64,000 bases of DNA, from contig CAVQEQ010000001.1 in assembly GCA_963711565.1 (NCBI GenBank), forward strand, positions 672,001 through 736,000. The letters are read 5' to 3'. Source of the stretch: an uncultured delta proteobacterium (lineage in GTDB: Bacteria; Desulfobacterota; Binatia; Binatales; Binataceae). The notes beneath the pieces are model-generated. The model worked only from the letters and a program-made list of their open reading frames with translations. It was not told where the DNA came from and did not search any database. How positions within the stretch are numbered: the first letter of the stretch is position 1; every line of letters starts with the position of its first letter. This document shows positions 1 through 64,000 of this stretch, piece after piece. Made by a program: the position numbers and the translations under genes.

Positions 1-278
1 AACGCGAATAGTTTGTTGGCGGGCGTCGCGGCGAAACCAGCCAGTCCGGCAAGTCCAGCGCACCAACCGTCTATCAACCGCATCAAGCGGTCCAACTTGG
101 GCGGCGAGCTCAGTAAAACATCGATGACGTATTTGAAGGCCAGCGGAAACGCGAGCGGAAGCGTAAATTTGCCCACTCCCATCAGGGCAGCACCAACCAC
201 CAATCGGAGGTACGGTCTGATGAATCCGGCGAATCTAAAAATTACCGAGTGAGAAAATTTTTCCGCGTCAGGGTCCAT
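1..278 (-). CDS. ABC exporter, fused permease/ATP-binding protein (Sav1866/MsbA-like); N-terminal part only, runs off the window
   Basis: Not in the ORF track. Read manually from ATG at 278, with GAGG upstream: MDPDAEKFSHSVIFRFAGFIRPYLRLVVGAALMGVGKFTLPLAFPLAFKYVIDVLL..., which resembles the elbow helix and TM1 of Sav1866-type exporters. The frame is open to the window edge. Confidence 0.75.
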   Translation of the reverse strand, partial: MDPDAEKFSHSVIFRFAGFIRPYLRLVVGAALMGVGKFTLPLAFPLAFKYVIDVLLSSPPKLDRLMRLIDGWCAGLAGLAGFAATPANKLFA

Positions 279-349
279 AGCAAAATCCTCAGGAAATTCC
301 GTTCGGTGCGGAGGCGCGAGGGGCGGGAACAACCCGGCCCTAGAGAAAA

Positions 350-364
350 GCAACCTATGTGCCT
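350..364 (-). promoter_or_regulatory. sigma-54 -24/-12 promoter of the ABC exporter
   Basis: The minus strand reads AGGCACATAGGTTGC (GG-N10-GC), about 70 nt upstream of ATG 278. Confidence 0.65.
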
Positions 365-493
365 GTGAACGCGCCTGATTACTAGCGGCATTATTCGTCG
401 CGCCAGTCGGGTCCGATGCTTCCTGTGAAATTTTGGACGTACCAAATCGTCGAGCTGAACAACCAATTGCGCAAAAGATGAGAGTGCGGGCGT

Positions 494-508
494 TGGCGCG
501 AAATTCGC
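494..508 (+). promoter_or_regulatory. sigma-54 -24/-12 promoter of the MFS/Kelch operon
   Basis: TGGCGCGAAATTCGC just upstream of GTG 530. Confidence 0.5.
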
Positions 509-529
509 TTTAATTTTGCAGAGTTCTCC

Positions 530-1912
530 GTGCTTAGGCAAAAGATCAAAGCGACGGCAGAATGCGAAGCGTCGGCGCGCGACTCGAAGCATCCTGCTGA
601 AATTGGCAGCCGCGGGTCGAAGGCCACCGTCGGTGCAATAGCCATCTTGTTGCTCTACCAGGGCTACACGCTGTCAATTGTCGGCATCGCATCACCGTGG
701 ATCGCGAAGACCTACGCGCTCGACGAGCGCGGGCTCGCCCGCTTATTTGCATGGATGGCGATCTCGGCGTTCGGCGCACTAATTCTCGCGCGTCTGGCCG
801 ATCGCGTCGGGCGCCGGCTCGTGATTCTTGGCGCATTGGTCCTTGCGCCGCTTTTTTCCGCGGGCGCGGCGCTGGCGCCGACTGCCACCGCTTTCGCCGC
901 CTGCGAGATAGCGGTGTCGGCGCTGCTCGGAGGATCGGTCTCCTCGGCGATCGTGCTGCTCGCCGAAGAACTGCCGGTCAAGCAGCGCGCTCGCGGGCAG
1001 GCGGTCGCCGCGCTGGCGAGCGCGATCGGCGGCGTAATTGGCTATCTGATCATTCCCGGGCTACTGGCGTGGAACTATTCGTGGCGATGGCTGCTGGCGC
1101 CTTCGGCGGCCGGAGTGTTGCTGGTAGTTCCGATAGCCATCATGCTGCCGGCGCAATCGAGGTGGTCGAATGCCGCCGCTGCAGGTACCGCGAAGCGCAG
1201 TCACTTCTACGATATTTTTCATCCGATCTATCGACGCCGATCGATCACGTTGCTGATCTGCGCAGCGCTCGACACCGTCGCAGGCACCGCAGTGAACGGC
1301 TGGCTCTACTATCAGGCCGTCTCGATCCTGGGCCTCTCGCCCGCATCGGCAAGCACGCTGGTGGTTACGGGAATGGGAGTCGGCATGATCGGATTTCCAA
1401 TTGGCGCGTGGACCTCGGAACGTTTCGGACGCGTGCCGACCGTGGTCTACATGGGTGGCGCGGCGTGGCTCGGCGCGTTTGCGTTCTACTTTGGCCCGCC
1501 GGCATTCGTCAGTTGGCCGTTCATGTGGCTGGTGGTCGTCTATTGCTGGTTCAAAGTCGCGTCGGACGTGATGACGGTCGGCGCGAACTCCGCGGCGACT
1601 GAACTCTTCCCCGCCGCCTTGCGCACCACGATGATCGGCGCGCAAGGAATCACCGCGGCCCTTTTCTCGATGCTGGCGCAAGTCCTGATCGCTGCGTTGA
1701 TAGGTCCGCTCGGCGGACTCGCGCGCGTCATCCGCTACCTGGCTTTGCTGGGCATTCCAAGCGCCGCGATCTTCGGGCTGTTCATCGATGAGACCCGCGG
1801 TCTAACGCTCGAGCGATCGGCGCTCGAAGATCAGTGGGACGAAGTTCGACACGACCCGGATCCGGCGGAAGCCGAAAATCGCCGTTACGCCGCCGATACG
1901 GTGTCGCGATGA
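530..1912 (+). CDS. MFS transporter
   Basis: About 12 hydrophobic segments; MFS motif A (LADRVGRR and SERFGR), ELFPAALR and C-terminal ETRG. Confidence 0.9.
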   Translation: MLRQKIKATAECEASARDSKHPAEIGSRGSKATVGAIAILLLYQGYTLSIVGIASPWIAKTYALDERGLARLFAWMAISAFGALILARLADRVGRRLVILGALVLAPLFSAGAALAPTATAFAACEIAVSALLGGSVSSAIVLLAEELPVKQRARGQAVAALASAIGGVIGYLIIPGLLAWNYSWRWLLAPSAAGVLLVVPIAIMLPAQSRWSNAAAAGTAKRSHFYDIFHPIYRRRSITLLICAALDTVAGTAVNGWLYYQAVSILGLSPASASTLVVTGMGVGMIGFPIGAWTSERFGRVPTVVYMGGAAWLGAFAFYFGPPAFVSWPFMWLVVVYCWFKVASDVMTVGANSAATELFPAALRTTMIGAQGITAALFSMLAQVLIAALIGPLGGLARVIRYLALLGIPSAAIFGLFIDETRGLTLERSALEDQWDEVRHDPDPAEAENRRYAADTVSR

Positions 1913-3330
1913 CAGACCGATCCACAGTTTCGCTCGGCAGCCGGAGCATCCGGGCGTGCCTATTGTGCGCGATTGCACTCGGCCTTCTCGTCGCAACAGC
2001 CTTGGCGACAGACAGTGAGCAAACTGGTACAGCGCGCGAAGAATCGCCCATGACGCCGCACAGCTATGGGGCATTGAAGCCAATCGTTTTAATTGCGGGA
2101 GGCACCGGTTACGTCGATCTCCCAACTGGCAAAAGTCCGGGAGTCCTCAATTCCGCGGAAATTTACGATCCGACTCTTCGTCGATTTCTGCCAATCGCGC
2201 CGATGAACGAGCGCCGCGACCAGTTTAATGCGACCGCGATCTCGATGGACAAGGTTCTGATAGTAGGCGGTATCAACACTCTGCTGGTCCCTTTGAACGT
2301 ATTTCCCGGGCCGGCAATGCCCTGGATTTTACGTTCCGCTGAAATCTTCAATTCCGGCAATGGCAAGTTCGTTGCGGTGCCGAGCACGAAGTCCCCGCGC
2401 GACGAGCCAACCGTCACGGCTTTGAAAAACGGCGATCTGCTGATTGTTGGCGGCGACTCGCCGTCGGCCGAGATCTACGATCCGGCGTCGAATACCTTCT
2501 CCGAGACCGGCGCGATGGCCGCGAGCCGTCACGGACAGAGCGCGACCTTGCTGCGCGACGGCCGTGTGTTGATAGCTGGAGGTGGATTCGAGAAGCTGGA
2601 GCTTTACGATCCCGCCGGCGGAAAGTTCAATTTTGCCGGCAAGCTCAGTAACAATCGGCTGTATCACACCGCGACGCTGCTCGATAACGGCCTCGTTCTA
2701 ATCGCGGGCGGTTGCCCCTACGCGCGGAGCAGCGCGCTCGACACCAGCGAAATCTTCGACGAATCGAAGCAAACCGTCGTCGATGGGCCGAAGATGACTC
2801 AAAGACGCGCCGGACATACGGCAACGCTGCTGGGCGACGGACGAGTCTTGATCGCCGGCGGTCGCGCCGACAAGTCGTCCGAGCTGTACGATCCCGAGTC
2901 GGGCCAGTTCGTCGAAGGGCCGGAGATGGTCGAAGCCCGCTCCGGACAATCGGCGACACTTCTGCCGGATGGAACCGTGCTGCTCGCGGGCGGATGGGAT
3001 CCGGAGTACAAGCCGCTGGCGAGCGCCGAAATCTTCGATCCGGTTGCGAACAGATTTGTTACCACCGGTGAGATGACTGAGGCGCGCGCCGGACAAAGCG
3101 CAACGCTCATACTTGGCCGCGAACCTATCACCTGGATACGGCCGACACCGTCGGCAACTCCGACTCCGACCAACACTCCGACGGGCACCGTGACTCTTAC
3201 GCCGACGGGGACTTTGACTCCCACGCCGTCGATAACTCCAACGGAATCTTTGACGCCGACGATCAGCCCGACTCCGACTGCCGACGCTGTGGCGACGCCG
3301 TCTGCAAAAGAGGCGACCCCGCGCCCGTAG
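1909..3330 (+). CDS. Secreted Kelch/galactose-oxidase-type beta-propeller protein with a Pro/Thr-rich C-terminal tail
   Basis: ATG 1909 overlaps the MFS stop (ATGA). Signal-peptide-like N-terminus; repeated R..HTATLL.DG.VLIAGG...SAE.YDP units; TP-rich tail. Confidence 0.85.
   Translation: MTDRSTVSLGSRSIRACLLCAIALGLLVATALATDSEQTGTAREESPMTPHSYGALKPIVLIAGGTGYVDLPTGKSPGVLNSAEIYDPTLRRFLPIAPMNERRDQFNATAISMDKVLIVGGINTLLVPLNVFPGPAMPWILRSAEIFNSGNGKFVAVPSTKSPRDEPTVTALKNGDLLIVGGDSPSAEIYDPASNTFSETGAMAASRHGQSATLLRDGRVLIAGGGFEKLELYDPAGGKFNFAGKLSNNRLYHTATLLDNGLVLIAGGCPYARSSALDTSEIFDESKQTVVDGPKMTQRRAGHTATLLGDGRVLIAGGRADKSSELYDPESGQFVEGPEMVEARSGQSATLLPDGTVLLAGGWDPEYKPLASAEIFDPVANRFVTTGEMTEARAGQSATLILGREPITWIRPTPSATPTPTNTPTGTVTLTPTGTLTPTPSITPTESLTPTISPTPTADAVATPSAKEATPRP
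3142..3279 (+). repeat. Low-complexity Thr-Pro repeat tail of the Kelch protein
   Basis: PTPSATPTPTNTPTGTVTLTPTGTLTPTPSITPTESLTPTISPTPT. Confidence 0.8.
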
Positions 3331-3335
3331 GCGGA

Positions 3336-5549
3336 TCAGACTTCGACTCGAACGCCACCCGATTTTTCTTTCACTTCGATCGCGGCGCCGTTCGGAGACC
3401 GCCGCAGCACGAACGAGACCCGGCCTGCGCCGACGCTCAACCCGTCGATGCTGAGCCAATCCAGCCACGATGGAATCAAGTGCGAGTCGAAGAGGACGCG
3501 GCGCTCGAACCCCAGCACGCGCATCCCAAGCATCGCCTGTAGGATCATGAAGACGCTGGCCGCCGACCACGCCTGCGGATAACACGCGACCGGATATGGC
3601 ACCGGACCGAGACCAGTCTCGCGCCGGAAGCCGCAGAACAGTTCCGGCAGACTCGAACTGCTGAGTTTCTCCGACGCCTCGAACAGGCCCGCGAGGACCT
3701 TGAGCACGCCGGCATGGTCGCCGGCGCGCGCGAGTCCAATTGCCGCCATCGCGTTGTCGTGCGGCCACACCGAGCCGTTGTGATAGCTCATCGGATTGTA
3801 GCGCTTTTCCTTGCCGGAGAGCGTGCGGATTCCCCAGCCGGAGTACATATCGTCGGCGAGCAATCGTTTGCACATCGACGCCGCGCGGTCGCCATCGACC
3901 AGTCCGGTCGCGAGGCAGTGAGCGCCGTTTGAAGTCATCACGCGGCACGGGCGTCCGTCGGCGTCGAGCGCGAGTGCTATCATGCCCTCGCGATCGAGCC
4001 AGAAATCCCGCTCAAAAGATTGTTTCAGAGCAGCGGCGCGGGTCAGCAGACGGTCGGCGACGCTGTCACGCCCGAGGCGCGATGCTACCGATGCGACATC
4101 CATGCATGCCGCGTAAACGTAGCCTTGCACCTCCGCGAGCGCGATCGGAGGACGCGCAAGCTGGCCGTCGTGATGAAAAATCGCGTCGGCGGAATCCTTC
4201 CAGCCCTGGTTGGCCAGCCCGCGCGGGGTTTCGCGCAGGTATTTGACGTATCCATCGCCGTCTCGATCGCCCCATCGTTCGATCCACTCGATGGCGCGTT
4301 CGACGTTGGGCCACAACTCGTCAGCGAGCTGAAGGTCTCCGGTGCACTCGATGCAACGTCCGTAGAGCCAGAGGAACAACGGAGTCGCGTCCACGCTGCC
4401 GTAGTATCTGCCAAACGGTACTTCGCCGAGCGCCGCCATTTCGCCGGTCCGAATCTCGTGCACGATCTTGCCCGGCTGCTCATCGCGCGCCACGTCGATC
4501 GATTCACCTTGAAGCCGCGCAAGGGTCCGCAATGTCCGAACCGCAATTTGAGGATGAAACGGAAGCACCGACAGCGCGGTTATTATGCTGTCGCGTCCGA
4601 AGAGCGTGGCGAACCACGGAACGCCCGCCATAATGAACGCGTCGCCGCGGTCGCCGCGCGCAACAATCGAGGTCAGATCGACGCCCGCACCGCGAATCAT
4701 CGTCGCGAATTCGTTGTTGCTGGCCGAGATGACGGCCCACTCGCGGCGGAATTCCGCGAGCTCCGACTGCCGTTCCGCGAGCGCCTCGCCGAAGTTCGAG
4801 GCACGACTCGGCGTAATCGACGAGTATGACTTCGATTCGCCGCCGGCCGTGATGCGGCATTCGAGTTCGCGGTTCTCACCCGGCTCGAGCCGTAGCGCGA
4901 ACACCGCGCGACTCTCGTTAATCTCGCTGGGCGTGGCATCAAAATGAATCTCGGTCGAACGCACGGCGTCATCGAGACCCCGGTAGCGAAGCTCGACGCG
5001 GCTGCCGTCAACCGAAGGACTCAGCATTTCACCGCGGCGCTTGCGGCGAAGGCCGCGTACTTCGAAGACATCGGCAAAATCAACGGCATAGTAAAAGTCG
5101 ATCTCAATCTCGACCGCGGCGTTTAAATAATTGTGCAGCGTCAGCCGATGGAACAGCGCGGTATCACCGAGCACCCATCCGCGGTTCGCCCGGATCGAGT
5201 TGCGGGGGAGCCAATCCTTCTGCCCCAGCTTGCCCAGATCGGCGTTGGTAAGCGTCGCCCGGAACTGCGCGCGATCGTCGCTCACATATGAGTTCAGAAA
5301 ATAGGGCTCGGCCCCGGAAATCAACACTTCGAAGCGGCCCAGATGCCGCGTATCGGAATAGAAGAATCCAAGCGCTTCGAGCGGTGAATCTATGATGTCG
5401 CCGGCCGTCTCAAATACCGCGAAACTGCGGCCGTTCGCGAGCACCTGACTTGCACGCCGCGACCCGAGCGAGGATGCCAGCACATAGTAGTCGGAGCCTA
5501 CCTTGACAACGGTCTGCGGCGGCGCGGTGGTAGCCCTGCGTTCTGCCAT
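3336..5549 (-). CDS. Amylo-alpha-1,6-glucosidase / glycogen-debranching-like glycoside hydrolase (GDE_N plus (alpha/alpha)6 domain)
   Basis: Motifs DTRHL, AGVPWFATLFGRDS, EQPGKIVHE, YYGSVDATPLF, NQGWKDS, YHNGSVWPHDN, LPELFCG, ACYPQAWS. Confidence 0.9.
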   Translation of the reverse strand: MAERRATTAPPQTVVKVGSDYYVLASSLGSRRASQVLANGRSFAVFETAGDIIDSPLEALGFFYSDTRHLGRFEVLISGAEPYFLNSYVSDDRAQFRATLTNADLGKLGQKDWLPRNSIRANRGWVLGDTALFHRLTLHNYLNAAVEIEIDFYYAVDFADVFEVRGLRRKRRGEMLSPSVDGSRVELRYRGLDDAVRSTEIHFDATPSEINESRAVFALRLEPGENRELECRITAGGESKSYSSITPSRASNFGEALAERQSELAEFRREWAVISASNNEFATMIRGAGVDLTSIVARGDRGDAFIMAGVPWFATLFGRDSIITALSVLPFHPQIAVRTLRTLARLQGESIDVARDEQPGKIVHEIRTGEMAALGEVPFGRYYGSVDATPLFLWLYGRCIECTGDLQLADELWPNVERAIEWIERWGDRDGDGYVKYLRETPRGLANQGWKDSADAIFHHDGQLARPPIALAEVQGYVYAACMDVASVASRLGRDSVADRLLTRAAALKQSFERDFWLDREGMIALALDADGRPCRVMTSNGAHCLATGLVDGDRAASMCKRLLADDMYSGWGIRTLSGKEKRYNPMSYHNGSVWPHDNAMAAIGLARAGDHAGVLKVLAGLFEASEKLSSSSLPELFCGFRRETGLGPVPYPVACYPQAWSAASVFMILQAMLGMRVLGFERRVLFDSHLIPSWLDWLSIDGLSVGAGRVSFVLRRSPNGAAIEVKEKSGGVRVEV

Positions 5550-5618
5550 GTGCGTTGTGGAAGCGCGACGACTGTGGAAGCGGGCGCGCCGATCGATTCG
5601 CAGTCTATCACCGGCCGT

Positions 5619-6737
5619 CTATCGGCCGACAGCCGCCGTCTGCGTTTCGAATGCAGGCTCGATGGCGTCCAGGCCAATTAGCCGATAGTAGACGCGTTCG
5701 TATTTCGCAACCATCACTTCCGACGTGAAGCGTTCCTCGAACTCACGGCGGCAGCGCGCCCTCGGAATCGAATCGACCTTGCCGACCGCGGCGACCAACT
5801 CATCAACCTCGCGCGCAATAAATCCAGTGACGCCTGGTTTGATGACTTCCGGCACCGCTCCACATGGACGCGCAATAACGGGAGTGCCGCATGCCAGCGC
5901 TTCGATCATCGCGAGGCCGAACGGCTCGGGCCAATCGATCGAGAAGAGCAGGGCCAGTGCGCCGCCGAGGAAGTCGCTTTTCTGGACGTTGTCGATCTCG
6001 CCGATGTACTCGATCATCGGCGGCTCGATGCGCGGCTCGATCACCTCGGCAAAGTACTCCCGGTCAACCGCATCCACCTTGGCCGCGATTTTAAGCGGCA
6101 CCCCCGACCTCAGCGCGACGTCGATCGCAACGTCAATACCTTTTTCCGGCGATATCCGTCCGATGAAAGCGAGATAGTCCCCGCGTCGTTCGTTGAACCG
6201 GAGGAGATTGCGCGGAATCCCGTGATGCACTGTGGCAACCCAGTTCAGGTCCGCCAGCGGCGCGCGCTGCGAGTCGCTGATCGAGACCATCGCAGCGTTG
6301 GAGAATCGATTGTAAACCGGGTGAAGTTCAGGGATGTCGAGGCGTCCATGCATTGTCGAAACTGCCGGCACTCCCGTGAGGCTGGCGAACGGGAACGACC
6401 AATAGTCGATATGGGAATGCACGATGTCGAACCGGTCGCGGGCGGATTCGAAAACTTCCGCCAGCATCGCCAGCTGCAGAGAGCATCCGAGCTCCGGCTT
6501 GCCCAGAAGCCGCAGAGCCTCCCTGCATCCGGGGACGAGATTCGCTTGAGTTTTCGAATCGCCGGCCGCAAAGAGCGTGACTTCATGGCCGCGTCGAACA
6601 AGCTCTTCGGTGACGTACGAAACGACGCGCTCGGTGCCACCGTACAATCTCGGCGGCACGCTTTCATACAATGGAGCGACTTGTGCGATCCGTAACCGTC
6701 CGCTGCACGCCCCGCCGAAATTTCCGTTACTATCCAA
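5619..6737 (-). CDS. Glycosyltransferase family 4
   Basis: RIAQVAPLYESVPPRLYGGTERVV, GRISPEKG, WPEPFGLAMIEALACGTPVI. Confidence 0.92.
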   Translation of the reverse strand: MDSNGNFGGACSGRLRIAQVAPLYESVPPRLYGGTERVVSYVTEELVRRGHEVTLFAAGDSKTQANLVPGCREALRLLGKPELGCSLQLAMLAEVFESARDRFDIVHSHIDYWSFPFASLTGVPAVSTMHGRLDIPELHPVYNRFSNAAMVSISDSQRAPLADLNWVATVHHGIPRNLLRFNERRGDYLAFIGRISPEKGIDVAIDVALRSGVPLKIAAKVDAVDREYFAEVIEPRIEPPMIEYIGEIDNVQKSDFLGGALALLFSIDWPEPFGLAMIEALACGTPVIARPCGAVPEVIKPGVTGFIAREVDELVAAVGKVDSIPRARCRREFEERFTSEVMVAKYERVYYRLIGLDAIEPAFETQTAAVGR

Positions 6738-6738
6738 T

Positions 6739-6927
6739 TTAGTTATCTCCTGACAGTTCGCCTGGCACGACGGCGGCGATCACGAGCAAAAATTGTTCGA
6801 AGGTCATGCCCACGAGATGGAAGCCTCTCTGGCAGAATAGGAATGCGTACAGATCGAGCATTTCGTCGCGAATGGATGTGGGCAACGTCGGAACCGACGA
6901 CGCAAGCGGGAAGTCCCGGGGTTCCAC
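6739..6927 (-). CDS. Possible small hydrophobic protein between manC and GT4
   Basis: GTG 6927 (or ATG 6861) opens ...RDEMLDLYAFLFCQRGFHLVGMTFEQFLLVIAAVVPGELSGDN*. It fills the gap and stops 2 nt before the GT4 start. No family recognised. Confidence 0.3.
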   Translation of the reverse strand: MEPRDFPLASSVPTLPTSIRDEMLDLYAFLFCQRGFHLVGMTFEQFLLVIAAVVPGELSGDN

Positions 6928-6940
6928 CCGGTCGAAGACT

Positions 6941-8008
6941 TCATTGCCAACCCTGAGAGCTTTTATACCGGTTGATTTGCTCCTGGAGGCCTGGAATCGC
7001 AAAAGATTTGCTCTGGGTGACACTTTGGTTCCCTCCCGAAAAGCTACCGCCGTCGCTTGAGATGGCCGCGAGCAACCGTCTGGCATCGCCTAAATCGCTC
7101 CAGCTGACTCCGGTGACGGGCAAGACCGAAAATTCCTCCGGAAATCTGGACAGCACGCTAACAGAGAAATCCGTCGTCGGCAGATCGCGAAAGATCGTGC
7201 GCAAGCTTTCCTCTTCTGACGCAGCATCGGCGAACGATTCGGTCGGCCTGAATATGCTGTACATCCCCGGCAGCGCGCTCGCGATCAACGACAGAAGAGT
7301 CATCGCGTTTGCGACGAGAATAAAGCTGTTCCAAAGGCATTTGCGGCGGTACAGATTGAGCGCGATCTCGGGCGAAGGCTTCTCCCAGAAGTGGCGAATC
7401 TGGTTGATTTGCCCCAACTCCGGATGCATCGGCGCTACGGAAGCGCCGGATTCGATCCAACCGTATTCAGTTTCGGGACCGTCCGGATTAATACCCAGCA
7501 CGACTGTGAGCCGAGGTGCGAGTTCGACGGCGCAGAAAGCCGCGGAGACGTGGCGCATGAATCTTAGATCGTCGCTGACGTAATGATCCGAGGGAAAGAT
7601 AGCCACAGGGCCTGTGTGTCCCTCCTCAATCAGCCGAAGCAGCGCGCCCAGAATGGCGGGAGCCGTTCCGCGATTTTCCGGCTGGATGAGAATATTCGAT
7701 GTCGTGCTTCCCCCAAGGATCGGGCCGAAGAACCGTTCATGTGCCCTGGTGAACACGGTTATCGTTTGCGCAGGTGGAACGACCATCAACGTCCTGCGCA
7801 TCGTCCGTTCGAGCAATGTCTCTCCATCGAACAGAGGACAGAACTGCTTCGGCAGGTGATATCCAAAGACCTTCCGCGTGAAGGAACTGAGTCGGACTCC
7901 TTCTCCTCCCGCAAGAACTACGGCGGCATAATTGGATACCTCGGGTCGCGCGGCGGCGGAGAGTGCTGAATGCATCCCGCCGCGATGAGTCGTGCCGACT
8001 CTGGGCAT
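6941..8008 (-). CDS. manC: Mannose-1-phosphate guanylyltransferase (monofunctional, no C-terminal isomerase domain)
   Basis: VVLAGGEGVRL, PKQF, QPENRGTAPAI, FPSDH, ETEYGWI, FWEKPS, LWNSFI, WSDLG; RBS GGAGA. Confidence 0.85.
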   Translation of the reverse strand: MPRVGTTHRGGMHSALSAAARPEVSNYAAVVLAGGEGVRLSSFTRKVFGYHLPKQFCPLFDGETLLERTMRRTLMVVPPAQTITVFTRAHERFFGPILGGSTTSNILIQPENRGTAPAILGALLRLIEEGHTGPVAIFPSDHYVSDDLRFMRHVSAAFCAVELAPRLTVVLGINPDGPETEYGWIESGASVAPMHPELGQINQIRHFWEKPSPEIALNLYRRKCLWNSFILVANAMTLLSLIASALPGMYSIFRPTESFADAASEEESLRTIFRDLPTTDFSVSVLSRFPEEFSVLPVTGVSWSDLGDARRLLAAISSDGGSFSGGNQSVTQSKSFAIPGLQEQINRYKSSQGWQ

Positions 8009-8071
8009 TGGACTATCTCCAGTCGTTGTTAAGTTCGACGCACGGGCAAAGATGCTCGCGCACAGAATGAA

Positions 8072-8086
8072 GCAATGGATGTGCCG
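8072..8086 (-). promoter_or_regulatory. sigma-54 promoter of the manC-GT4-hydrolase operon
   Basis: Minus strand CGGCACATCCATTGC. Confidence 0.65.
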
Positions 8087-8357
8087 TAAATTATCTGCGA
8101 GTGCAGGTCGGTTTTGCGGGCGCGAATGTGAATTCAGAAGATTTTACCTGCAGTAACCGTTGATCTCCTCTGGCGAGAATTCAACGCGTGAGGCGGTATC
8201 CGCACTCGCATCGTGTCAGCCAGGAGCGACGCGACAAGACTCGGCAAACCCCACCCCAACCTCATCGCCAGACGCCGCTTCTGGTAAATTTTTTCATAGT
8301 AGCTGAAGAAATTACCTGGCATTCCTCGAAAACTTATCGATTCCACGGACTACACGA

Positions 8358-8372
8358 TGGCCCCGCTCTTGC
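8358..8372 (+). promoter_or_regulatory. sigma-54 promoter of the glgX-treYZ operon
   Basis: TGGCCCCGCTCTTGC, about 70 nt upstream of ATG 8443. Confidence 0.65.
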
Positions 8373-8442
8373 TGCCTCGCATTTGCGGCCCTTCTTGCGT
8401 GGATGGAGAAACGTCTCGCAACTCAAGAGACGGCTTGGTCCG

Positions 8443-10578
8443 ATGAACGGCACAATCAGAACGATGCCCGGCAATCCCTATCCGCAGGGAGCTAACTGGG
8501 ACGGGGCCGGCGTGAACTTTTCGCTGTTCAGTGAAAACGCGACCTCGGTGGAGCTATGCCTTTACGATGATCGCGACGCGAATCTCGAGACCCACCGGAT
8601 TCCAGTCACCGAGCAAACGGATCGCGTGTGGCACATTTATTTGACGGGCGTCAAACCGGGCTTGAGATACGGTTATCGGGTCCACGGACCTTACGAGCCC
8701 AACAACGGCCATCGTTTCAATCCGGCCAAGCTGCTGGTGGATCCGTACGCAAAGTCAATCGACGGGTTCTTGCACTGGGACGATGCCTTATTTGGCTACA
8801 CGATAGGTCATCCCGACGAGGATCTAAGCCGCGACGATCGTGACAGCGCGCCGTTCGTCCCGAGGAGCGTAGTAGTCGATCCTTACTTCGACTGGCGCAA
8901 CGACGCATTGCTGCGCATTCCCTGGCACGAGACGATAATTTACGAGCTGCACGTCAAAGGCTTCACGATGCTGCATCCGGAAATCCCGGAAGACCTGCGC
9001 GGCACGTACGCAGCGCTCGCGCATCCCGCATCTATCGAGTACCTGACCAAGCTCGGAATTACCTCGATCGAGCTGATGCCGATACATCATTCAGTCGCCG
9101 ATCGGCACCTCATCGAGCGCGGCCTTACCAACTACTGGGGATACAATTCGCTGGGATTTTTTGCGCCTGACGCGCGCTTCTCCGCGGCCGGTTCAGCCGG
9201 AGAGCAGGTCGCCGAATTCAAGAATATGGTTCGGACGCTGCACAGCGCCGGCCTCGAGGTCCTGCTCGATGTGGTTTACAACCACACCGCGGAGGGCAAC
9301 CAGCTGGGCCCGACAGTTTGCTTCAGGGGAATCGATAACACTGCATACTATCGCGGCATGGACGGGCAGCCGCGCTACTACATGGATTACACCGGATGCG
9401 GCAACACGTTGAACATGCGCCATCCGCGCACGCTGCAACTGCTGATGGACAGCTTGCGCTACTGGGTAACGGAAATGCATGTCAACGGATTCCGTTTCGA
9501 CCTGGCGGCAGCGTTGGCAAGAGAGCTTCACGAGGTCGACCGCCTCGGAGCATTTTTCGACATTATTCATCAAGACCCAATCCTGTCGCAGGTAAAGTTG
9601 ATCGCCGAACCGTGGGATTTGGGCGAAGGCGGCTACCAGGTCGGGAACTTTCCGGTGTTGTGGTCGGAATGGAACGGCCGTTATCGCGACTGCGTCCGGG
9701 ACTATTGGCGTGGATCCGACCAAAGGCTGGCCGAGTTCGCATCACGGCTGACCGGCAGCTCAGATCTGTACGAATCGGGCGGCCGCAAGCCTTACGCCAG
9801 CGTGAATTTTCTAACCGCCCATGATGGCTTCACGCTGAACGACCTCGTCAGTTACAACGATCGGCACAACGAAAAAAACGTCGAAGATAATCGCGACGGC
9901 GAGTCCGACAATCGATCGTGGAATTGCGGCGCCGAGGGTCTTACCGATGACCCTCGCATAAGCATGTTGCGAGCCCGGCAGAAGCGCAACTTCGTAGCGA
10001 CCCTCTTCCTGTCGCTGGGCGTCCCGATGTTACTCGCCGGCGACGAATTCGGCCGGTCTCAACAAGGAAACAACAACGCCTACTGCCAGGACAACGAAAT
10101 TTCCTGGTTGGACTGGCAAAACATCGACAGCGACCAGCTCGCCTTTACCCGGCAGATCATCGAGTTCAGCAAGCAGCATCCGGTGTTTCGACGGCGGAAA
10201 TGGTTCCAGGGAAGGTCGATTCGCGGCAGCGACGTAAACGATCTTGCGTGGTTTCGGCCCGATGGAGAACCGATGTCGGACGAAGACTGGGGCGCAGGTT
10301 TCGCGAAGTCGTTGGGAGTGTTTCTCAACGGCGACGAGATCCCCAGCGTCAACGCGGCCGGCAGGCGCGTTCTCGATCAGTCCTTCTACCTGATTTTCAA
10401 CGCTCATTGGGAACCGGTGGAATTTACGCTCCCATCCGAGCGCTGGGGACAGAGTTGGATCCGGGTGCTGGACACCAGAAACGGAACAGCGCCGACCGAG
10501 GGCGAATGGCAGCGCGCCGCCGGGACCAGGATGAATATCGAGTCCCGATCCCTGGTGGTGATGAGCCGTGTTGCCTGA
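8443..10578 (+). CDS. glgX: Glycogen debranching enzyme GlgX/TreX (GH13)
   Basis: GVNFSLFS, YGYRVHGP, KLLVDPYA, IYELHVKG, NYWGYN, DVVYNHTAEG, GFRFDLA, IAEPWD, AHDGFTL, GNNNAYCQDNE. Start moved to ATG 8443. Confidence 0.96.
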   Translation: MNGTIRTMPGNPYPQGANWDGAGVNFSLFSENATSVELCLYDDRDANLETHRIPVTEQTDRVWHIYLTGVKPGLRYGYRVHGPYEPNNGHRFNPAKLLVDPYAKSIDGFLHWDDALFGYTIGHPDEDLSRDDRDSAPFVPRSVVVDPYFDWRNDALLRIPWHETIIYELHVKGFTMLHPEIPEDLRGTYAALAHPASIEYLTKLGITSIELMPIHHSVADRHLIERGLTNYWGYNSLGFFAPDARFSAAGSAGEQVAEFKNMVRTLHSAGLEVLLDVVYNHTAEGNQLGPTVCFRGIDNTAYYRGMDGQPRYYMDYTGCGNTLNMRHPRTLQLLMDSLRYWVTEMHVNGFRFDLAAALARELHEVDRLGAFFDIIHQDPILSQVKLIAEPWDLGEGGYQVGNFPVLWSEWNGRYRDCVRDYWRGSDQRLAEFASRLTGSSDLYESGGRKPYASVNFLTAHDGFTLNDLVSYNDRHNEKNVEDNRDGESDNRSWNCGAEGLTDDPRISMLRARQKRNFVATLFLSLGVPMLLAGDEFGRSQQGNNNAYCQDNEISWLDWQNIDSDQLAFTRQIIEFSKQHPVFRRRKWFQGRSIRGSDVNDLAWFRPDGEPMSDEDWGAGFAKSLGVFLNGDEIPSVNAAGRRVLDQSFYLIFNAHWEPVEFTLPSERWGQSWIRVLDTRNGTAPTEGEWQRAAGTRMNIESRSLVVMSRVA

Positions 10579-13222
10579 GCCGCTATCTACTTACCGCATC
10601 CAACTGAATAGCCACTTCGGCTTCGACGATGCGGCGAAGATAATTCCCTACCTGGAAGAACTGGGTATCGGCCAACTCTATTGCTCTCCCGTTTTCCAGG
10701 CGGTGGCGGGAAGTACTCACGGCTACGACGTGGTGAATCACTCGAAGGTAAGTCCCGAGTTGGGCGGCGAGAGTGGGTATGATCGAATGTGCGACGCGCT
10801 AAAGCGGTCGGGGATGGGCCAGATGCTCGACATCGTGCCGAATCACATGGCGATCGACCGCGAGAATCCGTGGTGGTGGGACGTCCTCGAAAACGGTCCG
10901 TCGAGCGCGTACGCGGAGTTTTTCGACGTTGATTGGGAACCGCCGGAACGCCGCCTCCACAACGTGGTGCTGATGCCGGTGCTCGAGGATCAGTACGGCG
11001 TCATGCTCGAGACTGGAAAACTTAAGGTTGTGCGCGAGGGGGGCATGTTCGAGGTGCGCAACGGCCACAGCGTGTTCCCGGTTGCACCGCGTTCCCTGTG
11101 GCAAATTCTTGCGCCCGCGGCGGTGAAATGCGGAAGCGATGCGCTGGCGTTCCTTGCCGACGGCTTCGACGCATTGCCGTCGCCGGCGGCTACCGATCTC
11201 AAGAGCATATCGCGGCGGCATCGCGACAAATTGTTCCTGGCCGAGATGCTGACAAAATTGCTGAACGAGGATCCGGTGGCGGCAGGCGCGATCGACGAAG
11301 TGGTCGCCCAATTGAACGCGGACCCTGACCTCTTGCACGAACTGCTCGAGCAGCAGAACTACCGCGTTGCGTATTGGCGAATGGCATCGCGCGATCTCGA
11401 TTACCGGCGCTTCTTCGATATCAACTCGCTCATCGGTCTCAGAATCGAGCACGAACGGGTATTCTACGCGACTCACAAGTTGGTGATGCGTTGGGTAGGC
11501 CAGGGGCGTTTAACGGGTCTGCGAGTCGATCATCCGGACGGATTGCGCGATCCGCTGGAATACTTTCAACGCCTGCGGACGGCGTGCCCTGATATCTCGA
11601 TCGTCGCCGAGAAGATTCTGCTTGGCTCCGAAAGGGCTCGTGACTCGTGGCCGATAGACGGCACGACCGGTTACGATTTTATGAACATCGTCGGCCGATT
11701 GCTGGTCGATCCCGCCGGCGCGCAGCCATTGACCGATTTTTATCGTGAGTTCACCGGTGAGCCGGCCGACTATGCCGCGCTGGTTCGCGCGCGAAAACAA
11801 TTCTCGATGCGCGATACGCTGGGCAGCGAGATCAACACGCTCACGGCAATGCTGCTGGAGCTGTGCGAAGCTGACCGCCTCCACCGCGACCACACGCGCC
11901 ACGAGGCGCACGAGGTCATCCGCGCCGCGCTGGCGTGCATGCCCGTTTACCGCACGTACGTTCGCGAGCCTCGCGAAGTCGCGCCTGAAGATGACTGTCT
12001 GATCGCGGCCGCGATTGAGGCCGCCAAGGAGTATCGTCCTGACCTCGACGCGCGCTTGTTCGATTTTTTGCGCGAGATCCTGGCGCTCCGAACAGGCGGC
12101 AAGACAGGCACCGAGCTGGCTCTGCGATTTCAACAGATTTCGGCCGCTGTGATGGCGAAGGGCGTCGAGGACACTGCCTTTTATTCCTTCAATCGGATGC
12201 TCGCGCTCAATGAGGTCGGCGGGGATCCTGATTGCTTTGGCGTCACGCCCGCGCAGTTCCTCGCATGGTGCCGGCGGACACATCGTCGATGGCCACATAC
12301 GATGCTGGCGACCTCGACGCACGACACCAAGCGCAGCGAAGATGTGCGGGCGCGGCTCTTTCTTATTTCGGAGGAGCCCGAGCGATGGAGCCAGGCGGTA
12401 ACGCATTGGGCCGCGATCAACGAGCACCATCGCAGCGGCGAGATGCCGGATCGGAATATCGAATATCATCTCTACCAATCTATGGTCGGCGCATGGCCGA
12501 TCGAAAAATCGCGTCTGCAAGCGTATGCGCAAAAGGCGGCCCGTGAAGCCAAGGTCCACACCTCGTGGACCGATCCAGTGCCTGCGTATGAAGCCGCGGT
12601 CCGCGAGTTCATCGACGGCATCTATGACGATTCGAACTTCATCGCGTCGCTGAATGAATTCGTCGCCTCGGTGATTTATCCGGGGCGGATAAATTCGCTC
12701 GCGCAAACGCTGATCAAGCTGACCGCGCCCGGCGCACCGGACTTCTACCAGGGCTCGGAGCTCTGGAACCTTGCGCTCGTCGACCCCGACAACCGCCGAC
12801 CGCAAGATTTTGATCTACGCAGAAAGCTGCTCGCCGAACTCAAACACGCTACGCCGGAAGAAGTGATGGCGCGTATCGACGACGGGATGCCCAAGCTCTG
12901 GCTGATCCGCAATGGACTTGCTCTGCGCAGGCGGCGCCCCGAATGGTTCGGCGCGCAGGCGGGAATCGAACCGATCGGGGTGAGCGGCGCCCGTCGCGAC
13001 CACGTCGTTGCATTCACGCGCGGCGAATCGGTCATCACGGTCGTGCCGCGACTAGTGGCCAAGCTTGCCGGCGACTGGCGCGACACTGAAGTCGAGCTGC
13101 CGCGCGGCGACTGGGCGAATCAGCTGACGGGCGAGCTATTGCAGGGTGGTCCGGCCCGTGTCGCCGATCTGATGCGTAGATTTCCGGTCGCATTGCTCGC
13201 GCGGGAAAGGATCTCGCCGTGA
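10568..13222 (+). CDS. treY: Malto-oligosyltrehalose synthase
   Basis: STYRIQ, GSTHGYDV, DIVPNHM, YRRFFDI, GLRVDHPDGL, VAEKIL, AKGVEDTAFY, STHDTKRSEDVR, LVDPDNRRP. Confidence 0.96.
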   Translation: MLPEPLSTYRIQLNSHFGFDDAAKIIPYLEELGIGQLYCSPVFQAVAGSTHGYDVVNHSKVSPELGGESGYDRMCDALKRSGMGQMLDIVPNHMAIDRENPWWWDVLENGPSSAYAEFFDVDWEPPERRLHNVVLMPVLEDQYGVMLETGKLKVVREGGMFEVRNGHSVFPVAPRSLWQILAPAAVKCGSDALAFLADGFDALPSPAATDLKSISRRHRDKLFLAEMLTKLLNEDPVAAGAIDEVVAQLNADPDLLHELLEQQNYRVAYWRMASRDLDYRRFFDINSLIGLRIEHERVFYATHKLVMRWVGQGRLTGLRVDHPDGLRDPLEYFQRLRTACPDISIVAEKILLGSERARDSWPIDGTTGYDFMNIVGRLLVDPAGAQPLTDFYREFTGEPADYAALVRARKQFSMRDTLGSEINTLTAMLLELCEADRLHRDHTRHEAHEVIRAALACMPVYRTYVREPREVAPEDDCLIAAAIEAAKEYRPDLDARLFDFLREILALRTGGKTGTELALRFQQISAAVMAKGVEDTAFYSFNRMLALNEVGGDPDCFGVTPAQFLAWCRRTHRRWPHTMLATSTHDTKRSEDVRARLFLISEEPERWSQAVTHWAAINEHHRSGEMPDRNIEYHLYQSMVGAWPIEKSRLQAYAQKAAREAKVHTSWTDPVPAYEAAVREFIDGIYDDSNFIASLNEFVASVIYPGRINSLAQTLIKLTAPGAPDFYQGSELWNLALVDPDNRRPQDFDLRRKLLAELKHATPEEVMARIDDGMPKLWLIRNGLALRRRRPEWFGAQAGIEPIGVSGARRDHVVAFTRGESVITVVPRLVAKLAGDWRDTEVELPRGDWANQLTGELLQGGPARVADLMRRFPVALLARERISP

Positions 13223-14991
13223 GCTGCCGATGGGTCTGGGCGCCATCGGCAACGCGCGTCGCGATGGTGACCAAAAACGATCGGGTCGAGATGCGTCGCG
13301 CAGAACGCGGATGGTGGCGCGCCGATCTGAGCGTCGAGCTATCGCGAGCCGATTACGGTTTCAGCCTCGACGGCCGCCCGCCGTTGCCCGATCCGCGTTC
13401 GCGCTCCCAGCCGAATGGCGTGCATGGACTGTCGCGCCCGGTCGATCATTCGGTTTTCGAGTGGCGACATCCACGATGGCAGACGGCTCCTTTGTCGTCA
13501 GCGATCATTTACGAATGCCACATCGGCACGTTCACGCGAGCCGGCACGTTTGACGCCGCCGCCGAACAGCTTGGCTACTTGCGCGATCTCGGCGTGACTT
13601 ACGTCGAGCTGATGCCGGTGAGCGAGTTTGCAGGTACGCGCGGGTGGGGCTACGACGGCGTCAACCTGTTCGCCCCGCATCATTCCTACGGCGGCCCCGA
13701 CGGATTGAAGCGCTTGGTCGATGCGGCCCACGGGCATGGCCTCGGCGTTATTTTGGACGTCGTTTACAATCACCTTGGCCCGGAGGGGAACTATCTCGGA
13801 AAATTCGGTCCCTACTTTACCGACCGCTATCGCACGCCGTGGGGCGACGCGGTCAACCTCGACGACCGGGATAGCGACGAGGTCCGGCGCTTCTTCTGCG
13901 ACAACGCGTTGATGTGGCTGCGCGACTACCGCGTCGATGGCCTGCGCATCGACGCGATTCAGGCAATCTTCGACGCCTCCGCGATTCACTTTCTCGAGCA
14001 ACTCGGCGCGGAGGTCGATCAGCTCGAAGCCGAAGTGAGGCGCAACCTGATCGTGATCGCGGAAAGCGATCTCAACCAACCGCGAGTCGTCGCGGCGCGC
14101 GAGGCGGGTGGCTACGGGCTGGACGCGCAATGGAACGACGATTTTCATCATGCGCTGCACACAATCCTGACAGGCGAGACGGCTGGCTATCTGGCCGACT
14201 TCGGATCTATCGCGCAGCTCGCGAAATGCCTCACTCGCGGCTTCGTTTACGACGGAACGTATTCGAAGAGTCGGGGGCGCAGCCATGGCAAGCCGGTGAT
14301 CGGGCTCTCGGCGCATCGATTTGTCGCGTTCATGCAGAATCACGATCAGGTTGGCAACCGCGCGATGGGCGAGCGTCTTGGGCATCTGGTGACGATGGAG
14401 CAGCTTAAAATCTCCTCGGCGCTTTTGATGACGTCGCCGTTTATCCCGATGTTGTTTCAAGGTGAGGAGTGGAACGCGTCGAGCCCGTTTCAGTACTTCA
14501 CCGATCATCAGGATTCGGCTCTGGCAGAGGCCGTCCGCCAAGGCCGGCGCGCGGAATTCGCACACTTCGCAGCGGATGCGTCGGAGGTTCCCGATCCGCA
14601 GGCAGCGCAGACCTTCGAGCGTTCCAGGCTCGATTGGTCCGAGCGCGAGCGCCGAGAGCATCGCGAGATCTTCGAATGGTACCGGCAGCTGATCGCCCTT
14701 CGGCGATGCGTACCGGATTTTGAAAACGGCCGACTCGATCTGGATGCGGTGAGTTTCGACGAAGACGCTCGCTGGATACGGATCAACCGTGGCGAGTCTG
14801 CTGCTGTGATTTGCAACTTCGCGCCGGCCTCGCGATGCATACCGATCGCGCGCGAGGCGACCCGGTCGCGCGTTGCGCTCGCATCCAAATCCGGCGTTCG
14901 ACTCGATGGCGCCGTGATTGAAGTTCCCGCGGTCTCGGTTGCAATCCTTCTGCCGAAAGATGGCCGCCTATCGGCGGGTGCGCTCAAATGA
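13219..14991 (+). CDS. treZ: Malto-oligosyltrehalose trehalohydrolase
   Basis: VWAP, PDPRSRSQP.GVHG, WGYDGV, DVVYNHLGPEG, QWNDDFHH, QNHDQVGNR, MLFQGEEW, PDPQ. Confidence 0.96.
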   Translation: MSCRWVWAPSATRVAMVTKNDRVEMRRAERGWWRADLSVELSRADYGFSLDGRPPLPDPRSRSQPNGVHGLSRPVDHSVFEWRHPRWQTAPLSSAIIYECHIGTFTRAGTFDAAAEQLGYLRDLGVTYVELMPVSEFAGTRGWGYDGVNLFAPHHSYGGPDGLKRLVDAAHGHGLGVILDVVYNHLGPEGNYLGKFGPYFTDRYRTPWGDAVNLDDRDSDEVRRFFCDNALMWLRDYRVDGLRIDAIQAIFDASAIHFLEQLGAEVDQLEAEVRRNLIVIAESDLNQPRVVAAREAGGYGLDAQWNDDFHHALHTILTGETAGYLADFGSIAQLAKCLTRGFVYDGTYSKSRGRSHGKPVIGLSAHRFVAFMQNHDQVGNRAMGERLGHLVTMEQLKISSALLMTSPFIPMLFQGEEWNASSPFQYFTDHQDSALAEAVRQGRRAEFAHFAADASEVPDPQAAQTFERSRLDWSERERREHREIFEWYRQLIALRRCVPDFENGRLDLDAVSFDEDARWIRINRGESAAVICNFAPASRCIPIAREATRSRVALASKSGVRLDGAVIEVPAVSVAILLPKDGRLSAGALK

Positions 14992-16785
14992 GCAGCCGGA
15001 TCGAGGACTACGCGCTGATCGGAAACCTGCGCACGGCGGCGCTCGTCGATCGCACAGGTTCGATCGATTGGTTGTGCCTTCCCCGGTTTGATTCGGGCGC
15101 TTGCTTCGCAGCGCTTCTCGGCACGAACGAAAACGGGCGCTGGCTGATGGCTCCACGGGGCGGTATCAAGCAAGTCCGGCGGAAGTATCGCGACAATACG
15201 CTGATACTTGAAACCGAGTTCGAGACTGACAGCGGGATCGCGACCGTGATCGACTTCATGCCCGTGGCCGAGCGGCCGGACAGGACCGATCTGATTCGAA
15301 TCGTCAGAGGCATCCGCGGGCAGGTGCCGATGCGAACGGAATTAGTTTTCCGTTTCGACTATGGGCGGACAGTTCCATGGGTACGAAAACGCGAGTACGG
15401 CATCAGCGCAGTCTCGGGACCGAACGCGATCACGTTTCGAACAGCGGTCCCCCTGACCAGCCAGGACTATACGACCGTCGGCGAGTTCCCTATCAGCGAG
15501 GGTCAGTCAGAGGTCTTCAGATTGAGTAGCTATCCTTCGCACGAAGACGAGCCGGGCGACGCGGATTCGCTCAACATGCTATCGGCGACCGAACAACGAT
15601 GGCGCGATTGGGCCGGCCGCTGCAGTTGCCAGCTCGAATGGCGAGACCCGGTACTGCGGTCGCTGATCACGCTGAAGGCTCTCACATATGGGCCAACTGG
15701 AGGTATCCTTGCGGCGCCGACGACTTCGCTCCCTGAGAGTCTTGGTGGACCGCGCAATTGGGACTATCGATTTTGTTGGCTTCGCGATTCTACTTTCACG
15801 CTCTACGCACTATTGATTTCTGGCTATACGGATGAGGCACGCGCGTGGCGTGAATGGCTACTCAGAGCGATAGCTGGTCATCCGCAAGATACTCAGATCA
15901 TGTATGGAGTTGCGGGCGAGCGAATACTCACTGAGTTGGAGCTGCCGTGGCTGTCCGGCTACGAGAAGAGCGCTCCGGTGCGTATCGGCAACGCCGCTTC
16001 CCAACAACTTCAGCTCGATGTGTATGGCGAGGTGATCGACACTCTACACGTTGCACGCAAATACAAGCTGGAACGCAACGACGACGCATGGCGGCTGCAG
16101 AGCGCGCTGATGGACTTCCTCGAGTCGGGCTGGAAGCAGCCTGACGAGGGAATCTGGGAGGTGCGCGGGCCGCGGCGCGATTTCACGCACTCGAAAGTGA
16201 TGGCGTGGGTGGCGGTCGATCGATCGGTAAAGGAGATTCGTCACGGCTTTGGCGAGGGGCCGCTCGATCGCTGGCTCGCGTTGCGCGACGAGATCCATCG
16301 CGACGTCTGCCAACGCGGCTTCGACGTAAAACGCAACGCCTTCGTTCAATACTACAGCTCGAAGTCCCTCGACGCTTCATTGCTGATGATTCCGCTCGTC
16401 GGCTTTCTGCCGGCAACTGATCCGCGCGTGGTTTCAACGCTCGCCGCGATCGAGCGCGAACTGATGTACAAGGGCCTGGTCCTGAAGATACCCGACCGAG
16501 ACCGGCGTCGATGGCCTGCCGCCGGGCGAAGGAGCATTCCTGCCGTGCACGTTCTGGCTTGCCGATAACTATGCGATCGCCGGGCGCACTCAGGAGGCGC
16601 GGGACCTGTTCATTCGTCTGCTCGATTTGCGCAATGACGTCGGCCTGCTGTCCGAAGAATACGATCCCGTTCTTCGCCGCCAATTGGGAAATTTCCCGCA
16701 AGCCTTTACTCATGTCTCGCTGGTCAATACGGCGCACAATCTCATGCCTGCTAAAGGTCCCGCGGAACATCGATCCGGGCATTGA
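14988..16785 (+). pseudogene. GH15 glucoamylase/trehalase, interrupted by a +1 frameshift at about 16485
   Basis: IEDYALIG, GSIDWLC.PRFDS, AAPTTSLPE, NWDYRFCWLRD, QLDVYGE, PDEGIWEVR. Removing one A from CTGAAGATAC restores LRYPTETGVDGLPPGEGAFLPCTFWLAD...GLLSEEYD...LGNFPQAFTHVSLVNTA to a stop at 16785. This may be a sequencing error. Confidence 0.85.
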
Positions 16786-16807
16786 TCGATCGAACCGATA
16801 CGAGCCG

Positions 16808-18004
16808 ATGCATCCTCTGCGAATATCGACGCGATCCCTGACCATCGTGCTGGCGATACTGATTGCGGGATGCCACAGGTCGCCGGAGCCTGATCAGCTC
16901 AACATCGCGCTGGCGGTTTTCCCCGACGAAGCCGCGCGCTACAGCTTGTTCGTCGGCGATTTCGAATCGCAACATCACGTGCATGTGAAAGTGCTCGCGC
17001 AGACTTACACCGACATCCTGCAGGCGATGCGGGTGCAAGCCGGGAGTCGCGGAGCGCTGGACCTGGTCGAACTCGATCTCGCTACGCTCGGAGAGGCCCA
17101 TCAGTATGCGCAGCCGCTGGACTCGATCGTGTCGCCGTCAGCGCGAGCGTTGTTTTCGAACGAGGCGTGGGACGCCGCGACTATGGATCGTCACCTCTAC
17201 TTTATTCCGCATCGGCTGATGTGGCAGGCGATGATCTACAATCGGGTCGAGGTGCCGAACCCGCCCGCCAATTGGGATGAGCTCGAGCGTTTCGCGCGCG
17301 AACATCCGGGGAAGTTGGCGCTGAAGGGCGCGCGCTACGAGGGCGCGATTTGCGATGTGATGCCGTTTGTGTGGACGGCGGGCGGCAGCGAGTGTACGCC
17401 CGATTCGCCGGACTCGGTGCGAGCGCTCGACTTTCTAAGGCAACTTGCGCCGGAATTGAACGACGAAACCGCGGTGTTTCGGGAGATGTCGGTACTCGAA
17501 GCACAAGCGCGCGGCTCGGTCTGGATTCATTTCAACTGGCCGTTCGCGATGGGCTACCTGCATGCGAAAGGCTTGGCGCCCAGCGTCGATCTTAGCTCGC
17601 CGATTCCGGCAGGCCCCGAAGGACGGGCCACTCCGCTCGGCGGCGGCTACCTTGCGATTCCGAAATCCGCACCTCATCCAAAGCTCGCGGCAGAATTCAT
17701 CGAGTATCTGTTGACCGCCGATACACAAGCGAAATTGAGCCGCGACCTCGGATGGTATGGAAGTGTGGCTCCGGCGCCGGGAAGCGAAGATGCGCAACTC
17801 TACGCCGGCTACACTGCAATGCGACCGTTCGTGCGGGCGCGCCCGACGGTCGATTGCTACGCCGATCTCAGCGACCAATGGCGGCGTGCGATTCGTGCGG
17901 TGCTGTTTGACGATGCCGCGCCGGCGGCGGCGATCGCCACGAACGTTCTCAACGCCAACGACCGATGCGCCTGCGCGGAACCGGCTCGAGGATCGTCGCC
18001 GTGA
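16808..18004 (+). CDS. Sugar ABC transporter substrate-binding lipoprotein (likely trehalose/maltose)
   Basis: Start ATG 16808; lipobox IAG-C; PPANWDEL, YEG, NWPFA, LGGGYLAI. Confidence 0.85.
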   Translation: MHPLRISTRSLTIVLAILIAGCHRSPEPDQLNIALAVFPDEAARYSLFVGDFESQHHVHVKVLAQTYTDILQAMRVQAGSRGALDLVELDLATLGEAHQYAQPLDSIVSPSARALFSNEAWDAATMDRHLYFIPHRLMWQAMIYNRVEVPNPPANWDELERFAREHPGKLALKGARYEGAICDVMPFVWTAGGSECTPDSPDSVRALDFLRQLAPELNDETAVFREMSVLEAQARGSVWIHFNWPFAMGYLHAKGLAPSVDLSSPIPAGPEGRATPLGGGYLAIPKSAPHPKLAAEFIEYLLTADTQAKLSRDLGWYGSVAPAPGSEDAQLYAGYTAMRPFVRARPTVDCYADLSDQWRRAIRAVLFDDAAPAAAIATNVLNANDRCACAEPARGSSP

Positions 18005-18852
18005 ACGCCGCCGCGAAAAGGCTCAGGACGATTTTCGTGCTCGTGCCGTGCGCCTTTATGATCACGATGCTGGCGTTGCCCGCGGTGAACGGCCTGATCC
18101 TGTCTTTCGATCATCACGGTCCGTCGCTAGCCAACTACAGGTTTCTGTTCGACGATTCGATGTTCCGGCGCGCGCTCGCGAACAACCTGCTCATACCGTT
18201 CGCAAGCGTCATCGTCGAATTTATACTCGGACTCTCGCTGGCGCTGACGCTGACGGCCGGGCGCAAGCGCTCCGCATTGATCGACACCGCGGCGATACTG
18301 CCGTTTGCGATCCCTGAAATCGTGATCCTGACCCTCGCCCGCTACATCTGTATGCCGCGGGGATATCTGAACGGCGCCATCATGATGACGGGGATGCCCG
18401 CGCTGCCATGGCTCAGTCCGCGCAGTCCGCTCGCGATGCTCACGGTCATCCTGGTTGACGCGTGGCATGTAACCCCGGTCGTGATGCTGATGTTGATGGC
18501 GGGCCTGCAAACGATTCCAGCCGAACTTTACGAGGCGGCGCGGCTCGACGGCGCCGGAACGCTGGCCACCTTCAGGTTCGTGACGCTTCCGATGCTGACG
18601 CCGGCAATCATCGGCGCACTAATCCTGCGCGGCGTAGATGCGCTGAGGATTTTTTCAACTGTGCTCGTACTCACTGGGCCGGAAGGAGTTCCCGTGCTCT
18701 CGACCTATTCGTACAGCTTGTGGGACGACGCGCAGAAACCGCATGAGGCGATGGCGGCCTCGATGATCCTCGCATTAATGGTAACAGCGATCGGGGTCGG
18801 CGGTTTCATGCTCACGCGCCGGCACTCGCGCGGCGATCGAGCAATAGCGTGA
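18001..18852 (+). CDS. Sugar ABC transporter permease
   Basis: GTG 18001; EAA loop LYEAARLDGA...FRFVTLPML. Confidence 0.9.
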   Translation: MNAAAKRLRTIFVLVPCAFMITMLALPAVNGLILSFDHHGPSLANYRFLFDDSMFRRALANNLLIPFASVIVEFILGLSLALTLTAGRKRSALIDTAAILPFAIPEIVILTLARYICMPRGYLNGAIMMTGMPALPWLSPRSPLAMLTVILVDAWHVTPVVMLMLMAGLQTIPAELYEAARLDGAGTLATFRFVTLPMLTPAIIGALILRGVDALRIFSTVLVLTGPEGVPVLSTYSYSLWDDAQKPHEAMAASMILALMVTAIGVGGFMLTRRHSRGDRAIA

Positions 18853-19688
18853 ACACTCCCGCACACGGCGATCCTGTCGCGGGCGGCTTGCGAGCGGCGC
18901 GCTTCGCAGTGAACGCGTTCGTGCTCGTAGCGGCCGTATTGCCGCTCTACCTGCTCTTAAAACAGTCCGTAACCCCTGAACTCGAAACCTTTGCGTGGCC
19001 GCCGCATTGGCTGCCACATCATCTGACGCTCGCACACTTCATCAGCGTGTTTGCGGTCAGTGACCTGCGCATCGCCGTGCTGAGGAGTCTGGGCGTCGCC
19101 GCGGTCTCTGCAGTGATTGCAACTCTGCTTGGCGCGATGCTGGCGCATGCGATGGCGCGCAGCTCGTTCGCACAGCGCCTCGGTTTTTCAACGGTATCCG
19201 GCGTTCGCCTGTTACCGATGATCGCAGTAGCCATTCCGCTCGGGATGATCCTGGCGAATCTTGGAATCTACGACGCGCCGAGTGGAATCGGGCTGGCTAT
19301 CGTTCACGCCGCAATCGCGATACCGACTGCCGCGCTGACGCTGTACGCGTCCTTCGCCGCGATTCCGCTCGAGATTGAGGAAGCTGCATGGATCGACGGC
19401 GCGTCGCCGTTGCGGATTTTTCTGACAATGGATCTGCCTATGGTCCGCGGCTCGATCGCGACGGCTTTGATCCTCTGCTTCATCCTGAGCTGGGACGAAT
19501 TTGGATTTGCGTTGCTCGTGCAACAGACTAATCGCACACTTCCGCCGCTGCTCTACTACTACACCGTGTTCGGTAACGTCGGCCCCGCCAGTGCCCTTGC
19601 GCTGCTTATGATGATCCCGGCAGTCTTCGTCGTGCTGGCGTTGGGTCCGTCGTTGCGGGGGACCTTGATGGCGGGGAGTTCTCGTTAG
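18849..19688 (+). CDS. Sugar ABC transporter permease
   Basis: IPLEIEEAAWIDGAS, FILSWDEF. Confidence 0.9.
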   Translation: MNTPAHGDPVAGGLRAARFAVNAFVLVAAVLPLYLLLKQSVTPELETFAWPPHWLPHHLTLAHFISVFAVSDLRIAVLRSLGVAAVSAVIATLLGAMLAHAMARSSFAQRLGFSTVSGVRLLPMIAVAIPLGMILANLGIYDAPSGIGLAIVHAAIAIPTAALTLYASFAAIPLEIEEAAWIDGASPLRIFLTMDLPMVRGSIATALILCFILSWDEFGFALLVQQTNRTLPPLLYYYTVFGNVGPASALALLMMIPAVFVVLALGPSLRGTLMAGSSR

Positions 19689-19695
19689 GCGCGTC

Positions 19696-20754
19696 ATGAC
19701 TGACCTCGTTGTTCGCAACCTGACGCGCAGTTTCCCTTCCGGCGGAGGCGTATTCGACATTTCTCTGTCGGTGCGAAGCGGAGATTTTGTGGTTCTGCTG
19801 GGCCCTTCGGGATGCGGAAAAACTACCCTGCTGCGGCTGATCGCCGGCCTCGAATTTCCCGACAGCGGCGAAATTCAAATTGGCGGGGCGAACGCGTCGG
19901 CGGATAAAACGCGTCGCGAGTCGATCGCGATGGTCTTTCAGAATTTCGCGCTTTATCCGCACATGAACCTGTTTCAGAATATCGCCTTTCCCCTGAAGCT
20001 CCGGCACGTCGCCCGCGAGGAGATCGAACGACGTGTAAAAGAGAGCGCCGCCAAGGCGGGACTCGCGGTCGACCTCAAACGCTATCCGCACGAGTTGTCA
20101 GGCGGCGAACGTCAGCGCGTCGCGCTCGCTCGTGCGCTGGTGCGTGAGCCGGAAATCATATTGATGGACGAGGCGCTCGCGAGTCTGGACGCGCAATTGC
20201 GGTCTTCACTAAGGCTTGAGTTGAAAGAGTTTCAGCGCCGCACCGGACGCACCTTCTTATACGTGACTCACGATCAGGTCGAAGCGCTCGCGCTCGCGGA
20301 CATGCTGGTGGTGATGCGCGAAGGAAAGGTGGAGCAACTGGGAAGGCCGCAAGAGATTTTCGATTGTCCGCAGAGTGAATTTGTCGCGGCCTTCGTCGGT
20401 AGCCCGCCGATGAACTTCCTGCTTGCGGAAAGCGCGCCAAACAGAGAAAGCCTTATGGTTGAGGGCATCGATCTCAAAGTTAAGGCGCCCGAAGGCTGTC
20501 CCGCGAAAATCAAGCTCGGAATTCGCCCAAACAATCTGACACTGGAGACGGGCGAGGACCACGTACCTATGAATGTGACGGTCGAGAGCGTTGAGTTCTC
20601 GGGCGCAACGTATGTGGTGCACGCAAAGCTCGGCAATACTCCGATAGTCGCCGAGTTGTCTCGGCGCGTCAAAGCCGACGAGCATTTGATCCTCTATCTC
20701 GACACTGCGAGGGTGTATCTCTTCGATCCGTCCACAGGTCTGCGCGTTGCCTGA
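19696..20754 (+). CDS. Sugar ABC transporter ATP-binding subunit (MalK-like)
   Basis: GPSGCGKTT, VFQNFALYPHM, LSGGERQR, YVTHDQ, FVGSPPMN, TOBE-like C-terminus. Confidence 0.93.
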   Translation: MTDLVVRNLTRSFPSGGGVFDISLSVRSGDFVVLLGPSGCGKTTLLRLIAGLEFPDSGEIQIGGANASADKTRRESIAMVFQNFALYPHMNLFQNIAFPLKLRHVAREEIERRVKESAAKAGLAVDLKRYPHELSGGERQRVALARALVREPEIILMDEALASLDAQLRSSLRLELKEFQRRTGRTFLYVTHDQVEALALADMLVVMREGKVEQLGRPQEIFDCPQSEFVAAFVGSPPMNFLLAESAPNRESLMVEGIDLKVKAPEGCPAKIKLGIRPNNLTLETGEDHVPMNVTVESVEFSGATYVVHAKLGNTPIVAELSRRVKADEHLILYLDTARVYLFDPSTGLRVA

Positions 20755-20798
20755 CGCTCGACCGTATCACCAGGTCGTTGCTTTGCGAGAGCTACTGC

Positions 20799-23700
20799 TT
20801 ATGCCCGCAGGCTCTCATGGGTTCCAGGTTTAGTAACGATGACATCCTGCGCGAATGTACTTTCCAGTCCCAGCAACTGACCAATACTGAGCAGCGGAAT
20901 CAGCAGCCAATCGGGGCGATTGTTTAATTCGTAACTGAGTTCGTAAACAGCCTTCTCCATAACGTAGGCGTCAAGCAGAATTCTGAGTTCGTCGCGGCCT
21001 TTAGGAACGAACGGCGCGGGTCCAGCAGCCTCGAGGTAACCTCGCAGGAAGGACCATGACGACCACGTACGCCAGAAGTCCGTCCACGGCCGCATGCCGG
21101 CGAAATCGAATTTGCCCAGGGCTCCGGTTCTCAGTTGCGCGATGGTCGAAGTAAGCGCCGCGTAATGAAACGAGCGCAGCATCCCGGCCACGTCTCTCAA
21201 CGCCGAACGTTTGCGACGGCGCTCGCTCAGAGGACGCGCGGGCTCGCCTTCGAAGTCGATGATGGCGAAGTCCTTGCCGGTGTATAGCATCTGCCCCAGA
21301 TGCAGGTCCCCGTGGATGCGCATTCGCGTGACGCTCAGCCGGCAACGCAGAAAAGAGTCGAAGCGCGCGGCGATCAAGTTCTGATGCGATGCGACCAGTT
21401 GCACCTGATCGCGCAGTTTCACCGGGATAGCTGCCGCCCGGCTGTTGAGAGTGCGCATGACTCGCGCGAGCAAATTCTGCATCGATTGAAAAGTCGAACG
21501 TTGATGGAGCGTCGAGTAAGACTCAGGCGCAAAATCGGGGTCGTCGGCTGTGGAAGCCAACGCTAGATGAAGCTCGGCCAGACGCTTACCCATGAGTCGC
21601 GCCGCGTCGAGATAATGTCCAACCAACTCGACGGCTAACAGATCCGGTTGCGGCAACTCCAGCAACTCGATAAGTGACTTCTGGGTCGATGGCGCCGGGT
21701 CCGATCTGGTTGCCGCGTTCTCAAGAAAGCGGTCCAGTTCTCCCAGCGTGAACTGCCACGCATCGCCTTCGTTCGGGACGAAGCCCTGCAACATCGCGAG
21801 ATTTTTTCGCTCACCGTTTCCGGCGCGGTAATCGATCCAGCCTGCGAGCGGGGGGACGTGAGAAAACCTTTCGTGCGAGGTCAGGAACCGTCCGATCTCG
21901 AGGTCGGGATTCACGCCGGCCTCGATGCGCCGAAAGAGTTTGACTATGAAGCGATCGCCATAAACTGCCGAGCTGTTGCTCTGTTCTCCTTTCAGCACGC
22001 GCGGTTCCAGCGGCGACTCCGGATCGCCGCGCAACTGATGAAAGGCCTGGGTCGTGCCGGATATAAGTTCGCCGAACGACGCTCGATGACGGCGGCGCCG
22101 TGCGATTGTCTCGAGTAGAGCCTTCAGAAACTCCGGATCGACAGCCGCGTCGTAGAGGATTCCGTCGCCGTCGCCATTGCGCCCCGAGATATTCACTTCA
22201 GCAATTACGTGCTCCGGCCATCGCGTTCGCACCTCACGTCCGCGATCGCCGGTGGCGATAGCCAGTGGCAATAGATAGGTCTCCGGCTCGGAGTTGGAGT
22301 ATTCAACGTTCAGCAGTGCAAGTTGGGGAACCGCAGGACCTTCCATCATAGTCACCGTGCTGGCGATCCGAACTCCGGTTATCGAGCCAGTCTTCGCGCG
22401 GAACCATCGGCAATACGGAAGGTAGCGAGGTAACAGTCGCTCTAACTCTTCGCGAGCGTCGGCGTGCAAGCTGCCATCGAAGCCCGCTCTAATCTCGATG
22501 CGCGGAATCACATACTCGGATTGTTCGACAGCGCCGGTTGCGGGCTGTTCAAGAGAGAACCAGAAAAAGCCATGCGGCCCGAGTGTCAGCAGGTAGGGCA
22601 GATCTCCGATCGGCGGGAAAGGCGTACGGCCAAAGAGTTCGATCGGTACCGAACCCTTGAACCTGGCCAGATCGAGTTCTACATACTGCACAAAGCGCGA
22701 GAGGTTCGTGACCACCAGTATCAGCTGGTTTTCATGCGCACGAATAAAGGCCAACACGTGCGAATTTTCCGGGTTGAGAAACTCTATTGAGCCGCAGCCG
22801 AATGCCTTGATCTGTTTGCGCAACGCAACTAATCGGCGCATCCACCAAAGAAGCGAATGGCGATTACTCTCGTGCGCTTCGACGTTGACGCTCTGATAGT
22901 GGTACTCGGGATCGATTATCACCGGCAGAATAAGGCGCTGCGGGTTGGCCGAAGAAAACCCCGCGTTACGGTCCGCGCTCCATTGCATGGGAGTACGAAC
23001 CGCATCTCGATCGCCCAGGTAGACATTGTCTCCCATTCCGATTTCGTCGCCGTAATATATAAAGGGCGATCCCGGCAGCGAAAACAGCAACGCATTATTC
23101 AGTTCGATAGTACGCCGATGGTTGCCGAGCAGAGGCGCAAGGCGTCGGCGAATACCCAGATTGACTCGCATGCGCGCATCTTGCGCGTAGGCGCGATACA
23201 TATAATCGCGCTCTTCGTCAGTTACCATCTTGAGAGTCAACTCGTCATGGTTGCGCAGAAACAGTGCCCACTGGCAGGTGGGATCGATTCTCGGGGTCTG
23301 GCTCCAGATATCGGTTAGCGGAAATCTGTCTTCCATCCGTACCGACATGAACATCCGCGGCATCAGCGGGAAGTGGAACGCCATATTGCACTCCTTGCCT
23401 TCCGCCAGGTAGGCAACCGCTTCCTCGGGCCACTGATTTGCCTCGGCGAGCAACATTCGGTCGGCAAATCTTGCGTCGATATAAGCGCGCAGTTCACGCA
23501 GGAATGCGTGGGTCTCAGGAAGGTTCTCGCAATTTGTTCCTTCGCGTTTGAACAGGTATGGAACCGCGTCCAGCCTCAGCCCGTCCACACCTAGACCCAT
23601 CCAGAACGAGATCACTCGCCTGATTTCCCGGACTACAGCGGGATTGTCATAGTTAAGGTCGGGTTGGTGCGAGTAGAACCGATGGAAATAGTAGGCCTTG

Positions 23701-24206
23701 GCGACCGGGTCCCATGACCAATTGGATGGCTCGAAGTCCTGAAAAATGATCCGCGCATCCTTGTAGCGTTCTGGCGTATCGCTCCAGATATAGTAATCGC
23801 GATGCATACTTCCGGCAGGAGAACGTCGCGCCCGCTGAAACCATTGGTGACGATCCGAGGTATGATTGAGTACTAACTCAGTTATTACTCTTAGATCGTG
23901 CCGATGGGCTTCGCGTATGAATAGTTTGAAATCGCGGAGAGTGCCGCAGTCTGGATGCACATTGGTGTAGTCGGCAATATCGTAACCGTCATCCCGCATC
24001 GGAGAGGGATAGAACGGAAGCAGCCAGAGCGTCGTCACTCCCAAAGACTGTAGGTAGTCGAGCTTCGCAGTCAGACCGGGAAAATCGCCCACTCCGTCGC
24101 CATTGCTGTCGTAGAAAGAGCGAACGCGAAGTTCGTAGAAGATGGCGTTCTTGTACCACAGAAGATCAGACTTAGTACCGTTTTCAGATTGATTATTTGT
24201 AAGCAC
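20799..24206 (-). CDS. treS: Trehalose synthase fused to maltokinase (TreS-Mak/Pep2)
   Basis: [71 protein letters not shown]-terminal kinase part: [32 protein letters not shown]. Confidence 0.96.
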
Positions 24207-24215
24207 GCCTGGAAC

Positions 24216-26204
24216 TCACACGCGCTCTCCAACGCGAAAAATGTGGGCAGGCTCGGAAGCCGGATCGAGCCGCACGTAGTTACGATCGGACCACACATAT
24301 TCGGCCCCGGTCAGAAGGTCTGTGACGCGAAAGCTGCTTTTCGGAGCGACGCCGGCTACCTCCGGCGGGACCAGCGCCGTGCAATATTGTGGGTTCAGGG
24401 GATCCAGATTGACGGCGACCAGGACAACGTTCTTCTTGTCCGGGGTAGCTTTGGAGAAGAACAGGATTTGATCGTTGTCACTATCCAGAAACTGCAGATT
24501 CAGAAACTGTTGGAGCGCGGGATTTTCGCGACGAATCGAGTTCACGCGGCCGATGAACTCCTTGATGTTACCGGGTTGGTTCCAGTCGCGGGATTTGATC
24601 TCGTATTTCTCGGAATTCAAATACTCTTCGGTTCCAGGAACTGCCCGGTTTTCGCACAGTTCAAAGCCGTTGTAGATTCCGTAAGACGGCGACAGAGTGG
24701 CCGCCAGCACCAGCCTCATCCTGAAGGCGGCGGGACCTCCTGTTTGCAGGACCGGCGCAAGGATATCGGGAGTGTTGGTGAAGAAATTCGGCCGGAAATA
24801 TTCCCGCATCGGAGACTGCGTCAGTTCAGTCAGGTACTCGGTTAGCTCACGCTTGGTGTTGCGCCAGGTGAAGTAGGTATAAGACTGAGTAAACCCGGCC
24901 TTAGCCAGTGCCTTCATCATCTTGGGGCGCGTGAAAGCTTCGGCCAGGAAGATAGCTTCAGGATTAGTAGCCTGCACCTGATTGATTAGCCAATTCCAGA
25001 ACTGCACAGGCTTGGTGTGAGGATTGTCAACGCGAAAGATCCTTACGCCACGCTCGATCCAGAATCTGACTACGCGCTCCAGCTCTTCGAACAATCCGCG
25101 CTGATCGGGAGTATCGAAGTCGATCGGAAATATATCCTGGTATTCCTTAGGTGGATTCTCAGCGTATTTGATGCTGCCGTCAGGTCGACGATAGAACCAC
25201 TGCGGATGCTGACAGACCCACGGATGATCCGGCGAGCATTGAATCGCGAAATCCAGTGCGACTTCCATTCCAAGACGATTGGCGGTCGCGTTGAAATGAT
25301 CGAAGTCGTCCAGGGTGCCGATCGACGGATCGATCGCGGTATGCCCTCCGGCCTCATTGCCGATTGCCCACGGGCTGCCGGGCGAATTCGCTCCGCCGTT
25401 CGTGGCATTATTCGGACCCTTGCGATTGGTGTGACCGATCGGATGGATCGGAGGCAGATAGATGACGTCAAAGCCCAGGTCGCGGAGCTCGGGCAAGCGG
25501 CGCTCGGCATCCCGGAAGGTACCGGACTTAGCTGAGTCAGATCCCTGCGAGCGCACAAACATTTCGTACCAGGTTCCGAAGCGCGCTTTCTCGCGATCGA
25601 CGACCAATTCGAGCAGCGGCTCGACTCTCGTCGCACCAAATCGTGGACCGACCCGATTAGCTGCGGCAGAAATCCCCGGGTCACTGACCGCCGCGAGCGC
25701 CGCCGCCCCGTCGGTTGTGATTCGCAATCGCACAAGCGCACGTTCGAGCAAGTCGCGATCGGCAGCGCGCGCGCTCGGAACCATCTTCTCGAACAGAGAA
25801 ATCCCCTCGAGAACGTCGGACGCGACCGGACGCGCCGCTTTTACTTTGCTGGTAAAGTCCGCGAGCCAGGTGGCAAAGAGGTCAGTCCACGCTTCAATCG
25901 TGAATACGTATCGCGCATTCTCGGTTGGGCGGAATTCGCCGCGCCACCGATCATTGCCGAGTGCAACCATCGGCGCTTCGTCAAAGACCTCCTCTTGCTT
26001 GCGACGCCATTTGACCGCCGCGCGCAGTACTTGATGCCCGTCGCGAAAAATGTCGGCTTCAACGACGCATGGCTCGCCTGCTATTCGCTTTGCTGGATAG
26101 CGGCCGCCGTCAACCGAAGGGGTTACGTCTTCGATGAGGATATGGCTCAAATGCCATCTGGGCGACGCCAGTTGGGAATCGGTGTGTGCTTGTGACGAAG
26201 ACAT
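24216..26204 (-). CDS. glgE: Alpha-1,4-glucan:maltose-1-phosphate maltosyltransferase
   Basis: ADIFRDGH, WYEMFVRS, YLPPIHPIG, GSPWAIG, QCSPDHP, YAENPPKEYQDI, FRVDNPHTKP, LAEAFT, SYTYFTW, NTPDIL. Confidence 0.96.
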   Translation of the reverse strand: MSSSQAHTDSQLASPRWHLSHILIEDVTPSVDGGRYPAKRIAGEPCVVEADIFRDGHQVLRAAVKWRRKQEEVFDEAPMVALGNDRWRGEFRPTENARYVFTIEAWTDLFATWLADFTSKVKAARPVASDVLEGISLFEKMVPSARAADRDLLERALVRLRITTDGAAALAAVSDPGISAAANRVGPRFGATRVEPLLELVVDREKARFGTWYEMFVRSQGSDSAKSGTFRDAERRLPELRDLGFDVIYLPPIHPIGHTNRKGPNNATNGGANSPGSPWAIGNEAGGHTAIDPSIGTLDDFDHFNATANRLGMEVALDFAIQCSPDHPWVCQHPQWFYRRPDGSIKYAENPPKEYQDIFPIDFDTPDQRGLFEELERVVRFWIERGVRIFRVDNPHTKPVQFWNWLINQVQATNPEAIFLAEAFTRPKMMKALAKAGFTQSYTYFTWRNTKRELTEYLTELTQSPMREYFRPNFFTNTPDILAPVLQTGGPAAFRMRLVLAATLSPSYGIYNGFELCENRAVPGTEEYLNSEKYEIKSRDWNQPGNIKEFIGRVNSIRRENPALQQFLNLQFLDSDNDQILFFSKATPDKKNVVLVAVNLDPLNPQYCTALVPPEVAGVAPKSSFRVTDLLTGAEYVWSDRNYVRLDPASEPAHIFRVGERV

Positions 26205-26283
26205 CGCCGGCCGGAACTATCCAAAGAAACGCAGTTTTCATTCGGCTCGAGAGCTGAGCCCTTGTGTCAACTGCTGCAAATAA

Positions 26284-26298
26284 GCAACTCAAAGGCCA
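26284..26298 (-). promoter_or_regulatory. sigma-54 promoter of glgE-treS
   Basis: Minus strand TGGCCTTTGAGTTGC. Confidence 0.65.
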
Positions 26299-26399
26299 AT
26301 AGTTAGCCGGAATTTGATGCTGCGAAAGAATGGGTGCCTCGAGTCCTGACCACGAAAAAAGGAAAAATTTACACAGCACACTTTCAACGGCGAAGTACG

Positions 26400-26948
26400 C
26401 TAGGCATCTCCGGCGAACGATTTGAGCATTTCGCGTACAAATGCAGGCAGGTCGTTCGGTTTGCGGCTGGTGGTCAGCCAACCGTCCTGCACGACCTCGC
26501 GATCGACCCAATTGCCTCCAGCGTTGCGAATGTCTGTCTCCAGCGAAAACCATGAAGTAAGAGTGCGACCGCGCGCGACATCGGCTTCGATCAACATCCA
26601 CGGACCGTGGCCAATTGCGGCTATAGGTTTTCGGCTCTCGAAGAACGACCTGACGAACTTCACCGCTTCCGGCATGATGCGAAGCGCGTCATCGTTGGCC
26701 ACGCCACCGGGCAACACGAGCGCATCGTAGTCGTTGGGATCGGCGAAACTGAGCGGTACGTCCCACGCAAACTTCTCGCCTTCGCTGTAGTAGACGACCG
26801 CCTGGACCTTGGCGGTATTCGCGGGCGCGACGAGATCAGTAGTGGCTCCCGCTTTTTCGAGCGCCGCGCGGGGCTCAGTAATTTCCGATTGTTCGACACC
26901 GTTGGTGCACAAGATCGCAATAGTCTTTCCGGCGAGTCCTTTAGTCAT
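26400..26948 (-). CDS. PfpI/DJ-1 (YhbO-like) family protein; the nucleophile Cys is replaced by Gly
   Basis: GVEQSE, YDALVLPGG, KPIAAIGHGPW (canonical AICHGPW), NAGGNWVD, TSRKPNDL. Confidence 0.88.
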   Translation of the reverse strand: MTKGLAGKTIAILCTNGVEQSEITEPRAALEKAGATTDLVAPANTAKVQAVVYYSEGEKFAWDVPLSFADPNDYDALVLPGGVANDDALRIMPEAVKFVRSFFESRKPIAAIGHGPWMLIEADVARGRTLTSWFSLETDIRNAGGNWVDREVVQDGWLTTSRKPNDLPAFVREMLKSFAGDA

Positions 26949-27004
26949 GATCAGGAACTCCCTTAGAAAATCGACGATGGTCAGGTCGAATTGAAGAAAT
27001 TACA

Positions 27005-27019
27005 GCAAGAGGCGAGCCA
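27005..27019 (-). promoter_or_regulatory. sigma-54 promoter of pfpI
   Basis: Minus strand TGGCTCGCCTCTTGC. Confidence 0.65.
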
Positions 27020-27069
27020 AAATTTCGCCAAAAGATCCAAGGCAATCCAAATCTCGGGTGGTTGAAACT

Positions 27070-27084
27070 CTGTAAGAACTACAG
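27070..27084. promoter_or_regulatory. Palindromic candidate enhancer box CTGTA-N5-TACAG
   Basis: CTGTAAGAACTACAG, about 50 nt upstream of the pfpI sigma-54 site. The same motif recurs at 43435 and 45447. Confidence 0.5.
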
Positions 27085-27095
27085 GCTTAAGAGGC

Positions 27096-29099
27096 TCATC
27101 TCGATCGAGAGATAAGAAGGTGCTCGATTGTCTCCACCAACTGCTCAGGTTCTACAGGCTTGACGATGCATCGCTGGAACCCTTCGGCCAGCGCGCGCTC
27201 CTTGTCGTTGCCGCTGCCGAGGCCGGTGAGCGCCAACGCGATCATTTGTTGTTCCGGAATGCGCTCGCGAACTGCGCGAATAAACTGGTAGCCGTCAACT
27301 GCGGGCATGCCGATGTCGCTGACGAGGACAGCGGGCACCGAACGAGCGATTTCGGCTAGCGCCTCTGCGGCCGAGGCCGCAGTTACGGTCTGCGCGCCGT
27401 AGTACCGCAGGAGTTCGGCGAGCACTTCGCGCGAATCGATCTCATCATCGACGACCAAGATTGAAACGCCCGCCAGTTTCAGAGGCTTTGGACCGGTCTC
27501 AACTTCGGCGCTCGCCGCTGTCGCTGCCCTGGAGTTTAGAAGAGGGAGGCGGATCGAGAAGGTGGCGCCCTTACCGGGACCATCGCTGGTGGCTTCCACA
27601 GTGCCCGCGTGGAGCTCGACCAGGTTACGGACGATCGACAGGCCGAGACCCAAGCCGCCGTGGGCGCGAGTGCTGCCGCTGTCGGCTTGGCTGAACCTGT
27701 CGAACACGCGCGGCAGAAAATCAGGAGAGATTCCCTGGCCAGTATCGTGCACAGCTAACGTCAGATCGTCCTCACGTTGTTCGATGCGAACCGTTATGCG
27801 CCCGGCGCGCGGGGTGAATTTGATCGCGTTGGACAGCAGGTTCCAGACGATTTGTTGAAGCCTGTCTGGATCGCCTCTGACTTCGTCAGCCTGGGCCGTC
27901 ATCTCGAATTCAAGCGCGATACCCTTTGCGTCGGCGGTCGGCCGCACTGCTGCGAGGGCGGCGTCGACCACAGCGCGCATTGGGACCGCTCGGAAAGTCA
28001 TATTTATTTTGCCGCGGCTGATTCGCGAGACGTTGAGAATATCGTCGATAAGCGCCGTCTGAAGATGCACGTTGCGTTCGACCGTCTCTAACGCCTTTGA
28101 GGACTTGCCGGCGTCGAGGTTGCCGGAGCGCAGCAGGTGGATCCAGCCGACGATCGCATTGAGCGGATTGCGCAGTTCGTGCGAGACGGTCGCGAGAAAT
28201 TCCTCCTTCATGCGGTTGGCATCTTCGGCTTTTTCGAGCGCTTGATGCTCTGCGTCGATGTCGGTCGCGGCGACGATCCAGCCGGTTACTTTCCCGGATT
28301 CATCGCGCTGCGGAACTCCGCGCAGCAGGAACCATCGGTACGCGCCGTCGGAATGCCGCCTCAGGCGAATCCGCACCTCTGACGACCGTTGCAAGCTGGT
28401 GGCGAGCCGCCATTCGGTTTTGGTCATCTCGATATCGTCAGCATGCACGAATTCAAACAGCCGATCGGCGCCGACCGCTACCGAAGCCTGGAGCCCGATA
28501 TATTCGGCGGCGCGCTGGTTCCAGTAGTAGAAAGTCTGATCGGCGCGCGCGACCCAGACACACTGCGGCAGCGCGTCCATCAGCGAGCGGAAGCGCAACT
28601 CGCTGCGCCGCTCGAACGCCTCGCGATCGCGCTGACGCAGCAGCCCCGCCTGCCGTTTGATCATCTGCTCCTTCTGGTACAGGTCGACGAAGACCGACAC
28701 CTTGGAGCGCAGGATTTCGGGGTCGAACGGCTTGAGCAAAAAATCGACTGCGCCACGCTCGTAACCGCTGACAACGTCGGCGTTGGCGATTGGCACGGCG
28801 GTCAGAAAAATAATTGGAATTCGCGCGGCGCTCTCGCGCCGGCTGATCACTTCGGCGGTGCGGAGCCCGTCCATTCCCGGCATTCGCACGTCCATCAGGA
28901 TAACGGCGAATTCCTCGCCCTGAAGTTTCTCCAGCGCTTCTTCGCCGGACATGGCGCGCACAAGGTGCTGATCGATAGGATCAAGGATTGCCTCGAGCGC
29001 CAGCAGATTCGCCGGGCGGTCATCCACCAGCAGGATGCTGGCCTTCATGCCCGCGGCCGCCGGGATTCGCTCGATCTGCGATGCTTCCTGCGGTTTCAT
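27096..29099 (-). CDS. Cytoplasmic hybrid sensor kinase (REC-PAS-HisKA-HATPase-REC)
   Basis: ILLVDD...ILMDVRMP...KP; PAS/PAC (VHADD, DGAYRWF); SHELRNPL; WNLLSNAIKFT; DTGQGI; GGLGLGL; C-terminal SDIGMP. Confidence 0.93.
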   Translation of the reverse strand: MKPQEASQIERIPAAAGMKASILLVDDRPANLLALEAILDPIDQHLVRAMSGEEALEKLQGEEFAVILMDVRMPGMDGLRTAEVISRRESAARIPIIFLTAVPIANADVVSGYERGAVDFLLKPFDPEILRSKVSVFVDLYQKEQMIKRQAGLLRQRDREAFERRSELRFRSLMDALPQCVWVARADQTFYYWNQRAAEYIGLQASVAVGADRLFEFVHADDIEMTKTEWRLATSLQRSSEVRIRLRRHSDGAYRWFLLRGVPQRDESGKVTGWIVAATDIDAEHQALEKAEDANRMKEEFLATVSHELRNPLNAIVGWIHLLRSGNLDAGKSSKALETVERNVHLQTALIDDILNVSRISRGKINMTFRAVPMRAVVDAALAAVRPTADAKGIALEFEMTAQADEVRGDPDRLQQIVWNLLSNAIKFTPRAGRITVRIEQREDDLTLAVHDTGQGISPDFLPRVFDRFSQADSGSTRAHGGLGLGLSIVRNLVELHAGTVEATSDGPGKGATFSIRLPLLNSRAATAASAEVETGPKPLKLAGVSILVVDDEIDSREVLAELLRYYGAQTVTAASAAEALAEIARSVPAVLVSDIGMPAVDGYQFIRAVRERIPEQQMIALALTGLGSGNDKERALAEGFQRCIVKPVEPEQLVETIEHLLISRSR

Positions 29100-29102
29100 G
29101 AC

Positions 29103-34208
<5,106 letters not shown>

Positions 34209-34303
34209 TGGATGACGCTCCTGATCACCTCGTAAGATGGCCTGAACCCTCTCCAACCGTCGCCAGGAAAAATTTACACAAGTAGAAAGGTGGCACGTTG
34301 GAA

Positions 34304-34318
34304 GCAGAAAATGTGCCG
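34304..34318 (-). promoter_or_regulatory. sigma-54 promoter of the kinase operon
   Basis: Minus strand CGGCACATTTTCTGC. Confidence 0.55.
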
Positions 34319-34520
34319 CTGGGGGAGCGCGACTGAACAAACCGCTTTGAAGCTGATAAATGCTCTAGAATTTACGCGCTCGACGGATCATTTTGATCGT
34401 CGGCAAGACTCGAAATTCCGAGGATCGTGAAAATTCTTCGGATAGATTTTTCACGGTTCATACCCCGCCTTAGTCTGCCGTCGGTAAAATCCGCAATATT
34501 CGTTCGGCCATCTCTAATGT

Positions 34521-34535
34521 CGGCCCACAGTTTGC
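34521..34535 (+). promoter_or_regulatory. sigma-54 promoter of the M23 peptidase
   Basis: CGGCCCACAGTTTGC immediately upstream of the ORF. Confidence 0.55.
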
Positions 34536-34545
34536 TATTTTCGGT

Positions 34546-35223
34546 GTGTTAGGTCGTATCTGGGTCTGCGCACTGTCTGTAGGTCTCTCGGCAGCAACCG
34601 GGACTTCGCCGCTGAATATCGGAGCACCGCTCGACACTTTGAAGCCGGCGGAACTGCACGATTCTTTCAACGAGGTTCACAACGGGCATCGTCACGAAGC
34701 GATCGACATAATGAGACCGCGCGGCACGCCAGTCCTCGCGGTCACTGATGGCGTCATTCGGAAGCTCTTCGTCAGCGTCCCGGGCGGCCTCACAATTTAC
34801 GAGTTCGATCGGACGGGAACCTACTGCTACTACTACGCGCATCTGGACCGCTATGCAGCGGGACTTCGCGAAGAGATGCCGGTCGCGCGTGGTGACGTGA
34901 TCGGATACGTGGGCACGACCGGGAACGCGGCGCCGGATGCACCTCAGCTCCACTTCGCGATCACCAGGCTTGGTCCCGACAAAAGTTGGTGGAGGGGCGA
35001 GCCGATCGATCCTTATCCAATTCTGATGCGCGTCGTGAACGGCAAGGACACCGACGCAGCTCTTCAAGACCGCGGATGTCCATACGGCTTCAAGACTTTT
35101 TCGAGAGCCGCCAGCGTTGCCCGATTTGCGGCGAGATGCCGCTCGAGCATCGTGCGCGTGGGGGGAGGAAGGTCCTTGCATAGAGCTTTGTCATACTCGT
35201 CGATAACGTCGAGGGCATCCTGA
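34546..35223 (+). CDS. M23 family metallopeptidase
   Basis: HEAID (HxxxD), GTPVLAV, YYYAHL, IGYVGTTGNA, QLHF (first His of HxH is Gln), IDPYP; signal-like N-terminus. Confidence 0.85.
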   Translation: MLGRIWVCALSVGLSAATGTSPLNIGAPLDTLKPAELHDSFNEVHNGHRHEAIDIMRPRGTPVLAVTDGVIRKLFVSVPGGLTIYEFDRTGTYCYYYAHLDRYAAGLREEMPVARGDVIGYVGTTGNAAPDAPQLHFAITRLGPDKSWWRGEPIDPYPILMRVVNGKDTDAALQDRGCPYGFKTFSRAASVARFAARCRSSIVRVGGGRSLHRALSYSSITSRAS

Positions 35224-35519
35224 CGACACCATTCGACGACGCCGGTGTCGCCCTTGCTCATGACCACGCTAAGGTCCATTGCGGCCCGATCGATGAATCC
35301 GCCGACGCTGCCCGATTCTCCCCCCGGCTGCTCGCTCTCGCCGCCCAACCGCTTGCGCTCGAGATTCAATTCATCCGCATCGCGCCGGCGCGCCGCTTCC
35401 TGTTGTTCGAAAAACTGCACGAGCTTTTCCTTGCCGACATCGGCCGCCGCCCGGCGATAACGTTCGGCGCTGTCCACGCAAATCTTGACGAGGTTATCGA
35501 GGAGTTTAAGATTTTTCAT
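35064..35519 (-). CDS. PA2169/DUF2383 four-helix-bundle (ferritin-like) stress protein
   Basis: ATG 35519 with AAGGAGG; LVKICVDSAERYRRAA, GSVGGFIDRA, EYDKAL..DLPP. Confidence 0.8.
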   Translation of the reverse strand: MKNLKLLDNLVKICVDSAERYRRAAADVGKEKLVQFFEQQEAARRRDADELNLERKRLGGESEQPGGESGSVGGFIDRAAMDLSVVMSKGDTGVVEWCRQDALDVIDEYDKALCKDLPPPTRTMLERHLAANRATLAALEKVLKPYGHPRS

Positions 35520-35568
35520 GGCGCGAGCCTCCTTGTTGAGCATGTGACGCGTCGGCGATATTCAAGTC

Positions 35569-35583
35569 GCAAGAGGCGGGCCA
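35569..35583 (-). promoter_or_regulatory. sigma-54 promoter of the PA2169-family gene
   Basis: Minus strand TGGCCCGCCTCTTGC, identical to the pfpI site at 14 of 15 positions. Confidence 0.65.
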
Positions 35584-35607
35584 GAGGATTTTCAAGTGTT
35601 CGCGCAA

Positions 35608-35622
35608 TGGCCGCGGACTTGC
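35608..35622 (+). promoter_or_regulatory. sigma-54 promoter of the metallothionein
   Basis: TGGCCGCGGACTTGC. Confidence 0.6.
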
Positions 35623-35670
35623 AGCTAACTCACCAAATCACGTCCCTTTGAATTGCATGAGGTGAGAGTC

Positions 35671-35832
35671 ATGAAATGCCTGCACGATGCTTGTTCCTGC
35701 CAAGTCAACGCGGGGCAGCAATACTGTTCGAATGAGTGCCAATCCAACGAACGCGACGAGGGCGGAACGGACTGCCACTGCGGCCACAAGGATTGTCGTG
35801 CCTCACAGTCTTCGCATCGCGACAGCACCTAG
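35671..35832 (+). CDS. Bacterial metallothionein (BmtA/SmtA-like), 53 aa
   Basis: Not in the ORF track. MKCLHDACSCQVNAGQQYCSNECQSNERDEGGTDCHCGHKDCRASQSSHRDST*: CxHxxCxC...YCSxxC...CxCGHxxC, 8 Cys and 4 His; RBS GAGGTG. Confidence 0.85.
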   Translation: MKCLHDACSCQVNAGQQYCSNECQSNERDEGGTDCHCGHKDCRASQSSHRDST

Positions 35833-35905
35833 TAGAGCTGTGTAATTCTTACTTAGATCCTCGGCAGCTACTGCTGGAAGTCCGGCAGTTCCGCCTGCCC
35901 GGTGT

Positions 35906-35920
35906 TGGCACGTGCAATGC
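35906..35920 (+). promoter_or_regulatory. sigma-54 promoter of a lipoprotein gene
   Basis: TGGCACGTGCAATGC. Confidence 0.6.
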
Positions 35921-35967
35921 TCAATCCTTGCCCTGCCTGCCAACACCGACGGAGGCTCGGACCTGAT

Positions 35968-36321
35968 ATGGAATACTTACAAATGATCCTGGTACTCGGC
36001 ACGCTATTTTTGTTTGCGATCGTCGGTTGTCAGACGCCGGTTCAGCCGATCGTGAGCCACAAACTGGTAGTGACGGGAAATCAGCACGCGGTTCCTTTGT
36101 ATCCCGATGAACAGACTTACTTGCATACTTCGCGTGAAAAACAGGAAGGCGGAGTCGTGGGCGTTGTCGGTGACGTGAAGCAAAACCTTACCGCGAAGCA
36201 AATCGACGACCAAACACCGGTTGAAGTCGTGACCAGCGATGACAACGGCGCGGTGATCACGGTGACCGACGGACCGATGAAAGGGGCGACGGGATTCGTC
36301 GCGAAACAGAACGTCAACTAA
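35968..36321 (+). CDS. Hypothetical lipoprotein (possible SH3-like C-terminus)
   Basis: ATG 35968 with GGAGG; lipobox IVG-C. Confidence 0.75.
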   Translation: MEYLQMILVLGTLFLFAIVGCQTPVQPIVSHKLVVTGNQHAVPLYPDEQTYLHTSREKQEGGVVGVVGDVKQNLTAKQIDDQTPVEVVTSDDNGAVITVTDGPMKGATGFVAKQNVN

Positions 36322-36406
36322 GGCAGCGAGCGCGACCCTGAAAGATTTACCCGGACTGCAAGCTGATTTTGTGCGCCTGGCTATGGGGAAATTCCTAGAT
36401 AGCATC

Positions 36407-36421
36407 TGGCCGGCTTCTTGC
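36407..36421 (+). promoter_or_regulatory. sigma-54 promoter of the small lipoprotein genes
   Basis: TGGCCGGCTTCTTGC. Confidence 0.6.
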
Positions 36422-36459
36422 TGTTGTAAGGGCAAGTTCCCGATGGAGGGTTCAATCAC

Positions 36460-36699
36460 ATGCGTTTCATCAGTCGTATCGTAATATTCCCAGCAGCCGT
36501 AGTCGCGTGCGGGATCGCCACCGGATGTTTCTCTTACCACAAAACCGTGGATGAGACTCCGGCCCCCGTAGTTGAAACCGCTCCAGAGACCACGGTGGTC
36601 CCGGTACCCGCGACCTCGAGCTCGACTACAACCACAACGAGCGACAGCAACGGAGTAGTGGAGCGGCAAAAGACTTCGACTTACACCGCACCATACTAG
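36460..36699 (+). CDS. Small Thr-rich lipoprotein
   Basis: GGAGG RBS; lipobox ATG-C; low-complexity T/S/P mature part. Confidence 0.75.
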   Translation: MRFISRIVIFPAAVVACGIATGCFSYHKTVDETPAPVVETAPETTVVPVPATSSSTTTTTSDSNGVVERQKTSTYTAPY

Positions 36700-36791
36700 A
36701 ATCAGCGACATGGATTTCAGCGAGGCGCGTGTGAGTTGTAAGGCTCACGCGCGCAATCGCTGCGATCCGGTGAATTAGAGAGCAATTCGTC

Positions 36792-37049
36792 ATGAAACAA
36801 CCTTTCATTGCAGCTATAGGTCTCAGCGCGATCCTTTGCGCATGCGTGACGCTTGAGTCCTGCGCCGATACAAGCAGTCAGACCACTTACACCACCACCG
36901 CTCCGGGCGAACCGCCGGCGGAAACCACCACCACAACGACGACCACCGAACAGCCTGACAGCGTCGTTGGATCCACAGCGAACGCGGCCGGAACGATAAT
37001 CGCGGCGCCATTCCGGATTGTCGGCGATGCTCTAGGCGTCATCTTCTAG
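36792..37049 (+). CDS. Small Thr-rich lipoprotein
   Basis: Signal peptide with LCA-C or LES-C; poly-Thr; hydrophobic C-terminus IIAAPFRIVGDALGVIF. Confidence 0.7.
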   Translation: MKQPFIAAIGLSAILCACVTLESCADTSSQTTYTTTAPGEPPAETTTTTTTTEQPDSVVGSTANAAGTIIAAPFRIVGDALGVIF

Positions 37050-37361
37050 CCGCTCTGAACGCGGGGGCATCGAGGTACCAGGTTGGGCCTCTCGATGGCA
37101 CGCGATGTCATGACGAGGATAGGAGGGCGGATCCGCGCCGAAAATCGCGCCTCGCATGGAGCGGCCTTTATTTTGAATTTTCCCGTCGCTGGCTAGCCCT
37201 ATCATCGTCCGGTACGGTACTTCTTATATACTTCGCGATTTTTCCACGAACATTTATCGAAAACTCCTCGCGAAAGCCTGTGAATCCTAGGTCCTTTTCG
37301 ACAGGGATCTAGTACATCTCTTGCTTTATCCTGCGTCGGAACAAGTCGCCGAGGTGGGGCT

Positions 37362-38390
37362 ATGGCAGCGGCAGCACCAGTATCGAAATCGACTTCCGCC
37401 AACGAGGAGCGGTGTGAGGCCTATACGGCCGATCCGGGACAAGATGGGACAGGTGGTTTCGAACCTCCGATAGGTCTGAAGGCAGGCGAGTTGGTCGAGG
37501 TACGGAGCGCAGCCGACATTATGTCGACCCTCGACGCCGAGGGGAAGCTGGATGGCCTGCCGTTCATGCCCGAGATGCTGGCATTCTGCGGACGACGCTT
37601 TCGTGTGTCCAGCCGAGCCGATAACACTTGCGCGCTGGGCCAGCCTCGACGAATCGACGCGACGGTCCATCTTGAGCAGCTAAGATGCGACGGCTCGTCG
37701 CATCGCGGTTGTGAGGCGGGTTGTCTATTGCTTTGGAAAGAGGCCTGGCTTCGCCCTAAGACTAATGGAGTAGACGGCCTATCGCTAACGACGGCCAGCG
37801 TCGATTCAAGCAATGCCTATCGCCGTCTAAGCGATTACGCGCGCCAGCCGGATGACACCCTGAGGTGTCAGGCGACGGAGCTAAATTCCGCGACCTGTCC
37901 GGCATCAATTGGCAGTCCCCCGATTTACTTCGGCAAGATCGTGAGAGACTGCGTTTCGAGAAGGAGAGGTTTAGACGACCTGCGCAAGCTTGTCTTTTAC
38001 TTCTGGGGCAAGGCGATTTTATCCGTATTCATGCTATGGACGCGCGCTCCTTGGCATTCCGATCGATTCAGGAAGACGCCGGCGACGCCGCTTGGTTTGC
38101 AGCCGGGCGAAGTAGTTCGCGTTCGCGGGATGCTGGAAATTTTGCGGACGCTGGATCGCAAGGGCTGTAATCGCGGTATGGAGTTCAAGCCCGAGATGTT
38201 CCAGTTCTGCGGCCGCAAGTATCAGGTGATCTCGAATATGCAGAGGCGAATCGACGAGCGAACCGGCGAGCTAAAGGGTTTTAAGAGCCCATGCATCGTG
38301 CTGCAGTCTGTGCATTGCGACGGTCAGCGTTCGTTCTGCCGGCGTTCAAACTATCACTACTGGCGCGAAATCTGGCTGAGCCGGCAGTAG
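37362..38390 (+). CDS. Uncharacterised Cys-rich protein made of two internal repeats
   Basis: Two copies of GLxxGExVxVR...TLDxxG...FxPEMxxFCGRxxxV...CDG...C...WxExWL; RBS GAGGTGG. Confidence 0.85.
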   Translation: MAAAAPVSKSTSANEERCEAYTADPGQDGTGGFEPPIGLKAGELVEVRSAADIMSTLDAEGKLDGLPFMPEMLAFCGRRFRVSSRADNTCALGQPRRIDATVHLEQLRCDGSSHRGCEAGCLLLWKEAWLRPKTNGVDGLSLTTASVDSSNAYRRLSDYARQPDDTLRCQATELNSATCPASIGSPPIYFGKIVRDCVSRRRGLDDLRKLVFYFWGKAILSVFMLWTRAPWHSDRFRKTPATPLGLQPGEVVRVRGMLEILRTLDRKGCNRGMEFKPEMFQFCGRKYQVISNMQRRIDERTGELKGFKSPCIVLQSVHCDGQRSFCRRSNYHYWREIWLSRQ

Positions 38391-38412
38391 CCACCGACTG
38401 AAGGGAAGATCG

Positions 38413-39336
38413 ATGCAGGCATCTGACATAGCGCATTTCTTCAGCCGCGTAGGTTATAGGGTGATCGCGACTGAGAGCTGTTACTGGTACAATCCGCAAC
38501 CTTTCCAGTTTAAGAGCCTGCCGGTGCATCGATTCGTCGCTCCTTCCGCGGTCGAGCTCGCGCAAGTCATGATCCAGGGCCCTGCGTTTGCGCTGCGTTA
38601 TCCGACAACACCGGATAACACCGGTCCGCGAGGCGGAATGTACGTTTGTTCCAACCGCCACTACGCCATCGACGCGCTGTCGTCGCAGAACGCTCGCAGC
38701 AAGACTCGCAGAGGGTTGGCGCGCTGTCATATCGAACAAATTGAATTTCCGTACCTGGCACGGCATGGCTATTCCTTGACTGCGGAAACCACTTTGCGCC
38801 AGATGGGCAGAATGCCGAGCACCACCGAGGCGGAGTGGCAAAGGTTCTGCGACAACGCGACGCGCTCGAAGGATTTCGAGGCCTGGGGCGCTTTCGTCGA
38901 GGATCGATTGGCAACTTTCATTGTCGGGATGCTGGTCGAGGACTGTTATTACATACACTTACAGAAGAGTGCTTCCGATTTACTTAAGTACTATCCCAAC
39001 AATGCTTTGCTGTTCACCGTGATTAAGACCAAGATGGCGTGTCCTCAAGTCGCCTACATCTCGCACGGCCCGAAAGCACTCGCGGTAGGAAAAGGTCTGC
39101 ACTACTTCAAAACCAGCATGGGTTTTGAGCTGCAGCCTTTCACGGATCACGTGGTCTTCAATCCATTGGTGAAGCCTCTCCTGATGTGGAAGGGCGACAC
39201 GGTGGTCAAGAAGCTTATGGAGCGCTACCCGGATAACCTTTTCTGGCAGAGGGCGTCACGAGCACTGCGCGTCGCCAGAGGCGAAGAGCCGCGCGGCGAG
39301 GAGATTGCAGTCAAAATGAGCGAGTCGTCAGAGTGA
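38413..39336 (+). CDS. GNAT/FemAB-like acyltransferase family protein
   Basis: RSKTRRGL, AWGAFVEDRLA, YYPNNALLF, GLHYFKTSMGF, typical of Fem-like GNATs. Confidence 0.7.
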   Translation: MQASDIAHFFSRVGYRVIATESCYWYNPQPFQFKSLPVHRFVAPSAVELAQVMIQGPAFALRYPTTPDNTGPRGGMYVCSNRHYAIDALSSQNARSKTRRGLARCHIEQIEFPYLARHGYSLTAETTLRQMGRMPSTTEAEWQRFCDNATRSKDFEAWGAFVEDRLATFIVGMLVEDCYYIHLQKSASDLLKYYPNNALLFTVIKTKMACPQVAYISHGPKALAVGKGLHYFKTSMGFELQPFTDHVVFNPLVKPLLMWKGDTVVKKLMERYPDNLFWQRASRALRVARGEEPRGEEIAVKMSESSE

Positions 39337-40653
39337 CGTATTGTAGTAGTGCACTGCCTGGGCCATCCCGCCGGCGAGTCTGCTGCGAAGGTAGTGCATG
39401 AAGTCTGAAGTGAATACGTACTTCGTGCGCAGGTAGACGCCGCCGTTGTTCATCGAGAAGACTATGCGGTGTAGCTTCCAATTGCGAAAATTTCTGTGAA
39501 GTTGGAATCGAGCGGAAACTCCCAAAGTCTGGATCCCGAAAGGGAACTGGAACCCAAACCATAGCGGTTGAGAATTGATTGACAGGTCCGGAGTCGTCGA
39601 GCGAGGCAGCTCCTCGATAGTGCCGTTTGCCAGCGAAAACACTATGGTCTTGTCCAGATCGGGAATGTTGATCGTAACTTGACGCAATAGCATCAACAAG
39701 GCTCGGGAATAGCGCTCGCGTATCTGCTCCGCCATAGCCACATACGCATCGGAGATCTCGTTGAGCGGCCTTGTCTCGATCGGATCGTAGGGTAGCGCGT
39801 CCCAAGCGGTCAGTGCTTCGTACCGCCGCAATGCCTGGGAAGAGTCATGTCGCGAGCCGACTTCGTAACTGTCACCGGGAAAGAGAACCGCCGCGTTCAG
39901 ATTTCGCTCGATGAGGTAGTTATAGGCGTCCTTCGCGGTATTGGCGAATCGATTGACGTACTTGTTGTCCTCACTCAAGAAGTAGATGAAGCTGGCGAAC
40001 GGGATCGTGACCTTTGCATCGAGAGCGCAATGCACCTCCGACATATTATGCAGAATCTGTTTCGCGCGCTCGGAGAGAAAGCGCTCAGGAGGATCGAAGC
40101 CGGCGTAACCAGCTAGTGAGAATTGGTTCAAAAGTACGTCGACGTGTCGCAAATCTTTGGCAATGAGCCCGCATTCGGCGGTACTTATGCGGACGTCGTT
40201 GGCATTCAGCACCACCTGTCCGTCGTTCAATACCGCCAGCGCCGAATCCATCAGGCCTGCATGGTAGCAATATACTGTTGTGCCCGCGGCGTCGGATGAA
40301 TCATCAGAGAGTCTAACGATTTTGCGATGGGGCAGAAGGCGAAAACGTTGATAGCCGAGCTTTTTGAAAGCCGAGACCATCTTTTCTGAGTCACGAGTTT
40401 GGAAAAGTATGACGACCCGTTCCTTGAAGGAATCTGGAAATGAACCCAGCGTCGGAAAATGGCAGTGATCCGGATGCTCGTGGGAAATCCAGAGGTAGCC
40501 GATACGATCGAGCAGCGCGGAGTCGAATACGGGCGCTGGGTGTAGAGTCCACGAATTGTTGAAAATTTTCCCTGAGAACCATGGATCCATCAGAATGGAA
40601 GTGTCGGAACACTCGACGACTATGCACGCGTGGCCCACGAAGCGAATGTTCAT
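39328..40653 (-). CDS. MBL-fold metallo-enzyme, CMP-Neu5Ac hydroxylase (CMAH)/UlaG-like, without a Rieske domain
   Basis: FVGHAC, ILMDPWFSG.IF..SW, WISHEHPDHCH, MDSALAV, LNAND, IPFASFIYF. Confidence 0.8.
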   Translation of the reverse strand: MNIRFVGHACIVVECSDTSILMDPWFSGKIFNNSWTLHPAPVFDSALLDRIGYLWISHEHPDHCHFPTLGSFPDSFKERVVILFQTRDSEKMVSAFKKLGYQRFRLLPHRKIVRLSDDSSDAAGTTVYCYHAGLMDSALAVLNDGQVVLNANDVRISTAECGLIAKDLRHVDVLLNQFSLAGYAGFDPPERFLSERAKQILHNMSEVHCALDAKVTIPFASFIYFLSEDNKYVNRFANTAKDAYNYLIERNLNAAVLFPGDSYEVGSRHDSSQALRRYEALTAWDALPYDPIETRPLNEISDAYVAMAEQIRERYSRALLMLLRQVTINIPDLDKTIVFSLANGTIEELPRSTTPDLSINSQPLWFGFQFPFGIQTLGVSARFQLHRNFRNWKLHRIVFSMNNGGVYLRTKYVFTSDFMHYLRSRLAGGMAQAVHYYNTSL

Positions 40654-41002
40654 CTGGTAGAGCCCTTCATGACCATAAAGTGCGATTCGCCGAGTACTTT
40701 ACCTAGGTTAGAGGAGGCTCCGGGCGGGCGCGCGGCAACTGGCCTGTCGTCGTGGTGGGGAGAAAACCGGTCAGTGGCGCCCACCGGAGCCCCAAGTCCG
40801 AAATCTTTAGGTATTCGTCATTAAGGGTGTAATCCGTGCAGATCGCGTGCCGAGTTTTTGCGATGTTCTTCCGCACCAGTTCGTGAGTTCCGATCTATTG
40901 GTTCTGTAGTTCGGAAAAATTTTCCTTCCGCACTGGACTGAGAGTTCTTGCGGGATCACGCGTCCGCAGTACTCGCGTTGAACATAAATGCGTTCGCCCA
41001 TG

Positions 41003-41017
41003 TGGCATTCGGGTTGC
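41003..41017 (+). promoter_or_regulatory. sigma-54 promoter of the wzy-like operon
   Basis: TGGCATTCGGGTTGC. Confidence 0.6.
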
Positions 41018-41033
41018 TTTCGAGTCCAGCAAC

Positions 41034-42551
41034 ATGTTGCAAAGATTACAATTCTCACCTCAAGCGCACGCTGCGGATCAGCGGCGGTCGAGATTCAGCC
41101 ACGATTCGGGAGCTCGAGGACCGCGCGGACTCCTACGATCCATGCCAAGGCTTGGCTTGATCGCGGCTGGCGTCGCCGGCCTGCTGATCCTTGGGCTACT
41201 GAGTCATCCTGCTGGAGGCACGGTGATTGTCCTGGCGATAGCAGCGGCGGGGATTCTGCCGTGGGCAATCTATCGCACGAGCAGTCACGTTTCCTGGGTG
41301 CCGCTTGTGCTCGTGCTGATCGAAGCGGTGGCTGCAAGTTCTTTCGCTGCCACCTCGGATTACCAATTGGGTGCCCTTGTCCGATATCCACTTGGGTTCC
41401 TATTCATTTCGCCGTTTCTTTCCTCCCTGTGGAAATCGGGGATTCTGGGCAAGGGAGGATTTCGCGACTACGCAATATATCTGATTTGGGCGCTGGTCAG
41501 CGTGTCCTATTCGATCCTGCCGGAGGTCTCAATCGCCAGGGTATTCGCCGCTGCAATCCCATTTTGCGCGTTCTGCGCAATAGCCGTAGAAGTAAGAAGC
41601 GGCGATGATGCGCGGCGCGTGATGGGAGTTCTTCTCACTGGTTGCGGAATTGTTGTCGCAGCCAACTACCTTGCCATGTTGATTCCAGGCAACACGGCCT
41701 GGCAGTTGGATACCGATGCCGGAATGCTGCGCTTCGTCGGATTTCTTACCGAGCCCAATGAGATCGGCAACTTGACGCTGGCCACGCTGGGCGCGGGTTT
41801 CGGCTATTGGCCGCTAGCGAGCGGACGGAAAAAGGTGCTAGTCGCCCTGGCGATGATTGGCGCGTTGGTGCAGGTCCTGATGGCAGACTCGCGCTCGCCG
41901 CTCGTCGGGATCGCAATCGGATGCGCTCTTTACATGCTGTTTAAGTATCGAGCCAAAGGCGCGATCGGCATTGCCGTCCTGTATGTAATCTTCTACATGT
42001 CGACCTTCGCGATTCCCTCGATCCACGCTTACATGGATCGGGGCGACGTCGCGAGCTTTACGGGACGCCAGGTCGCATGGGATTTTGCCGTTCATAGCAT
42101 CAGGCAGAGTCCGCTTTTGGGCTATGGCTACGAGGTCGAGGGTCAAATCCTTAAGAATCCGTATTTTCCGGGTTGGGATGAGGTCTGGAACCTGGGCTAC
42201 CAGACATCTCTGCACGACGGTTATGTGTCCCGCGCTATAGGTCTCGGCGTGCCGGCGTTGCTGTTTTGGTTGTTCCTTACGCTGCGACCGGCGATCAGTT
42301 GTCTTTTCTCCAAGCGCGACCCGTGGCGGTTAAGATCGATCGTGCCACTCGCACTGTTGCCCGTACTGATCTTGAATTTCACGGAATCGATTTCAGACTT
42401 CCGCTCCTTCGCCGGCCTTCTGATGGCATTGTCATGGACGATTCTCGAGCGCGAAAGACTCTTCGCCAAGGCAGAAGCCGCGCTACGAGTGAAATCAGTG
42501 GAGGCGGAAAAGACTCCCTTAGTGCGAGCCTTGCAGGCAGGTACCGTATGA
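41034..42551 (+). CDS. O-antigen ligase/Wzy_C family membrane protein (probable EPS polymerase)
   Basis: Many TM segments; RFVGFLTEPNEIG, ADSRS, TGRQVAW, PLLGYG, LHDGY. The start may be ATG 41142. Confidence 0.85.
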   Translation: MLQRLQFSPQAHAADQRRSRFSHDSGARGPRGLLRSMPRLGLIAAGVAGLLILGLLSHPAGGTVIVLAIAAAGILPWAIYRTSSHVSWVPLVLVLIEAVAASSFAATSDYQLGALVRYPLGFLFISPFLSSLWKSGILGKGGFRDYAIYLIWALVSVSYSILPEVSIARVFAAAIPFCAFCAIAVEVRSGDDARRVMGVLLTGCGIVVAANYLAMLIPGNTAWQLDTDAGMLRFVGFLTEPNEIGNLTLATLGAGFGYWPLASGRKKVLVALAMIGALVQVLMADSRSPLVGIAIGCALYMLFKYRAKGAIGIAVLYVIFYMSTFAIPSIHAYMDRGDVASFTGRQVAWDFAVHSIRQSPLLGYGYEVEGQILKNPYFPGWDEVWNLGYQTSLHDGYVSRAIGLGVPALLFWLFLTLRPAISCLFSKRDPWRLRSIVPLALLPVLILNFTESISDFRSFAGLLMALSWTILERERLFAKAEAALRVKSVEAEKTPLVRALQAGTV

Positions 42552-43375
42552 CACGAACCACCGTTATCAAAGTCCTGGCTTGCGCCAGCGGCGCGGTGGT
42601 TGTGCTATTCATTCTGTCGCGGCCTTCTACTTCCTCTTTGACGCCTGCGACTTCGATTCCTTATTTTTCACTGCGGCCGAGTGGAACGCAGCTGCCATCG
42701 GGAAGCAGGTGCGCGACAGCCGTCGTGGGCGACAGGTTTGAGCCTCAGCCCGGGAACGCCGAACCGAATAGCATCACGCCAACCGCGTCGGACCTGGCCA
42801 CTTACCAATCCGAGGTTGCCCGCGGCGAAGGTGGCGCTCCCGGAAACTATCTTACCCGAGTGGATGGCCAGTTCACCGGTAGTACCGACGCGATTCTCAA
42901 GTGGGCGTCGTGCAAGTGGGGCTTCGACGAAAACGTGACGCGCGCCACCGCGGTCAACGAGACTCATTGGCGCCAGCTCGAGCTCGGGGACATTGGCAAT
43001 GGGACGAGCATCGGAATTCTACAAATCAAGTCTCGCGACTATCCTTCGAGCTGCGAAGCGGTCGCATCAAGCCAGCATACTGCCGATGTCACGAACCCGG
43101 ATTGTTACTCGTACCTGAGTACAGCCTTTGCCGCTGATTACAAGCTGGCTCAGCAGCGAGCATGCTTCGACGGTAAAATCGACTATCTGAGGGATGATAG
43201 TCCATCCGCCGGATATCCGTCCTATCCCGATGGGACGCCGGAGGAGATGATGTGGGGATGCGTAGGATGGTGGTTCTCTGGACATTGGTTCGATTCGGAT
43301 GCGTTATCCTACATATCGCAAGTTCAATTCTATCTGAATGACCAGGCATGGTTGCACCTGGCCACTGCAGAATAG
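42548..43375 (+). CDS. Secreted or membrane-anchored protein with a lysozyme/lytic-transglycosylase-like domain (paralogue A)
   Basis: ATG 42548 (ATGA overlap); N-terminal hydrophobic helix; WASCKWGFDENVTRATAVNETHW...SIGILQIK resembles the SLT 'ES' and 'GLMQ' motifs. Confidence 0.75.
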   Translation: MTRTTVIKVLACASGAVVVLFILSRPSTSSLTPATSIPYFSLRPSGTQLPSGSRCATAVVGDRFEPQPGNAEPNSITPTASDLATYQSEVARGEGGAPGNYLTRVDGQFTGSTDAILKWASCKWGFDENVTRATAVNETHWRQLELGDIGNGTSIGILQIKSRDYPSSCEAVASSQHTADVTNPDCYSYLSTAFAADYKLAQQRACFDGKIDYLRDDSPSAGYPSYPDGTPEEMMWGCVGWWFSGHWFDSDALSYISQVQFYLNDQAWLHLATAE

Positions 43376-43434
43376 GATCGAAGCTCATGAGTTCGAACTT
43401 GGTGTTGTCAAAGACCCATCGCTCTGGGCGCTAA

Positions 43435-43484
43435 TTGTAAAATATACAAAATTGTAATTCCTACCAGGTCTGGAAAATATACAA
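43435..43484. promoter_or_regulatory. Three tandem TTGTA-N5-TACAA-like boxes
   Basis: TTGTAAAATATACAA (43435), TTGTAATTCCTACCA (43452) and CTGGAAAATATACAA (43470), in an AT-rich intergenic patch. Confidence 0.6.
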
Positions 43485-43906
43485 AATAAGATTTGAGTCG
43501 CGCTTGAAAAAGTTGAACGAACATTATGCCTCTGCTAATGTTCGCGGCGCGGTGAGTCGTGGCGCCGCAGACATTAGTTTAGGTCCAAGCGCGCGGGTCT
43601 CTTCGTCATTCGGCACCCCACCATAATCGGCCCGGTTTGGGCATAGTTGGCAATTCAAAACGCGAGGGGAGTTTCAGACTCTGAGGCTGTGAGTCCAGGT
43701 CATCTGGGGAGAGACCTGTGCGGATAGGGTTTCGTTTTCAGGCCTGCTAAGGCATCACGCCACTGAAATAGCCCGCGCCTTAGCGCGGAAGCGTGTCGGC
43801 GTTAGGCCGGCGAACGGTGAGGAGTACTCCTCCACCTTCATCGCCGAAGCCGGCGCGGCACTGTCCGCGAGACATATTTGCGCACGCCTGGGGAGGGCGA
43901 TGTTTT

Positions 43907-45364
43907 ATGCGCGGATTGAAAGACGGGTATGGTCTTGCGGGTTTAATCGTAATTCTCGTTTGCGGCTTCCTGGTGCTCGATCTGGGTGGCCCTATGAAAG
44001 CGGCCGCCAGCCCGGTGAAGATCACTTCGCCCGCGGGTGGCAGCGTGGTGAGCGGCACGGTGCCGATCTCTCTCTCGATGAAGTCCAAGGTCTCATTCGC
44101 GAACGTATACGTAGACGGCATATATCTCGCTTCGACCCCAGCCGCAATTTCGTGGTTATCAACCAATGCCGCCAACGGCATTCATACAATTTTAGCCGAA
44201 GGCTACGACTCAACCAGTCAACTGGTTGGAACTTCCTCCAAAAAAGTCCGCGTAAAAAACGAACCGACTCCGACCGCGACACCCACGCCGAGCGCAGGAG
44301 TGACGATTTCGTCGCCGAAGAGCGGCGCGACGGTTTCCAGCACGGTGTCTATTGTGGTGCAAAACGTCGAACCGGTCAGTTGGGTTAATTTCTACGTCGA
44401 TGGGACCTGGGTCGCGTCTTCTCCTCCGTTCACCCTCTCCTGGAATTCGGCAAGCGTGGCGAACGGCGAGCACACCATCACGGTCAACGGATACAACGAC
44501 AGTAACGGATTAATCGCGACCGCCGCCATGAACTTGAACGTTAAAAATGGTTCGGCAACCCCCACTCCCGCCCCTTCTCCAACTCCGGCGCCGAGCGGCA
44601 GTCCGACCCCGAAGCCCACCGCCAGTCCGTCGGCGACCGCCACTCCTTACTACTCACTCTTGCCGAGTGGCTCAGCTCTGCCGTCCGATAGCACCTGCGC
44701 CTCCGGTGCTGCGAGCGACACCTTCGAGCCAGTGCCCGCAAACGCCACATACAACAACACCATGCCGACTGCATCTGACATGACCACTTACAAGTCCGAG
44801 GCCACTGACGGTGAAGGCGGGGCTCCAGGGAGTTACCTGGTGCGCGCGGATGGCCAGTTCACCGGCACTACCGATGCGATTCTCAAGTGGGCGTCATGTA
44901 AGTGGGGCTTTGACGAGAACGTGACGCGAGCTACCGCGGTCAACGAGACTCATTGGATTCAGAACCATATCGGAGACATCGGCAACGGCACGAGCCTGGG
45001 AATCCTCCAAATCAAGTCGTCCGATTATCCATCCACCTGCGAAGCGGTCGCGTCGAGCCAGGATACTTCGGACGTGACCGATCCTAATTGCTATTCGTAC
45101 CTCAGCACGGCCTTTGCAGCTGATTATAAGCTGGCCCAGCAAAGAGCATGTTTCGAAGGCCAGGTCAGCTACCTAACGTCGGAAACACCGACCGCAGGAT
45201 ACCCGACTTATCCGAACGGTACATCTGAGCAAATGATGTGGGGGTGCGTTGGATGGTGGTACTCGGGGAGTTGGTACGATTCAGGCGCTTTGAGCTACAT
45301 ATCGCAAGTTCAAGGATACCTGGCGGCCGAGACTTGGTTGCAACCCGGAGGAGTAGGAGAATAG
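43907..45364 (+). CDS. Secreted protein with two bacterial Ig-like domains, Pro/Thr linkers and a lysozyme-like domain (paralogue B)
   Basis: ATG 43907 after GGGAGG; signal peptide; VKITSP..G..VSGTV / YVDG / NG.HTI repeats; C-terminal domain nearly identical to 42548..43375. Confidence 0.85.
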   Translation: MRGLKDGYGLAGLIVILVCGFLVLDLGGPMKAAASPVKITSPAGGSVVSGTVPISLSMKSKVSFANVYVDGIYLASTPAAISWLSTNAANGIHTILAEGYDSTSQLVGTSSKKVRVKNEPTPTATPTPSAGVTISSPKSGATVSSTVSIVVQNVEPVSWVNFYVDGTWVASSPPFTLSWNSASVANGEHTITVNGYNDSNGLIATAAMNLNVKNGSATPTPAPSPTPAPSGSPTPKPTASPSATATPYYSLLPSGSALPSDSTCASGAASDTFEPVPANATYNNTMPTASDMTTYKSEATDGEGGAPGSYLVRADGQFTGTTDAILKWASCKWGFDENVTRATAVNETHWIQNHIGDIGNGTSLGILQIKSSDYPSTCEAVASSQDTSDVTDPNCYSYLSTAFAADYKLAQQRACFEGQVSYLTSETPTAGYPTYPNGTSEQMMWGCVGWWYSGSWYDSGALSYISQVQGYLAAETWLQPGGVGE

Positions 45365-45446
45365 CGCTTCCGTAAGATTGTAATGCTAACGACGGCTATC
45401 GGAGAAAGGTCGTCGAAGTGGAAATGGAACGGGCTTGTCGCTGAAT

Positions 45447-45461
45447 TTGTAATAACTACAA
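45447..45461. promoter_or_regulatory. TTGTA-N5-TACAA box upstream of the EPS operon
   Basis: TTGTAATAACTACAA inside the longer inverted repeat CGCTGAA...TTCAGCG. Confidence 0.55.
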
Positions 45462-45653
45462 TTCAGCGCGGGCCCGTTCGTCTTTCAGAATGACACGATA
45501 CTCTCCATCGCGCTGATTCTGTAACCAAGTCTTATCCCCTGATCATCTTATCGCCGATTCAGCAGCCCGACTCGGCTTGTAATCATTTCACAGTACGCGC
45601 AGCCCATCAGACCCGACGCTCCCATTTCCGCACCCTTTCGGATCGATCGGCAA

Positions 45654-45668
45654 TGGCACGCGAGTTGC
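45654..45668 (+). promoter_or_regulatory. sigma-54 promoter of the main EPS operon
   Basis: TGGCACGCGAGTTGC, a perfect consensus match. Confidence 0.8.
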
Positions 45669-45775
45669 CATTGGTAGTCCGAGCGCGCACGCAAATGCTG
45701 GCGCTGAATCAGTGGGCGGGTTTTGACCTATCGAGAGAGCCGATCTCGCTGGAATTCTTGAGGATGCGTGAGACC

Positions 45776-46564
45776 ATGGCACTCAATCGTGGAATTCGGG
45801 ACAGGATTTCAAACCACACGAAGCTGGCCGCCTGGGCGATGGTGATAGCTGTCGCAGTCGGCGGATGCTCCGCGGGAAATAGCAAGAGTCAGAGCGAGCG
45901 CGACCAATTCGCGTCGAAGCCGATGACGCCCGAGCAGTGTGCGGCCAACGCCGACATCGAAAAGAGCGCGGAGAGCGCGCCGCAGCAGGACTCCGACTAT
46001 CGCATTCAGCCGGGCGATCAACTCGCGCTCGACTTCTACATGAACTCCGAGTTCAACGACACCGCCACCGTAGATCCAAACGGCAAAATCGAACTGCGGA
46101 TGGTTGGTCCGGTGCAAGCCGCCGGCCTGACGCCGAGTCAATTGGCCAAGTCAATCGACAATGCTTACCGCAACGAGCTCCGAAATCCGGGCGCGGTGGT
46201 TCACCTCAACAACCTGCCGAGCAGACAGATCTATGTAGAAGGTGAAGTCCAGAAACCCGGCGGCTTTCCGCTGCAACCTGGAATGACCGCGGTGCAGGCG
46301 CTGGCGCTGGCTGGCGGAGTGACTGACAGCTCAGATCCGCAGAGCGCCGTCCTGATTCGCCGCGACGCCTGCGGACAGCCGCAAGGAACCAAGATCGATC
46401 TGGCAGCGGTTACCAGCAATCCGGGCTCCGCAGACAACGTCGCCTTGATGCCGCGTGACGTGGTGGTCGTGCCGAAGAGCGGGATTGCGAATGCGGATCT
46501 GTGGGTTAAGCAACACATAAGAGACATTCTGCCGGTGGAACCATACATATCTCCTACTTTTTAG
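45776..46564 (+). CDS. wza: Polysaccharide export lipoprotein (Wza/OPX, SLBB domain)
   Basis: Lipobox VGG-C; DYRIQPGDQL, VDPNGKI.L..VG.V.AAGLT, IYVEGEVQKPG, QALALAGG, DVVVVP. Start moved downstream of the promoter. Confidence 0.9.
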   Translation: MALNRGIRDRISNHTKLAAWAMVIAVAVGGCSAGNSKSQSERDQFASKPMTPEQCAANADIEKSAESAPQQDSDYRIQPGDQLALDFYMNSEFNDTATVDPNGKIELRMVGPVQAAGLTPSQLAKSIDNAYRNELRNPGAVVHLNNLPSRQIYVEGEVQKPGGFPLQPGMTAVQALALAGGVTDSSDPQSAVLIRRDACGQPQGTKIDLAAVTSNPGSADNVALMPRDVVVVPKSGIANADLWVKQHIRDILPVEPYISPTF

Positions 46565-46596
46565 CTGATGAACCTTGGCTGGGAATCGATAAGAGT

Positions 46597-48114
46597 ATGT
46601 TGCCAATTAACTACAGAGACTATGTGGAGCTTATCTATCGACGCCGCCGGACCGCTCTTATTGCCGGCTTGACAGTCTTTGGCGTCGTTGCGGTCGGAAC
46701 ACTTCTATGGCCGCCCGTCTATTCGTCGAACTGCCAGGTATTGGTTCAGGATAATCGCGCGCAGTTGCTCGTGTCGCCGGACCTGCAGGTCAATGCGCCG
46801 CAAAATTCCGGCTCGGTCAGCAATCCAGTAAGCGAACAGGACCTCAACTCGGAACGCGAGTTGATTACCAGCCTGTACCTGGTCCGGCTGGCGCTGCAGG
46901 ACCTTCCCGTTCCTCCCGCATATGCGCATCGCTCGGGCATGGCAGTGGCTGCCGTTAAGAGCGCACTGCTGCTGCCGCTACACGGCTATCAGACACTGCA
47001 TGACATTCCGAATCTCACTCCACGGGACGCGTGGGCGATGGATATCGTGCGCAACCTCGATGCGTCTGTCATCAAGCGCTCCAACATCATCGATGTCGAA
47101 TTTCACTCGCACGACCGTCGTTGGACGAAAGACTTTCTGGACCGGTTGATGAGCCGGTACCTGGAGTTCCACGCCAGTTTGTCGCATGACCCTCAGGCTG
47201 AGAAATTCTACGAGCAGCAAACCCAACTGCTGAAGGATCGGCTCGATCAATCCGAGGCGAAGCTGCGCGATTATCAGCTCAAGACTGGCATCAGCAATCT
47301 CGACGAACAAAAGCGCGTACTCATCGGCCGCATTTCCGACCTGCAAAATACGGCTGCCAAAACCGACGCGGAGATTTCTGGAAACCAGCAGCAGGCATCA
47401 GCCTTCCAGTCGCAGTTGAGCAGCACGCCGGAGCGTATTCAGAAGGAGACCCATCAGGTTCAGGATCTGGCCTTGCAGCAATTGAAACCTCAGGTGATGC
47501 AGCTGCGCGCGGAAAAGGCCGAGCTACTCACGCGCTATCAGCCGGGTAGCGAGCGAATCAAGGAGATCGACGCCAAGCTGGCGGCCGAGGAGGCCATCCT
47601 CGACAAGGAAAATCACCTCGAGGTCAACGAGCAGCTCACTGACGTGAATCCGGTCTGGATCACGGAGCAGACCGATCTTAAGCAAGCGAGCGCCGCGGCG
47701 GCCTCGGGAAAAGCCTCTCGCGATGAGCTCAATGTAGAGATTGGCGCCGCAAATCAGCAACTCGCGGCCCTTGTAAATAATGGCGTCGAGTTCCAGCGTC
47801 TGCAGCGCCAGGCGACCTCGGATTCCGATGCCTACCAGGTTTACGTTCGCAAGACCGAAGAGGCGCGCGCGTCCGAAGCGCTGAACAGCAACAAGCTTCT
47901 CAACGTCAGCGTGGCGCAGCCGCCGATTGACCCTGTCGTGCCGTCGTTTCCCAGCGTCCCGTTCAACCTGCTCGTCGGTCTTGTGCTCGCAACTCTTTTC
48001 GGAGCCGGTGCGGCTTACTGGGCGGAAGAAGTCGATCCGAAAATTTATTCTTCCGGCGTCGTTAGCGAACTGACCGGACTGCCGATTGTCGCAGTCCTGA
48101 GCGACCGGGTGTAA
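46597..48114 (+). CDS. Polysaccharide co-polymerase (Wzc N-terminal/GumC-like)
   Basis: Two terminal TM helices flanking a long coiled-coil; PPVYSS, SNIIDVEF, LPIVAVL. Confidence 0.88.
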   Translation: MLPINYRDYVELIYRRRRTALIAGLTVFGVVAVGTLLWPPVYSSNCQVLVQDNRAQLLVSPDLQVNAPQNSGSVSNPVSEQDLNSERELITSLYLVRLALQDLPVPPAYAHRSGMAVAAVKSALLLPLHGYQTLHDIPNLTPRDAWAMDIVRNLDASVIKRSNIIDVEFHSHDRRWTKDFLDRLMSRYLEFHASLSHDPQAEKFYEQQTQLLKDRLDQSEAKLRDYQLKTGISNLDEQKRVLIGRISDLQNTAAKTDAEISGNQQQASAFQSQLSSTPERIQKETHQVQDLALQQLKPQVMQLRAEKAELLTRYQPGSERIKEIDAKLAAEEAILDKENHLEVNEQLTDVNPVWITEQTDLKQASAAAASGKASRDELNVEIGAANQQLAALVNNGVEFQRLQRQATSDSDAYQVYVRKTEEARASEALNSNKLLNVSVAQPPIDPVVPSFPSVPFNLLVGLVLATLFGAGAAYWAEEVDPKIYSSGVVSELTGLPIVAVLSDRV

Positions 48115-48119
48115 CGGCC

Positions 48120-49448
48120 ATGTATTACGAGCACTTCGGACTCGATGGACCGCCGTTTCGCTTCTCGTCGTCCGCGGCAGCTCTATATCTCAGCGTCACT
48201 CATCGCGAATGCCTTGCCGCGCTGGAATGGGGGCTGCTGCATGATCAATGCGGATTCATGCTGCTGACCGGCGAAACCGGCACCGGTAAGACCACGCTGC
48301 TGAATGCGGTTTTCGCGCGCCGACTCCCGAACCTTCACCTGGCCTGCGTAACCAATCCGAGGCTCAGCTTCGAGGAAATTCTTCGCGTTGTGCTGCCGCA
48401 GCTGGGAGTGACGACCAACGAACGGGGCAAGCTGGAATTGATCCAGGCGCTCGAACGCGCGGTGGCAAATCAGCCTGAAGGTCATCGCACTGCAATTGTA
48501 ATCGATGAGGCCCAGGTTCTCAGCGACGAGAGTCTCGAAGACTTTCGCCTGCTCGCGAACCGTATCGGTTCGCAGGATCGCGATCTCCAGATTGTTCTGA
48601 TGGGGCATCCTGAGATGATCGAGCGGCTGTCGGCGCATAACTTGAGGCAGCTGCGGGAACGAATCTCGACCAACGTGTCCCTGCTTCCGCTCAGCCGGAC
48701 TGAGAGCATCGCATATGTTTACTACCGACTAGAGTCGCAAAATGGAACGCCGCGGATCTTCGACGCTGATGCCCTGCGCCTCCTTGTCGATGCCGCCGCC
48801 GGAATTCCCAGGCGTCTCAACGTTCTATGCCACAACTCCCTGGTTCTCGCGTATTCGAAAAGCGCGGGCACAGTAACACGGAGCATCGCGCGAGAAGTCA
48901 TCGAGGACAACGCGAGCATCATCCGCCCATGCGTGCGTCAGAAGCGGCCCATCGTGCCCCGCCGTGCGGAGCCTGCCATTCGCCCGCCGACAACGCTGAT
49001 ACGTGCTGCTGGTTTGTGCGCCGCAGTTGCCGTCGTTGGGATGGGCGCCGTCCTTCTACCGGCGGCGCACGATTGGGCGGGCCGGTTCAATCACTCGATT
49101 CCGCCGGTTGCAGACGCCGCGTCGCCGGCTCCTCCGCAAGCTCCTTCCGAGCACGTTGCAGAAGATAAGCCCGTCGCGGCGTCGCCTGGCTACGCAACGT
49201 CCATCGCCAATACCTCTGCCGCGACGATGCAGAGTCAACCAGAGACTGCGCCTCATCAGACGCCGATTCACATTCAAGCAGGCGACACGTTTCACGATCT
49301 GGCCGCCAAGTACCTCGGCTCCAAAGATCGGACCCCCGATTTGATCAAGGCCAATCCGCAAATACCCGATCCGAATGTTCTCTATATCGGCGAGACCGTC
49401 TACTTGCCTTCAACCCGTAGCAACGACCAAGCGAGAGCAGTGCGGTGA
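48120..49448 (+). CDS. ExeA-like AAA ATPase with a TM helix and C-terminal LysM domain
   Basis: MYYEHFGLDGPPF, TGETGTGKTT, VIDEAQ, LMGHPE, GIPRRLN; IQAGDT...LIKANPQIPDPNVLYIGETVYLP. Confidence 0.9.
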   Translation: MYYEHFGLDGPPFRFSSSAAALYLSVTHRECLAALEWGLLHDQCGFMLLTGETGTGKTTLLNAVFARRLPNLHLACVTNPRLSFEEILRVVLPQLGVTTNERGKLELIQALERAVANQPEGHRTAIVIDEAQVLSDESLEDFRLLANRIGSQDRDLQIVLMGHPEMIERLSAHNLRQLRERISTNVSLLPLSRTESIAYVYYRLESQNGTPRIFDADALRLLVDAAAGIPRRLNVLCHNSLVLAYSKSAGTVTRSIAREVIEDNASIIRPCVRQKRPIVPRRAEPAIRPPTTLIRAAGLCAAVAVVGMGAVLLPAAHDWAGRFNHSIPPVADAASPAPPQAPSEHVAEDKPVAASPGYATSIANTSAATMQSQPETAPHQTPIHIQAGDTFHDLAAKYLGSKDRTPDLIKANPQIPDPNVLYIGETVYLPSTRSNDQARAVR

Positions 49449-50248
49449 GCAAATACTACGACCTAATCAATCGAAACGCGGCCGTCATCCGGGAACCGCT
49501 ACCATCGCCCCGCGAGCGTGCGAAGCTCGTTGCGAAAACGCGAGAGCTGGTCGAGCAATCGCTGCGCGAAGTCACGCCGAGGCCCGCCGCACTTGCGGAC
49601 ACGTTCTTGCCCAAGCCGATCGAGCATGATTTGCCGACGATGCTGGCGCGGCAGGACGCTATTCGCCAGTTGAGCGAGCGGATGGCGCCGACTGCGGCGG
49701 TGGAAAAATCGTGCAGGGTCGCCATCTCAGGATGCCGTCCGCGCGACGGCGCATCCTCAATCGCTGCCGCGTTGGCGTTGGATCTCAGCCAGCGGCTTTC
49801 CATGCGCACAATCCTGGTGGACGCAAATCTCCAGAGTCCCAGCCTGCACGGCGTGATATCGCCGTCGGAGCGGGTGACACAGATCACGTTGGACGGTTCT
49901 CTGCAACTTCGCACCACCGGATGGTCGCGTTTGACGCTGGCGACTTGCTGTATGCAGGGCGACGACGATCAGCGCGACGCGGTGATCGCGGAACTAAGCA
50001 CCGTCCTCAGCACTTTTCCCGCCGCCGTGATCGATCTCGGAGTCGCGCGGCTCGATCCGCGAACGTTGCCGCTGATGCGTCCGACCGATCCGATCTTGCT
50101 GGTGATCCGCTACGGCCAGACCGAACGCAAGGAGCTCGAGACCACGGCAGCCGCACTGCGCGTAGCCGATCGAACAGTCGCGGGCGTGATTATGAATGCG
50201 CGACCGCCGCGGCTGCGAACATCTTCGGCAGAGTACCTGCAGCATTAA
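49445..50248 (+). CDS. CpsD/CapB-type BY-kinase homologue, degenerate
   Basis: ISGCRPRDGASS (Walker A without Lys), ILVDANLQSP, VIDLG, LLVIRYGQT, VAGVIMN. Confidence 0.8.
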   Translation: MSKYYDLINRNAAVIREPLPSPRERAKLVAKTRELVEQSLREVTPRPAALADTFLPKPIEHDLPTMLARQDAIRQLSERMAPTAAVEKSCRVAISGCRPRDGASSIAAALALDLSQRLSMRTILVDANLQSPSLHGVISPSERVTQITLDGSLQLRTTGWSRLTLATCCMQGDDDQRDAVIAELSTVLSTFPAAVIDLGVARLDPRTLPLMRPTDPILLVIRYGQTERKELETTAAALRVADRTVAGVIMNARPPRLRTSSAEYLQH

Positions 50249-50279
50249 TGACTTCATCCCAATCGACGAGGATAACCCG

Positions 50280-51464
50280 GTGTTGATTCAAAACGGCTAT
50301 CGTAACGGCGCATCGAAAAACGGGCATTCGACCGGCCCACTGAAAATCGAGAACCCGATTGGCTCGATCGGGATTGAACGTCCCAGCTTGCCCGTCAAAC
50401 TCCATCCAATCGCCGCGGTCAAAGAACAGCGCGCGCAACTGAACGGAATCGGTGTCGTGGGACTCGGCTATTGGGGGCCCAACTGGGTCCGCAATTTCCA
50501 TCAGAACCAGTGCACCCGGCGGCTCGTCGCATGCGATCTCGACGCGAAACGGCGGACGCATGTCAGCCAGTTGTATTCGGACCTCGAAACAACTGCGCGT
50601 TTCGAAGACTTGCTCAACGACTCCGACATCGAGGGCATCGTGATCGCGACCCCCGTCGGTACCCATTACGCGATGGCCCGACGAGCGCTCGAAGCCGGCA
50701 AGTCGGTGCTGGTGGAGAAGCCGCTCGCAACGTCAACCGAAGAGGCCGACGAACTGGTCAAGATTGCACGTGAGCGAAAGCTCGTCCTCATGGTCGGGCA
50801 CACTTTCGAGTACAGCGCTCCGGTTCTGAAGATGCACGACATAATCCAGTCGGGCGAGCTCGGCGACGTGTTCTACATCAGTTCCGTGCGCGCCAACCTC
50901 GGCCTCTTTCAGCGCGACGTCAACGTGACGTGGGATCTAGCGACTCACGACATTTCGATCATCCTGAACCTGATGGGCGGCCGCGTGCCCGAAGCAGTGA
51001 GCTGCCAGGGCGAATGTCACTACGGCCACGGCGTCGAGGATGTCGCGATGCTGACGTTGCGCTTCGAACGAAACATCATCGCGTTCATCCACGTCAGCTG
51101 GCTCGATCCCGACAAGATTCGCCGAACTACCGTGGTCGGGTCGCGCAAGATGCTGGTGTACGACGATACCGCGCCGCAGGAAAAAATCCGCATCTACGAC
51201 AAGGGAGTGACGGCGCAAAAGTACTACGACACTTTCGGTGAGTTCCAGTTCTCGTATCGCTACGGCGACATCCAGATTCCCCGAATCGAGGAAAAGGAGC
51301 CCCTGTTTTGCGAGTGCGAACACTTCGTCAGGTGCTTGAAGAGCGGCGAAACGCCGAACACCGACGGCATCAACGGCGCGCGCGTCGTGAGTGTGCTCGA
51401 GGCAGCGAACTATTCGCTGCGCAGGGGCGGCCTGATGGTCCCGCTCGGGAATGCGGTGCGATGA
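50280..51464 (+). CDS. Gfo/Idh/MocA oxidoreductase (WbpB/WlbA-like nucleotide-sugar 3-dehydrogenase)
   Basis: GTG 50280 after GAGGA; GVVGLGYWG, IATP, VLVEKP, MVGH, WDLATHD. Confidence 0.88.
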   Translation: MLIQNGYRNGASKNGHSTGPLKIENPIGSIGIERPSLPVKLHPIAAVKEQRAQLNGIGVVGLGYWGPNWVRNFHQNQCTRRLVACDLDAKRRTHVSQLYSDLETTARFEDLLNDSDIEGIVIATPVGTHYAMARRALEAGKSVLVEKPLATSTEEADELVKIARERKLVLMVGHTFEYSAPVLKMHDIIQSGELGDVFYISSVRANLGLFQRDVNVTWDLATHDISIILNLMGGRVPEAVSCQGECHYGHGVEDVAMLTLRFERNIIAFIHVSWLDPDKIRRTTVVGSRKMLVYDDTAPQEKIRIYDKGVTAQKYYDTFGEFQFSYRYGDIQIPRIEEKEPLFCECEHFVRCLKSGETPNTDGINGARVVSVLEAANYSLRRGGLMVPLGNAVR

Positions 51465-51988
51465 GTGCGGCAATCGAGCAGCGCCAGCTTCCGCAATTCA
51501 CCTGCGTCGCCGATGACGTGCGGATGGGCGAGCGCGTGCGCCTGGCCTCTTACGTAAATCTCTACGGCTGCGAAATTGGCGACGACACACGGCTCGGTGC
51601 GTTCGTCGAGGTTCAACGTGACGCGAAAATCGGGCGGCGCTGCAAAATCTCGAGCCACACGTTCGTGTGCTCCGGCGTGACGATCGAGGACGAAGTCTTC
51701 GTCGGTCACGGCGTCATCTTCATCAACGACCGCTATCCGCGCGCGACCGGCGCCGGCGGTGCGCCGCAAACCGAGAACGACTGGAAGCTGGAACATACCG
51801 TGGTGAGAGACGGTGCGTCGATCGGCAGCGGCGCGATCGTGATGTGCGGAGTCGAAATTGGAGCGGGCGCACTGGTCGGTGCGGGCGCGATGGTTGTTCG
51901 CGACGTACCCGCCGGCGCAATCGTCGCGGGCCATCCGGCGCGCGTGCGCGGACCCGTAGGTTCGTCGAAAGAGAGGTCGGCGCGATGA
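51461..51988 (+). CDS. Hexapeptide-repeat N-acetyltransferase (WbpD/WlbB-like)
   Basis: NLYGCEIG, KISSHTFVC.GVTIED.VFVGHGV.FIND, GASIGSGA, VAGHPAR. Confidence 0.9.
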   Translation: MSAAIEQRQLPQFTCVADDVRMGERVRLASYVNLYGCEIGDDTRLGAFVEVQRDAKIGRRCKISSHTFVCSGVTIEDEVFVGHGVIFINDRYPRATGAGGAPQTENDWKLEHTVVRDGASIGSGAIVMCGVEIGAGALVGAGAMVVRDVPAGAIVAGHPARVRGPVGSSKERSAR

Positions 51989-53187
51989 AAATAAAATTTG
52001 TGGACCTGGCCGCGCAAAACCTGGAGATCGCCGAGCGCGTCGGGTTCGAACTCGACCTGATTCACTCCAACACCTCTTACGTCGGCGGTCACCAGGTCGA
52101 AAGCTTCGAGCGTGAATTCGCCGATTTCCTCGGCGTGAAGCGCGTCATCGGCGTCGCCAACGGAACCGACGCAATTCGCATCGCTCTGCTGGCGCTCGGC
52201 GTCGGCCCCGGCGACGAAGTCGTCACCGTGCCCATGACCTTCATCGCTACCGCGGCTTCGATCGTGCAAACCGGCGCGCGTCCGAGGTTCGTCGATATCG
52301 ATCCCGCTACCGGCAACATGAGCATCCCCGCGCTGCGCAGCTTTCTGGAATCCTTGTCGCGCAACGAGCGCCGCGCGGTTCGCGCCATCGTTCCGGTACA
52401 TCTATATGGGCTGCCGGCGCCGATGGTCGAGCTCAAGGAAATCGCGGCGGAGTTCAAGCTCAAACTGGTCGAAGATGCATGCCAGGCTCACGGCGCTCGC
52501 GTCCGCACTGCCGACGGGATGGCAATGGCGGGAACGCTCGGCGACGCCGGATGCTTCAGCTTCTACCCCGGCAAAAATCTCGGCGCGTGGGGCGACGGAG
52601 GCGCGGTCGCGACCAACGACGACGAAGTTGCGCGGCGGGTTTCGCTTCTGAGCAATCACGGCCGCTTGTCGCACTACGCGCACGAGCTTTGCGGATACAA
52701 CTCGCGACTCGATTCGATCCAGGCCGCGGTCCTGCGCGCGAAGCTGGAAAAGCTCGCCGAGTGGAACGAGCGCCGCCGCGTAATCGCTTCCGCGTATCGC
52801 GAGTTGCTCGCGCCGATGGACGTTCACCCGATTCTCCCGCCCGACGGCATCGAATCCTGCTTCCACCTCTTTGTCGTTCGAAGCCCACGGCGCGACGCCA
52901 TCCGCAATGCGCTGCTGCAAAATGATATCGAGTGCGGAATCCACTATCCCGTTCCGCTTCATCTTCAGCCCGCGCTGGCCTATCTCGGCTATCGGCCAGG
53001 TGATTTCCCCGCGAGCGAAGCTTTGGCGGATACCACTCTGTCGTTGCCGATGCATCCGCATCTGAACGGAATGGAAATTCTACGAACTGTCGAGACTGTG
53101 GCCTCAGCACTCTTGCCGGCGAACGAACGGGTCTCCGCGCAGCGCAGCAACGCTTCACAGCTCGATACTGCATCCCCCGACGCATGA
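51985..53187 (+). CDS. DegT/DnrJ/EryC1/StrS aminotransferase (WbpE/WlbC-like)
   Basis: NGTDA, TFIAT, PVHLYG, EDACQAHG, FSFYPGKNLG..GDGG, GYNSRLD, HYPVPLH. Confidence 0.93.
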   Translation: MKIKFVDLAAQNLEIAERVGFELDLIHSNTSYVGGHQVESFEREFADFLGVKRVIGVANGTDAIRIALLALGVGPGDEVVTVPMTFIATAASIVQTGARPRFVDIDPATGNMSIPALRSFLESLSRNERRAVRAIVPVHLYGLPAPMVELKEIAAEFKLKLVEDACQAHGARVRTADGMAMAGTLGDAGCFSFYPGKNLGAWGDGGAVATNDDEVARRVSLLSNHGRLSHYAHELCGYNSRLDSIQAAVLRAKLEKLAEWNERRRVIASAYRELLAPMDVHPILPPDGIESCFHLFVVRSPRRDAIRNALLQNDIECGIHYPVPLHLQPALAYLGYRPGDFPASEALADTTLSLPMHPHLNGMEILRTVETVASALLPANERVSAQRSNASQLDTASPDA

Positions 53188-53197
53188 GTTGATTTCG

Positions 53198-54631
53198 ATG
53201 TTTGCCGACGAGTGCAGAAAACAGAAGTTGCTCTTCGCGATCGCCGATGTCTGTGCGCTGGTGCTCGCCGTTGCGGGCGCATTGACCCTGCACGACCCGG
53301 ACGGCGCCATCCTGGCGCATCTCGAAAGCATCGATCCGATGCGGCTGGCCGAAGGCGGCGTCCTGGCGGCGCTACTGTGGGTCGGCGTCTTCCGAACTTT
53401 CGATCTGTTCACCATGCGCAACGGCAGCCGCAAGGAAATGATCGCGATCGTCAAGGCGTGCTCGGCCGCGGCCGGCCTGATGCTGCTCGCCAGCTACGCG
53501 GCGCACGTTCAAATCTCGCGCGTTAGCGTCGCCAGCTTTTACGCCTTCAGCATCGTCGCCGAATTGGCGCTGCGCGGGGGCTTGCGCAATCTCATTCAGC
53601 AATTCTATTCGAGCCCGCGAATTTCGATCCCGCTCGTGATCATCGGCTTCAACCCCGTCGCTCGGCACCTTTGCGACAGCATTCAGGAAGAACTGACGCA
53701 GTATGAATTTCTCGGCTTCCTTGACGCTGATTCCGTCGGCCACGAGTACCGCGGCTATCCGGTGCTCGGACACCCCGATCTGTTGCCGGGCCTCATTCGC
53801 GTTCATCCGTGCCTCGAGGCTGCCATCGCCATCCCTGACGCCCCGCTCGCCGATCAGGCGCGCATGGTCGAGCTATGCGAAAAATCGCGGCTGCATTGGT
53901 GGGTCGTGCCGTGGGTCTATCGATCCGCGCCGACCGGTCTCCGCGTCGACACCGTCGGTCTGATTCCGCTGGTCGGGCGCCGCGGCTCGAACGTCGAGGG
54001 CCTGAACTACCTGGTGAAGCGCACCTTCAACGTCGTATGCGCCTCGCTCATTTTGGTTTTTGCCGCGCCTGTGATCGCATTCGCCGCTCTCGCGATTTTA
54101 ATTCTCGACGGCAGACCGATCTTCTTCCGGCAGGATCGAATCGGCGTACAAGGCCGGCGATTTGAAATGTTGAAACTGCGCACGATGAAAACCTGCGCCG
54201 CCGACCTCGTCCATCGCCAATACGTGCGGCGTTGGATCTCCAACGGTCACAGTGCCGGCGCCAACGGCAACGGCGCCAAGGTCTTCAAGCTCTGCAACGA
54301 TTCGCGCGTCACCGGCGTCGGCAGAATTCTGCGCCGCTTCAGCATCGATGAACTGCCCCAGATCCTCAACGTGGTGCGCGGCGACATGAGCCTCATCGGC
54401 CCGCGTCCCGCCCTGCCCTACGAGCTCGAGCACTATCAGGACTGGCATCGCCGCCGCCTTGAAGGGATGCCGGGAATCACCGGTTTGTGGCAGGTCAGCG
54501 GACGCAACCGGGTTTCATTCGACGAGATGGTCAAGCTCAACGTCCAGTACCTCGAAGATTGGTCGCTGAGCACCGACATCGGAATTCTTTTTCGCACCAT
54601 CCCGGTTCTGCTTCGCGGAGAAGGACGGTGA
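53198..54631 (+). CDS. Priming undecaprenyl-phosphate sugar phosphotransferase (WbaP/WcaJ-like)
   Basis: N-terminal TMs; FRQDRIG, KLRTM, D.RVT..GR.LRRFSIDELPQ.LNV.RGDMSLIGPRP, PGITGLWQVSGR. Confidence 0.93.
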   Translation: MFADECRKQKLLFAIADVCALVLAVAGALTLHDPDGAILAHLESIDPMRLAEGGVLAALLWVGVFRTFDLFTMRNGSRKEMIAIVKACSAAAGLMLLASYAAHVQISRVSVASFYAFSIVAELALRGGLRNLIQQFYSSPRISIPLVIIGFNPVARHLCDSIQEELTQYEFLGFLDADSVGHEYRGYPVLGHPDLLPGLIRVHPCLEAAIAIPDAPLADQARMVELCEKSRLHWWVVPWVYRSAPTGLRVDTVGLIPLVGRRGSNVEGLNYLVKRTFNVVCASLILVFAAPVIAFAALAILILDGRPIFFRQDRIGVQGRRFEMLKLRTMKTCAADLVHRQYVRRWISNGHSAGANGNGAKVFKLCNDSRVTGVGRILRRFSIDELPQILNVVRGDMSLIGPRPALPYELEHYQDWHRRRLEGMPGITGLWQVSGRNRVSFDEMVKLNVQYLEDWSLSTDIGILFRTIPVLLRGEGR

Positions 54632-56148
54632 ACGATCGCGTGCCTGTGACCGGCGATAGTCGCGAGCACGCCGAGCGCAACCGCTGGTTGTGGAATGCGT
54701 TCGCGCGCTCGGTTCGCGACAATATGGTCGCGGAGTTCGTCGTGCAGGCGCTGCGAGTCGGCGGGATGGTCGTGCTCGCGCGCGCGCTTTCGCCGCATGA
54801 TTTCGGCCTGTTCAAGGTTCTCGTCGTCGTCTCGACCTTCGCGATGCTGATCAACGAGGCCGGCATACCCGACGCGCTGATTCAGCGCCGCGATCTGAGC
54901 CCCGCGCATCATTCGACCGCGTTGTGGATGAGCCTCGCGCTCGCGCTGCTGACCTGCGGCCTGCTCTACGGCGGCGCGCCCGCGCTTGCGCATCTCATGA
55001 AGATGCCGGAACTGCGCCAGGGCATGCGCCTGCTCTGCATTCCTTTTCTTCTGGAGGGCGCTGCAGTCACGGCGAACGCGCGGCTGCGTCGCGACCTGCG
55101 CTTCACTGCGCTCGCGGCCGCCGACGTACTCGCCGAGTTCGCGTTTCTTGGCGTCGCGCTCGTGTTGCTCTGGGATCGGTTACCGGCATGGAGCCTGGCC
55201 GGCGGTCTCGCCGCGCGCTTTGCCGTTCACGCGATTACCGTCCTGTTTGCCGGCGGCAGAACACCGCTTGGACTTCCGACTGCCGCCGCTGCGCGCGACT
55301 TGGGCCGGTTTGCGACCAAGGTTCTCGGCGGACGAACCGTCGATGCGCTCTCGTCCAACGTGGATTTCCTGCTTATCGGCCGGCTGCTCGGGAGTTCAGC
55401 GCTGGGCTTTTATTCGATGGCGTGGGACCTGCTCCGATTCGTCCCGGACCGCGTCTTCCGAATCGCGGGCCGCGTCACGCTCCCGACTTTTTGCCATTTG
55501 CAGGATCAGACCGATCAGCTCGCGCGCGCGTACCTGAATTTCTGCAGCTATCTCTCGCGGATCATTTTGCCGATCGTTCTTTGTGCCGCGATCGCCGCTC
55601 CTGAACTGATCACGATCATCTACGGCCCCAAATGGCGCCCCGCCGCGGTGCCGATGCAATTGCTCGCGTGTGGACTGCTGCTGGTCGGGCTGCGTCTCGC
55701 TATCGGCTCCGTCTATTATGCAAAAAATCATCCCGAGTTCGACTTCTACGTTCATAGCACCCGCCTCGTGCTCGTCGTCGTAACCATTTTCGGCCTCGCG
55801 CACACAGGCTTGATCGGCGTGAGCATGGGCAGAAGCGCGGTCGAGGTCGTCATGAGCATCGCGGGTCAGTGGCTGGCATGCCTGGTGCTCGGCATCGGAC
55901 TTACCGATCTCGTCGTGGCAATTTTGCCCGGCGCCGGACTGGCGCTGATGTGCGCACTTGCCGTCACTGCCGGGAAGATCACCGCGAGCGCACTCGGTAC
56001 GTCGGGAGTCGCGACTTTGCTGCTCATCATGATGCCGCCCGCGATCGTCTATTGCTGGCGCGAATCGTCAACCGCGATGCGAATGTTCGCGGACACGTTC
56101 GGCCGCGGCGAAGGTGCGCCGATCACCGTCGCCCAGGAGCTTCAATGA
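54628..56148 (+). CDS. wzx: Wzx flippase (PST family)
   Basis: GTG 54628; LARALSPHDFGL, ALIQRR, NVDFLLIGRLLG...LGFY; about 12 TMs. Confidence 0.88.
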   Translation: MNDRVPVTGDSREHAERNRWLWNAFARSVRDNMVAEFVVQALRVGGMVVLARALSPHDFGLFKVLVVVSTFAMLINEAGIPDALIQRRDLSPAHHSTALWMSLALALLTCGLLYGGAPALAHLMKMPELRQGMRLLCIPFLLEGAAVTANARLRRDLRFTALAAADVLAEFAFLGVALVLLWDRLPAWSLAGGLAARFAVHAITVLFAGGRTPLGLPTAAAARDLGRFATKVLGGRTVDALSSNVDFLLIGRLLGSSALGFYSMAWDLLRFVPDRVFRIAGRVTLPTFCHLQDQTDQLARAYLNFCSYLSRIILPIVLCAAIAAPELITIIYGPKWRPAAVPMQLLACGLLLVGLRLAIGSVYYAKNHPEFDFYVHSTRLVLVVVTIFGLAHTGLIGVSMGRSAVEVVMSIAGQWLACLVLGIGLTDLVVAILPGAGLALMCALAVTAGKITASALGTSGVATLLLIMMPPAIVYCWRESSTAMRMFADTFGRGEGAPITVAQELQ

Positions 56149-57203
56149 ATCAGACTGCAACGGTTCGCGAGATATCCGTCGAGCCTGAGTTGCGGATTCT
56201 GCCGCTCGATCGGGTCCGCGCCGCGTGGGAAGATCTCGCCGCCTCGCATCCCGCGGCGACTCTCTATCATCGCCGGCCGTGGCTCGAAGTTTTGCGGCGC
56301 GCCTTCGGCGTCGATCCCTCCGTCGCGATCATCGGCGAATACAAATCGACGCTTGCCGCCTGCCTCCTCGCACCGGGCGGCAATCCGCTTCGCCGCAGTC
56401 TCATCTCGCTGCCATTCTCCGATTTTTGCCCGCCCCTTGCGGTCGACGACTCCGCGCTCGATTCGTTGATGTCCGGCTTGTCGGGCCTTGCCGCGCAATC
56501 CAGGCTCGAGATTCGCGGCGTCGCCGCATCCGATCCGTGGCACGTCCTGGATCACTTCCAGCGCTGGACGCTCGATTTGTCGCGCCCCTTCCAGGCTATA
56601 GAGCGCGCTGCCGATCGCGAGGTGAGACGCCACCTCCGACGCGCCTGCACGGCTGGGGTCACGGTCGAGTGCTCGCGCAGCGTCAACGCGATCGAAACTT
56701 TCTTTCGGCTCCAGCTCGAAAGCCGGCGCCGTCTCGGAGTCCCGTCACAACCGCTTAACTTTTTCAGACTCGTGCACCAAGTATTCGCGAAACTGGATTC
56801 CATCGAGGTGTGGTTTGCATCGCACCTGGGCAAACCCATCGCCGCCGTTGTCGTCTTGCGCGACGGCGACGACTTGCACGCGAAATGGTCCGCGCGCGTC
56901 GCCGGCAGCCCTGACGGCGCCAGCCATTCGATCTTCATGTCTATCGTCGAGCAGCACGCTCAGCGCGCCTGCTCACTCGACTTCGGCCGTACCGACAGCC
57001 GCAACCGCGGTCTCTCGCGATTCAAGCGCGAGCTTGGCGCTGCGCCTGCCGAGATGCCCTATAGCTATTTTCCGCAGATGCCGAGCGTTACCAGCGCCGA
57101 AAATCTGACCGGTGTGTGGCGGACCGCTTCCCGCGCGTGGCGACATCTGCCTCTGCCGATCGCTCGAGTCCTCAGCGACGTGACCTACAGGTACCTCGCA
57201 TGA
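56145..57203 (+). CDS. GNAT/FemAB-like protein (EPS acylation candidate)
   Basis: ATLYHRRPW, LISLPFSDFC, LDFGRTD..N.GL.RFK..LGA. Confidence 0.85.
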   Translation: MNQTATVREISVEPELRILPLDRVRAAWEDLAASHPAATLYHRRPWLEVLRRAFGVDPSVAIIGEYKSTLAACLLAPGGNPLRRSLISLPFSDFCPPLAVDDSALDSLMSGLSGLAAQSRLEIRGVAASDPWHVLDHFQRWTLDLSRPFQAIERAADREVRRHLRRACTAGVTVECSRSVNAIETFFRLQLESRRRLGVPSQPLNFFRLVHQVFAKLDSIEVWFASHLGKPIAAVVVLRDGDDLHAKWSARVAGSPDGASHSIFMSIVEQHAQRACSLDFGRTDSRNRGLSRFKRELGAAPAEMPYSYFPQMPSVTSAENLTGVWRTASRAWRHLPLPIARVLSDVTYRYLA

Positions 57204-58054
57204 CCAAGTACATCGCAATCACGCCGGCGCGGGACGAGGAAAAATTCCTGCCGCTGCTGATCGGCTCGATGGCGGCGCAGAATTTGAAGCCCGACCGTTG
57301 GATAATAATCGACGACGGTTCCGTTGACGCTACCGCCGCGATTCTCGACGAAGCCGCCCGCACCTATTCGTGGATCGAACCTCATCATCTGCCGCGTAAC
57401 CGTCCGCGCGCTCCCGGCGGCGAGTGTGTAACCAGCCAGTTCCTGCCGCACGCAGCTTGCCAGGAGTACGACTACGTCGTGAGGCTCGACGCGGACGTCA
57501 GCTTCGAAGACGGTTTCATCGATCTTCTGCTCGAGGAATTCGCGCGCGACCCGAAGCTCGGGATCGCCAGCCCAACCCTGTACGAGCCCAAGGGCGCGGA
57601 TTGGGTTGAAATTCGACAGCCCGAGTACCACACGCGCGGCCCGGCAAAGATGTACTCACTGGCGTGCTTCAACGCGATCGGTGAACTCGATTCCGATGTT
57701 GGATGGGACACGCTGGACGAAGCGCGCGCGATGATGCTCGGCTTTCGCACGCGCGCTTTCCGCCGTATCACCGCCCGGCATCTTCGCCCGCAGGGCGAGG
57801 CGTCGGGATGGAAGGCGCGGATGATGGCGGGGCTGGCGGCGTACAGAGTCGGTTATTCCCCGCTGTTCATGATCGCCCGCGCGGCGCGTCATACGTTTTC
57901 GACACCGTTCCCGTTTTCGGGCGCGTTGATGCTCGCCGGCTTTCTCAACGGTTACATTCGCGGCGAACCGCGCTGCGCAGAGCCCGAATTAGTACGATTC
58001 ATCCGCCGGCATCAGCACCGCAGGCTGTTCTTGCAGGAGTCGCTATGGCGCTGA
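57200..58054 (+). CDS. Glycosyltransferase family 2
   Basis: ITPARDEE, WIIIDDGSVD, LDAD, GWDTLDE. Confidence 0.9.
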   Translation: MTKYIAITPARDEEKFLPLLIGSMAAQNLKPDRWIIIDDGSVDATAAILDEAARTYSWIEPHHLPRNRPRAPGGECVTSQFLPHAACQEYDYVVRLDADVSFEDGFIDLLLEEFARDPKLGIASPTLYEPKGADWVEIRQPEYHTRGPAKMYSLACFNAIGELDSDVGWDTLDEARAMMLGFRTRAFRRITARHLRPQGEASGWKARMMAGLAAYRVGYSPLFMIARAARHTFSTPFPFSGALMLAGFLNGYIRGEPRCAEPELVRFIRRHQHRRLFLQESLWR

Positions 58055-59268
58055 GCGCTGTAATCGAAGCCGATCGCGTATCCTCCGCGCTATGCGACCA
58101 GCCCCCTTCGGGCGCCGGTCACAACGACGCGTTTTCTTTTTGGAAACTTCCTCATGATTGGAAGTCCGCGCTCGAATCGACGATTGCCGAGTCCAAAGCC
58201 GTCGCCGAGTACTATTTGTTTGAAGAATACCTGGCGCGCGAAGATCGCCGGCCGCCCTCCAGGATGCAGGCTTACTACCGGATCAAAAATCTGATTCCCG
58301 CTGTCCTGCGGCATCGCCTCAACTCCGCGGCAGTCAGGATGCGCGGGCGGCGCGACTTCCCGCACTGGCCGTTTGAAACCGCACTCACTGACTATTGGCG
58401 GGATTGGATGCAGCTCAGCCTGCGCAGCGTGAACGCGACCGACGGCTGGCACATCGGATTTTGGCCCAACGGATTGAAATGCTGCATCGTGCTTACTCAC
58501 GACGTCGAGGGTCCGCTCGGGATGAGCCGGATGGAGCGGATGGCGGATCTCGAAGAACGTTACAATTTCCGATCGGCCTGGAATCTGCCGTTGTCCCAGT
58601 ACGAGATCGATTGGAAGCTGATCGATCGGCTCCGTCTGCGCGGCTTCGAATTCGGCGCGCATGGACTTTGTCACGACGGCCGTCTGTTCCGCAGCGAGAG
58701 CGACTTCAGCGCGCTGGCGCCGATCCTTCAGGAGCTCGCGCACTCCCATGGTCTAAGCGGCTTCCGCGCGCCTTCGACGCTGCGGCGCGCCGAATGGATC
58801 GGCAAACTCTCCTTCGACTTCGATTGCAGCTTCTCGGATTCGGATCCCTACGAGCCGCAACCGGGCGGGACCTGCAGCGTGTTTCCTTTTTTCCTCGCAA
58901 ACCTGGTCGAGCTGCCTTACACGATGCCGCAGGATCACACGCTGATTCATCTGCTGCGCCGGAGTCCCACACAGATTTGGGCGCCCAAGGCACGATGGAT
59001 CGAATCGCTCGGCGGGATGATTCTTACGCTCGTTCATCCCGATTATTGCGGGTCGGGGCGCAATCTCAAGGAATACGAAACTCTCCTCAAACAACTGAGC
59101 GAGTTTGAGTCCGCGTGGCGCGCGCTGCCTTCTGAGGTTTCCTCGTGGTGGCGTCGCCGGGATCAAATGAAGCTGACCGTCAACGGCGACGGCACGCCGT
59201 CGATCGAAGGACCCGGATCCGAGCGCGCGGTTGCGCGGATGCTCTCGAGCGAGCCGTTGGCGCGTTGA
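58045..59268 (+). CDS. Polysaccharide deacetylase-like protein (NodB/CE4 fold)
   Basis: VLTHDVE, EFGAHGLCHDG, GFRAPS, ELPYTMPQD, LVHPDY. Confidence 0.85.
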   Translation: MALSAVIEADRVSSALCDQPPSGAGHNDAFSFWKLPHDWKSALESTIAESKAVAEYYLFEEYLAREDRRPPSRMQAYYRIKNLIPAVLRHRLNSAAVRMRGRRDFPHWPFETALTDYWRDWMQLSLRSVNATDGWHIGFWPNGLKCCIVLTHDVEGPLGMSRMERMADLEERYNFRSAWNLPLSQYEIDWKLIDRLRLRGFEFGAHGLCHDGRLFRSESDFSALAPILQELAHSHGLSGFRAPSTLRRAEWIGKLSFDFDCSFSDSDPYEPQPGGTCSVFPFFLANLVELPYTMPQDHTLIHLLRRSPTQIWAPKARWIESLGGMILTLVHPDYCGSGRNLKEYETLLKQLSEFESAWRALPSEVSSWWRRRDQMKLTVNGDGTPSIEGPGSERAVARMLSSEPLAR

Positions 59269-59269
59269 G

Positions 59270-60484
59270 GTGAATGCTGTGGCGCGTTTTTTGATGATTG
59301 CCTACACGACCTACATGCACGACGGCCGGGTCAAGCGGCATGCCGAGGCGTTGGCCGAGCGCGGCGATCATGTTGACGTGATTTGCCTCGCCACCGACGA
59401 GCAGCCAATCACGAACGGCGTCAACGTGATCGGCCTGCCGATGCCGCGCTATCGTGGCGAGAGTAAATCCGCGTATCTCAGGAGCTACACCCGGTTCTTT
59501 GCTATGGCGGCGCGGCGCGCAGCGCGGATGTCGATGAAGCTGCGCTACAACGTCGTGATCGTCTGCACGATGCCCGACGCGGTCATCGTCTGCGCGATTC
59601 TGCCCAAGCTCCTCGGCAGCAAAGTCGTGCTCGACGTGCACGACACAATGCCGGAACTGTACCGCGACAAGTTTGGCGGTGCGCGCGGCGCGGCCGGCGC
59701 GAAATTGCTGATGCTCGAGGAGCGAGTCAGCTCGTGGTGGGCGGATCGCGTCCTCGCCGTGCACGATCTCCATCGCGACCGCCTGCAACAGGCCGGCGTG
59801 CCCGCCGACAAGATCCATGTCGTGATGAATTCGCCGGACACGCGAATCTTCGACCGGCACAAAAACGGCGACTCGCCGCCCAATCAGTTCACCTTGATTT
59901 GTCACGGCACCGTGACTCAGCGGCTCGGCCTCGACCTCGCCATCTCCGCGGTCGCGGCGCTGCGTTCGGAAATCCCCGAGTTGCGGCTCGAGGTTATTGG
60001 CGAGGGCGATCGGCTTGCGGAATCGCGCGCGCTCGTCGATCGATTGGGACTCGGCAACCAGGTCTCTTTCATGGACCTTGTGCCGGTGGAAAAACTCCCG
60101 CCGCTGCTGGTCAAGGCGGACGTCGGACTGGTTCCATACCGGCCGAGCTCCGCGACGCATCTGATGTTGCCGGTGAAGCTGCTCGACTACGCGACGCTCA
60201 GCATCCCGGTGATCGCCGCGCGCCTGCGAACCGTCGAATACTACTTCGGCGACGGCGCGGTTGAATTGTTCGAACCCGGCGACGTCGCCGACCTGGCGCG
60301 TGCGATCAGGCTGCTCTACAACAATCCGGATTTGCGCGCGCGGCTGGTGGAGCGATCGCGCCACGCACTGGACGCGCTGAACTGGCAAACCCAGAGAAGC
60401 GAATACTACCGAGCAATCGACTCGTTGGTTGCGGAGAGATTGTCACAGGAGAATTTCGATGGACGTGAAAGAACGCCCGAATGA
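59270..60484 (+). CDS. Glycosyltransferase family 4
   Basis: DGRVKRHAEAL, DVHDTMPEL, HGTV..RLG, ADVGLVP, PVKLLDY. Start GTG 59270 or 59279. Confidence 0.9.
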   Translation: MNAVARFLMIAYTTYMHDGRVKRHAEALAERGDHVDVICLATDEQPITNGVNVIGLPMPRYRGESKSAYLRSYTRFFAMAARRAARMSMKLRYNVVIVCTMPDAVIVCAILPKLLGSKVVLDVHDTMPELYRDKFGGARGAAGAKLLMLEERVSSWWADRVLAVHDLHRDRLQQAGVPADKIHVVMNSPDTRIFDRHKNGDSPPNQFTLICHGTVTQRLGLDLAISAVAALRSEIPELRLEVIGEGDRLAESRALVDRLGLGNQVSFMDLVPVEKLPPLLVKADVGLVPYRPSSATHLMLPVKLLDYATLSIPVIAARLRTVEYYFGDGAVELFEPGDVADLARAIRLLYNNPDLRARLVERSRHALDALNWQTQRSEYYRAIDSLVAERLSQENFDGRERTPE

Positions 60485-61244
60485 CAAGCCGTCCCTACGG
60501 ACCCTCGTGGTCGGACTCGGCGAGGTCGGCGCGGCGCTGGCGGCAATCCTGGACCGCACGGAACCTGTGCTCCGCCACGACCTCGATCGCGTGAAGATTT
60601 CCGAACCAATCGGGACGATGCACCTGTGCGTCCCGTTTCAGTCGCGCCATCAGTTCGAAACCGTCGCGCTCGGATACATAGAACGCTTCCAGCCGTCGCT
60701 GACCATCATCAACAGCACGGTGTTGCCCGGAACCACCCGCTCCATCGCGCAGAAGAGCGGGAGCGCGGTCGCGTACAGCCCGGTTCGGGGCAAGCACGTC
60801 CGCATGCAGCGAGACCTGATGCGATATCGCAAGTATGTCGCCGCACCCGATCCTGAGGCCGCCGCCGGCGCCGAAGAACATTTTCGGGCGGCCGGCATGG
60901 AGACTCAGCGGATGACCGAAGTCGAGTCGCTCGAGCTCGCGAAACTCGCCGAGACCACTTACTTCGGCGTCTGCATTGCTTTCGCGCAGGAAATCAATCG
61001 GTATGCCGAGTGCGTCGGCGCGGACTATTCGGAGACGATCGGGTTTTTCGACGAAGTCGATTTCCTGCCGCGCCAGCGTTACTTCCCCGGCTTCATCGGC
61101 GGCCATTGCGTGATCCCCAACATCAAACTGCTCCTCGAGCTCGCGCCATCGGCGGCGCTGGAAGCAATCCTGGATTCCAATGAACGACGTGCACATGAAC
61201 TTGAATCGCGACCCGGCGCCACTTCCGCGACCCTCTCCGAGTGA
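60459..61244 (+). CDS. Short UDP-glucose/GDP-mannose dehydrogenase family protein (no C-terminal domain)
   Basis: VVGLGEVG, CVP, INSTVLPGTT, YSP, ELAKLAETTY, PGFIGGHCV. ATG 60459 after AGGAG. Confidence 0.8.
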   Translation: MDVKERPNDKPSLRTLVVGLGEVGAALAAILDRTEPVLRHDLDRVKISEPIGTMHLCVPFQSRHQFETVALGYIERFQPSLTIINSTVLPGTTRSIAQKSGSAVAYSPVRGKHVRMQRDLMRYRKYVAAPDPEAAAGAEEHFRAAGMETQRMTEVESLELAKLAETTYFGVCIAFAQEINRYAECVGADYSETIGFFDEVDFLPRQRYFPGFIGGHCVIPNIKLLLELAPSAALEAILDSNERRAHELESRPGATSATLSE

Positions 61245-62616
61245 CGCGAGCCCGACCAGGCCAAGATGCCGGCTGATCGGTAACAGCCCGGAGTTCCCGC
61301 TCGCCGCCGGACGAGTCGCGCGCCTGCGCGGTCTTGGCGTTGAGCTCTGCCTCCCGGATTGCGCCGCGCTCCCTTCCGGGTTTGCGGCGCGCAATCAGCT
61401 GATCGCGGTCAACTTCGACCTGTTGTCGCGTCTCGACCCCGCCACGAAAACCCGTCTGCGCCAAGCCGCCGAAAGCGGCGCGACGATCTATATGCGAGGT
61501 GGTCTGGAGCACGGCCGCGTGTATTCATTGCGGCCGTTCTCGGATCAGCGATTCGAATTCTCAATCAAGCCCGCCGACGGTTATCAATTCTCTACTCATC
61601 CGATTCTTCCCGCGGCAATCGCGGGTGAACGAGTCGCCGGCCGCCTGGACATGCCGCATGCAGCCGGTCTGGAAGATCCGGCCCGCCCGATATTATCGAG
61701 CGTAGATCGTTTCGGACCCGCCAGGCCGTCGATTTTTGCGATTGAAATTGGCGCCGGTATCGCGATTTTCGATCTTCACGCCGACCACGAGGTCGAAGAC
61801 CTGGAGTTGCTGGCAGATCTCGCGGCGCCATCGAGACGAGCTGCCACCGTTGGGGCGCTTGCGGCAGTTGATCGGGCAGCCGGCCGCAACGTGGCGATTC
61901 AGCCGGCGGTCAATCTGGTGATCGACGATCGTCCCGTCAACTACGACTACTTCAACGCCGGCAAGCTCGACGGGTTCCTGCGACATCTCGAGGCTCAATG
62001 TCCGGGCATCCACACCGACTTCGCCTGGACGCCGATCCACACGCGTCCGCATCGCCGTTATCTCGAAGTGCTGAGCCGATACAACACGGGCTTTGTGTGG
62101 CACGGATTCCTTCGCCACATCGACCATCGCACCATCACGGATTTCGAATCCCACCTGAGCGCTGGCCGTGCATGCGTTAACGAGATCTCGCGCGAGTATG
62201 GCGTTCGCATTCAACCGGTGATGATTTTTCCCTTCGAGAAGGACACGGCGCGCGCCGAGGAACTCCTGCGCCGTGCAGGGTTCGTCGCCAAGGTGCAGTC
62301 GGCCGGCGGCTTTCCCCCGCCGGCTTACTACCGTCTGCGTGACGTCGCGGAGGAGCCGCCGCTCGATGATTCGTTCAGCGTGGTTTTTCGCGAGTCAATC
62401 GACCTGCTGAGCCGCGATCGAATGCTCGCGATGGCGACATTGGGAATGCCCATCATCGCGCTGGCCCATCCGCGCGATCTCGCACTGCGCCGGTTTTGCG
62501 GGCGCGATCGCGCCGCGATGTCGTACTTCGATTCTGTTCTCCGATTCGCAGCTGACAAGTCGCTGAGACCGAAATCGCTTGAGTCGATCGCGGCGGAAGT
62601 TCCCACTGCCCGCTAA
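61180..62616 (+). CDS. Hypothetical protein with a possible deacetylase-like C-terminal domain
   Basis: Long ORF in operon orientation; LVIDD, WHGFLRHIDH, IFPFE and AHP resemble CE4-fold motifs. Confidence 0.65.
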   Translation: MNDVHMNLNRDPAPLPRPSPSDASPTRPRCRLIGNSPEFPLAAGRVARLRGLGVELCLPDCAALPSGFAARNQLIAVNFDLLSRLDPATKTRLRQAAESGATIYMRGGLEHGRVYSLRPFSDQRFEFSIKPADGYQFSTHPILPAAIAGERVAGRLDMPHAAGLEDPARPILSSVDRFGPARPSIFAIEIGAGIAIFDLHADHEVEDLELLADLAAPSRRAATVGALAAVDRAAGRNVAIQPAVNLVIDDRPVNYDYFNAGKLDGFLRHLEAQCPGIHTDFAWTPIHTRPHRRYLEVLSRYNTGFVWHGFLRHIDHRTITDFESHLSAGRACVNEISREYGVRIQPVMIFPFEKDTARAEELLRRAGFVAKVQSAGGFPPPAYYRLRDVAEEPPLDDSFSVVFRESIDLLSRDRMLAMATLGMPIIALAHPRDLALRRFCGRDRAAMSYFDSVLRFAADKSLRPKSLESIAAEVPTAR

Positions 62617-62626
62617 TCTCGGTTAA

Positions 62627-64000
62627 TCAGTTATCGTGATTGCGCGAGGGTTCGGTCGCCGAATCGCGATCCTTCCCCTGGTAGCGGACCAAGCGGTTGT
62701 AAAGAGTCTTCAGGCTGATCCCCAGCATCTGCGCGGCGCGCACTTTGTTGCCGTTGGTAAAATCCAACGTCTTGAAGATCAACTCGCGCTCGATCTCGTC
62801 CATCGTTTCGCCGATGCGCAATTCGAAATGCGGGCCCTTGCGGCCTGCGCGCCGGATGTCGTTGGGAAGATCCGGGGGCGCGAGCAGTGGCCGGCGCGCA
62901 ACGATCGTGGCGCGCTCGATTACGTTTCGCAGTTGCAGGACATTTCCGGGCCATCGATTCGCCCGCAGGATTTCCAGGCACTCGTTGTCGATTCCGGTGA
63001 CGGGTTTCCGGTGCGAGTCCGCCGACTGCTTGATAAACGCTTCGACCAGCGCGGGAATATCTTCGATTCGGTCGCGCAGCGGCGGCAGCTCGATAGTGAG
63101 CGAGTTGAGACGAGAATATAAATCCTCGCGCAACCGACCGTGATGCGTCGCCTCGGCCGGGCTCCGACTGGAGGCGGCGATCAAGCGAACGTCCAGCGGT
63201 ATTTCGGTTTCGCTGCTGCCACCCATCCGGCGGATCCTTTTGTCCTCGAGCGTTCGCAGCAGCCTGGCCTGAAGTTCGATCCCCAGCTCGGCAATTTCGT
63301 TGAGCAACAGCGTGCCGCCGGCGGTCATCGCGAGGAATCCCTCGCGGCGGCTATCGGCGCCGGCAAACGCGTTACGTTCATGGCCCCAAAGTTCGCTCTC
63401 CATGAGGTTGTTGGGCACTGCGGCGCATGTGACTTCGGCGTAGGGACCGCCGCGGCGCGTGGACAACTGATGAATCGTGCGCGCCGCGAGTTTCTTGCCG
63501 GTTCCGCTTTCGCCGAGAATCAACGCCGGGATGGAGCTGTCCGCCGCTTCCTCAATCAGCCTCATCACGCCGCGCATCGCAGGCGAGTTGCCGATGATCG
63601 GTCCAAGCGTACCGGTCTCGATCAACTTTCGGCGCAGGCGCTGGTTCTCTTCGGCGACGCTGAGTTGGGTCGCCAGGTTAGTGAGCACCACGCTTAGATG
63701 ACTCGAATTGATCGGTTTCAAAAGAAAATCGTAAGCTTCAGACTTAATTGAGCGGATCGCGGCGCCGAAGTCCGCCTCTTGGGCCATAACAATTGCCGGG
63801 ATATCAAATCCCTGCGCGTGCAGCTCGCGCAAATATTCGGCAGCGCTTTTCTCTTGTCCTCCAAAATCGATCAGCAGCACATCCGGCTCAAAGGTCTGGA
63901 CCTGCTTGAGCACCTCGATTCCTTCGACGGCCCGGACCTGGAAGCCCCACGAACTCATTCGTTCGCGCAAAGTCTCGCGGGTGGAGCGGTCGCTCTCTGC
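62627..64000 (-). CDS. NtrC-family REC-AAA+-Fis-HTH regulator with degenerate activator motifs; 5' end lies beyond the window
   Basis: The frame is open to 64000. GESGTGK, ESELWGHE, REDLY.RL, PPLRDR.ED, WPGNV, GNKVRAAQMLGISLKTLYNRL. Confidence 0.92.
   Translation of the reverse strand, partial: AESDRSTRETLRERMSSWGFQVRAVEGIEVLKQVQTFEPDVLLIDFGGQEKSAAEYLRELHAQGFDIPAIVMAQEADFGAAIRSIKSEAYDFLLKPINSSHLSVVLTNLATQLSVAEENQRLRRKLIETGTLGPIIGNSPAMRGVMRLIEEAADSSIPALILGESGTGKKLAARTIHQLSTRRGGPYAEVTCAAVPNNLMESELWGHERNAFAGADSRREGFLAMTAGGTLLLNEIAELGIELQARLLRTLEDKRIRRMGGSSETEIPLDVRLIAASSRSPAEATHHGRLREDLYSRLNSLTIELPPLRDRIEDIPALVEAFIKQSADSHRKPVTGIDNECLEILRANRWPGNVLQLRNVIERATIVARRPLLAPPDLPNDIRRAGRKGPHFELRIGETMDEIERELIFKTLDFTNGNKVRAAQMLGISLKTLYNRLVRYQGKDRDSATEPSRNHDN

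Follow-up and report, generated by a model that had tools for sequence, protein, structure and literature searches.

A degenerate sigma-54 activator paralog conserved in one genus of Binataceae is a candidate feedback antagonist of box-bearing sigma-54 promoters

Atypical enhancer-binding proteins, among them TyrR, DhaR, HupR, PhhR, HsfA, NtrX and the NtrC proteins of Caulobacter and Rhodobacter, share the sensor-AAA+-HTH build together with a defective GAFTGA motif, and some of them repress. Known relatives without GAFTGA are treated as sigma-70 regulators. The inhibitors of sigma-54 activators NifL, PspA, HrpV and FleN are unrelated proteins; FleN, the antagonist of FleQ, is an unrelated ATPase and not a dead paralog. 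RedR1/RedR2 and FleQ/FleT are examples of interacting paralog activators. A 2011 survey listed about 110 homologs with a deviant GAFTGA motif, often with Thr changed to Pro (PMC3162934). VpsR has ND in Walker B, a loop 1 deletion and target promoters without -24/-12 elements (PMC6158489, PMC3162934), and no ATPase activity was detected for it (PMC6158489). Interacting paralog activators have been described (PMC9542535, PMC7175178); VnfA1 also activates transcription of vnfA3, and contact between VnfA1 and VnfA3 was suggested to lower vnfDGK expression (PMC9542535). For PrsR, a predicted site with TTTACA at its end precedes a sigma-54 site by about 63 nt (PMC1569441). Atypical enhancer-binding proteins are thus already known; in the open-access literature we found no description of the clade reported below or of a dedicated dead paralog acting as antagonist, and the supplement of PMC3162934 may name comparable cases.

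The gene analyzed here lies at the end of a window of 64,000 nucleotides (G000:C1:672001-736000), and its start codon is located 57 bases past the window end (Table 1). The encoded pseudo-activator matches PF00158 (Sigma54_activat, 2.7e-54) and PF02954 (Fis-type HTH, 3.8e-12). Among the best 25 of 59 NCBIfam families it stays below every curated cut-off, including those of the equivalogs PrsR, AtoC, NtrC, ZraR, NtrX and TyrR; the best is PrsR, with 330 against 503 bits. Only generic sigma-54 activator clusters were matched in the ESM Atlas, and the neighboring region 61180-62616 has no Pfam match. Source annotations name the homologues NtrC, HydG or AtoC, a warning that annotation counts such genes as activators; the source names of the homologues point to Candidatus Binatus.

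Table 1. Features of the pseudo-activator locus and of the associated boxes and promoters, in window coordinates (continued past the window end where stated).
Feature	Position	Strand	Remark
Three tandem TGTA-N5-TACA boxes, 17-18 bp period	43436..43483	.	
Putative weak sigma-70-type promoter TTGAAC-17-TAATGT, extended -10	43513..43541	+	conservation only
Distal box	45448..45460	.	about 200 bp upstream of EPS sigma-54 promoter
Proximal box	45578..45590	.	about 70 bp upstream of EPS sigma-54 promoter
Sigma-54 promoter of wza-led EPS operon	45654..45669	+	identical in 10/10 loci including intact-ortholog genome G015
Pseudo-activator gene (REC-AAA+-Fis HTH)	62627..64000 in window; full ORF 64057-62627	-	476 aa
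Fis-type HTH with S-L-K-T-L-Y-N helix	62681..62806	-	helix invariant 86/86; dN/dS 0.05
L374 at sensor II Arg position	62936..62938	-	L/M/Q in 89/89
S297 at sensor I Asn position	63167..63169	-	S/T/I in 89/89
Walker B NE (LNE; N253 codon 63299-63301)	63296..63301	-	only 2/89 in clade
Loop 1 NAFAGA, N229-A234	63356..63373	-	Thr lost; fixed W224 precedes
K189 (GKK) replacing Walker A Glu	63491..63493	-	clade K 87, R 2 of 89
Degenerate receiver domain, residues 14-125	63683..64000	-	S22, A92 changed; D64, K114 kept
Sigma-54 -24/-12 promoter upstream of pseudo-activator	64149-64164 (past window end)	-	
GGTA-N5-TACC box	64249-64261 (past window end)		midway between two divergent sigma-54 promoters
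Divergent sigma-54 promoter sharing the 64249-64261 box	64336 (past window end)		

A sequence-only reading had suspected that the TCGA context of the Walker B change might reflect a sequencing error. Contigs from runs X1 and X4, which come from two studies of which one could be the source sample, each cover 62900-63900 unbroken with the motif residues unaltered; 10 of the 15 differences listed for the X4 contig are silent and none of the differences listed changes a motif residue. Short contigs from X6 and X8 carry an identical LNE codon, and run X9 gave no contig matching at 96% likeness. The same motifs are found in protein P0001, which is 96% identical. Since contigs and protein agree, the TCGA worry was dismissed, and the explanation by sequencing error is ruled out by the independent short-read contigs.

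A search at more than 60% identity found matches in 17 of the 165 family genomes, all belonging to one genus, with 15 degenerate and two intact proteins (G015 and G016). Two further degenerate copies, frameshifted in the assemblies, were found in G020 and G060, so that the degenerate carriers amount to 17 genomes. When the best 120 of 238 database proteins were added to the family-genome copies, 89 distinct degenerate sequences and 66 intact relatives were obtained. In a tree of a 37-row subset the degenerate sequences form a single clade of one origin (branch 0.27, SH-aLRT 100). The intact G015 and G016 proteins of the same genus branch beside it, and the G015 sister occupies the same locus, where it meets the end of the EPS operon tail to tail.

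The GAFTGA Thr is present in none of the 89 clade sequences (A 66, P 22, E 1) and in all 66 intact relatives. Glu or Asp never follows the Walker A Lys (0/89); a basic residue stands there in every sequence. No sequence retains the sensor I Asn or the sensor II Arg (0/89 each), and the switch Asn remains in only nine. The P-loop GxxGxGK is retained in 87/89 and both arginine fingers in 78/89, with Ser (S315) replacing the Tyr that adjoins the finger in 86/89. A complete receiver phosphorylation site, consisting of the Mg-binding Asp, acceptor Asp, Ser/Thr and Lys, was found in 0/87 clade sequences versus 61/63 intact relatives. The recognition helix is invariant in every sequence that covers the region.

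The sequence-only reading had called nearly every sigma-54 activation motif degenerate. All the changes it named (GKK, NAFAGA, LNE, the sensor I Ser and the sensor II Leu) are present in the sequence, but only some of them are derived and shared by the whole clade. The Walker B LNE and the N of NAFAGA (3/89) are not features of the clade, and two further residues, the Q in GNVLQL and the initial S in ASS, are already present in the intact sisters (GNVRQL, ASN). It was right that the receiver keeps D64 and K114 and has Ala at position 92 instead of Ser/Thr, and that the Fis-type HTH is intact. It missed S22, which replaces the Mg-binding Asp of the receiver, T210 at the switch Asn, and the fixed new residues W224 and S315. 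It had also held that canonical motifs in orthologues would speak against it: the loop 1 Thr and the sensors are never canonical in the clade, and Walker B is DE in 63/89, with NE in this genome.

Losses affect 5 of the 11 catalytic or sigma-54-coupling columns, compared with 7 of the remaining 74 invariant AAA+ columns (Fisher p=0.007); the 15 invariant HTH columns show no loss. Judged by these columns, the loss is aimed at functional positions. dN/dS was calculated by the Nei-Gojobori method in 15 genomes from 103 of the 105 pairs, two being omitted for high dS. The clade shows 0.16 overall at dS near 0.9, with 0.32 for the receiver, 0.13 for the AAA+ domain and 0.05 for the HTH; the values for an intact paralog are 0.10, 0.07 and 0.08, respectively. 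By this measure the clade is a maintained pseudo-activator under purifying selection, and the suggested check for conserved degeneration in orthologues comes out positive in both alignment and dN/dS.

That the gene is a decaying pseudogene or a sequencing artefact is scarcely credible. The frameshifted copies of G020 and G060 and the faster receiver could be taken that way, but other genes are split in the same assemblies (wzc in G060, neighbors of the gene in G020), so the frameshifts point to assembly indels. The confirmed motifs, the 89 distinct members, the low overall dN/dS and the invariant HTH all stand against it, and decay is largely ruled out by purifying selection across the 15 genomes.

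The protein combines a defective GAFTGA with a retained HTH, as atypical enhancer-binding proteins do, and it lacks the GAFTGA, Walker A, switch Asn, sensor I and sensor II residues of functional sigma-54 activators. Changing the GAFTGA Thr to Ala in HrpR or HrpS abolished activation (PMC3105312), and PspF rings with alternating wild-type and T86A subunits did not activate efficiently (PMC4132715). In FleQ, the Walker A Lys and Glu help to polarise the bond and to coordinate the metal, and a role in hydrolysis is likely for the sensor II Arg (PMC10723142). On the basis of these published data, the pseudo-activator is very likely unable to activate sigma-54.

The nearly universal P-loop leaves room for a regulator gated by a ligand, in which the pocket with its fixed Lys would bind a nucleotide or second messenger unhydrolysed and thereby switch DNA binding, as c-di-GMP does in FleQ and VpsR. 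A basic residue always stands in place of the Glu that coordinates metal in FleQ (PMC10723142), the sensor II Arg is lost, and the fixation of the new Lys, as opposed to drift, suggests selection on the pocket. However, the same Lys may simply lock the pocket off. FleQ residues R138, R144, E330 and R334, mapped by offset and not by structure, correspond to I146, G152, A340 and Q344, with no Arg or Glu in the clade consensus, and only the R185 equivalent is kept (R193, 72/89), a residue common to the family. A c-di-GMP site of the FleQ type was rejected, as only this one equivalent is present, and we regard ligand gating in general as quite unlikely.

Genome G000 possesses rpoN and 17 full-domain loci of the PF00158 activator family. 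The closest two-component member of this family is intact, shares 47-48% identity with the pseudo-activator and lies at C1:127.6-129.0 kb, followed downstream by genes for a sensor kinase and a BON-domain protein. This paralog is present in 17/17 carrier genomes, in G045 as partial pieces only. A canonical partner had been suggested as possible just past the window. In G000 the paralog is about 600 kb away and none of the other full-domain loci lies near the island, but a second paralog copy is found about 3 kb from the dead gene in six relatives (G009, G020, G048, G059, G061 and, as a fragment, G045). The ortholog is followed by the same kinase in 3/7 genomes of other genera, and the pair of intact and dead copies probably arose by duplication of a two-component operon.

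Co-folding of paralog residues 1-390 with pseudo-activator residues 13-400 gave a predicted heterodimer with a score of 0.67, versus 0.00 for the best of three controls. The mark applied is passed by 116/157 solved pairs and 2/215 mismatched pairs. The runs share at least 80% of contacts with a partner pLDDT of at least 80, and the predicted interface exceeds the rest of the protein only slightly in conservation (0.77 vs 0.70, p=0.045). It consists of the coiled-coil linker and what we take to be the alpha4-beta5-alpha5 face of the receiver. The inactive NtrC1/DctD dimer is described with this arrangement (PMC10696123); the predicted heterodimer resembles the solved inactive structure of NtrC1 and may have passed because the predictor was familiar with it. 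Close cousins also pass the test (10/12 colicin pairs), so the result shows only that the faces are compatible. The pseudo-activator has lost the GHG-type motif, which has been connected with strong dimers of the off state (PMC10696123).

Such contacts could also serve a co-activator or DNA-targeting subunit, which would recruit the paralog into mixed oligomers at the EPS sigma-54 promoter in the manner of HrpR/HrpS or VnfA1/VnfA3. The HTH hardly differs from that of the intact G015 sister, the P-loop and both arginine fingers are mostly kept, a heterodimer is predicted, and paralog hetero-oligomers co-activate in Azotobacter (PMC9542535). We consider this role unlikely: HrpR and HrpS both need the GAFTGA Thr (PMC3105312), which no clade member has, rings alternating with T86A are inactive (PMC4132715), the Tyr beside the arginine finger is replaced by Ser in nearly all members, and the predicted interface is of the off-state type.

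A sigma-54 promoter was found upstream of the dead gene in 16/17 carrier loci, the G011 contig ending first, and also upstream of both intact sisters. In 16/16 carrier loci a box of the type KGTA-N5-TACM, with at most one mismatch, lies 66-102 bp upstream of that promoter. The gap between promoter and gene is about 700-1200 bp in 13 of the 16 loci and holds a further ORF or what remains of one, several of these gaps also containing a hairpin; across this intervening stretch, co-transcription of the dead gene from the sigma-54 promoter is presumed. The promoter of the EPS operon has a box about 70 bp upstream in 10/10 loci and a second one about 200 bp upstream in 9/10. The boxes at 43436-43483 and 45448-45460 and the promoter at 45654, which the sequence-only reading had proposed, are real and conserved.

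In G000 an exact box lies 30-260 bp from 5 of the 152 sigma-54-like sites, versus 0.28% at random positions, and four of these five sites are within this island. The box alone showed no genome-wide enrichment over the reversed control in five genomes. We further surveyed 80 metagenomic loci, of which 76 hold distant activators outside the clade, nearly all with the ISLKTLYN helix. Loop 1 could be read in 71 of these 76, and the Thr is kept in 71/71. The exact box occurs in 15/80 of their sigma-54 promoter regions (nine loci, some possibly kin) versus 0.54 in shuffles, at 50-109 bp upstream of the promoters. A spacer of five predominates: spacers of 3, 4, 6 and 7 give none and a spacer of 8 gives two. 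The enrichment near ISLKTLYN activators suggests that the box is probably an enhancer of intact activators with the recognition helix of the pseudo-activator.

The recognition helix of the paralog, SAKTLYNK, differs at two positions. Upstream of its own gene the paralog has a conserved GGTAA-N3-TTACC variant of the box, including in genomes in which we found no dead copy. The paralog boxes lean towards GGTAA..TTACC, whereas the EPS boxes read TGTAA..TACA. With two helix differences and differing boxes, the dead protein and the paralog may favor different sites.

The first box of the tandem array is the top genome-wide match of a matrix trained only on relatives, which is AT-biased and gives 94 matches genome-wide. 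No sigma-54 site lies within 350 bp of the array in G000. On its 3' side a conserved TTGAAC-17-TAnnnT with an extended -10 and a conserved leader were found, and the inferred start follows the center of the third box by about 70 bp. The leader RNA has no Rfam match, and the putative 43513 promoter falls below the threshold of a consensus sigma-70 scan. Boxes sit above this one putative sigma-70 promoter and also at sigma-54 promoters. The strongest box array lies above the sigma-70-like promoter and not above a sigma-54 one, an observation that speaks against a brake on sigma-54 promoters.

The tandem pattern was found in 17 of the 165 family genomes; 16 of them belong to the genus, and 16/16 carry the ortholog. 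In G015 the array lies 165-182 bp from a divergent sigma-54 promoter; it is older than the degeneration. G004 (96% complete) and G046 keep the dead gene, with neither the tandem pattern nor a match to the EPS Wzc found, and the EPS operon is absent from the G004 island. From these two genomes, the dead gene is seen as tied to a wider stress island and not to EPS alone.

These arrays raise the alternative of a relay from sigma-54 to sigma-70 like TyrR, HupR or VpsR, in which the protein, expressed under sigma-54 control, would sit on the tandem boxes and, without ATP hydrolysis, activate (or repress) transcription from the weak sigma-70-type promoter in front of the Ig-domain gene, and perhaps from other promoters. 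The rank of the array in the matrix search, the lack of a nearby sigma-54 site in G000, the conserved promoter-like sequence and the constant presence of the ortholog in the genus are in its favor, and proteins without GAFTGA mostly work at sigma-70 promoters (PMC6158489, PMC3162934, bioRxiv 10.1101/2023.06.06.543975). Yet the promoter was missed by the consensus scan, the array is older than the degeneration and stands near a divergent sigma-54 promoter in G015, and G004 and G046 keep the gene with no pattern or Wzc match. We hold this relay to be doubtful; it could coexist with feedback inhibition.

We favor, with a probability of roughly 0.5, a pseudo-activator that is a feedback antagonist induced through sigma-54 and that competes for the boxes, traps the intact paralog in an inactive dimer, or both. 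Under this proposal, the kinase-linked paralog would, when phosphorylated, activate the box-bearing sigma-54 promoters of the EPS operon, of small stress genes and upstream of the dead gene. The dead copy would build up after a delay, governed by its amount rather than by phosphorylation, and its unchanged HTH would let it occupy KGTA-N5-TACM boxes. In addition, or as an alternative, the paralog would be held in receiver and coiled-coil heterodimers or in mixed rings unable to remodel sigma-54. The response would in this way be capped or pulsed. What we observed are the losses in the motifs together with their conservation, synteny, promoters and boxes; every binding event and the direction of regulation are inferred. 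The sequence-only reading had already raised a repressor or dominant-negative role, and the support it gains is circumstantial: selected loss across the clade, the shared helix, the paralog in 17/17 carriers, the sigma-54 promoter and the predicted heterodimer. Further points in its favor are rpoN, the boxes near distant ISLKTLYN activators, the published effects of Thr-to-Ala changes and the retention of the gene in G004. Against a brake, most characterised atypical proteins act on sigma-70 promoters (PMC6158489); the stretch between promoter and gene, the two helix differences of the paralog and the lack of genome-wide enrichment of the box alone also count against it.

Four degenerate proteins outside the clade (P0142, P0145, P0195 and P0198), each a single-member cluster, were found among the best 150 representatives at 50% identity. 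They lack the Thr of loop 1 as well as two or three other motif residues, and a 27-row tree requires five separate origins of degeneration. This is a hint that the switch may recur. More generally, we tentatively suggest that sigma-54 systems have dedicated pseudo-enzyme antagonists, which would be dead paralogs transcribed by the activator, with its DNA specificity and dimer face retained, that switch it off in an inbuilt feedback loop. With the same reserve, the clade may record a switch to a brake from a self-amplifying activator, represented by the intact G015 and G016 proteins with the same kind of promoter. If true, a conserved dead-paralog brake would mean that AAA+ transcription activators can also be controlled by pseudo-enzymes, and it would be a natural counterpart of the ring-poisoning mutants made in the laboratory. 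For testing, a ready-made series exists in the intact sister, the dead copy and the paralog.

Among the known systems, the atypical enhancer-binding proteins described so far mostly have deletions in the loop and act at sigma-70 promoters, and often still rely on phosphorylation or ATP. In this clade the loop length is intact, and the phosphorylation site has gone along with five coupling residues; moreover, a sigma-54 promoter of the regulon lies upstream, the box matches the helix, and an intact paralog always co-occurs. VpsR, a distant match (E 1.8e-33), resembles the pseudo-activator in its link to an EPS operon, the lack of GAFTGA and, in the copy of this genome, an Asn in Walker B. The analogy drawn from these features in the sequence-only reading is weak: Walker B is mostly DE in the clade, no loop is deleted, the c-di-GMP residues of FleQ are absent, the invariant EPS promoter is of sigma-54 type, and G004 keeps the gene where no EPS Wzc match was found. 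FleQ also has a phosphorylation-incompetent receiver and represses or activates EPS genes, but it keeps GAFTGA, ATPase activity and the c-di-GMP residues missing here. PrsR, associated with the PEP-CTERM box, is the best NCBIfam match, and the box recalls its predicted site. NtrC1 and DctD, which are under negative regulation, share the coiled-coil linker with a predicted off-state dimer face; they are active activators, whereas the pseudo-activator is without the activating residues. HrpR/HrpS, VnfA1/VnfA3, RedR1/RedR2 and FleQ/FleT are likewise interacting paralogs, but both Hrp partners require the GAFTGA Thr lost here and the Vnf partners co-activate, whereas the dead copy described in this study would restrain its intact paralog.

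A box related to KGTA-N5-TACM was found in the region upstream of the gene for the intact NtrC-type paralog, roughly 60-90 bp (distances judged by eye) before a sigma-54-like site, in L063 and 13 relatives; across this same set the GG of the -24 element often reads CG or TG. The presence of its own upstream box, together with a sigma-54-like site of this kind, suggests that the paralog gene is under weak positive autoregulation. Two further activators of the source genome lack a receiver and are intact (Table), and could also serve as partners. They display 49-54% identity in the AAA+-HTH part, and their recognition helices differ.

Many sigma-54-like promoters precede small stress-type genes in the island that holds the EPS operon and the pseudo-activator gene. 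By eye, the small genes include PfpI-like, DUF1328-like and BON-domain members and Thr-rich lipoproteins. Two hybrid kinases are also encoded there, one with a CHASE3 domain and one of MEDS-PAS type, which could feed the system. The last gene of the EPS operon is usually found tail to tail with the pseudo-activator gene in relatives, where its product is kept at 52-76%.

The gene starting at 43907 encodes Big_7 domains and shares a 72%-identical C-terminal domain with its neighbour (42551-43375 and 43907-45364); its product also has what by eye resembles a lysozyme-type motif. It is preceded by a highly conserved leader of about 360 nt, present in all 12 aligned loci, which appears structured with a long closing stem in the predicted pairing. 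An Rfam search of the leader gave no match, and none of the 49 predicted pairs is compensatory. The leader is possibly an undescribed cis-regulatory RNA.

Coordinates of features in the window and in related locations
Feature	Location	Strand	Remarks
Sigma-54 stress island	window 27000-75000 (numbering continued past window end)		promoter-like sites and gene content
Putative structured leader RNA	window 43661-43800	+	conservation and predicted structure; precedes gene starting 43907
Final EPS operon gene, 478 aa	window 61180-62616	+	no Pfam domain found in product
Receiver-less intact activator	G000:C4:55932-56858		same subfamily as pseudo-activator
Receiver-less intact activator	G000:C2:40681-41613		same subfamily as pseudo-activator
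Second tandem-box array	G060:C1:665109-665137		within EPS region of this relative

Degenerate activators are also found among distant database homologues (P0142, P0145, P0195 and P0198; 35-39% identity), each the single member of its cluster. All four have lost the loop 1 Thr and other motif residues, and these losses were separately derived. P0142 possesses an extra C-terminal domain, and in P0195 a basic residue follows the Walker A Lys and the sensor II Arg is absent.
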